Notes under the pieces: generated by a model
The model's input: only the letters and a program-made list of their open reading frames with translations
The model's database searches: none
Told to the model about the DNA's origin: nothing
Translations under genes and position numbers: made by a program
Assembly: GCA_027729925.1 (NCBI GenBank)
Contig: JAQCEB010000005.1
Location: forward strand, 1 to 38,476
Direction of reading: 5' to 3'
DNA from: Actinomycetota bacterium
GTDB lineage: Bacteria > Actinomycetota > Acidimicrobiia > Actinomarinales > Actinomarinaceae
DNA length: 38,476 nucleotides
Shown: positions 1 through 38,476 of the stretch, one piece after another
Numbering within the stretch: position 1 is the first letter of the stretch
Layout of the letters: each line of letters starts with the position of its first letter

Positions 1-2
1 TC

Positions 3-47
3 TTTAAATTTACATTAGATAATAATCTTATGCAAGAAAATAGCTAA
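3..47 (+). CDS. Possible 3' end of a gene entering from the left edge (FKFTLDNNLMQENS*)
   Basis: Frame 3 is open from the window edge to TAA at 45-47 and converges on metK. It is too short to identify. Confidence 0.3.
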   Translation, partial: FKFTLDNNLMQENS

Positions 48-62
48 TCTATTTTTCGCGAA

Positions 63-1151
63 CTAAAAATCTACTTTTTGTTCCCAATTTCTATCAGAAT
101 GTCCAAAATGAGAAAATAAAGTATCTTTTGTATAATCAACATCAAGTAAATTTAATCTTTCAATAATTGATCCTGGTTTCATATCAAACTTACTTACAAA
201 ATCTTGCAAAACTTTATCCTCAACTTTTTGAGTATCGAATAAGTTGATGCTTAATTCGTAAGGATCTGATTTACCAATTGCATAACTAACTCTAACTTGA
301 CATTTATCTGCTAATTCATGCATAACTATATTTTTTGCCAAATGTCTTGCTGCATAAGCAGCGGATCTATCAACCTTACTAGGATCCTTACCAGAAAACG
401 CACCACCGCCAACTGGAACTGTTGGACCGTATGCATCAACGACAATTTTTCTTCCGGTTAATCCTGTATCTCCTGCAGGCCCACCTTTAACAAATGATCC
501 AGAAGGATTTAAGTCTAATTTGTAATTAAACTCAATTACTTGACTAACAAGATTTGAAACAGTTTCTTCTAACTCACTAATATTTATGTTTGGTTGATGT
601 TGAGTTGAAACAACAACTTTTATTACTTCTCCACCAGTTGTTACTTGTACTTTTGAATCCAAATCTAAGTTCTCATCCGAATTTTGAACTGCCCATAATT
701 TCTGCTGAATTTGACGAGAATATTCAAAAGTTTTAGGCATAAAATTACTTGTTTCATTACTAGCAAATCCAACCATGATACCTTGGTCTCCAGCTCCTAA
801 ATCTTGATCATCTTCTACTGCTGAGCGAATCTCTTCAGATTGTGGAGTCAGTACATTTAAAATAGAAAGTTTGTTTAAATCAAAATCAAAAAAGCTGGTT
901 TTAATTGTTTTACTAAGAGCTAACTTAACAATGCTGTTAATTTTTTCGTCATCCATTCCAGCTATTTCACTAATTTCTCCTCCAACGACAACAAGTCCAC
1001 CTTCATGGGTTCCTGTCAGAAAAGTCTCAACAGCAACTTTTGATTTTTTATTTGTCTTTAAAGCTTCAGTTAAGACAGAATCCGAAATAAAATCTGCAAT
1101 TTTATCAGGATGTCCTGGCGAAACAGTTTCAGCGGTTGCAATTTTTTCCAT
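63..1151 (-). CDS. metK: S-adenosylmethionine synthetase
   Basis: GHPDK, GAGDQG, STQH, GLTGRK and GGGAFSGKDPSKVDRSAAY motifs. Abuts the metE stop codon. Confidence 0.97.
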   Translation of the reverse strand: MEKIATAETVSPGHPDKIADFISDSVLTEALKTNKKSKVAVETFLTGTHEGGLVVVGGEISEIAGMDDEKINSIVKLALSKTIKTSFFDFDLNKLSILNVLTPQSEEIRSAVEDDQDLGAGDQGIMVGFASNETSNFMPKTFEYSRQIQQKLWAVQNSDENLDLDSKVQVTTGGEVIKVVVSTQHQPNINISELEETVSNLVSQVIEFNYKLDLNPSGSFVKGGPAGDTGLTGRKIVVDAYGPTVPVGGGAFSGKDPSKVDRSAAYAARHLAKNIVMHELADKCQVRVSYAIGKSDPYELSINLFDTQKVEDKVLQDFVSKFDMKPGSIIERLNLLDVDYTKDTLFSHFGHSDRNWEQKVDF

Positions 1152-3407
1152 TTATAATTTCTCCTTAGCTTTATTCGTTGCATCAACCATATTAGTTAAG
1201 CTTTCTTTAACTTCTGGCCAGCCTCTTGTTTTAAGACCACAATCTGGGTTAATCCAAATTTTATTCAAGTCTAAGCTATTTATGAGTTCTCCAACCCTAT
1301 TTTCCGCATCAACGCCTTGAAGTACAAGTGGTGAGTGAATGTCGTAAACTCCTGGACCGATAGCTCCTCTGTATTTTTCTTTTAAATTAGGATTTACAAG
1401 TTCCATACCGCTTCTTGAAGCTTCTATTGAAAGCACGTCAACATCTAATGCATTGATTGCATCTAAAATTTCATCAAATTCTGAGTAGCACATGTGTGAA
1501 TGAATTTGAGTAGTAGTTTCAACTCCCGAGGATGCAAGTTTGAAAGAATTTACTGCCCAATCTAAATATTCATCTTTATATTTTGAATTAAGTGGCAAGC
1601 CTTCTCTAATTGCTGGTTCATCGATTTGAATTATTTTTATATTATTTTTTTCAAGGTCAATTACTTCGTCTCTTAAAGCTAATCCAATTTGATAAGCAAC
1701 ATCTTTTTTAGAGATATCATCTCTATAAAAACTCCATTGTAGAATCGTTACTGGACCAGTTAACATTCCTTTCATATTCTTTTTAGTTAAGCTCTGAGCA
1801 AAAACTGACCAATCAACAGTCATTGATTTAGGTCTATGAACATCGCCAAATATAATCGGAGGTTTTACGCACCTACTGCCATAACTTTGGACCCAACCAA
1901 ATTTTGAAAATGCAAAGCCTTCTAGTAGTTCTCCAAAATATTCAACCATGTCATTTCTTTCAGCTTCACCATGAACTAAGACATCGATTCCTAAATTTTC
2001 TTGAAACTCAATAGTTTCAGAAATAATTTGTTTTAAGCCATCATTGTATTCATCAATAGAAATTTCTCCGGATTTAAATTGCTTTCTCAAATTTCTTGTT
2101 TTGAGAGTTTGAGGAAAAGATCCAATAGTTGTTGTTGGTAGCAAAGGTATATTTAACGCTTTGGATTGTTTTTCTAATCTAACTTCTCTATCTTCACTTC
2201 TAATAAAATCTTCATCGGATAATTCAGAAACTCTACTCCTAACACTACTTACAACTCTTCCAACTAGTGCTTTGTCGGCAGTTAATCTTTTGCTTTCATA
2301 TTCCATAATTTCTTTTAAATCATTATTATTTGTTAAAGATGAATTGAGGATTCTTAATTCATCTAGTTTTTCTTCAGCGAAAGATAAAATATTTTTTAAA
2401 TTGATATCAAGACCATCTTCATTTTCAAGACTATACGGTGTATGCAACATTGAACACGAACTAGAAATTGAAAAGTTATCAATTCCTAACCCAATTAAAT
2501 TAGAAATCTTCTCATCAAGATTACTTTTCCATATTGTTCTACCGTTTATTAGTCCTATCACAACGTGTTTTTTTAAGGAAATATTAACTATTTCATCTTG
2601 TGAGAAACCTTCATAACAAAGATCTAGATGTATAGACTCAATATTTGAATCTAATATTTCATCTAAAAAACCTTCATACTTTCCAAAATAACCTAAAAGA
2701 TGTATTTTCAAATTAGATTTTTGAATCAATAATTTAAGAGAACTAAAAGCATCATCATTTACCATATGATTTCCGACACCTACACAACCTTCGTCTAGTA
2801 AGACTTCTTTGAATCCAATTTCTTCAAGCATTCTAAATAACTCAAGATAGGCATTAACAATTTTTTGTAGTTTGTTATCGTCTATTCCTTTTTCTTTAGC
2901 TAGCGTAAGTAAAGTTGCTGGACCAATAATCTTAGGTCTGCAATTAAAATTCTTAGATTTTGCTAAATCTAATTCATATTTAAATCTATAAATAGTAGGT
3001 TGAAAATCAAGAGACCAATCAATTTCTGGGACTAGATAGTGATAATTTGTATCAAACCATTTGGTCATATCAAGTGGGGGTTCGTCTTTTTCATTAACCT
3101 TTCCACCTCTTGATGCTTTAAAATATGTTTCTAGATTTTCATGATTTGTATAACCAAATCGTTTTTGGGGAATTCCAAGATGAGTTACAGTGTCAAGAAC
3201 TTGATCATAAAATGAAAAATCTCCAGCTAAAACAGTATCTGCACCATTCTTAGATTGAGTTTCCCAATTATTAGTGATCAGATTGTCAGATACCTCAAAA
3301 ACATCTTTGAGCGTTGAATCCCCTCTCCAATACTTTTCTACAATCCACTTGTATTCTCTATTCTTTCCAACTCTTGGGTATCCAATAATATTTATTTTAT
3401 TCGTCAT
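1152..3407 (-). CDS. metE: Cobalamin-independent methionine synthase (two-barrel MetE)
   Basis: GYPRVG..RE.K, TKWFDTNYHY, PTTTIGSFPQT, HGEAERNDMVEYF, WVQSYGSRC and the Zn ligands HMC and NPDCGLKTR; 751 aa. Confidence 0.98.
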   Translation of the reverse strand: MTNKINIIGYPRVGKNREYKWIVEKYWRGDSTLKDVFEVSDNLITNNWETQSKNGADTVLAGDFSFYDQVLDTVTHLGIPQKRFGYTNHENLETYFKASRGGKVNEKDEPPLDMTKWFDTNYHYLVPEIDWSLDFQPTIYRFKYELDLAKSKNFNCRPKIIGPATLLTLAKEKGIDDNKLQKIVNAYLELFRMLEEIGFKEVLLDEGCVGVGNHMVNDDAFSSLKLLIQKSNLKIHLLGYFGKYEGFLDEILDSNIESIHLDLCYEGFSQDEIVNISLKKHVVIGLINGRTIWKSNLDEKISNLIGLGIDNFSISSSCSMLHTPYSLENEDGLDINLKNILSFAEEKLDELRILNSSLTNNNDLKEIMEYESKRLTADKALVGRVVSSVRSRVSELSDEDFIRSEDREVRLEKQSKALNIPLLPTTTIGSFPQTLKTRNLRKQFKSGEISIDEYNDGLKQIISETIEFQENLGIDVLVHGEAERNDMVEYFGELLEGFAFSKFGWVQSYGSRCVKPPIIFGDVHRPKSMTVDWSVFAQSLTKKNMKGMLTGPVTILQWSFYRDDISKKDVAYQIGLALRDEVIDLEKNNIKIIQIDEPAIREGLPLNSKYKDEYLDWAVNSFKLASSGVETTTQIHSHMCYSEFDEILDAINALDVDVLSIEASRSGMELVNPNLKEKYRGAIGPGVYDIHSPLVLQGVDAENRVGELINSLDLNKIWINPDCGLKTRGWPEVKESLTNMVDATNKAKEKL

Positions 3408-3418
3408 TTAGCCTTCTT

Positions 3419-4288
3419 TCATTTTTTAAATTTTTCATCTAGATTTTTATAAATTTCTTTAAAGGCTTTATATCTATTAAGTGTATAAAAATGAAGTCCA
3501 TCTACATTTTCTTCAATGAGTTCATTACACATTTCTGTTATATATTTAATTCCAAAAGATCTTTCTTGATCTTTTGAATTACATTGTTGAAAACCTTCAT
3601 GTAGCTTTTTAGGTAGTTTTATATCGCAAATTTTTGCAAATCTGATAGCTTGCTCATAACTTATTAAGGGCATAATGCCTGCATAGGTTGGAACGTAATT
3701 ATCAAGAACTTGTATTTTCTTTCTAAAATTTAAATATTCTTGAGAGTCAAAAAATAATTGAGTTGCTGAAAACAAACCTCCTTGGTCGACTTTTATTTTA
3801 TATGTTGAAATCGTTTGATAAATATCATCATCTTCAGGATGGCCTGTGGGAAAAGTTCCAAAACCTATTTTATCAATATTATTTTGTTTTAAATATGCAA
3901 TTAAATCACTTGCATATTCAAATTCACTATTCGTGCTTTCTAAATCATCAATATCCATTAAAAATTCATCTCTCGGACAATCTCCCCTTACAACCAAAAA
4001 TGAATCAATTCTATTTTCTAAATATGTATTAATAATTTTATCTACATCAGTTTTGTCTTTATCGCAACTAGTAATGTGAGCAACTATCTCTGAACGAGAA
4101 AATTTCCTAAAAATTTCAACAGCCCTAATTATTTCTCTATTCTTAGAAAATCCTGCACCATCAGTAAAGGATACAAATGCGGGATCAAAATCTGATAATT
4201 CTATTACTGATTTTTCAAATGATTCATACTCCCTCTCATTTCTAGGAGGGAAAAACTCAAATGATAACTCTAAATTTCTTCCAAACAT
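3419..4288 (-). CDS. metF: 5,10-methylenetetrahydrofolate reductase
   Basis: SFEFFPP, T.GAG, AHIT, RGD, TQLFFD and HFYTLN motifs. First gene of the met operon. Confidence 0.95.
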   Translation of the reverse strand: MFGRNLELSFEFFPPRNEREYESFEKSVIELSDFDPAFVSFTDGAGFSKNREIIRAVEIFRKFSRSEIVAHITSCDKDKTDVDKIINTYLENRIDSFLVVRGDCPRDEFLMDIDDLESTNSEFEYASDLIAYLKQNNIDKIGFGTFPTGHPEDDDIYQTISTYKIKVDQGGLFSATQLFFDSQEYLNFRKKIQVLDNYVPTYAGIMPLISYEQAIRFAKICDIKLPKKLHEGFQQCNSKDQERSFGIKYITEMCNELIEENVDGLHFYTLNRYKAFKEIYKNLDEKFKK

Positions 4289-4307
4289 AATTTAAACTCA
4301 TTTTGAA

Positions 4308-4394
4308 GAAAGGCTATTTTTTGCAGAATGCCACATTAACTTAGCACCTTGGATAGCCTTCCAGGTTGCTGAGGACTTAACCTCTCAAAATGTA
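4308..4394 (-). ncRNA. SAM riboswitch, SAM-I/IV variant class
   Basis: The minus strand reads acatt-ttga-GAGG ttaagt CCTC-AGCAACC tgga aggcta tcca aGGTGCT-aa-gtt-aatgt-g-GCA ttc TGC-aaaaaa-tagcct. This gives P1 (acatt/aatgt), a short P2, the SAM-clan core AGCAACC...GGTGCT (P3), no P4, a P5, and PK-2 between the L3 loop AGGCTA and downstream TAGCCT. It lies directly 5' of metF-metE-metK. Confidence 0.9.
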
Positions 4395-4399
4395 ATTTA

Positions 4400-4427
4400 A
4401 TATTAGTTACCTAAATTAATTATTCAA
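4400..4427 (-). promoter_or_regulatory. Putative sigma-70 promoter of the met operon
   Basis: Minus strand TTGAAT-16 nt-TAATAT, which would put the start site at about 4393, the 5' edge of riboswitch P1. Confidence 0.5.
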
Positions 4428-4459
4428 TTTACATAAATAATTATTTCTTTTACTAATCT

Positions 4460-5641
4460 TTGTTTGTGATTAAAGAAATTAAAAACATTTCAAGTCTCTT
4501 AATTTCAGTTGGATTTTCGTCAATAGGTTTTATTGCTGCAGTTACTGTAACCGCTTTAGCTGCTCGAGAAGTTTCAGATAATCCACTATTTGTTGGCTTT
4601 CCTAATGCTCTAGGTGTAGGTGGTGGCGTACTTGGGACTCAAATTTATTATTTTTTATCAAAGAAATACTCTCGTTATGTTGCATTATCAATAACTTTTT
4701 TTGTTGGGGGGTTAGGAGGCTTGATTTCACTTTACAGTCTAATATTAGACTCATTCCTTCTACTTCTGGTAGGTGCTTTCATATTAGGTATTGGTCATTC
4801 GGCTACTTTACAAACTAGATACGCAGCATCATTTGTTTCAAGCGAAAAATTTAAAGCCACATCTCTAGCTTTAGCAGTTTGGTTTTCAGTTTTTGGATCG
4901 GTTTTTGGTCCAAGATTAGTTGGTACTTACTCAGATTTTTTTGATAGCCTTTATGGATCAGATTTGATTGTTGGATATATAATTGCAATGTTTGGAATGT
5001 CACTAGCTGGATTAGCAATAATGTCATTTACCTCTAAAAAAAGCATACTTAGACAAGTTCAAATAAAAGAGACATTCAAACCAGAAGACTCTTCTAGTCA
5101 TAAAGAAGGAAATTTGTTGACCTTACTCCTAGTACTTAACCACTTTGTAATGGTTGTTGTTATGTCGGCAACTCCACTGCATATCAAAGACATAGGAGAA
5201 AGTGTTCAGTTGGTCGGAGTAATTATAAGTTACCACACGCTTGGAATGTTTCTATTATCTCCTATTTTAGGAAAGCTCGTTGATAGAAATGGTTATAGAA
5301 ATTTTACTTTTATTGGTTCGGGAATATTACTTTTGAGTTGCTGTTTAACTTTTTTGAACTCAAGTCCTCTATTTTTAAAAATAGGCCTATATCTGTTAGG
5401 TTTAGGTTGGAATTTTAATTATGTAGCTTTAAGCGATGCTATTTCTAAATTTACAATTAAATATAAAACACCCCTTAATATAAAAAGCGATTCTTTTGTT
5501 TTCGTTGGGAGCTTTGTTGCGCACTCCACCCTTGGCTTAAGTTATATAGTAATTGGATATAAAGGATTGTCTCTTATAGGAATAATCGTAAGTATATATT
5601 TATTACTTAATTTAAAAAAGCTCTCAAAAATTGCTATCTAA
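4460..5641 (+). CDS. MFS transporter
   Basis: About 12 hydrophobic segments and motif-A-like GKLVDRNG. The in-frame GTG at 4466 may be the true (leaderless) start. Confidence 0.88.
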   Translation: MFVIKEIKNISSLLISVGFSSIGFIAAVTVTALAAREVSDNPLFVGFPNALGVGGGVLGTQIYYFLSKKYSRYVALSITFFVGGLGGLISLYSLILDSFLLLLVGAFILGIGHSATLQTRYAASFVSSEKFKATSLALAVWFSVFGSVFGPRLVGTYSDFFDSLYGSDLIVGYIIAMFGMSLAGLAIMSFTSKKSILRQVQIKETFKPEDSSSHKEGNLLTLLLVLNHFVMVVVMSATPLHIKDIGESVQLVGVIISYHTLGMFLLSPILGKLVDRNGYRNFTFIGSGILLLSCCLTFLNSSPLFLKIGLYLLGLGWNFNYVALSDAISKFTIKYKTPLNIKSDSFVFVGSFVAHSTLGLSYIVIGYKGLSLIGIIVSIYLLLNLKKLSKIAI

Positions 5642-6246
5642 TGAACACAAAACCTTTTACAAAAAAAGAACTTTATTTAATTTCGAAAGATAAAAATTTA
5701 GCAAAAATTATAAGAAAAAACGGATCAATAAGTTTTTCAAGAAAAAAACAAGACCCTTTTAATAATTTGATAGGGATAATAATTTCACAATTTATTTCAA
5801 CCAAGGCAGCAGATGGCATTAAAAATAATATCTTAAATTTATTTAATAAAAAGCAGTTTGAAATAAATTCATTTAAGAATTTGAACGTAAACGAAATAAA
5901 AGCACTTGGATTGAGCACAAATAAAGCGAGATCTGTTAAAGAAGTTACGAATTATTTTTTGCATCATAAAGTTATAGAAAGAATCTATACACTTGATCAA
6001 AAAGAAAGAGAGGCTGAATTATTAAAACTATTTGGTATAGGTAGATGGAGTGTAGAAATGTTCGAAATGTTTGCTGTTAGAAATATAAATGTTTTTTCTT
6101 CAGGTGATGCTGCTCTTAGGTCAGTAATGATTGAAACTAATATGGTTCAAAAAAACGCAAATTTAAATGATTTTGAAAATTATTCAAAAATCTGGAGTCC
6201 ATTTAAAACAATCGCTTCTTTACACTTGTGGAAGTCTATTGACTAA
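5641..6246 (+). CDS. alkA: DNA-3-methyladenine glycosylase II family (HhH-GPD), short form
   Basis: IISQFIST.AA, GLS..K, HhH LFGIGRWS, FSSGD with the catalytic Asp, and WSPFKT.ASLHLW. Confidence 0.85.
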   Translation: MNTKPFTKKELYLISKDKNLAKIIRKNGSISFSRKKQDPFNNLIGIIISQFISTKAADGIKNNILNLFNKKQFEINSFKNLNVNEIKALGLSTNKARSVKEVTNYFLHHKVIERIYTLDQKEREAELLKLFGIGRWSVEMFEMFAVRNINVFSSGDAALRSVMIETNMVQKNANLNDFENYSKIWSPFKTIASLHLWKSID

Positions 6247-7517
6247 TTTTTTATTTTTAGGAGTACATCTTTAACAGGGTGTGGAATTGGTGTAGGTCTA
6301 ATATTCAATTCACTTTCAATTTCAAAATTTGGATATGTTTGCACAAATTTATAAACTACATTTTTGAATATATAACTTGCAAGAAATTTACCTAAACATG
6401 TGTGCGCACCTCCAGCAAAAGGAAAATATGATTCATTGTTTTGTTCAACATCAATAAATCTTTTTGGGTCAAATTTCTCAGGATTACTCCAATATCTTTC
6501 ATCGTGATGAAGAAGTAAAGGACTAACTGCAATATATTGATCTTTAAGTACTGAGTAATTTTCAACAGTAGTTTCTTCAACAGCACAACGAAGTGAAAAT
6601 GGAACTGGTGGGTATAACCTAATTGATTCTTTAAAAATAGATTCAGCAAATAGTCCATTCTTAAGGTCAGCAATTTTTAACACATCAGTGTTCTGTGCTT
6701 CATTTCTTAATTCTTCAACAAGAAAACTTTCCTTAGCAAGGTTATATATTGAGTTAGTTAAAGTAATAGTAGTTGTATCGTGAGCAGCTAATAATAAAAA
6801 AATCATGTGCTCTGCAATTTCAAAATTTGATAAACCGGAGACTTCTTTATTTGTTAATACAAGTTCTTCAAAAATTGTATTTTTTTCTTTTTGTACAACC
6901 TCCATTGCTTTTTTTTCAAAATAATTAAGTAAATATTTTCTTGCCTTTAAGCCTTTTTTTAATTTTGTAAATGGTAAAGGTGATCTAACAACTGAAGTAG
7001 CAGAAGAAATAGAATCGCTAAACATTTTATTTAATAAATGTGAATCTTCATTGTTAACATTTTGAAAAAATAAATCTAAAGAGATATCGAACATTAGCTG
7101 TTTGATAGAAGAGTATAAATATAATTCTTTCCGAGTTTTTAAGTTTTCTAACCAGTCATCAATCGAGTCTTGAATTATATATAAATAATTTTCTATAGCA
7201 TCATGTCGAAATGACTCTTGTAGTAAAGATCTATGATATTTATGATCTTCAAAATCACGAAGCATTACTCCGTTTTCAAATGTTTTACCTAACGAAAACT
7301 CCCAACCTTTTTTAGAAGAAAAAATATTGTTTTTGTCTAAGAAAATTTCCTTGGTGGAATTTGGGGTTAAAAAAGTCAATACTCTTTCATTTAGCAAAGA
7401 TATTTGAAAAACATCGCCATATTTTTTTTGAACTTTTTTAGTTAATTTAAGAGCATTATTTTGAAACTGAACTGAGTGACCAATATAAGGCAAGCTAGGT
7501 ACAACTGGTGCTTTCAT
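6243..7517 (-). CDS. Cytochrome P450 (CYP136-like)
   Basis: I-helix AAHDTT, ExxR (ESIR), FDPKRF meander and heme ligand FAGGAHTCLG. The GWEF..G..F..G.ML.DF..H..HR segment resembles CYP136. Confidence 0.93.
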   Translation of the reverse strand: MKAPVVPSLPYIGHSVQFQNNALKLTKKVQKKYGDVFQISLLNERVLTFLTPNSTKEIFLDKNNIFSSKKGWEFSLGKTFENGVMLRDFEDHKYHRSLLQESFRHDAIENYLYIIQDSIDDWLENLKTRKELYLYSSIKQLMFDISLDLFFQNVNNEDSHLLNKMFSDSISSATSVVRSPLPFTKLKKGLKARKYLLNYFEKKAMEVVQKEKNTIFEELVLTNKEVSGLSNFEIAEHMIFLLLAAHDTTTITLTNSIYNLAKESFLVEELRNEAQNTDVLKIADLKNGLFAESIFKESIRLYPPVPFSLRCAVEETTVENYSVLKDQYIAVSPLLLHHDERYWSNPEKFDPKRFIDVEQNNESYFPFAGGAHTCLGKFLASYIFKNVVYKFVQTYPNFEIESELNIRPTPIPHPVKDVLLKIKN

Positions 7518-7562
7518 ATTTTAATAATACATAATTGATGAACCGGATAAAACTTAATTTAT

Positions 7563-8390
7563 TTATAGCTCTATCTTTAATAAATCTGTGCCAAGAGTAA
7601 CTTCACCCTTATAGAATTCTTGGATTTTATTTAAAACTACTTTTTCATCAAATACTGGTGGAACAAAGTGATTTAAAATAAGTTTTTTTACACTAGCTTT
7701 ACTGGCTAACTTTCCCACTTGTTCAGGGGTTGAATGATACGCTTTAACATTCTCTAATGTTTCTTTAGACATTCTTTCTGGATGAAAAGTTAATCCCGCA
7801 TAAAGTTCATGAATTAATAAATCTACATTGTTAGATGCATCTTCCAAATTTTTTGAATATGAAGTGTCTCCCGAATAAACAAAAGTTTTTGTTTTATTAA
7901 TTGTTATTTTATAACCAAAAGCTGGCTCTACAGGTAAGTGATTAACTTCAATTGGTGTTATCTCAATGTCATTTATATAAATTAAAGATTTTGTATCTAT
8001 TTCAAAAATCTCATATGTAAGACCGTCCATATTTGGTCTTGCCTCCCAATCTTTTCTTAAATTTAGCTCCTGCTTATATGCCTCTAAAATTGTTTCGAAA
8101 TATTTTTTAATACCTTTAGGACCATATATTTTAAATGGAATATCTCTTCCTGTGTGCCATCCAGATATAAACAATTGGTAAAGATCAACAATATGATCAG
8201 AGTGCAAATGTGTTATAAGTATAAAATCAATTTCAGATGGTAAAATAGAGCACTCACTAAGCCTTTGCGTAACACCTGATCCTGCATCTATTAAAAAATT
8301 TAAATTTTCTGAACTAATCAAAGTGCTGGGGCCAAATCTTTCATGACTTGGTGCTGGACACCCTGTACCAAGTAATATAATCTCGCTCAA
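7563..8390 (-). CDS. MBL-fold metallo-hydrolase (RNase Z/arylsulfatase AtsA-like)
   Basis: LGTG.P.P, DAG.G, THLHSDH, SGDT, HE, YHST and NHF motifs. Confidence 0.85.
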   Translation of the reverse strand: MSEIILLGTGCPAPSHERFGPSTLISSENLNFLIDAGSGVTQRLSECSILPSEIDFILITHLHSDHIVDLYQLFISGWHTGRDIPFKIYGPKGIKKYFETILEAYKQELNLRKDWEARPNMDGLTYEIFEIDTKSLIYINDIEITPIEVNHLPVEPAFGYKITINKTKTFVYSGDTSYSKNLEDASNNVDLLIHELYAGLTFHPERMSKETLENVKAYHSTPEQVGKLASKASVKKLILNHFVPPVFDEKVVLNKIQEFYKGEVTLGTDLLKIEL

Positions 8391-9250
8391 TTTATTTCTC
8401 CAACTGATAATGAAGACAGCACAATTAATGGTCTTGCTCCAAGGCTTATTTGCTTTATACTATCTTCAATATTTTCTATATATCTAAATAGTTTTTTATC
8501 AAATTTTTTATTTTCCATAAGAGCAAATGAAAAATATTTAAGAGTTTGCACTATCAAAAAGTTTAAAGAAATATTTTCCTCTTCCGGTAATTTCTTAATA
8601 ATATCTTTACAAATTTCAATTAACCTAACAAAACAAGCCAATTGAACATAGTGATCATCTAATTCATCATTAAGTTGTTGAAGTAAATTTTTTAACTCCT
8701 TTAATTCTTCATTTAAATTCTTTTTAGTAAATATTTCATTGTCATAAAAAGTTAAAAGATCATCTTCTGAAAAATCATATTTTATTTCTATATCCGAATT
8801 TAAAAATAAAGTCCTACACCGACTTTTTATAGTCGTTAAGATAAAATTTTCAGTTTCTGCTTTTCCGTGAGACCAAAAATTTCCGGAGGATAAAATAATA
8901 AAAATACTTGAACTAGATGGCTCTTCAATAGTTTTTAGAAGAGCATTGGAGGCTTCCTCTGTAAGAGATTTAAATGGAGGAATAATAATTATTTTGTACT
9001 TTCCTTCTATCGGAACTAAAGAATCATTACTTATAATATCTCTTATGTCCTCTATTCCAATAGTATTCAAATTTTCTGATTCAATTAACCTAATATCTGG
9101 ATGTTGAATTTTTTCTAAATTCTGAAACAAAATTAAACTAGAAAATTTCTGTGCTTGGTCAATTAAATAATTTGCTGAGTTGGAATAGAGTAAATAGGCA
9201 TGGAAAGGTTTTTTTGCCTCTTGCAATAATTGATTATTAAGAATTGTCAA
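8387..9250 (-). CDS. holB: DNA polymerase III delta-prime subunit, reduced
   Basis: HAYLL, HPD, I.IE.IR, ASNALLKTIEEP and TIKSRC motifs; conserved tmk-holB gene order. Confidence 0.85.
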   Translation of the reverse strand: MTILNNQLLQEAKKPFHAYLLYSNSANYLIDQAQKFSSLILFQNLEKIQHPDIRLIESENLNTIGIEDIRDIISNDSLVPIEGKYKIIIIPPFKSLTEEASNALLKTIEEPSSSSIFIILSSGNFWSHGKAETENFILTTIKSRCRTLFLNSDIEIKYDFSEDDLLTFYDNEIFTKKNLNEELKELKNLLQQLNDELDDHYVQLACFVRLIEICKDIIKKLPEEENISLNFLIVQTLKYFSFALMENKKFDKKLFRYIENIEDSIKQISLGARPLIVLSSLSVGEIN

Positions 9251-9848
9251 AATTTAACCAGAAATTAATTTCAGATAAATTATGTTCAATTGAAGATTCG
9301 CCATTAAGAATAAGAAAATTATCACTATTTTTGTTTGCTATTTCAAGATAACCTTCTCTTACTTTTTCAAAAAATTCAAGTCTATCTGAACCAATTCTGT
9401 CCGCTAAAGATTGTCTTTTTAGTGCAATCTCTGGGTTAATATCCAACAAAATAACTTTATGTGGCCAAAATGAATTTATTGCTAAGTCATTTAATTGAAA
9501 AATCTTTTCAAAGCCGAGTCCTCTACCAACACCTTGGTATGCAACAGAAGAATATGCTGATCTATCAGAAATAATTTTTATATTTTTATTAATACTTGGT
9601 TGAACAACTTCATTTATTAACTGCGATCTTTGAGCTGCAAACAATAAAGCTTCTGTAAATTCAGAGACTACATAATCATGGCTTAATAATAAATTTCTTA
9701 TACCTTCACCAACTTTAGTTCCCCCTGGTTCTCGTACTAAAATATTCTCAACACCAGACTCACTTAGTTGTACAGAAAGTTTTTCAGCAAGAGTGGATTT
9801 ACCACAACCGTCAATTCCTTCAAAAGCTATGTAATCATTTTTCATCAT
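9237..9848 (-). CDS. tmk: Thymidylate kinase
   Basis: FEGIDGCGKST P-loop, REPGGT, EALLFAA.R and DR...SS.AYQG. Confidence 0.96.
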   Translation of the reverse strand: MMKNDYIAFEGIDGCGKSTLAEKLSVQLSESGVENILVREPGGTKVGEGIRNLLLSHDYVVSEFTEALLFAAQRSQLINEVVQPSINKNIKIISDRSAYSSVAYQGVGRGLGFEKIFQLNDLAINSFWPHKVILLDINPEIALKRQSLADRIGSDRLEFFEKVREGYLEIANKNSDNFLILNGESSIEHNLSEINFWLNFDNS

Positions 9849-11209
9849 GGCTGATCCTCTTCATTATTAAGATTTAATCTTAACTTGTTAAAATTAGAAT
9901 TTTCAAATCCAAATTCTTGTACTAAATTTTTGTATCCATTAAAAAATGTATAAATTCCTGTAACTAATATAAGCAATGCACTTGCCCTTAAAACAAATAG
10001 TACTCCATCAAATTTAAAAATATCTTTTGCAATGTTTGCTAAAAATCCTGATAAAAATACGGAGATTAATAATGAGATTCTTGCAATAGAATAAAAATTT
10101 CCAAACACTCTCCCTCTAAGCTCTTGCGAGGTAGTGCTTTGTAAGTAACTTAAAGTTAAAATATAAATTGTTCCTGAACCTATACCCGCAATAAAAATAA
10201 AAAATAAAATTGTTGAAAATTCATATGACGAAAAACTAAATATCAAAGATAAACCAGTTATTGTCATACTAATACCAATAAAAAACGGCACCCTGCTGAA
10301 ACTTGTTACGAAATAACTTAAAATTACCATCGTAAAAACTACTCCAAAACCAAAGGAAGCAATCATAAAACCATAGGAACTTTGAGTAAATTGTAAAGTT
10401 TGAGTTAAGTAAGAATTGCCAAGAACAAACAAAGCCCCTGCTCCTAATAGGCTGATTGATATTGATGTAGATACTGTTTTTAACTCTGAATTATTCAAAA
10501 AATATTTTATACCAATAGTTAAGCCTTTTAATACTGGTTGATTTTTCTTACTTTGAAATTTGTTTTGTGAACTTTTTAAAAATAATAACAAAATAATTGA
10601 TAACAGAAAAGTTAAAGCATCAATCAAGAAAATAATTGAACCATTCCAATTATTTCCTATCTTAATTAAAGATTGGAAGTAAAAAGAATCTGATAAAAAA
10701 CCAAATAGTAAAGATGCTAAAGGCAATGTAGCATAAGTTCCAATTGCAAAAAATGAGTTTGCCTTGACTAAATATTCATCTTTTACAACTTCTGGAACTA
10801 CAGCTTCTCTTGATGGTTGTCTTATTAATGAAAATATCTCTGAAACAAAATTTATTATGAAAAGTTGTAATAGTGATTCCGCAAAAAATAATAGAACAAC
10901 GACCAACATTCGTACACTATCGCATAAAAGCATTATGTTTTTTTTATTAAATCGATCTGCTAGTAAACCAGCAAAAGTTGAAAGTAAAGCTGGAATTATA
11001 CGAGCTATTACAGGGATTACTGCAGTAATTTCTGAGTTTCCATTTTTTGAACCAAAGTAACTTGCCAGAGCAACTGAAGCAAATAAAGTTCCCCAATCTC
11101 CAAAACTTGAAAGTGTGCCAGACCACCAAAGAATCGAAAATTGTGATTTTGAAAATATTTTTACTGAATTCATTCCTACAATAATCCTAATAACTCTTAC
11201 AAATGACAA
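9845..11209 (-). CDS. MFS transporter translationally coupled to tmk
   Basis: About 12 TM segments, GLLADRFNKK motif A and LRGRVFG; ATGA overlap with tmk. The true start may be ATG at 11173 rather than TTG at 11209. Confidence 0.88.
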   Translation of the reverse strand: MSFVRVIRIIVGMNSVKIFSKSQFSILWWSGTLSSFGDWGTLFASVALASYFGSKNGNSEITAVIPVIARIIPALLSTFAGLLADRFNKKNIMLLCDSVRMLVVVLLFFAESLLQLFIINFVSEIFSLIRQPSREAVVPEVVKDEYLVKANSFFAIGTYATLPLASLLFGFLSDSFYFQSLIKIGNNWNGSIIFLIDALTFLLSIILLLFLKSSQNKFQSKKNQPVLKGLTIGIKYFLNNSELKTVSTSISISLLGAGALFVLGNSYLTQTLQFTQSSYGFMIASFGFGVVFTMVILSYFVTSFSRVPFFIGISMTITGLSLIFSFSSYEFSTILFFIFIAGIGSGTIYILTLSYLQSTTSQELRGRVFGNFYSIARISLLISVFLSGFLANIAKDIFKFDGVLFVLRASALLILVTGIYTFFNGYKNLVQEFGFENSNFNKLRLNLNNEEDQP

Positions 11210-11263
11210 GACTTTTTTTTTAAATACTGTACATTTAACAAAAATAATGTTATCAATAAAGAC

Positions 11264-13951
11264 ATGTCAAAACCATTAGTTATTGTTGAGTCCCCAACAA
11301 AGGTAAAAACTATTTCTAAAATTTTAGGGACTGAATATAATGTCAAGTCAAGTGTTGGTCATATAAGGGATTTACCAAGAAATTCTAAATCAATCCCTAA
11401 TCAATATATGAATGGGAATATTTTGTGGGGTGCAGTGAAACCTGGAAATTTTGAAAATATTTACGTAGTACCTGAAGATAGAAGAAAAATTGTTAATGAA
11501 CTAAAAAAATTAGCAAAAGATGCGCCGGATGTTTATTTAGCAACTGATGACGACAGAGAAGGTGAGGCTATTGCATATCATCTAAAAGAAATTTTAAATC
11601 TTAAATTTGAACCAAAAAGAATTAAATTCAATGAAATAACAGAATCTGCAGTAAAGAAAGCAATTGATAATCCTGAAACTATTAACATAGGAAAGTTTAA
11701 ATCTTATGAAGCTAGAAGAACACTAGATCGAATGATAGGGTACGAGATTTCACCAAAAGTTAGAGACTTGGGTGGAGCATTTATCTCTACGGGGAGAGTG
11801 CAGGGTCCAGCAATAAGACTAATTGTTGAAAGAGAAGAAGAAAGAATAAAGTTTGTAAAATCAAGATACTTTGACATATCTTCAATTTGTAATAGTGGTG
11901 GGTATCAATTCGAAGCAACAGTAAAAAAAATTAACAGTTTAAAAGTTGCTTCCTCTTCTGATTTTAATAATAAAGGAGAAAGAATAAGTGCAGAAAGATA
12001 CTATTTAGAGCAGAGCCAAATTGATAATTTAAAATCAAAGCTCAGCAATTTAGATTCTAAAGTTTCAAAAATTAAAAGTACTCCAAGAACTTCTCGCCCG
12101 CCAAAACCATTTAAGACAACCACTTTACAATCAGCAGCAAGAAGCGCTCTAGGTTTTCAGCCTGGAAAGACAATGGGTATAGCTCAAAAACTTTATCAAG
12201 AAGGTTTAATTACATACATGAGAACCGATTCAATTAGACTTTCAGATGTAGCAATAAATGCCTCAAGAAAGTATATAGCTGAAAACTTTTCTGATCAATA
12301 TCTTCCAGAAAACCCAAACTTATATGGAGATAATCAAAATGCTCAAGCTGCTCATGAAGCAATTAGACCTTCAGGTGAAATATTTACTACTCCTCAACAA
12401 CTTGAAAATAAATATAATAGTGATACTGACGAATTTAAACTATATTCATTAATTTTTAACACTACAATCGCTTCCCAAATGTCTGATGCTAATGGTTATA
12501 CCAAAACTATTGAAATTCAAATTTCTGACGAAGAGTTTGGATTAATAATATTAGGAATTTCAGGTACTACCTGGGAGTTTGGAGGATATAGAGATCAATT
12601 AAAATATGATAACGATTTAAGTCAAGAACTACCTGACCTAATTGAAGGTCAAAATCTAACTATAGAAAGATGTGAAATCGAAGAAAAATTTACTTCACCC
12701 CCAAACAGGTATTCTTCAACTTCACTTATTAATAAGATGGAAGAACTCGGTATAGGTCGTCCATCAACATATGTCTCGATTATTGACAGCATCACCTCAG
12801 TATTTATTAATTCCGAATCAAACTTAAAACCTAGAGCATTGGCTATGGCATTAATTAATAATTTTATGAAGCCTTTCTTTAACCAATATATTGATTTTGA
12901 ATTTTCAAAAGAAATGGAAGATGAATTAGACAAAATCCTAGATAGTTCAAATCCAGAAGATTCAAAAATTAATTTCTTAGAAAAATCTTATGAGTCAATA
13001 ACATACCATATTAACGAATACGGAACTCAGGACCCTGCTGTTTTAACAACTGTCAATCTTCCTTTTGAGTCAAGGTATGTAATCAAAACAGGGAGGATAG
13101 TTGAAAAAACACCATATCCATACTTGCTAAGAGATGATGGCTTTAAGGTTGGGCTGCCACCTGACATTACTATTGAAGAATTAACAAAAAATTATATTGA
13201 TGAATTAGAAGTGCAGCAAGAAAAAAGTTTAAAAAAAGAGAGATCTGTTGGCGATTGTCCTGAATGCAAAACTGAAATTTATATTAAATTAGGTCCCAAT
13301 GGAAGCTTCTATTTGCAACACGGTGAAAAAACTAAAGGAATTAAGCAATCAAAGTGTAAATATAAAAACTTAATTGGTCCTATTTTTGAAGATGAAGATC
13401 CTAATAATTTAAGTATTGAAGATTCTATAAATAGATTTTCACTTTCTACTAAGAATCCAAGACTAGTAACTACATCTGGAGAATGGTCATATTTAACTGC
13501 TGTAGGACCTTATGGTGGGTATGCAATAAAACAAAGAGATAGAAAAGTTTTTAATTTAGAACATCTAAATTCTTTAAACAAAGAGGAGTTGATAGAAATT
13601 TTAGATGATGAAAAGTACAAAAATATATCAAATTACCTAGGTGGAGAAAATTTAAAAATATCTAAAACTCAATCTAAAGATGAAATTATAAATTCAATAG
13701 CAGAACATTATAAATTAGAAGAAAAGCGAATTAAAACATTGAATAAAGAAACTTTGGTCTTGCTTTCTAAAGCCTTGGAAATAGTTTTCTATAGAGGTAG
13801 ATTTAGAATGAAAGCTGAGGACGCGACAAAACAAAATTTAATTAACAAGATATTGATAGACAAGAAAAACAAACCTTTAGAAACTCCAAGGCATGCTTTA
13901 ACTATTACTAGTGAGGAAATTTTAAATTTATTCGGTGATCTGGAAAATTAA
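11264..13951 (+). CDS. topA: Type IA DNA topoisomerase I
   Basis: LVIVESP.K, SVGHIRDL, ATDDDREGE, S.GRVQ, catalytic ITYMRTDS, AHEAIRP and GIGRPSTY. Confidence 0.98.
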   Translation: MSKPLVIVESPTKVKTISKILGTEYNVKSSVGHIRDLPRNSKSIPNQYMNGNILWGAVKPGNFENIYVVPEDRRKIVNELKKLAKDAPDVYLATDDDREGEAIAYHLKEILNLKFEPKRIKFNEITESAVKKAIDNPETINIGKFKSYEARRTLDRMIGYEISPKVRDLGGAFISTGRVQGPAIRLIVEREEERIKFVKSRYFDISSICNSGGYQFEATVKKINSLKVASSSDFNNKGERISAERYYLEQSQIDNLKSKLSNLDSKVSKIKSTPRTSRPPKPFKTTTLQSAARSALGFQPGKTMGIAQKLYQEGLITYMRTDSIRLSDVAINASRKYIAENFSDQYLPENPNLYGDNQNAQAAHEAIRPSGEIFTTPQQLENKYNSDTDEFKLYSLIFNTTIASQMSDANGYTKTIEIQISDEEFGLIILGISGTTWEFGGYRDQLKYDNDLSQELPDLIEGQNLTIERCEIEEKFTSPPNRYSSTSLINKMEELGIGRPSTYVSIIDSITSVFINSESNLKPRALAMALINNFMKPFFNQYIDFEFSKEMEDELDKILDSSNPEDSKINFLEKSYESITYHINEYGTQDPAVLTTVNLPFESRYVIKTGRIVEKTPYPYLLRDDGFKVGLPPDITIEELTKNYIDELEVQQEKSLKKERSVGDCPECKTEIYIKLGPNGSFYLQHGEKTKGIKQSKCKYKNLIGPIFEDEDPNNLSIEDSINRFSLSTKNPRLVTTSGEWSYLTAVGPYGGYAIKQRDRKVFNLEHLNSLNKEELIEILDDEKYKNISNYLGGENLKISKTQSKDEIINSIAEHYKLEEKRIKTLNKETLVLLSKALEIVFYRGRFRMKAEDATKQNLINKILIDKKNKPLETPRHALTITSEEILNLFGDLEN

Positions 13952-15006
13952 TTTTTAAGATTCAAAACTTTCTCAATTGATTCTGAAACTCTATCCCAAC
14001 TAAATTCTCTTTTAACGAATTCCTTTGAAGCATTGCCAAATTCTTTTATTTTTTCAGGATTATCGATGAAAAAATTAAGTGCATCAGAGATATCTTTTCT
14101 TGAAGAAACTATAAATCCTGTTTTCCCAGGTATTATAGTTTCGAATGAACCGCCTGATGAACCTACTAAAACAGGAAGGCCATAACTAGCAGCTTCCAAA
14201 TAAACTAATCCTAAACCTTCAAATTCTCTTCCAAAGTATCGTGATTTTGAAGGCATAACAAAAACATCTAGGGATTTATAAAATTCTTCCAAAGAGTCAT
14301 GATTCTTATCTGAATAAAAACTAATTTTTGCTGATGAAAGCTTTGCTAATTTCCTTAAAAAACTTTCTTGTTTTCCAAAACCAAATATCTTTAATTCTAC
14401 TCTCCTGCCTTCATCAACTAAATCTGATACTGAGTCGATAACCCAGTCAATTTTTTTTCTAGGTACAAATCTACTACTCACTCCTACGGTCAACACGTCT
14501 TTTTGTTTGTAATCTTTTTCAAAATCAATTTTGTCTATGCCAGCTTTAACTATTTCAATTTCAGAATCTACAATAGTTCTTAACTTCCTTGCCGTGTAGT
14601 AACTTACAGTAAATATTTTTTCTAAATCATTCAGATTATTTTTTAAAACTCTATTTAAAAATGGAATACTTCTAACAATGTTAAATTCCGCACCGTGAAC
14701 AATCATATATTGTGGTAAATTGTAAATTTTTAATTTCTTAATCATTAAAAACTGTGGATTGCTAGAAGCATGAAGAATAACATTTATATTCTTTGTATTA
14801 ATTATTTTATTTATCTCATTGTATGTTTTTTTATTCGGATAAATAAATCCTTTTGATGATTTTGTTTCAGGATTATTGTCTGCCCATTTTGGAGAATATA
14901 TAATAACTTCACTTTTCATATTTTCTATTAGTGAATTTATATATGTTGATATACCTCCTTTTTTTGGAGTTATATCATTTGTTATAAGTAAAATTCTCAT
15001 ATCCAA
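13948..15006 (-). CDS. GT4 glycosyltransferase, PimB'-like (phosphatidylinositol mannosyltransferase-like)
   Basis: ITND..P..GGI..Y, HGAE, SRFVPRK and EGLGLVYLEA (Ex7E) motifs. Confidence 0.82.
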   Translation of the reverse strand: MDMRILLITNDITPKKGGISTYINSLIENMKSEVIIYSPKWADNNPETKSSKGFIYPNKKTYNEINKIINTKNINVILHASSNPQFLMIKKLKIYNLPQYMIVHGAEFNIVRSIPFLNRVLKNNLNDLEKIFTVSYYTARKLRTIVDSEIEIVKAGIDKIDFEKDYKQKDVLTVGVSSRFVPRKKIDWVIDSVSDLVDEGRRVELKIFGFGKQESFLRKLAKLSSAKISFYSDKNHDSLEEFYKSLDVFVMPSKSRYFGREFEGLGLVYLEAASYGLPVLVGSSGGSFETIIPGKTGFIVSSRKDISDALNFFIDNPEKIKEFGNASKEFVKREFSWDRVSESIEKVLNLKN

Positions 15007-16195
15007 TTTCTCCTACATTATAGGACCATAGTTGGTATTGATTATTTTGATTTATCAAAGTTGAGATACCTAAATTATTGGGAATAGTAAATCCAGATGC
15101 TGCTTTATCGTTAGGAAGTTTTAATAGCTTTGTTATACCAGCTTTTATAGTCCCACCATGCGATGAGATAAACACATTTTTATTTTTAAACTGATTAAGT
15201 AATTTTTCAACTCTAACCCCGACTTGATATAAAGATTCTCCATTTTCCCCATATTTTGATTTATGGTTCAAAAAAAGTGCATTAATAAATTCATCTTTAT
15301 TGTTCTCGAGTATTTGTGATGTAGTCATCCCTTCCCAATTACCTAAATCAATCTCGACCAGTGAACTAGATAATTGAAAATTATTTTTTGTTACTAAATT
15401 TAATGTTTGCTGAGTTCTTTTAAGTGGAGATGAGATATATTCATCATAAATTGATATTTTTTTGTTTAATTTATTTGCCTCTCTTATTCCAAAATTATTT
15501 ATTGGATTATCAATTTTACCTTGCCAAATTCCTTTAGTGTTTGAATCAGTTTGTGCATGCCTCATAAACGTTAATTGAGAGTTAAATAAATGAATTGGAA
15601 AATCATACAAATTATCGAGATGGATAGCATCATTAAATTTATTAACTTGCCTAAGACCATCTCTTTCAATAATTGTAGAAATAGAAGTATTTCTAATATT
15701 TCCGACTGGATATGGGAACTCTTTAAAGCCTAAAGTTAAACCAATTGCAGTACCAATAAAAAAACCATGAGTTACAGCTAATGAAATTTCGTTTTCTTTT
15801 GTTTTTGAAAATAAATAATCTAGTTCAAGATGAACTCTTTCTCTAAAATTTTTCATTGATTCTCCATTTGGAAAAACAAATGAATCATCCGCTAAAGAAT
15901 CAAAAATGGACCGATTGTTAGTATAAGTTTCTGAAACTTTCTCGCCCGCAAAATTTCCAACATCAACTTCTCTCAATTGTTTTCTTTTCTCAATGCTGTT
16001 TGAGAATTTATGGGCCGTATCTAAAGCTCTTTTAAGATCTGAACTAAAAACTTTGGAGAAGTTGTTTAGTCTATTAGATGATTGAACTGCTTGTTTTAAA
16101 CCAGTTGAATCTAAAGAAGTTTCACTATGACCTTGCCAAATTTTTTGTAAATTTTCTTTTGTTTGACCATGTCTAATTAAGTGAAGAGTCTTCAC
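14975..16195 (-). CDS. Histidine phosphatase family protein with two tandem domains
   Basis: Domain 1 has RHGQT, SSDL.RA, E...G.F.G and THG; domain 2 has RHAQT, SSPL.R, E...G.W.G and SHG. GTG start. Confidence 0.9.
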   Translation of the reverse strand: MKTLHLIRHGQTKENLQKIWQGHSETSLDSTGLKQAVQSSNRLNNFSKVFSSDLKRALDTAHKFSNSIEKRKQLREVDVGNFAGEKVSETYTNNRSIFDSLADDSFVFPNGESMKNFRERVHLELDYLFSKTKENEISLAVTHGFFIGTAIGLTLGFKEFPYPVGNIRNTSISTIIERDGLRQVNKFNDAIHLDNLYDFPIHLFNSQLTFMRHAQTDSNTKGIWQGKIDNPINNFGIREANKLNKKISIYDEYISSPLKRTQQTLNLVTKNNFQLSSSLVEIDLGNWEGMTTSQILENNKDEFINALFLNHKSKYGENGESLYQVGVRVEKLLNQFKNKNVFISSHGGTIKAGITKLLKLPNDKAASGFTIPNNLGISTLINQNNQYQLWSYNVGEIGYENFTYNK

Positions 16196-16201
16196 TAATA
16201 C

Positions 16202-18250
16202 TTAAAAAGCAGAGGCAAAAATTAAACTGACTATTGTCATAACCTTTATAACGATATTCATTGCTGGACCAGATGTGTCTTTAAATGGGTCTCCAATTGT
16301 ATCACCTATAACAGCAGCTTTGTGCTCATCAGAGCCTTTACCTGCGCCACCTCCAGCTTCAATATATTTTTTGGCGTTATCCCATGCTCCACCTGAGTTA
16401 GCCATAAAGATCGCTAATAAAAATCCAGTTACTAGAGCTCCAGCTAGAAATCCACCTAATGCCTCTTTATTCCAAAAACCAATTACTAATGGAAGGACAA
16501 TTGCTAATCCACCAGGTAATAACATTTCTTTTAAAGCTGCAGTAGTAGCAATATCTACACACTCTTCGTATTCAGGGACTACTCCTTCTTTTCCTTCTCT
16601 TAATCCAGGAATTTCTCTGAACTGTCTTCTAACTTCTTCAATCATTTTAAAAGCTGCCCGACCAACTGCATTAATTGTCATAGCAGCAAATAAAAATGGA
16701 AACATACCCCCTAGAAAAAGTCCAGCAGTAACTTCAACTTTAGTTAAATTTAATCCAATTTCACTCAAACCTGCACTTTGAACAAATGCAGAAAATAGGG
16801 CTAAAGAAGTAACTGCTGCTGATCCAATTGCAAAACCTTTTGCAATAGCAGCAGTAGTATTTCCTAACGAATCTAATTCGTCAGTAGCTTTACGTACTTC
16901 AGGGGCAAGATGGGCCATTTCAGCAATTCCGCCTGCATTATCAGCAATTGGACCGTAGGCATCAACAGCAACCGTGATACCTAGTGTTGCAAGAACTCCG
17001 ATAGCAGCAATAGCCACGCCATAAATTCCTCCACCTTCACCTAATGCCCAATCTCCAGAAGCATACGCGCCACCTACACCTAATACGACAACTACTACTG
17101 AAAAAGCTGCTGACCTCATACCTTCTGCTATTCCAGAAAGAACAACAGTTGCAGGGCCAGTTTTAGCTTGATCTGCAATATTCTTTACAATTGAATAATG
17201 ATCGGATGTAAACCACTCTGATATTTGTCCAACGAGGATACCAACTAAAAGTCCAACTATAACTGAAATAAATAAACCTACAGAATTTTCTGTGTAGTCA
17301 GAAAACATGGCAGAAGAAAGAAAATATACTCCAACGGCTGTTAAAAAAGCCGCAGAATAAGTTCCTCTATGTAAAGCTTGAGCTAACTTACCTTCTTTAG
17401 GAACTACTAAAAATGATGAAACAATGGATGCAAGCATTCCAATTGTGCCCACGGCCATTGGAAAAAATAATAAAGATGGAAGTACTTCTTGATTGCTAAA
17501 TACAATTGCTGCATATGCTAGAGGAGCGACTAAAGAACCAACATAGCTTTCAAATAAGTCTGCACCCATTCCAGCTACATCGCCAACATTATCACCTACA
17601 TTATCAGCAATTGTTGCTGGGTTTCTTGGATCATCCTCAGGAATTCCTGCTTCAACTTTACCTACTAAGTCAGCACCTACATCAGCTGCTTTAGTGTAAA
17701 TTCCGCCACCTACCCTTGCAAATAATGCAATTGAGGAACCTCCAAGACCTATTGCAGCCAAAATATCATATCCATTTTTTAGGTCCATAACATCAATGAA
17801 TATCCAATAGCCGAGTGCAACTCCTAAAAGTCCTAATCCAGCTACTGAAAATCCCATGACAGCTCCGCCCCTAAATGCTACTGGAAGAGCTTTTAATGTA
17901 CCTCCGTCTCTAGCAGCTTCAGTAGTTCTCCCATTTGCTGCGGTAGCTATTCTCATTCCGATAAAACCTGCTAAAGAAGAAAAAAGCGCTCCACCAACAA
18001 ATGCTACGGATCCCCAGGGATAACCCCAATCAGTTAAAGTAGAAATTAAAACTGCTAGAACAACTACAAAAACACTGACCCAAGAATATTGCCGTTTAAG
18101 AAATGCCATTGAACCTTTTCTGATTGCATCAGATAAACTTTTTACTTTTTCGTCTGTTACTTCTATAGATAAAATCTTTTTTGCAAAATATGCTGCTAAA
18201 GCAAGTCCTAAAAATGCAGCAATAATTGATCCTCGAAAGTTAAATAACAT
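16202..18250 (-). CDS. hppA: Membrane-bound K+-dependent, probably Na+-translocating pyrophosphatase
   Basis: GGGIYTKAADVGADLVGKVE, EDDPRN, DNVGDNVGD, GNTTAA, GGAWDNAKK and GDTIGDPFKD. Confidence 0.97.
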   Translation of the reverse strand: MLFNFRGSIIAAFLGLALAAYFAKKILSIEVTDEKVKSLSDAIRKGSMAFLKRQYSWVSVFVVVLAVLISTLTDWGYPWGSVAFVGGALFSSLAGFIGMRIATAANGRTTEAARDGGTLKALPVAFRGGAVMGFSVAGLGLLGVALGYWIFIDVMDLKNGYDILAAIGLGGSSIALFARVGGGIYTKAADVGADLVGKVEAGIPEDDPRNPATIADNVGDNVGDVAGMGADLFESYVGSLVAPLAYAAIVFSNQEVLPSLLFFPMAVGTIGMLASIVSSFLVVPKEGKLAQALHRGTYSAAFLTAVGVYFLSSAMFSDYTENSVGLFISVIVGLLVGILVGQISEWFTSDHYSIVKNIADQAKTGPATVVLSGIAEGMRSAAFSVVVVVLGVGGAYASGDWALGEGGGIYGVAIAAIGVLATLGITVAVDAYGPIADNAGGIAEMAHLAPEVRKATDELDSLGNTTAAIAKGFAIGSAAVTSLALFSAFVQSAGLSEIGLNLTKVEVTAGLFLGGMFPFLFAAMTINAVGRAAFKMIEEVRRQFREIPGLREGKEGVVPEYEECVDIATTAALKEMLLPGGLAIVLPLVIGFWNKEALGGFLAGALVTGFLLAIFMANSGGAWDNAKKYIEAGGGAGKGSDEHKAAVIGDTIGDPFKDTSGPAMNIVIKVMTIVSLIFASAF

Positions 18251-18310
18251 TAATTTTTCCCCTTTTTCAACAAATTAATAATAATAAAAAAAATGACTTT
18301 TGTATTGAAT

Positions 18311-19537
18311 TTACTCAACTACCGGACTATTAAAACGTTCGTCATTATCACGTTGATCAAGAGGAACTTTTTTAAGAATTCTGTTTAGTAAAATTGGAGC
18401 GATAACAGTTGTATTTATAACCATCCATATAATTATAGAAATTATTTCCTCAGATATAACTGATGAAAGTGTAGTTGCAGCAACAGCCACAAAAATTAAT
18501 CCAACTTCACCTCTGGGTACCATTCCTATACCAATAATTGATGTGTTCATTCCTTTTCCTAGAGCTCCTAATGCGGATAAGTATTTTCCTACAAATGCTA
18601 ACAAGCTAACCACTGCTCCGTATAAAAATATGTCTAGTGAGGCAAGTACTTTTATATTCACTTCAGAACCTATATAAACAAAAAATATTGGAACTAATAA
18701 ATAATTAAGTGGTTTCAACTCTTCTCTTATTCTGTGAGTCATTCCAGATTCACCTGCCACAACTCCGCCTGCAAATGCTCCAACTATAGGATGTAATCCT
18801 ACAAAGTGTGCAGCAGCTCCAAGTAATGTTGCAAAAATAAAACTGCCTGTTACGAAAGTGCCTGCCGAAGGTATTTTGACAAAAGCATTAAATATTTTTG
18901 GAGAGAGCTTCCTACCTAGTAAAACAACTACTAATAAAAAGCCAATAGCCTTACCACTTATAAATAGTAAATCAATACCTGATAAAGCACCTCCGCTACC
19001 TAATAAACCAGCTACAACCGTTAAGATTAATAATCCAAGTATGTCATCAACCACAGCTGCTCCAATGATTGTTTTAGCTTCTTTAGATTTTAATGCTCCA
19101 AGGTCTCCAAAAACTCTAGCGGTTATACCTACTGAGGTAGCCGTCATTGCAGCACCTACGAACAAAGCTACTTCAAACTGATATTCATTGCCAAGGTTTA
19201 AAGCGTAAATTGCTCCAAAACCAAAAGCAAATGGAGCTATAACTCCAATTAACGCAACAAAAATAGAAGTTGAACCTAGCTGAATAAACTCATCTAATTT
19301 TGTTTCTAAGCCAACTTCAAAAAGTAATAAAACTACACCAATTTCAGCAAGTGTTGAAAACACATCGCCCGGTTGTGCATGAGGTAGTAAACCAAGACCA
19401 TAATATCCTATAATTACTCCAGCAAACAATTCTCCTATAACAGCAGGCTGATGTATTCTTCTCATAATCTCAGCACCAACTTTTGCAGCTACTAAAATTA
19501 CAGAAATTTCAAGAAAATTTTCAATTATTGTTTCCAT
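18311..19537 (-). CDS. Cation:proton antiporter (CPA2, NapA-like)
   Basis: QPAVIGE, LLFEVGLET, ATSVGI, GAAVVDD (DD motif) and GMVPRGEV. Confidence 0.93.
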   Translation of the reverse strand: METIIENFLEISVILVAAKVGAEIMRRIHQPAVIGELFAGVIIGYYGLGLLPHAQPGDVFSTLAEIGVVLLLFEVGLETKLDEFIQLGSTSIFVALIGVIAPFAFGFGAIYALNLGNEYQFEVALFVGAAMTATSVGITARVFGDLGALKSKEAKTIIGAAVVDDILGLLILTVVAGLLGSGGALSGIDLLFISGKAIGFLLVVVLLGRKLSPKIFNAFVKIPSAGTFVTGSFIFATLLGAAAHFVGLHPIVGAFAGGVVAGESGMTHRIREELKPLNYLLVPIFFVYIGSEVNIKVLASLDIFLYGAVVSLLAFVGKYLSALGALGKGMNTSIIGIGMVPRGEVGLIFVAVAATTLSSVISEEIISIIIWMVINTTVIAPILLNRILKKVPLDQRDNDERFNSPVVE

Positions 19538-19568
19538 AAGAATTTATTTTATATCTAGATAATATAAA

Positions 19569-19583
19569 TGATAAGTTATATAA
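19569..19583 (+). promoter_or_regulatory. Extended -10 promoter for a leaderless MFS-leuCD transcript
   Basis: TGa-TAAGTT lies exactly 6 nt before ATG 19584, with no Shine-Dalgarno sequence. Confidence 0.55.
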
Positions 19584-20900
19584 ATGAATGAAAAATCAAA
19601 ATCAAATTTCAATTTTCTTATTTCTGCTTCTGCATTTAGTAATCTTGCAGACGGAATAGCAGGTTTTGCTTATCCTTGGTTGTTTTCACTAATCACTAGA
19701 GACCCTCAGCTTATTTCATTTATCATCGTATGTAGTACATTACCTCATTTAATATTTGTACTATTTGCTGGAGTAATAGCCGATAGATTTAATAGAAAAT
19801 CAATTTTAATTTTTACTCGAGTTGCTCAAATAGTTTTATCAGGTTTTTACATTTTAGTAATATATTTAAATCTTGATTTAATCCCAAAATCAGTACAGAT
19901 TGTAGAACCTGAGTTTAAATCTAAGTTTTTGATAATTACAATTTCTTACATTTTAGCTTTAATATTTGGAGTATTAGAGGTTACTAGAGACAATGCTGCA
20001 CAATCTTTTCTTCCTCAAATTGTAGATAAAGAGAACTTACAAAAAGCAAATGGTAGATTGTTTGGAATAGAATTAGTAAGTAATAATTTTTTGGGTGCAC
20101 CTATTGCAGGTTTTTTAATTGGAATATCTCTAATTACCCCTTTTGTTGCAGATACGATTCTACTAATATTTTCTTCATTTTTTATTTTTAAAATTAAAGG
20201 AAATTTTAAAAGGGAAGATCTTACTAATTCTGAACAGAAAACAATTCCAATGATTAAAGATGGTATTAAGTGGTTAAAATCTCAAACTCTTCTAAAACGA
20301 TTAGCAGCTTATACTGGTTTAGCTAATTTTCTTGGAGCAATGCAGTATCCAATTATGGTTTTATTTGCCCAAGAAATTCTTAATTTAAATTCTGTTCAAT
20401 ATGCATTTTTAGCTTACGGGTCTGCATTAGGTGGGGTATTGGGAAGCTACTTTGCCGATAAAATTAATAATCAACTAAAGGAATCGAAAACTTTATTAAT
20501 TGGAATGTTTTTGTTTTCTATTGGAATGTTTTTACCTTATACAACAAAAAATGCTTTTCTAGTTGCATTTGCTTTTGGGTTAACAAGTTTTGGGTCGATC
20601 ATTTGGAATGTTCAAGCGGTATCAATAAGACAATCCATAATTCCTGATATTTTATTAGGAAGGGTTAATAGTGTTTACAGATTGCTTGCATTGGGCCTAA
20701 CGCCAATTGGTGCTTTTGTCGGTGGTACAATTGTCAAGTTAACAGAATCTAACTTCAGCAGAGAATTTGCACTTAGAATTCCTTTTTTATTAGCAGGTAT
20801 TTTTATGCTGGTTATTTTCTTGACTGCATTAAAACTTCTTTCACAAAATCTGATTGATAAAACGAAAAATAATGCTTTAAATCAAATTTCTGAAGATTAA
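19584..20900 (+). CDS. MFS transporter (DHA3/Tap-like)
   Basis: AGVIADRFNRK motif A, LPQIV....L..AN, RQ..IP..LLGRV; about 12 TM segments. Confidence 0.88.
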   Translation: MNEKSKSNFNFLISASAFSNLADGIAGFAYPWLFSLITRDPQLISFIIVCSTLPHLIFVLFAGVIADRFNRKSILIFTRVAQIVLSGFYILVIYLNLDLIPKSVQIVEPEFKSKFLIITISYILALIFGVLEVTRDNAAQSFLPQIVDKENLQKANGRLFGIELVSNNFLGAPIAGFLIGISLITPFVADTILLIFSSFFIFKIKGNFKREDLTNSEQKTIPMIKDGIKWLKSQTLLKRLAAYTGLANFLGAMQYPIMVLFAQEILNLNSVQYAFLAYGSALGGVLGSYFADKINNQLKESKTLLIGMFLFSIGMFLPYTTKNAFLVAFAFGLTSFGSIIWNVQAVSIRQSIIPDILLGRVNSVYRLLALGLTPIGAFVGGTIVKLTESNFSREFALRIPFLLAGIFMLVIFLTALKLLSQNLIDKTKNNALNQISED

Positions 20901-20915
20901 GATAGAAATTTAGAG

Positions 20916-22313
20916 ATGTCAAAAACACTTTTTGAAAAAATTTGGGAAAATCATTTAGTTGCTTCTGTAGATGAAAGTACAAATTTAGTATTTATAGATT
21001 TACATTTAGTTCATGAAGTAACATCACCTCAAGCTTTTGATAGCTTAAGAATTGCTGGTAGAAAAGTTAAGCATCCTGAATTAACCCTTGCAACTGTAGA
21101 CCATGGTGTACCTACTTCAAATAGAGTTTTAGGAATCAAAGATCCGCTCTCAAAAATTCAGATTGATGCTTTAGATAATAATTGCAAAGAATTTGGGGTA
21201 ACACTTTTTGGTATTAATGACCCTAGACAAGGAATTGTCCATGTGATTGGTCCGGAACAAGGATTAACACAACCTGGAATGACAATAGTCTGTGGAGATA
21301 GTCATACAGCTACCCATGGTGCGTTTGGTGCACTTGCATTTGGTATAGGAACTTCTGAAGTGGAGCATGTTCTTGCAACCCAAACTCTTGCTATGGAAAA
21401 ACCAAAAACGATGAAAGTCGAAGTTACTGGAATGTTATCCAAAGGAGTTGGTCCTAAGGATTTAATACTTGGAATTATAAGAAAAATTGGTACTGGAGGT
21501 GGTGCGGGTCATGTAATCGAATACACGGGTGAAGCAATAAAAAATATGAGTATGGAAAATCGAATGACTATATGCAATATGAGTATAGAAGGCGGAGCGA
21601 GAGCTGGAATGATTGCACCAGACGAAATTACTTTTAATTATCTTAAAAACAAAAACTACGCTCCTAAATATGAGGATTGGGATGATGCAATATCTGAATG
21701 GTCAGAATTATATTCAGATATAGATGCAATTTTTGATAAAACAATAATTATTGATGCGTCAGAGATAGAACCTTCTATATCTTGGGGTACTAATCCATCA
21801 CAAATTATTTTTGTAAATGATGTAATTCCAAAACCTGATGATTTTGAAAATGAAAGTGAGCAAGAAGCAGCTAAGAGAGCTCTAGAATATATGGATTTAA
21901 AACCTGGTCAAAAAATAAATGAAATTTCTTTAGACAGAGTGTTTATAGGTAGCTGTACAAATGGCAGAATAGAAGATTTAAGAGCAGCTGCTGAGATTGT
22001 AAAAGGAAAGAAGGTTTTTCAAAACATAAATGCTATGGTCGTGCCCGGCTCTACAGTAGTTAAAAAACAGGCTGAAGATGAAGGATTAGACAAGATTTTT
22101 ATTGATGCTGGTTTTGATTGGAGAGAGGCGGGATGCTCAATGTGTCTTGGTATGAATCCTGATATTCTTTTGCCTGGAGAAAGATGTGCTTCAACATCTA
22201 ATCGAAATTATGAAGGAAGACAAGGTGTCGGTGGCAGAACTCACTTAGTAAGCCCTGTTATGGCTGCTGCAGCTGCGATACATGGACATTTTATTGACAT
22301 AAGAAATATTTAA
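20916..22313 (+). CDS. leuC: 3-isopropylmalate dehydratase large subunit
   Basis: [34 protein letters not shown] and STSNRN.EGRQG. Confidence 0.98.
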
Positions 22314-22901
22314 ATGAAAAAAATCAATACTTTTAAATCAACAATGCTTCCTCTAGCCATGTCAAATGTTGATACAGATCAAATTATGCCAAAACAATTT
22401 TTAAAAAGAGTTGAAAGGACTGGATATGGTGAATTTTTATTTTTTGACTGGAAAAAAGATCCTTCATTTGTATTAAACAATGAAAAATATCGAGATGCAA
22501 AAGTTTTGATAGCAGGAGATAATTTTGGGACAGGATCTTCAAGAGAACATGCACCATGGGGTTTACAAGATTGGGGTTTCGATGCAATTATATCAACAAA
22601 ATTTGCAGACATATTTAGGTTAAATTCTATAAATATAGGTTTAATCCCTATTGAAACTACAAAGCAAAATGTTGATTATTTGTTTGAACAAATCGAAGAA
22701 GATCCTAAATGTAATATTGAAATTTCAGTAGAAAACAAATCTGTTAGGTGCAAAAATTTAGAGTTTAATTTTCAATTAGATGAATTTTCACAAAACAGAA
22801 TTTTGAATGGTTTAGACAAGATTGATTTCAGCCTCAAATATTCAGAAGAGATCCAGAAATTTTTTAACAATCGTAAGCCTTGGAAGCCTAAATTAACTTA
22901 G
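22314..22901 (+). CDS. leuD: 3-isopropylmalate dehydratase small subunit
   Basis: NVDTDQI.PKQFL, NFG.GSSREHA and FADIF..N; abuts leuC. Confidence 0.97.
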   Translation: MKKINTFKSTMLPLAMSNVDTDQIMPKQFLKRVERTGYGEFLFFDWKKDPSFVLNNEKYRDAKVLIAGDNFGTGSSREHAPWGLQDWGFDAIISTKFADIFRLNSINIGLIPIETTKQNVDYLFEQIEEDPKCNIEISVENKSVRCKNLEFNFQLDEFSQNRILNGLDKIDFSLKYSEEIQKFFNNRKPWKPKLT

Positions 22902-23991
22902 ATAAAGTAAGACTTAAACTTTCAGCAACTTCCTCAGAAAGTAATAATCCATTGTAAAGTTGTAGTGAACTATTTAAATTTGGATTATTTCTATACTTCT
23001 CAAACCAATCTTCTTCAAGCAAATGCCCCACATAATTCTGTAATGAATTAGAAAGTTCAATTGAAGATGTTTTAGGAACAGCTCCAGGGAGATTGGCAAT
23101 AGCTGATAATATAATTCCATTTCTATTTTCATATGGTTCAGAATGTGAGTTTGAAGCAACACCTTCGACACAGCCTCCTTGGTCAATTGCAACATCAATA
23201 ACAACTGACCCTTTTTGCATATGAGAAAGATCTTCATTTGTTATAACAACTGGAGGTCTTTTACCTGGAACTAATACGGCACCGATTAATAAATCTGCAT
23301 CTCTTATTGCTTTAGTGGCTTCTTGGGTATTACTCAGGTAAGTATTTATTTTATCACCATAGGTTTTTTTAAGACTTTCTAAAGTTTCACCCTTAATATC
23401 AATAGCATTTACTTTTGCTCCAATTTGTATTGATTTTTTAATTGAACTTTGACCTACTATTCCACAACCTACTACAGTCACAGTTCCATTTTGTTTACTA
23501 CTTATCGAAGATAGAAGTAATCCTTTACCCCCAGAATTAAATTCTAAAAATTGCATACCTTTTTGAACTGCAAGATTTCCTGCAATTTTAGACATTGGAA
23601 TTAATAATGGATATTCATCTTCCTCTTTAATCATCTCAGTGGCAATACCAGTTACTTTCAGCTCTAAAAGTTTTTTAGTTAGCATTAGATTTGAAGCTAA
23701 ATGTAAATAGCCAAATAAAACATGATCGGATTTAATTCTGTTGAACTCCTCTTCTTGAGGTTCTTTAACTTTACAAATTATCTCAGAAATTTCGTATAAC
23801 TCATCTGCTGTATTTACGATTTTTGCTCCCGCTTTTACATATTCTTCATCAGTAAATCCTGAACTAAGACCCGCATTAGATTCTACGAAAATATCGGCTT
23901 GACCAGTAAATTGTGTTATATGTTCGGGTATTAAGCTAACCCTTCCTTCGTCTTTTTTAACTTCTTTAGGAATGCCTAGTTTTTTAATCAT
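22888..23991 (-). CDS. ald: Alanine dehydrogenase
   Basis: GIPKE.K..E.RV, KVKEP, YLHLA, L.PMS.IAG, G.GIVG, GAVLVPG, DVAIDQGGC and AN.PGAVP.TS. Confidence 0.95.
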   Translation of the reverse strand: MIKKLGIPKEVKKDEGRVSLIPEHITQFTGQADIFVESNAGLSSGFTDEEYVKAGAKIVNTADELYEISEIICKVKEPQEEEFNRIKSDHVLFGYLHLASNLMLTKKLLELKVTGIATEMIKEEDEYPLLIPMSKIAGNLAVQKGMQFLEFNSGGKGLLLSSISSKQNGTVTVVGCGIVGQSSIKKSIQIGAKVNAIDIKGETLESLKKTYGDKINTYLSNTQEATKAIRDADLLIGAVLVPGKRPPVVITNEDLSHMQKGSVVIDVAIDQGGCVEGVASNSHSEPYENRNGIILSAIANLPGAVPKTSSIELSNSLQNYVGHLLEEDWFEKYRNNPNLNSSLQLYNGLLLSEEVAESLSLTLSKLI

Positions 23992-25105
23992 TACTTGGAA
24001 CAGTTTCTTGTAAATGCTTATCTAAGTATTTCATAAATGGTGTTCCGCCGGTACCTACAATATTTGAATTAGAGTTGTTTGTTAAAGATTGTTCAAATAT
24101 ATAAACTCTTGCATACTCAAGATGCTTGTTACGAAAGATATGTACTTGTTCAATTATTGAATTCAATATTTCAACATGAGAGTGGTCCAAATTTTTTACA
24201 ATTTCTTTCCTATTATTCATAGACCACTGATCTAATTCATTCAATAAGACTCTGTGCTCTTTTGGCATGTAGGTTCTCATTTCATCTAGATACTCTCTCA
24301 GTGGGTCGTTAGAGTGTGTTACCCCTAACAACGCATCTAGCATTGGCACAATAGAACTTTGTGCTCCTGTTTCACCTCTAAATGAAACAGGTTTGTTTCC
24401 GTACTCTTCAACTCCTTCATAAATTACTCCATTAGGAGTAGCTGGATTATTTTTCCAACCGAAAATATAAGGTCGAACTCTGTTGTAGTAGATGAAAGGA
24501 TCGCATTTTTCAGGCATTCTATTCATAATTTCATTTATTTTTTTTATACTATTTAAAGCAATTTGTAATTTTTCAATTTCAAATGAACCGTTAAAAAAAT
24601 AATCCTTCAAACTTCCTAGAATATGCTTTGCTTCATGTTCTATCGCTACATGAATCATGATGAACCAATCTTCGTCAACACCTCCTAAAAAATTTTGCAA
24701 AATTTCAATATTTTCAAGTTCAAAAGGTTTTTCTTTATTTAACAATCGCCAATTATTCAATGCATATGAAGCATATGAGAGGATTGGAGGCCTATCAAGT
24801 TGTTGAGCTATTTTATGCCAAGTTAACGCTATTTGTTCTGGAATAATATTTTCTTCATTTTTCTTACCCCACATATAAGCGTGGCCAATATAAGAATAAA
24901 GAAGCATAGCCCTTTCAAGTTGGCTAGAGTTTAAATTTGATATATCTTTATGAATTTCAAGTTTTAAAACACTTTCTTCTATCTGCTCATTGCCAAGTAC
25001 CTTAGGTAATTGATTAGCCAAATTTTCAACGTCTTCAAAGCCTTCAGGAAGATTTTCTGAAATTTCTTTTGGTATAAATCCCATATCTAAAATTTCTAGG
25101 TTCAT
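23984..25105 (-). CDS. Indoleamine 2,3-dioxygenase family heme enzyme
   Basis: RPPILSYA..AL.NW, DEDWF..IHVAIE, YNRVRPYI.GWK, GETGAQSS, MR.YMP..HR, proximal His in FRNKH, and GTGGT. Confidence 0.9.
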   Translation of the reverse strand: MNLEILDMGFIPKEISENLPEGFEDVENLANQLPKVLGNEQIEESVLKLEIHKDISNLNSSQLERAMLLYSYIGHAYMWGKKNEENIIPEQIALTWHKIAQQLDRPPILSYASYALNNWRLLNKEKPFELENIEILQNFLGGVDEDWFIMIHVAIEHEAKHILGSLKDYFFNGSFEIEKLQIALNSIKKINEIMNRMPEKCDPFIYYNRVRPYIFGWKNNPATPNGVIYEGVEEYGNKPVSFRGETGAQSSIVPMLDALLGVTHSNDPLREYLDEMRTYMPKEHRVLLNELDQWSMNNRKEIVKNLDHSHVEILNSIIEQVHIFRNKHLEYARVYIFEQSLTNNSNSNIVGTGGTPFMKYLDKHLQETVPSND

Positions 25106-25166
25106 TTCATCTCCAGTTTACAAAATTTTTACTATCAGATTCAATGGTAAACTATCTTTAAATAAG

Positions 25167-26660
25167 ATGGGAAAAAAATTTTTTTTAATATTAGGTAATC
25201 AATTATTTAATCCTTCAATCCTAAAAAAACTAAATTGTGATGAGGTATTTATGGCTGAAGATGAAGGTTTGTGTACTTATGTAAAACATCATAAATTAAA
25301 ATTATTGTTTTTTCTTACTGCAATGAGGGATTATAAAAACGAACTTGAAAATAATAATATTAAAGTTAACTACTTCAAGTTAGATGAAAGATCAGATTTT
25401 AAAAATTATGTTGATTTTTTTGTAAGTTATCTGAATAAAAGAAAAATTGATAAAATTCATATGTTTCATATTGAGGATAAATTTCTTGAAATTGAAATAA
25501 TAAATAAACTTCAAAAAAATAATATTTCTTTTCAAATTGAAAAAAACCCTAATTTTATATTTACCCCTGAGGAGTTCAACAGCTTTACTAAATCTACAAA
25601 AGTTTATCGTATGGTTTCTTTTTACAAACAATCAAGAACAAAATTAAATATACTTTTAGACGAAAATATGAATCCACTTGGTGGGAAATGGTCGTTTGAT
25701 GAAGAAAACAGAAAAAAAATTCCAAAAAATAAATTACTTCCCACAGAAATACAACATAAACCTAGTGTAAATTTGAAAGAAGTTAAAAACTTAATTTCAA
25801 AAAGGTTTAGTAAACATCCTGGAGAATTAGAAAATGTTTGGTTTCCTACAACTAGAAAACAATCCGAGCAACATTTAGATTTCTTTCTAGAAAAAAAATA
25901 TTTGCACTTCGGAGACTATGAAGATGCCGTAGTAGAAAATACAAATTTTTTATTTCATAGTTCAATAAGTCCAATGTTAAATGTAGGGCTTTTAGACCCA
26001 AATAAAGTGGTGAAAAAAGCCTTACGGTTTGGTAAAGAAAATAATATTCCTATCAATTCTATTGAAGGTTTTATAAGACAAATTATTGGTTGGCGAGAAT
26101 TTGTTAGAGGAATTTATCAAGCAAAAGGAGAACTCCAATATAATTCAAATTTTTGGAATCATAACAATAAACTAAGTGAATCTTGGTATAAAGGAACTAC
26201 TGGATTAGAACCTCTTGACGACATAATAAAATCTGTTAACAAAGATGGTTATACACACCATATCCCTCGGTTGATGATTTTAAGTAATATTATGAATCTT
26301 TCGAGAATTCACCCAAAAGAAATCTATAAATGGTTTATGGAGATGTTTATTGATTCATCTGATTGGGTTATGGTACCCAATGTTTTTGGAATGGCAACAT
26401 ATTCGGACGGTGGTTTAATGTCAACAAAACCCTACACATGTGGTTCAAACTATATCTTAAAAATGAGTAATTATTCGAGAGGTGATTGGTGTGATGTTGT
26501 TGATGGTCTTTATTGGAAATTTACTGAAGACAATTTAGAATTTTATAAATCTAATCCACGACTTTCTGTATTGTCTAAAAATTTAGAAAGGATGAATCCC
26601 GAGAGAAAAAAAGATATCTTTCAAAAAGCTGAAAATTTTATTTCAAATAATACTAAATAG
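25167..26660 (+). CDS. PhrB/CryB-type prokaryotic (6-4) photolyase (COG3046), variant lacking the Fe-S cluster
   Basis: LILGNQLF, HH..K...F..AMR, GGKWSFD..NR, FG.YEDA, LFHS, EGFIRQIIGWRE, HHI.RLM and KPY....NYI.KMS.Y. Confidence 0.92.
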   Translation: MGKKFFLILGNQLFNPSILKKLNCDEVFMAEDEGLCTYVKHHKLKLLFFLTAMRDYKNELENNNIKVNYFKLDERSDFKNYVDFFVSYLNKRKIDKIHMFHIEDKFLEIEIINKLQKNNISFQIEKNPNFIFTPEEFNSFTKSTKVYRMVSFYKQSRTKLNILLDENMNPLGGKWSFDEENRKKIPKNKLLPTEIQHKPSVNLKEVKNLISKRFSKHPGELENVWFPTTRKQSEQHLDFFLEKKYLHFGDYEDAVVENTNFLFHSSISPMLNVGLLDPNKVVKKALRFGKENNIPINSIEGFIRQIIGWREFVRGIYQAKGELQYNSNFWNHNNKLSESWYKGTTGLEPLDDIIKSVNKDGYTHHIPRLMILSNIMNLSRIHPKEIYKWFMEMFIDSSDWVMVPNVFGMATYSDGGLMSTKPYTCGSNYILKMSNYSRGDWCDVVDGLYWKFTEDNLEFYKSNPRLSVLSKNLERMNPERKKDIFQKAENFISNNTK

Positions 26661-27435
26661 TTTTAGCTATATGGTTTCTAAAAATAATTGGGTCATCGGT
26701 TATTACACCATCACATCCAGTATTCAAAACTTCATCAAACTCTTGAATTGTATTAACCGCCCAAACATGGAGTTGTAATTTATTCAATGTACAAAAATTA
26801 ACTAATTTTTTTGAATACACTTTTAACCCCCTCCATATGTAAGGAGCTTGTAGTGCAGCAATACCTAAATCTCTTTTTTTAATTCTTGTAAACTTAGCTA
26901 TAAAATTTTCTCTAAAACTACCTGAAGTTAACACCTGTCCTTTAGAAACTTTTCTAAACTCATCTAATCGCTTAGGACTAAATGAAGAAACTAAAACTCG
27001 GTTTAAGGAATTCGTTTTTTTTAGTATTTTAAAAAGCTTTTCAGCCATTCCAGCTTGTTTTAAATCTAGATTAAATTTTAAATTTGAATAATTTACTAAA
27101 GCGTCTTCTAATCTTACAAATTCTGTTGACTTTTCTGGTTGATTATTTGATTGATAGAACTTATATCCAGCATTAATTTTTTGGACCTCATGCCAAGTAA
27201 ATTCGTTTACTTTGCCTGTTACATTAGTAGTTCTATCAAAAGTATCATCATGGTGTAAAAATATGACACCGTCTTTAGACATTCTTAAATCAGTTTCAAA
27301 ATGAGAAAATTTTTCAGCACTTATAAAGTTGAGTCCGTCCAAAGTATTCTCTGGTACAACTTTAGCTCCACCTCTGTGTGGAATGATAAGTGGTTTATCA
27401 CCTGAAAAATATTGGTGATTAACCTGCAACTCCAC
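26653..27435 (-). CDS. Glycerophosphodiester phosphodiesterase
   Basis: HRGG...PENT, ETDL..SKDG...LHHD, N.DLK, SSF, W.VN and DGVITD.P. Confidence 0.92.
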   Translation of the reverse strand: MELQVNHQYFSGDKPLIIPHRGGAKVVPENTLDGLNFISAEKFSHFETDLRMSKDGVIFLHHDDTFDRTTNVTGKVNEFTWHEVQKINAGYKFYQSNNQPEKSTEFVRLEDALVNYSNLKFNLDLKQAGMAEKLFKILKKTNSLNRVLVSSFSPKRLDEFRKVSKGQVLTSGSFRENFIAKFTRIKKRDLGIAALQAPYIWRGLKVYSKKLVNFCTLNKLQLHVWAVNTIQEFDEVLNTGCDGVITDDPIIFRNHIAKTI

Positions 27436-28744
27436 CAGTAAAATTAAACTCTTTTAGATGAAGAGCTGGTACGTTTAATATACCTTCGCCAAATTCAGAG
27501 TCCGCATATCTAGAATTATTACCAACACCCAATACATTTCCTTTTGACAATGAAGATATAAAACTTTGTGTAAATCTTAATCTTCCAATTGGCTTTATAA
27601 TTTTTCCATTTTCAATTAAAAAAGAGCCATTTCTATTCAATCCAGTAACAACTTGGGTTATAGGATCTAAAACTCTGCAATACCAAAACTCGTTAATGTA
27701 AATTCCATTTTTTACTTCAGAAATCATTTCTTCTAGGCTTTTAGAGCCAGCCTTAAGTTTTAGATTGGTACCTATCCCCCCAAAACTTTCTCCCCATCCA
27801 AAAAGTTCATGAAAAGTGTTCTGTGCATTCAATTCTTTAGAAGTTCTCCTGGTATGAAAATAATTGCTTGATACTCCGTTTTTAATTATTTCTAAGTTGT
27901 TTTTCTTAGACCCAGATGCATCGATTTTAAATCCTATTGAATCAAAATCTTCAGGTGTATCAAGTAAAGTAATTTTTTCGTCAAATTGTTGTTCATTTAA
28001 TACAATTGGACTCATACCGTCAACTTTACTTTTTGCATTGAAACCATATACTGCAAGAAATACAAGAATGGTACTTACAGCTTCATTACCAAGTATTACT
28101 TCATATTTTCCTGGATTAATATCTTCAGGATTTTGGCCTTCCCTTGCAAGTTTTGAGGCTTCGTTACCGGCTTTTTTAGAATCTAATTCATTTAAACTCT
28201 TCGCACCACGGTGTGATGATCCAGCAGAATTCTCGGTTCTAAAAATCCCGTCAATAAATGCACTTGAACTTGAATCACTCGAACTTAATCCATTTGAGTT
28301 CCAAACAAAAAAATTATCTACACTAGTTGAGCAGTATCCAGCAGAATTTAATTCACTTCCGCTACTTATAAACTCTTTTACTTTTAGAGCTCTCTCATCT
28401 GGGCTTGATTCTTCAATTTTTGTTAAATTATTATAAGAATTATCTTTATTAGCTAAACCAGCCCAGCCTTTATCAACAGGTGAGTTTTCAAGAGATTTTT
28501 CTGCTTTTTCAATAAAACTTTTAACTTCTTTAATAGCAGTTATATTGCTTGAAATAGTTGTAGTCTTCATGTTTCTATGAAGTGTTAAGTAAACTTCTGC
28601 TGATTCTTCATCAACATTTTGATGTATATGAGAATTGGCAAATCTAGTTAATGCACTTTTTGAGTGCATCATTTTTATTTCATATTCTGTATTGCTAGAA
28701 AGATAGTCTTTTGCTTCACTTAAAAATTCTTCCCAAATTTTCAT
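27419..28744 (-). CDS. TldD/PmbA family, TldE-like non-catalytic partner
   Basis: LTRFANS.IHQN, PGKYEVIL, WY.R.LDP and TGL.R.G.FLIENG; no HExxxH; ATGA overlap with tldD. Confidence 0.88.
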   Translation of the reverse strand: MKIWEEFLSEAKDYLSSNTEYEIKMMHSKSALTRFANSHIHQNVDEESAEVYLTLHRNMKTTTISSNITAIKEVKSFIEKAEKSLENSPVDKGWAGLANKDNSYNNLTKIEESSPDERALKVKEFISSGSELNSAGYCSTSVDNFFVWNSNGLSSSDSSSSAFIDGIFRTENSAGSSHRGAKSLNELDSKKAGNEASKLAREGQNPEDINPGKYEVILGNEAVSTILVFLAVYGFNAKSKVDGMSPIVLNEQQFDEKITLLDTPEDFDSIGFKIDASGSKKNNLEIIKNGVSSNYFHTRRTSKELNAQNTFHELFGWGESFGGIGTNLKLKAGSKSLEEMISEVKNGIYINEFWYCRVLDPITQVVTGLNRNGSFLIENGKIIKPIGRLRFTQSFISSLSKGNVLGVGNNSRYADSEFGEGILNVPALHLKEFNFTGGVAG

Positions 28745-30183
28745 CCTCTAACCCCTACTCTGGTGTCTTTGAATCTGGCAGGAGAAGCTGGATGGCCTGT
28801 ATGTCCAATTTGGCTTGGTTGTCCTTTACCACAATTTGGTGTACCCCAAAAAACCCACTCTTCCTCTCCGGCTAGCATATCTAAATTTGCCCAAAACTTA
28901 GGTGTTATTCCTGTATAAGTAGGGTTTTTAACCATATCAATAACTTTTCCATTTTTTACAAGCCAACCAACTTCACAACCAAATTGAAAATTTAACCTTA
29001 AATCATCTATAGACCATGATCTATTTGTCTCCATATAAATGCCATTATCTGTTGATTCAATAATTTCTTGTAGTGATGAATCTCCTGGCAGTAAACCAAC
29101 GTTTGTCATTCTAACCATTGGCAATCTGCCAAATCCATCTGCCCTAACCATACCTCCTGGCTTTACTCCAGCTACAGCAGCGCTATCTCTGCCGGATAAA
29201 ACTCCAGTCCAAATACCTTCTTTTACAATGTCTACCCTTTGCGCAGGAGTTCCCTCATCATCATATTTAAATGTTGCTAATGCACCAGGCAATGTTGCAT
29301 CTGCAACAATATTCATTAATTTTGAACCATACTTATGAGAATTTAATTTTTTTAAATCTAAATGAGAAGTTCCTGCATATGCTGCTTCCCAACCTAGTAT
29401 TCTATCTAATTCAATTGCGTGTCCAACTGATTCATGAATCTGTAAAGCTAATTGACTACCTTCAAGTATTAAATCCATAGTTCCTTCGGGACATTGAGGA
29501 GCTACTAACAATCTTTGAGATTCTTCCGATAGCCTGTCTAAATGCTTTTCAAATTCAAAACTTTTTACTACTTCCCATCCACCAGTCCTATACTCCCCAA
29601 AAGATTGTGGATATGATCTAATTTGTGTTTCGCCGTCACCTATTGACAACGAAGATAATCCACCTCCAGTTTCAATAATATTTTGAAAAATTTTATGTCC
29701 TTGACTTGAAGCAAACCATTTCTGTGTATCCCAAAAATCTAAACGACCAAAAGCCCTTGAACTCCCTTGCTTCTTCATATGTTCCGTCGAACTTAAAAGT
29801 AGATTTATTTGTTCATCGCTAGAGATATTAAAAGGATTAATTTCATGTGGCGTAGTATAAGTGTCTTCTACTACAGGCACGTCAGCAAATGGCATTTCTT
29901 TCCCAGCAACTAATGAAGATGCTTTCGCAATATCAAATGCTTTTTTACCAGCAGCTTGTAATGAGCTATTACTTAAATCATATGTAGAGTAAAAACCCCA
30001 TGAAGACCCAACTAATGCTCTTACACCAATTCCTATTTTTTCTGATTCATTGAAATTTTCTACTTCTCCGTTTTTAGCAGAAATATTTCTTGTTTTAGAG
30101 AATAAAATTCTTGCATCAGAATATTTAGAACCGTTTTTTATTGCTGAATCAATAGCTATATCTAAATATTCGAACATACTCAT
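28741..30183 (-). CDS. tldD: TldD metalloprotease subunit
   Basis: G.GVRA, HESVGH, YDDEG, RMTN and C-terminal CGKGQP. Confidence 0.92.
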   Translation of the reverse strand: MSMFEYLDIAIDSAIKNGSKYSDARILFSKTRNISAKNGEVENFNESEKIGIGVRALVGSSWGFYSTYDLSNSSLQAAGKKAFDIAKASSLVAGKEMPFADVPVVEDTYTTPHEINPFNISSDEQINLLLSSTEHMKKQGSSRAFGRLDFWDTQKWFASSQGHKIFQNIIETGGGLSSLSIGDGETQIRSYPQSFGEYRTGGWEVVKSFEFEKHLDRLSEESQRLLVAPQCPEGTMDLILEGSQLALQIHESVGHAIELDRILGWEAAYAGTSHLDLKKLNSHKYGSKLMNIVADATLPGALATFKYDDEGTPAQRVDIVKEGIWTGVLSGRDSAAVAGVKPGGMVRADGFGRLPMVRMTNVGLLPGDSSLQEIIESTDNGIYMETNRSWSIDDLRLNFQFGCEVGWLVKNGKVIDMVKNPTYTGITPKFWANLDMLAGEEEWVFWGTPNCGKGQPSQIGHTGHPASPARFKDTRVGVRG

Positions 30184-30222
30184 AGCTTAACAATACAAAA
30201 AAAAGTACGTAATCTTATAATT

Positions 30223-31278
30223 TTAAACTAAATCTTGTTCTCTAATGCCGAATGAAGGATGTCTTAGCCGACAAAGAGCTAATTTTTCTAGCTGACGAAT
30301 TCTTTCTCTAGTTAGATCAAACTCTTCACCAATTTCTTCTAGTGTTCTAGGTACACCATCATAAAATCCATATCTTAAAGCAAGAATTCTTCCTTCTCTA
30401 TCGGGTAGTCTGCTAATACTTTCTCTTAAACTTTCTGCTACGTCTAAATCTTGGACAATTAATGAAGGGTCGCTGGCATCTTCGTCTTGAATAAAATCAC
30501 CCAATTGGGCACCATCTTCACCGACTGGTTGCTCAAGAGAAACTGTATCAGCAACACTTAAAGCTAATTCAACTTTATCAACTCCGACTCCTGCTTCTTT
30601 AGCAATTTCTTGAGGTTTAGGATCTCTCCCTAATTCAGCTTTCAATTGTGCTTGTGCTGCTCTAACAGCCGCCATTGTATCATGTAAATGAACAGGGATT
30701 CTTACAGTTCTAGATTTATCTGCAATAGCTCTAGTGATAGCTTGTCTTATCCACCAAGTAGCATATGTTGAAAATTTAAATCCTTTTCTCCAGTCAAATT
30801 TTTCAACTGCTCTAATTAATCCTAAGTTTCCTTCTTGAATTAAGTCTAAAAAATCTATACCTGATGTGTTAGCGTACCTTCTAGCGTTAGCAACAACCAA
30901 CCTAAGGTTTGCAGTCAAAAAAGCATCTTTGGCTTCTGCGCCTTTTTTTCTATCCCTTTTTAACCTAATTTCACCTTTTTTATCTTTAAATTGTTTTTTT
31001 TGAAGCTTAATCGCAGCCTTTTCACCAGATTCAATCCTTTGAGCTAATTCAACTTCTTGCTCTGCAGTTAAGAGATCAAAGTTTCCTATTGCTGTTAAGT
31101 ATTGGCTAACTAAATCAGTTGTTAATTTACCTCTATCATCTGCAAGTTTTTTTGTTAAAGATTTTGCTTTTTCACGAGCAACTTTTTCTTGTTCAGGAGT
31201 TAGAGTTGTGTCCTCATTAGAAAAATCTATTTCTTTTTTTGCAGGCTTAGGCTTTGAGGGGATTGTTTTTGTTACCAT
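30223..31278 (-). CDS. RNA polymerase sigma-70 factor, RpoD/SigA-like (group 1 or 2)
   Basis: Region 1.2 D....YL..IG...LLT..QE..LA; NLRLVV..A; [34 protein letters not shown]; region 4 [16 protein letters not shown]. Confidence 0.95.
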
Positions 31279-31347
31279 TAATTATTTGACCTTTTTGTTT
31301 AGAATCTAGTTACAAATGTGAATAATATACCAAATTAAAATATAAAG

Positions 31348-32232
31348 CTAATTAATTGGGTTAATTATTTTTAACTTTTTGAGGTATACATATATATATG
31401 TAATCCATAAAATATCTGCGGTTGCTAAATGTAGGATGCTGAGTGGAAGCACAATATTAGATAATACATTTAATATTCCTAAAGAAACTGAAAATAATAC
31501 TAAGTAAAATAATGGTTTTGTATTGATTCCAAAAGTTTTATGGATTTTTTTGCTCTGAACTACAAGTACATATGATAAAAACATTGAAAAAATTGGATGC
31601 AAAATTCTAAGTCTTGTGAGAAGTTCTGATGAACGATCAAAATCAGCAACTAGACCTTGAGTGAAAGACTCACTTGGATACAATACATCAGATAGTGCTG
31701 CGATTGAACCTGTTGCACCAGTCAAAAAAAACAAAATTCCTACAAGTTTAAAATTTAAATCAAAAAATCCATCTAAATTTTTTAAATCGAACTTTAAAAC
31801 AGCAAATAGAGTTGCATAACAGCCAAGTAAACCAAATGTGTTAACCAGATGTATTGGAACAGCTATAATCCTAGGGACTGAGCTGTTCATGCCGACCCAT
31901 TCATATAAAACAATTACTGCACCAATAGCAGCTTCTAGTAAAACAAAAAATGTTAATAGAACAATAATTTTTCTAATTAAATTTTGTTTAGGTAGATTAA
32001 AAGTTTTAGTAAATAAAATTAGTGTAATGATAAGTAGAAACCCGCTTATTGATCTATGTAGAAACTCAATAATCTCTGAAGTATCTTGAAGATTAGGAAT
32101 AATTTTTCCATTACATTTTGGCCAAGTTGAACCACAACCATCTCCAGAGCCAGTTGCACGAACAAATGCTCCAGCCAAAATTGAAACTATTGAAACAAAT
32201 AACCCTAATTTAACTAAAAAATAATTTTTCAA
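31348..32232 (-). CDS. ctaA: Heme A synthase (COX15/CtaA)
   Basis: G..VR.TGSG.GC..WP.C, E..HR, HL, HP and HL heme-ligand positions; 8 TM segments. Confidence 0.88.
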   Translation of the reverse strand: MKNYFLVKLGLFVSIVSILAGAFVRATGSGDGCGSTWPKCNGKIIPNLQDTSEIIEFLHRSISGFLLIITLILFTKTFNLPKQNLIRKIIVLLTFFVLLEAAIGAVIVLYEWVGMNSSVPRIIAVPIHLVNTFGLLGCYATLFAVLKFDLKNLDGFFDLNFKLVGILFFLTGATGSIAALSDVLYPSESFTQGLVADFDRSSELLTRLRILHPIFSMFLSYVLVVQSKKIHKTFGINTKPLFYLVLFSVSLGILNVLSNIVLPLSILHLATADILWITYIYVYLKKLKIINPIN

Positions 32233-32819
32233 AATAAAGCATCAATAATAAATACGACTGAATCCCAAAATAAGCTAAAAGATGTAACTATTATTACTAA
32301 AAACAAACCTAGCATTGCAAAAGTCTTAATATTTCTTGTAAAATAAAAGCCAATTTGGTTAGTGTCATATATATAGGGCATTTCTTTGTCTTTTAAACGC
32401 ATAATTTCTGATGGTTGACTTTGTTCCAAAGAAATAAATGTATCATCAATTTGATTTTCATAATTTTCACTTGATTTATTTAAGGTAGGGTTTTTTCTTT
32501 TAAACGAAGTTCTTACTCGGTCAAGTTTTGTATTTTTTAGATCAATTTTTTCTTTATTAACTTTAAATATGCTTTCCTCATAATTTCTATTTTGAACTTT
32601 ATTTTCAAAATTATTTTCGAAATTTTTTAATGATTTTGATATTTCTGTTCCTAAAAGACCTTCAAGAGCATTCAATACTTTGGAATCAGTAGGAAAACTA
32701 AGACCCGATTCCCATTTTTTAACTTCTTTTTGGTTAACTCCAGTAAATGAAGCTATTTGCTTATTAGACAAACCACGTTCATTTTTTAAATTGGTAAAAA
32801 TTTTACTAAAGTTATTCAT
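32229..32819 (-). CDS. XRE-family HTH protein with a C-terminal membrane anchor
   Basis: N-terminal ERGLSNKQIASFTGV....VKKWESG...P; hydrophobic C-terminus; ATGA overlap with ctaA. Confidence 0.75.
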   Translation of the reverse strand: MNNFSKIFTNLKNERGLSNKQIASFTGVNQKEVKKWESGLSFPTDSKVLNALEGLLGTEISKSLKNFENNFENKVQNRNYEESIFKVNKEKIDLKNTKLDRVRTSFKRKNPTLNKSSENYENQIDDTFISLEQSQPSEIMRLKDKEMPYIYDTNQIGFYFTRNIKTFAMLGLFLVIIVTSFSLFWDSVVFIIDALF

Positions 32820-32870
32820 AATTAGTAATTCTATTCAATTAAAAATTTATTATGTAACTACTCTTACATT

Positions 32871-32962
32871 GGAGGTGAATGAGCGCCTGGTGGGCTCCAC
32901 AGTCTTCAAAACTGTAGAAAGGTGTAATAATCTTTGGCAGGTTCGATTCCTGTCCACCTCCG
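32871..32962 (+). tRNA. selC: tRNA-Sec (anticodon UCA)
   Basis: GGAGGTGA/CCACCTCC acceptor stem with G discriminator; long D stem with TGGT loop; ACAGT-CTTCAAA-ACTGT anticodon arm; long variable arm (AAAGGT/ATCTTT); GCAGG-TTCGATT-CCTGT T arm. CCA is not encoded. Confidence 0.95.
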
Positions 32963-32997
32963 CTACTATATACTTTTTTAATGATTAATATTAAAAA

Positions 32998-33318
32998 ATG
33001 GACTCAAAAAAAGATATTCTTGAAAAAATAAATTTTGCACCAGCAGGTTTCAAAGTTTCACCAGGATGGCGTGTTGGACATTTGAAAGAAGAAACTATAA
33101 CAAAATCGGGTTTACTTGTTCCAGCAGGTAGTGAAAAAACTTCAGAAGCATTACCACTTATAGACGTAGATAGTGGTAAACAGTTCTGGGCGGTTGCAAG
33201 CGGTGCTTGGAAATTTATTTGGCCACCAAGTGGGAAAGTTGTATTGGCTGTTAGAGAATCTCAAATCATTGCTGAAGAAGAAGTTATTTCATCTCCTGAT
33301 AACGGAAACTATTTATAA
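32998..33318 (+). CDS. Divergent GroES/Cpn10-like small protein
   Basis: EETITKSGLLVP resembles the mobile loop, LPLIDVDSG resembles PLDVKVG, and VLAVRESQIIA resembles ILRESDILA. The roof hairpin segment is missing. Confidence 0.6.
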   Translation: MDSKKDILEKINFAPAGFKVSPGWRVGHLKEETITKSGLLVPAGSEKTSEALPLIDVDSGKQFWAVASGAWKFIWPPSGKVVLAVRESQIIAEEEVISSPDNGNYL

Positions 33319-33327
33319 AATTTATCT

Positions 33328-34644
33328 TTGAATCAACGAATTAACCCCAATCAGATCGATAGAAAATTATTAACTGTCTCAGATAGAGATATTTTTGTTA
33401 CAACTCAAAAAGCTCTATTGATTGGAATAATTTTAAAAAATGAAACTAGAGCTGATAAAGAAGAGTCTTTAAAAGAACTAGTTAACTTAGTCAAGACAGC
33501 TGGCTCAAACCCAACAATAATTCAAACAAAAAGAGTTGAGAGCATTGATCCAAAGACTTTTATTGGAAAAGGTTCAATAGCTGAATTGACTGATATTTCA
33601 GATGCTAATGATATAGATGTCGTCATTTTTGATTGTGAACTAAGTCCTAATCAACAAAAAGAGCTTCGTTCTATGTTTAAATGTGATGTTGTTGATAGAA
33701 CTGGTTTAATCTTAGATATTTTTGCTTTACATGCTCAATCTAAAGAAGCTCGCTTACAAGTAGAACTTGCTTTATCTATTTATCTTAAACCTCGTCTAGC
33801 TGGCCTTGGAAAAACATTGAATCAACAAGGCGGAGGAATTGGAACAAGGGGTCCAGGAGAAACAAAGTTGGAAACTGACAGCCGATTAATTGACAATAGA
33901 ATAAATAAATTAAAAAAAGATTTAAAAAAGATTTCAAAACAGAGAGAAGTTCAGTCAAGTTTGAGAAAAAAGAATAATACTCCATTAGTTTCTATCGTTG
34001 GATATACAAATGCAGGAAAATCTACCCTCTTAGAAAAAATAACCTCTTCAAAAACCTACGTTGCTAATGAGCTGTTTGCAACTGTGGATTCGTTACAAAG
34101 AGAATTAAAAATTGACGGTTTAAACGAACCAATAATTATTTCAGATACAGTTGGTTTTATACAAAACTTGCCAACCACACTTATTGAGTCTTTTAAATCT
34201 ACACTTACTGTAGTTAATGAAGCTAGCTTGTTAATTCATGTAGTAGATGCAGCTTCAGCACTACCAAGTATGCATATACAAACTGTGCATAGTATTTTGA
34301 AACAAATTAATAATCAAGTACCAGAAATATTAGTCTTTAATAAGATTGATAAAATTGATCAGGCATCCAAAAATTTTTTACTTGAAAAATTTAAAGATGC
34401 AATCTTTGTTTCTGCAATAGAAAATATAAATATTGATACCCTGATTCAAGAGATTACCGACAAAATTTTTGGAGATTTATTAAATGTAGTTGTATTAGTT
34501 GAACCTCATAATTTAGATAAAATTTACAAATTTGCTTCAATTTCTGATGTAAAAAACTCTGAAGGATTCTTAAAAGTAAATATTACAATTAGAAATCATT
34601 ATTTAGAAAAATTGATAACTAAAGACATTGTTAAACTTTTATAA
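33328..34644 (+). CDS. hflX: Ribosome-splitting GTPase HflX
   Basis: LSP.QQ, DR..LILDIFA.HA, GIGTRGPGETKLE, GYTNAGKS, FAT.D, DTVG and NKID. Confidence 0.96.
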   Translation: MNQRINPNQIDRKLLTVSDRDIFVTTQKALLIGIILKNETRADKEESLKELVNLVKTAGSNPTIIQTKRVESIDPKTFIGKGSIAELTDISDANDIDVVIFDCELSPNQQKELRSMFKCDVVDRTGLILDIFALHAQSKEARLQVELALSIYLKPRLAGLGKTLNQQGGGIGTRGPGETKLETDSRLIDNRINKLKKDLKKISKQREVQSSLRKKNNTPLVSIVGYTNAGKSTLLEKITSSKTYVANELFATVDSLQRELKIDGLNEPIIISDTVGFIQNLPTTLIESFKSTLTVVNEASLLIHVVDAASALPSMHIQTVHSILKQINNQVPEILVFNKIDKIDQASKNFLLEKFKDAIFVSAIENINIDTLIQEITDKIFGDLLNVVVLVEPHNLDKIYKFASISDVKNSEGFLKVNITIRNHYLEKLITKDIVKLL

Positions 34645-35996
34645 TGATGAATCAAATAGGATTAATAGGAATAGGTGTTATGGGAAGCAACCTAGCACTA
34701 AATCTTTCTGATAAAAATTTCAAAGTTAAAGTATTTAATAATTCTGATGAAAAAATTCAAAATTTAATCCAAAAAGACAAAAACAATAATATTGAAGGTT
34801 TTAATACAATTAAAGAATTAATTAAAAACCTAGAAAAACCAAGAAATTTACTTTTACTAGTTCCCTCTGGCGCTCCAACTTTTGAAGTCTCAAAAACACT
34901 TTTGGAGTTAATGGAGAAAGGTGATTTTCTAATTGATGCAGGGAATTCATATTTTGAAGACAGCATAACATTAGGAAAGCTTTGTAAAGATAAAGACGTA
35001 TCCTTCATAGGAATGGGTGTTTCTGGTGGTGAAGTTGGCGCTAGAACTGGACCAGCTCTCATGATCGGTTCAGAAAATCAAATACCAGATGAGTTAAAAT
35101 TTTTATTTGATTCAATTGCAGCAAAAAAAGATAGTGTACCTTGTTCTGGATACTATAAAGGAGCAGGTACTGGGCATTTTATTAAAATGATTCATAATGG
35201 AATTGAGTATGCAGAAATGCAAATTTTAGCTGAAGCATATTCAATTTTAAAATTTTCTAATTTTTCCAATTTTGAAGCATCTGAATTTTTTAGCAATCTT
35301 TCGAACAACAATCAGTCATCATATTTGATAGAAATTACCTCAAAAATTCTAAAAAAGGAAGTTAAGGAAAATTATATAATCGACAAAATAGATTCCGTAG
35401 CTAATCATAAAGGGACAGGAAAACTCACAATTGAAACTTCACTTGAACATGGTTTTCCGGTTCCATCTATTTATTCTGCTTTCAATGCAAGGGTTGAAAG
35501 TCATTATCAAAAACTATTTTCACTTGACGTTGATAAATTAGATAATCAAATAGACATTAGTAAGCTGAATAGTGCTATTTATTTTTCAAGATTGTCTTCA
35601 TTATTACAAGGATTGCTGTTTATAGAATTTTTAAGTGAACGCAATTCTTATAAAATAATGACAAAAAATATTCTAAGCAATTGGGCTGCAGGATGCATAA
35701 TACGATCTGAACTTTTAGCTGAATTATCTAATAACTGTGATAAAAAAGGTATGCTTGATAAAAACAAAGTTCAGAATTTATTAAATCTGTATTTAGAAGA
35801 CACTAAAGATGTTATTCGCCAAGCAATAAATTCAAATATACCTTTACATGTAATTACGTCATCGCTTAATTGGTATTTAAATTTATCTTCTAACACCAAT
35901 CCATCGAACTTAATACAAGCACAAAGAGATTATTTCGGTGCACACAAAGTTAAGTTAATTGGAAGTGAAGATTTTTTACACATTGACTGGGATTGA
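34644..35996 (+). CDS. gnd: 6-phosphogluconate dehydrogenase (decarboxylating), long form
   Basis: G.GVMG.NLALN, GMGVSGGE.GA, GHFIKMIHNGIEY, KGTG, W..GCIIRS and QAQRDYFGAH. Confidence 0.95.
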   Translation: MMNQIGLIGIGVMGSNLALNLSDKNFKVKVFNNSDEKIQNLIQKDKNNNIEGFNTIKELIKNLEKPRNLLLLVPSGAPTFEVSKTLLELMEKGDFLIDAGNSYFEDSITLGKLCKDKDVSFIGMGVSGGEVGARTGPALMIGSENQIPDELKFLFDSIAAKKDSVPCSGYYKGAGTGHFIKMIHNGIEYAEMQILAEAYSILKFSNFSNFEASEFFSNLSNNNQSSYLIEITSKILKKEVKENYIIDKIDSVANHKGTGKLTIETSLEHGFPVPSIYSAFNARVESHYQKLFSLDVDKLDNQIDISKLNSAIYFSRLSSLLQGLLFIEFLSERNSYKIMTKNILSNWAAGCIIRSELLAELSNNCDKKGMLDKNKVQNLLNLYLEDTKDVIRQAINSNIPLHVITSSLNWYLNLSSNTNPSNLIQAQRDYFGAHKVKLIGSEDFLHIDWD

Positions 35997-36009
35997 AATA
36001 ATTTATTAC

Positions 36010-36021
36010 TAATATCTGCTG
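36010..36021 (+). promoter_or_regulatory. -10 box for a leaderless pepN transcript
   Basis: TAATAT lies 6 nt before ATG 36022, with no SD. Confidence 0.5.
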
Positions 36022-38476
36022 ATGACCAAAAAAAATAGACTTCCTAAAATTGCAATACCTAACAGATACGAGATAAATCTTGATGTCGACATTGATAATT
36101 TTAAATATAAAGGTGACGAGGTAGTTTATCTAGAAATAGTTGAAGATACAGTTGAATTCGAACTCAACTCTGTAGGAATCGACATTCATAATGCATTCGT
36201 AGAGAACGACAACAATATGCACCATGAAGCTTCAGTAAATTACGTTAAAGAAGATGAAAAAATAATTTTAACTTTCGAAGAAACTGTGAAAGCTGGCGAC
36301 TGGAAACTTTATATTAGCTTTGATGCAGAAATTGTAGATGACTTGCGTGGATTTTATAGAAGTAGTTTCAAAGATTCAAATGGTATACAAAAGTGGATTG
36401 CAACAACACAATTTGAACCAACAGCTGCAAGAATGGCTTTTCCATGTTGGGATGAGCCTGAATATAAATCAGTATTCTCTGTATCTTTAACATCTAACTC
36501 AAATCTTGTAAGAATTAGTAATGAAAAAGTCCTAAGTGAAAATACAGAAAATGGCAAAACAACAACCAAATTTGTTGATTCCATGAGAATGTCTACCTAC
36601 CTTGTGGCATTTGTCGTTGGTGATCTTGAAATTACTGATATAGGTGAAGTTAATGGAACTTTTGTTAGAGTAGTTCACCGTCCGGGCTTTTCGAATCAAA
36701 CTGCTTTTGCTGGCCAAGCAGCAATAAAGATTTTGGAATTCTTTGAAAATTATTATGAAATAGATTATCCAGGTTCAAAACTAGATTTGATTTCAATTCC
36801 AGATTTTGCAATGGGAGCTATGGAAAATATTGGAGCAATTACATTTAGGGAGACTTTACTACTGATTGATGTAAAAAAAGCTACAAGAGCTGAGCTATCA
36901 AGATCTGTCGAGGTTATTGCGCACGAATTGGCACACATGTGGTTCGGTGACCTAGTAACAATGAAATGGTGGGATGGAATATGGCTAAATGAAGCATTTG
37001 CAAGCCTAATGGAAGTAATTGCATCAGAAGGTACCTATCCTGAATTTAAATTATGGAATGAATTAAATCTTGCTAGAACGCAAGGATTTAATGTTGATTC
37101 TCTTAAAACTTCACGACCAGTTGAGTTTGAAGTTGAAACCCCTGAGCAAGCCGAAGAAATGTTTGACGTCTTAACATATCAAAAAGGATCTACGGTATTA
37201 AGAATGTTTGAAACATTTGTTGGAGAAGAAAATTTTAGATTAGGTGTAGTTAACTACTTAAATAAATTTAAATACAAAAATACTCATTCTACGGATCTTT
37301 GGAATGAACTCTCTAAAACTAGTGATTACCGACTTGAAGAAATTTTGCCTACTTGGATACATCAAGAAGGGTACCCTATAATTTCAGTACATTTAGAAGA
37401 CAACAAAATATTTGTTTCGCAAGAAAGATTTTTAATTTCTGGTGACAGTGATGAAACAATTTGGAAAGTTCCACTAAATATTAGATATCTTGATTCAGAT
37501 TCTATAGATAAAATACTTTTTTCAGAAAAACAATCTTCATTTCAGCAAAATGGGAGTGTTCCTTTTGTAAATAATGGAGGTTGGTCGTTTTTTCATACAT
37601 CATATAGTGAGGATTTACTAAAAGAAATAATTAAAAATTTCAATCAATTAGATACAAACGAGAAGTATAGATTTTTAGAAGATGCTTGGATGAGTCTTAG
37701 AGTTGGGAAGTTATCATATGAAAACTTTTTAGAAATATTAAAACTTTACTCAAAATTCGAAGAAGTAAACACTTGGTCACTTATCTCAGGAATCATTTCG
37801 ACCCTAAATAAAATAATGCAAAATAATTCTATAAAAGAATTTACAAAAGAATTTTGTACACCTTTATTAAACAAGCTTGGGAAAGAATATGTTGAGAATA
37901 TTGAAAAAGAACTGGCACAGTTAAAATCTCAAGTTTGTAATTTATACGCAAATGTTTGTAGAGATGAAGAATTTATTAGTTACTTTTCAGATCAATTTAA
38001 GTCTGGAAAATATGAAGAATATGCAGAGGGTAGTTATTACAACTTGGTACTTTCAATTTCTTCGTTAGACAAGTCGATTTCAAGTAAGATTTATATAGAA
38101 AAGTTCAACAACTCTGAATCACCTCAACTACAAGCAAGATATCGTAATGTCCTAGGCTTAGTCGAAAACGAAGACTCTCCTGCCAATATAATAGACTCAA
38201 TTTTAAGTGAAGCAATAAGAGGTGCTGATGCTCCTTATGTCTTATCTTCACTAATTGCTAACTCAAATAATGGGCACGCTGCTTGGAAGATGATAACAAA
38301 ACATTGGAGTGAACTACTAAATATGATGCCTGAATGGACATCATCAAGAATCTTAGACTATTTGCCATCAATTTACGATAAAGAACTTGGTACTGAGATC
38401 GAAAAATTCTTACTTGCTAATCCATTACCTGCTGCTGAAAAAATAACAAAACAAAAATTGGAAAGACTTCAAGCAA
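36022..38476 (+). CDS. pepN: M1-family aminopeptidase N, running off the window end (absent from the ORF track)
   Basis: ATG at 36022 reads MTKKNRLPKIAIPNRY..., followed by TQFEP..AR.AFPCWDEP, MSTYL, AMGAMEN, HELAHMWFG...WLNEAFA and Y.KG. The frame appears open to the window edge. Confidence 0.95.
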   Translation, partial: MTKKNRLPKIAIPNRYEINLDVDIDNFKYKGDEVVYLEIVEDTVEFELNSVGIDIHNAFVENDNNMHHEASVNYVKEDEKIILTFEETVKAGDWKLYISFDAEIVDDLRGFYRSSFKDSNGIQKWIATTQFEPTAARMAFPCWDEPEYKSVFSVSLTSNSNLVRISNEKVLSENTENGKTTTKFVDSMRMSTYLVAFVVGDLEITDIGEVNGTFVRVVHRPGFSNQTAFAGQAAIKILEFFENYYEIDYPGSKLDLISIPDFAMGAMENIGAITFRETLLLIDVKKATRAELSRSVEVIAHELAHMWFGDLVTMKWWDGIWLNEAFASLMEVIASEGTYPEFKLWNELNLARTQGFNVDSLKTSRPVEFEVETPEQAEEMFDVLTYQKGSTVLRMFETFVGEENFRLGVVNYLNKFKYKNTHSTDLWNELSKTSDYRLEEILPTWIHQEGYPIISVHLEDNKIFVSQERFLISGDSDETIWKVPLNIRYLDSDSIDKILFSEKQSSFQQNGSVPFVNNGGWSFFHTSYSEDLLKEIIKNFNQLDTNEKYRFLEDAWMSLRVGKLSYENFLEILKLYSKFEEVNTWSLISGIISTLNKIMQNNSIKEFTKEFCTPLLNKLGKEYVENIEKELAQLKSQVCNLYANVCRDEEFISYFSDQFKSGKYEEYAEGSYYNLVLSISSLDKSISSKIYIEKFNNSESPQLQARYRNVLGLVENEDSPANIIDSILSEAIRGADAPYVLSSLIANSNNGHAAWKMITKHWSELLNMMPEWTSSRILDYLPSIYDKELGTEIEKFLLANPLPAAEKITKQKLERLQA

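What the first reader, a model, noticed from the sequence alone, without database searches (positions are those of the whole stretch)
32998..33318. Orphan 'roofless' GroES-like protein between tRNA-Sec and hflX, with no groEL
Seen: the 106-aa ORF aligns by eye with GroES at the mobile loop (EETITKSGLLVP), the PLDVKVG-like strand (LPLIDVDSG) and the C-terminal strand (VLAVRESQIIA). It lacks the GEVLAVG strand and roof hairpin, is unusually Trp-rich (4 W), and has extensions at both ends. No groEL is in the window. It heads a probably leaderless transcript with hflX and gnd. Known: phage T4 Gp31 lacks the GroES roof, which enlarges the folding chamber, and in Proteobacteria the gene before hflX is hfq, another small beta-barrel ring that Actinobacteria lack. 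Inference: this could be an alternative or chamber-modifying co-chaperonin, a GroEL modulator, or a repurposed ring protein coupled to ribosome rescue. It is my best candidate here for an undescribed system.
Basis: partly seen in the sequence, partly recalled or inferred. Interest (0 to 1): 0.72.

Follow-up and report, generated by a model that had tools for sequence, protein, structure and literature searches.

The report
Roofless GroES-like protein with proteasome-docking tail
A small, highly conserved protein encoded just before hflX in marine and soil Acidimicrobiia looks like a stripped-down GroES ring subunit. In most relatives it ends in the four residues that actinobacterial proteins use to dock on the proteasome, so it may be an undescribed proteasome cap.

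Summary
The 106-aa ORF (32998-33318, +) is real and sits between tRNA-Sec and hflX-gnd in a Candidatus Actinomarina window with no groES or groEL.

**Distribution.** It belongs to an unnamed family found only in records titled Acidimicrobiia or close to it. It was found in 273 species genomes, and hflX lies directly downstream in 72 of the 80 loci fetched.

**Fold.**
- HMMER profiles do not call it Cpn10: 0 of 79 members hit Pfam PF00166.
- Two AlphaFold models both have Cpn10 chains as best Foldseek matches.
- hhalign aligns it to GroES from the mobile loop to the last strand (P 0.0012; 0 of 100 shuffles reach that score), with a 15-residue gap at the roof hairpin.
- The GroES-type loop (T-K-S-G-L-L-V-P) is nearly invariant.

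**New finding.** After a variable acidic linker, the protein ends in G-x-Y-L (GNYL here). The ending is GQYL in 64 of 99 clusters, and all 53 non-Actinomarina genomes end in Y-L. GQYL is the published 20S-proteasome docking motif of Mpa and Bpa.

**Best reading (about 0.4).** It is a Cpn10-derived ring that caps the proteasome. A fold with a proteasome alpha subunit gave only weak support (0.34 against 0.00). Whether these genomes encode a proteasome or a canonical GroES could not be checked.

The parts
32871..32963 (+). tRNA-Sec (anticodon TCA), 34 nt upstream of the ORF. It is context, and possibly co-transcribed.
   Evidence: ARAGORN and Rfam RF01852 at 73.5 bits. A tRNA-Sec lies just upstream of the ORF in all 27 Actinomarina loci, and somewhere within the fetched stretch in 18 of the 53 other loci.
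32998..33318 (+). 106-aa ORF of an unnamed Acidimicrobiia family with a Cpn10 (GroES)-like fold.
32998..33045 (+). Residues 1-16: variable N-terminal extension.
   Evidence: Mean majority-residue share is 0.23. pLDDT is below 50 for residues 1-12. Most relatives start 10-16 residues later.
33046..33084 (+). Residues 17-29: first strand with the G-W-R-V-G motif. It is the counterpart of the first GroES strand.
   Evidence: Strand E24-29 in the model. G23, W24 and R25 are at least 90% conserved, and V26 and G27 are invariant.
33085..33141 (+). Residues 30-48: GroES-type mobile loop, E-E-T-I-T-K-S-G-L-L-V-P-A-G. It carries the hydrophobic triplet L39-L40-V41.
   Evidence: hhalign places L39-L40-V41 on I25-V26-L27 of E. 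coli GroES. G38, L39, L40, V41 and P42 are invariant in 79 sequences. pLDDT is below 50 for residues 32-48. The loop pattern occurs only in this family among 730 neighbouring ORFs.
33142..33276 (+). Residues 49-93: Trp-rich beta-barrel core. The roof hairpin is missing between L54 and I55. The last strand is V-R-E-S-Q-I-I-A.
   Evidence: Five strands in the model. A 15-residue gap lies opposite GroES 42-56. Mean majority share is 0.86.
33277..33303 (+). Residues 94-102: acidic, variable linker.
   Evidence: Mean majority share is 0.60. Linker sequences differ between clusters. pLDDT is below 50 for residues 98-106.
33304..33315 (+). Residues 103-106: C-terminal G-N-Y-L. This is the G-x-Y-L form of the actinobacterial 20S-docking motif GQYL.
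   Evidence: 83 of 99 clusters end in GxYL, 64 of them in GQYL. All 53 non-Actinomarina genome loci end in xxYL. Motif function comes from passages of PMC12288473, PMC8223512, PMC6017811 and PMC4254994.
33328..34644 (+). hflX (ribosome-splitting GTPase). Its TTG start lies 9 nt after the ORF's stop codon. It is the conserved downstream partner.
   Evidence: TIGR03156, E 8.5e-123. Gene order across loci.
34644..35996 (+). gnd (6-phosphogluconate dehydrogenase). Its start overlaps the hflX stop.
   Evidence: NF006765, E 2.5e-126. No terminator-like site lies between the three genes.

Best explanation
**What it is.** The ORF encodes a Cpn10 (GroES)-derived subunit found in Acidimicrobiia.
- It has lost the roof hairpin.
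- It has kept a GroES-type flexible hydrophobic loop.
- It has gained a flexible acidic C-terminal tail ending in G-x-Y-L.

**How I think it works.**
- Like Cpn10, it assembles into a seven-fold ring. With no roof, the ring has an open centre.
- The ring sits on the seven-fold alpha ring of the 20S proteasome. Its Y-L tails insert into the pockets between alpha subunits, as the GQYL tails of Mpa/ARC and Bpa/PafE do.
- It would therefore act as an ATP-independent cap or adaptor. The hydrophobic loops would hold non-native proteins, or contact GroEL.
- It is made together with HflX, as part of a stress and quality-control operon.

**What is shown:** the family, its conservation, the gene order, the fold-level likeness to Cpn10, the loop, the missing hairpin and the tail motif.

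**What is inferred:** ring formation, proteasome docking, the role of the loop, and co-transcription.

**Confidence:** about 0.8 that it is a Cpn10-fold derivative, and about 0.4 that its Y-L tail docks on the 20S proteasome.
For: **Fold**
- The AlphaFold2 model of the window protein has mean pLDDT 69.1. It shows six strands and a disordered loop at residues 32-48.
- Against the PDB, its best 14 listed Foldseek rows (ranks 1-16) are all Cpn10-type chains: human Hsp10, bacterial GroES/Cpn10 and T4 Gp31. E is 0.024-0.33 and TM 0.41-0.52.
- Against BFVD, the best E is 4.3e-3. Of the 35 named rows among the 50 listed, 33 are GroES, chaperonin or Cpn10.
- A second member, P0087, again gives Cpn10-type chains at ranks 1-8.
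- hhalign against 19 diverse GroES sequences gives P 0.0012 over 63 columns, and 0 of 100 shuffles reach that score.
- The ESM Atlas's three nearest clusters for the window protein are viral clusters carrying PF00166, with scores of 0.85-0.86. This is a lead only.

**Tail**
- Of 99 clusters with a complete C-terminus, 64 end in GQYL, 12 in GHYL, 3 in GNYL, 2 in GTYL, 1 in GRYL and 1 in GLYL.
- All 53 non-Actinomarina genome loci end in xxYL.
- None of about 708 other ORFs in those loci ends in YL.
- The linker before the motif is variable.

**Published role of the motif (passages read)**
- GQYL is required for Mpa and PafE to open the proteasome, and the Gln is dispensable (PMC12288473; PMC6017811).
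- Bpa was itself found by searching for this C-terminal motif. It likewise has a variable stretch before a conserved GQYL (PMC8223512; PMC4254994).

**Do Acidimicrobiia have the proteasome system?**
- The pupylation locus of Nitrospirae is thought to derive from Acidimicrobiales (PMC3511204).
- The complex tool accepted the Swiss-Prot entry PSA_ACIFD, 232 residues. That the code stands for Acidimicrobium ferrooxidans is my recollection.

**Complex prediction (ESMFold2).** P0087 (alignment A4) was folded against two copies of PSA_ACIFD.
- ipSAE was 0.33, 0.34 and 0.38 (median 0.34). The best of 3 controls was 0.00. The verdict was 'weak support'.
- The mark was reached by 116 of 157 solved complexes and 2 of 215 mismatched pairs. 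At 0.60 or under it was reached by only 18 of those 157, and by both mismatches that passed.
- The runs agree in at least 23% of contacts, and the partner's pLDDT is at least 34.
- Mpa-20S and Bpa-20S complexes are solved, so the pass may come from memory.
Against: - No proteasome gene lies in the window. None was seen in the recurrent neighbourhood of 53 loci.
- I could not check whole genomes, so co-occurrence with prcA/prcB is unknown. This holds especially for the roughly 1-Mb Actinomarina genomes.
- In 23 of 27 Actinomarina loci the tail ends in ...GQLPIMK, not Y-L. This was a single change on the tree (support 95/88). The rest of the protein stays conserved, so the core function does not need Y-L.
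- The complex score is weak, the partner's own fold was uncertain (pLDDT 35-37), and no interface was reported. Whether the tail sits in the alpha pocket is therefore unknown.
- Ring formation was not tested.
- Fold confidence is moderate only. Three of 5 models reached at least 64 for the window protein, but only 1 of 5 exceeded 42 for P0087. No Foldseek match reaches E 0.001.
- No profile library hits Cpn10: 0 of 79 members in Pfam. In PHROGs, 2 of 79 members hit a GroES family, at best E 0.081.
- The ESM lead was not reproduced with P0087.
- The nearly invariant GroES-like loop fits GroEL binding better than proteasome docking.
- The conserved hflX linkage is not explained.
- Bpa is reported in every 20S-bearing actinobacterium (PMC8223512 passage), so this would be an additional activator.
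Confidence: 0.4

Rival explanations
1. It is an alternative GroEL co-chaperonin or GroEL modulator. A roofless heptameric lid binds GroEL apical domains through the conserved loop, leaving the cage open at the top, as recalled for phage T4 Gp31. The C-terminal tail serves some other purpose.
For: - The loop aligns residue for residue with the GroES mobile loop, and its hydrophobic triplet falls on I25-V26-L27.
- G38, L39, L40, V41 and P42 are invariant in 79 sequences, although the rest of the protein has diverged beyond HMMER detection.
- The loop is predicted to be disordered, as in free GroES.
- T4 Gp31 is among the Foldseek matches (rank 13, rank 4).
- Acidophilic Acidimicrobiia are reported to carry two copies of groEL and groES (PMC10490939 passage), so a GroEL partner exists in the class.
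Against: - It is never next to groEL or groES in the window or in 80 loci of up to 20 kb.
- No CIRCE-like operator lies within 400 nt upstream in any of the 80 loci (the consensus is recalled).
- This reading does not explain why an exact proteasome-docking motif is conserved at the C-terminus.
- GroEL binding was not tested here.
Confidence: 0.25
2. It is a partner or regulator of HflX. The small ring or barrel binds HflX or the ribosome, and works in ribosome splitting under stress.
For: - hflX lies directly downstream on the same strand in 72 of 80 loci.
- In 6 of 80 loci one opposite-strand DUF2079 gene lies between them.
- In 1 of 80 loci (L030) hflX is divergent but still adjacent.
- In 1 of 80 loci the contig ends.
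- In most Actinomarina loci the ORF's stop codon abuts the hflX start.
- The linkage holds from 31% GC to 71% GC genomes.
Against: - Gene order alone does not show binding.
- No fusion with HflX was found. The search for longer proteins returned only one odd 269-aa sequence, and that search is weak evidence.
- Neither the loop nor the tail has a known link to HflX.
Confidence: 0.1
3. The likeness to Cpn10 is only a shared small beta-barrel shape or a modelling artefact. The protein would then be a barrel of unrelated origin, and its conserved loop and Y-L end bind some other partner.
For: - All Foldseek E-values are above 0.001.
- hhalign probability is only 18.9%.
- Against a shallow GroES alignment, hhalign gave only 16 columns at 1.15% probability.
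- 0 of 79 members hit Pfam Cpn10.
- Only some AlphaFold models are confident.
- The ESM lead failed for P0087.
Against: - Three methods of different kinds point to the same family and the same register.
- The shuffle and reversal controls fail to reach the real score.
- Other folds, such as SH3 and the FASN ER domain, appear only lower in the lists and with low probability.
Confidence: 0.15

Closest known systems
GroES / Cpn10 co-chaperonin (Pfam PF00166), e.g. E. coli GroES
   Same: - Similar size.
- Predicted beta-barrel fold.
- A flexible loop carrying a hydrophobic triplet in the same register.
- The same last strand.
   Different: - No roof hairpin: a 15-residue gap lies opposite GroES 42-56.
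- Not detected by the Pfam model in any of 79 members.
- Four conserved Trp.
- An N-terminal extension and an acidic tail ending in G-x-Y-L.
- Never next to groEL; it sits next to hflX instead.
Phage T4 Gp31 (PDB 1g31)
   Same: It is a Cpn10-fold co-chaperonin that is hard to recognise by sequence. It is among the Foldseek matches (rank 13, rank 4). That Gp31 lacks the roof hairpin is my recollection.
   Different: Gp31 is a phage protein that works with host GroEL. It has no G-x-Y-L tail that I know of. Sequence identity in the structural alignment is 6-14%.
Bpa / PafE, the ATP-independent bacterial proteasome activator
   Same: - A C-terminal GQYL preceded by a poorly conserved stretch.
- A small subunit that forms a ring.
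- Restricted to Actinobacteria (passages in PMC4254994, PMC8223512 and PMC12288473).
   Different: - Bpa forms a dodecameric ring and has a different fold, so it is not homologous.
- Here the predicted fold is Cpn10-like, which would give a seven-fold ring matching the alpha ring.
- No binding has been shown. The predicted complex has weak support only.
Mpa / ARC, the proteasomal AAA ATPase
   Same: It has the same C-terminal docking motif, GQYL, with a penultimate Tyr.
   Different: Mpa is a large hexameric ATPase that recognises Pup. This protein has no ATPase domain.
Chloroplast Cpn11/20/23 bound to the ClpP core (PDB 7ekq)
   Same: Chains of this entry are among the Foldseek matches (ranks 24 and 31; ranks 8 and 34). 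As I recall, they are co-chaperonin subunits sitting on a protease ring. That would be a precedent for a Cpn10-type ring capping a protease.
   Different: The system is eukaryotic and organellar, the protease is ClpP rather than 20S, and it uses no Y-L tail. Only the entry title was seen here.

Membership tests
Cpn10 / GroES (PF00166) | Matches the family's sequence profile | tested here: not met
   No Pfam or NCBIfam hit at E up to 1 for the window protein. 0 of 79 members hit PF00166 at E up to 10. A profile of the family against PDB sequences finds no Cpn10.
Cpn10 / GroES (PF00166) | GroES-type beta-barrel fold | tested here: met
   Two models (pLDDT 69.1 and 69.4) have Cpn10 chains as their best PDB matches and GroES as their best BFVD matches. 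E is 0.004-0.3 and TM 0.4-0.57. Model confidence is moderate.
Cpn10 / GroES (PF00166) | Flexible mobile loop with a hydrophobic triplet that contacts GroEL | tested here: met
   L39-L40-V41 align with I25-V26-L27. The loop residues are invariant. The loop has pLDDT below 50. Contact with GroEL itself was not tested.
Cpn10 / GroES (PF00166) | Roof beta-hairpin closing the dome | tested here: not met
   A 15-residue gap lies opposite GroES 42-56 in the hhalign alignment.
Cpn10 / GroES (PF00166) | Heptameric ring | not tested
The ring is inferred from the fold only.
Cpn10 / GroES (PF00166) | Encoded with or near groEL | tested here: not met
   tblastn with E. coli GroES and GroEL finds nothing below E 0.056 in the window or in 80 loci.
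GQYL-bearing bacterial proteasome interactors (Mpa/ARC, Bpa/PafE) | G-Q-Y-L (penultimate Tyr) at the very C-terminus | tested here: met
   The window protein ends in GNYL. 64 of 99 clusters end in GQYL and 83 of 99 in GxYL. All 53 non-Actinomarina loci end in xxYL, whereas 23 of 27 Actinomarina loci end in GQLPIMK. The Gln is reported to be dispensable.
GQYL-bearing bacterial proteasome interactors (Mpa/ARC, Bpa/PafE) | Ring-shaped oligomer with a central pore | not tested
   Inferred from the Cpn10-like fold and the missing roof.
GQYL-bearing bacterial proteasome interactors (Mpa/ARC, Bpa/PafE) | Occurs only in genomes that have prcA and prcB | not testable with these tools
No proteasome gene lies in the window or among the recurrent neighbours. 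Literature searches for Actinomarina or Acidimicrobiia with proteasome terms found nothing bearing on this.
GQYL-bearing bacterial proteasome interactors (Mpa/ARC, Bpa/PafE) | Binds the alpha ring of the 20S core | tested here: inconclusive
   ESMFold2 complex of P0087 with two copies of PSA_ACIFD: score 0.34, best control 0.00, verdict 'weak support'. The mark was reached by 116 of 157 solved complexes and 2 of 215 mismatches, but at 0.60 or under by only 18 of the 157 and both mismatches. At least 23% of contacts are shared between runs. Partner pLDDT is at least 34. No interface was given.
Hfq / Sm | Sm fold (helix plus five bent strands) and Sm motifs | tested here: not met
   No Sm or Hfq chain appears among the listed Foldseek matches. 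There is no LSM-type Pfam hit. The model has no N-terminal helix.

The most novel reading that the evidence does not exclude
The protein forms a seven-fold coupling ring between two seven-fold machines. Its GroES-type loops would grip the GroEL apical domains while its Y-L tails plug into the alpha ring of the 20S proteasome. Because the roof is missing, a protein that fails to fold in the chaperonin cage could pass straight through the open ring into the proteasome. Co-expression with HflX would tie this triage step to ribosome rescue under stress.
Probability: 0.08. Interest if true: 0.95.

Novelty: new variant of a known kind. Interest (0 to 1): 0.74.

Why it matters
Bacterial proteasomes are known to work with two activators that carry this C-terminal docking motif, Mpa/ARC and Bpa/PafE, plus Cpa, which lacks it. 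How misfolded proteins reach the proteasome without Pup is only partly understood.

A Cpn10-fold ring with GQYL tails would be a new kind of proteasome cap. It would be the first whose symmetry matches the alpha ring, and it would tie the chaperonin fold to degradation.

The family is small, strongly conserved from 31% to 71% GC genomes, and restricted to one class. The claims are therefore cheap to test by expression, sizing and pull-down.

Even if the proteasome link fails, the family would still be an undescribed, roofless GroES paralogue fixed next to hflX. That in itself bears on how co-chaperonins diversify.

In the library searched, I found no paper describing a GroES-like protein with GQYL or a GroES-like gene linked to hflX.

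Tried and rejected
**Sequence and profile searches**
- Pfam and NCBIfam on the ORF found nothing.
- phmmer and a family profile against PDB sequences gave only chance-level hits, with best E of 0.39 and 0.17.
- BLASTP against E. coli GroES gave E 6.8.
- hhalign against a shallow alignment of 27 gammaproteobacterial GroES gave 16 columns at 1.15% probability. I replaced that alignment with a more diverse one: 14 sequences from E. coli, plasmid and phage records, plus 5 search hits.
- PHROGs: 2 of 79 members hit a GroES family, at best E 0.081, which is not significant.
- tblastn of the ORF against phage records gave nothing below E 0.9.

**Misleading or unreproduced leads**
- phmmer over 1.84 billion representatives also returned six large repeat proteins. 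They belong to unrelated Pfam families, and I take them to be spurious sums of weak repeat matches.
- The ESM Atlas gave no usable hit for P0087, so the lead was not reproduced.

**Context searches**
- A search for longer, fused forms returned one 269-aa sequence from a single 1.9-kb contig. Its first roughly 165 residues have no Pfam match. I treat it as a possible chimaera.
- A CIRCE operator scan found none within 400 nt upstream in 80 loci, and none anywhere at 3 or fewer mismatches (the consensus is recalled).
- Clustering 730 ORFs from 53 loci and scanning recurrent families found only housekeeping genes: ROK, malic enzyme-PTA, HTH_31, PALP, a HAD/ACT protein, DUF255, sigma-70, CtaA and RskA_C. 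There was no chaperonin or proteasome gene.
- The 1.5-kb insert between the ORF and hflX in one clade is an opposite-strand DUF2079 membrane protein.

**Other points**
- The Hfq/Sm idea is rejected on fold.
- The leaderless-transcript idea could not be settled.
- Literature searches returned nothing on point: Actinomarina+GroEL, Actinomarinales+chaperon (66), hflX+GroES-like (67), Acidimicrobiia+proteasome (77) and Actinomarin+proteasom (79). A four-term search was badly framed and uninformative.
- The complex job was turned back many times by a full queue before it ran (then 129-134).
- Not done: a fold with HflX, with GroEL, or of several copies of the protein.
Full report
**What is there.** The window has about 31% GC. 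Its closest relative among species genomes is a Candidatus Actinomarina assembly, with 93% identity for this protein.

The ORF at 32998-33318 (+) encodes 106 residues. It lies 34 nt after a tRNA-Sec at 32871-32963. It ends 9 nt before hflX (33328-34644), which overlaps gnd (34644-35996). No terminator-like site separates the three genes.

On the other strand, upstream, lie a helix-turn-helix membrane protein, ctaA and a sigma-70 factor. The other ORFs scanned in the window encode housekeeping functions. None is a chaperonin or a proteasome gene.

**The family.** A word-indexed search found 103 protein clusters at 55-86% identity. All are unnamed or called hypothetical, and where a taxon is given it is Acidimicrobiia.

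An exhaustive phmmer search over 1.84 billion representatives found only 28 hits at E up to 0.001. Six of these are large repeat proteins from unrelated Pfam families, which I regard as spurious. The family is therefore narrow and has no detectable distant relatives by sequence.

In the species-genome collection, 273 of 345 candidate stretches encode a relative, and the best 80 were fetched.
- 27 loci are Actinomarina-type, with 31-34% GC.
- 53 loci come from genomes of 61-71% GC.

The protein stays 55-67% identical across that GC gap, which indicates strong purifying selection.

Conservation is uneven along the chain:

| Region | Residues | Mean majority share |
|---|---|---|
| N-terminus | 1-16 | 0.23 |
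| First strand | 17-29 | 0.74 |
| Loop | 30-48 | 0.77 |
| Core | 49-93 | 0.86 |
| Linker | 94-102 | 0.60 |
| Last four residues | 103-106 | 0.87 |

**Gene order.** Across the 80 loci:
- hflX follows directly on the same strand in 72.
- One opposite-strand DUF2079 gene lies between the two in 6.
- hflX is adjacent but divergent in 1 (L030).
- The contig ends in 1 (L058).

gnd and pepN usually follow further downstream.

A tRNA-Sec is the only tRNA found in these stretches. It lies just upstream in all 27 Actinomarina loci, and within the fetched stretch in 18 of the other 53.

Neither groES nor groEL is present in any locus or in the window. No CIRCE-like operator lies upstream (consensus recalled).

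**Is it GroES-like?** By ordinary profile methods it is not.
- Pfam PF00166 is hit by 0 of 79 members.
- NCBIfam gives nothing.
- A family profile finds no Cpn10 among PDB sequences.

By structure and profile-profile comparison it is.
- The AlphaFold2 model of the window protein (mean pLDDT 69.1; five models at 69.1, 68.2, 64.5, 39.0 and 37.9) has six strands. Residues 1-12, 32-48 and 98-106 are disordered.
- Its best 14 listed PDB matches are all Cpn10-type chains, with E 0.024-0.33.
- In BFVD the best E is 4.3e-3. Of the 35 named rows among the 50 listed, 33 are GroES, chaperonin or Cpn10.
- A second member, P0087, gave the same picture, although only one of its five models was confident.
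- hhalign against 19 diverse GroES sequences aligns 63 columns, from the loop to the last strand (P 0.0012, probability 18.9%). The reversed alignment scores 12.6 and none of 100 column shuffles exceeds 20.4, against 25.0 for the real one.
- The ESM Atlas placed the window protein nearest three viral Cpn10 clusters, at 0.85-0.86. It gave nothing usable for P0087.

I conclude, at about 0.8, that this is a much-diverged Cpn10-fold protein.

**Anatomy against GroES.** The loop E-E-T-I-T-K-S-G-L-L-V-P-A-G aligns with the GroES mobile loop. L39-L40-V41 fall on I25-V26-L27 of E. coli GroES.

That triplet is what contacts GroEL in the solved complex, as I recall. G38, L39, L40, V41 and P42 are invariant in 79 sequences.

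A 15-residue gap lies opposite GroES 42-56, so the roof hairpin is gone. The four Trp are conserved.

**The tail.** After the last strand (...S-Q-I-I-A-E) come 9-12 acidic, variable residues and then a conserved end.

Among 99 clusters with a complete C-terminus:
- 64 end in GQYL, 12 in GHYL, 3 in GNYL, 2 in GTYL, 1 in GRYL and 1 in GLYL.
- 12 end in ...GQLPIMK and 1 ends in PLKK.
- 3 are odd read-throughs.

In the genome loci:
- All 53 non-Actinomarina copies end in Y-L.
- 4 of 27 Actinomarina copies end in G-[NT]-Y-L, and the window copy also ends in GNYL.
- 23 of 27 Actinomarina copies end in GQLPIMK.

On a tree of the family, the GQLPIMK change is a single event (support 95/88). None of about 708 other ORFs in the 53 loci ends in Y-L.

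**Why the tail matters.** From the passages I read:
- GQYL at the C-terminus is required for Mpa and PafE/Bpa to open the mycobacterial proteasome, and the Gln is dispensable (PMC12288473; PMC6017811).
- The motif inserts into pockets between alpha subunits (PMC8223512).
- Bpa was discovered by searching a genome for exactly this kind of C-terminus. It also has a poorly conserved stretch before a conserved GQYL (PMC8223512; PMC4254994).
- Others treat terminal GQYL-like motifs as the canonical sign of 20S binding (PMC10149685).

A Cpn10-type ring is seven-fold, as is the alpha ring. Without a roof, such a ring would have an open centre. That leads to my best reading: a Cpn10-derived, ATP-independent proteasome cap or adaptor.

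**Test of that reading.** P0087 (ending in GQYL, with alignment A4) was folded against two copies of Swiss-Prot PSA_ACIFD.
- ipSAE was 0.33, 0.34 and 0.38, and the best of three controls was 0.00. The verdict was 'weak support'.
- The mark was reached by 116 of 157 solved complexes and 2 of 215 mismatched pairs. At 0.60 or under it was reached by only 18 of the 157, and by both mismatches that passed.
- The runs share at least 23% of contacts, and the partner's pLDDT is at least 34.
- No interface was reported, so I cannot say that the tail sits in the pocket.
- GQYL-20S complexes are solved, so the pass may reflect memory of them.

This raises my odds only a little.

**What speaks against it.**
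- I could not check whether genomes with the family encode a proteasome.
- General statements are all I have. Proteasomes are nearly universal in actinobacteria (PMC4255298). The Nitrospirae pupylation locus probably came from Acidimicrobiales (PMC3511204).
- The Actinomarina clade that lost Y-L keeps the rest of the protein intact, so the core has a function that does not depend on the tail.
- The invariant GroES-like loop argues for GroEL binding, the main rival, and the two readings are not exclusive.
- The hflX linkage remains unexplained. It may reflect shared stress regulation rather than contact.

**Novelty.** No library names the family. I found no paper that joins GQYL with GroES, other than a general review. 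I found none that joins hflX with a GroES-like gene in this sense.

The supplementary files of the papers cited were not opened. They are unlikely to bear on these claims, except that the gene-presence tables of PMC10490939 may list chaperonin copies for cultured Acidimicrobiia.

I rate this a new variant of a known kind: the Cpn10 fold, probably recruited as a proteasome interactor. Interest is high for a computational lead.

Noticed in passing
window 4307-4398 (-): A SAM-I/IV riboswitch (Rfam RF01725, 64.4 bits) lies upstream of the metF-metE-metK genes at 63-4288 on the minus strand.
   Followed up: no
L001-L080; window 32871-32963: tRNA-Sec is the only tRNA found in any of the 80 loci. It is present in 45 of them: all 27 Actinomarina loci and 18 of the 53 others. 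In the others it lies from about 100 nt to several kb from the gene, on either strand. Why a Sec tRNA keeps company with this gene and hflX across the class is unexplained.
   Followed up: partly
L004, L006-L027 (about 10300-10331): In 23 of 27 Actinomarina loci the tail reads ...GQLPIMK instead of ...G-x-Y-L. The ORF's stop codon then abuts the hflX start. On the tree this is one event.
   Followed up: yes
protein P0245 (no window coordinates): This 269-aa protein comes from a single 1.9-kb contig. Its last roughly 100 residues are an Actinomarina-type copy of the family. Its first roughly 165 residues match no Pfam family. It may be a chimaeric assembly or a mis-called frame.
   Followed up: partly
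window 23984-25105 (-) and 25167-26660 (+): An indoleamine 2,3-dioxygenase family gene (PF01231, E 2.3e-78) sits next to a photolyase-related DPRP/FAD_binding_7 gene in this streamlined marine genome.
   Followed up: no
L067, L070, L074, L076: Four records carrying the family are titled 'uncultured Acidobacteriota bacterium'. Their copies nest among Acidimicrobiia copies on the tree. The titles may be mislabelled bins.
   Followed up: no
window 32229-32819 (-): A 196-aa protein with an N-terminal helix-turn-helix and a hydrophobic C-terminal stretch is divergent from the tRNA-Sec/ORF unit and overlaps ctaA by 4 nt. A helix-turn-helix (HTH_31) protein also recurs near the gene in 21 of the 53 other loci.
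   Followed up: no
proteins P0112, P0114, P0118, P0120, P0122, P0124: phmmer with the 106-aa query gave E-values of 2e-11 to 3e-4 against long repeat proteins of unrelated families (CarboxypepD_reg, CHB_HEX_C_1 and others). The scores came from summing 4-8 weak stretches. This is a reminder that such whole-sequence E-values can mislead.
   Followed up: yes
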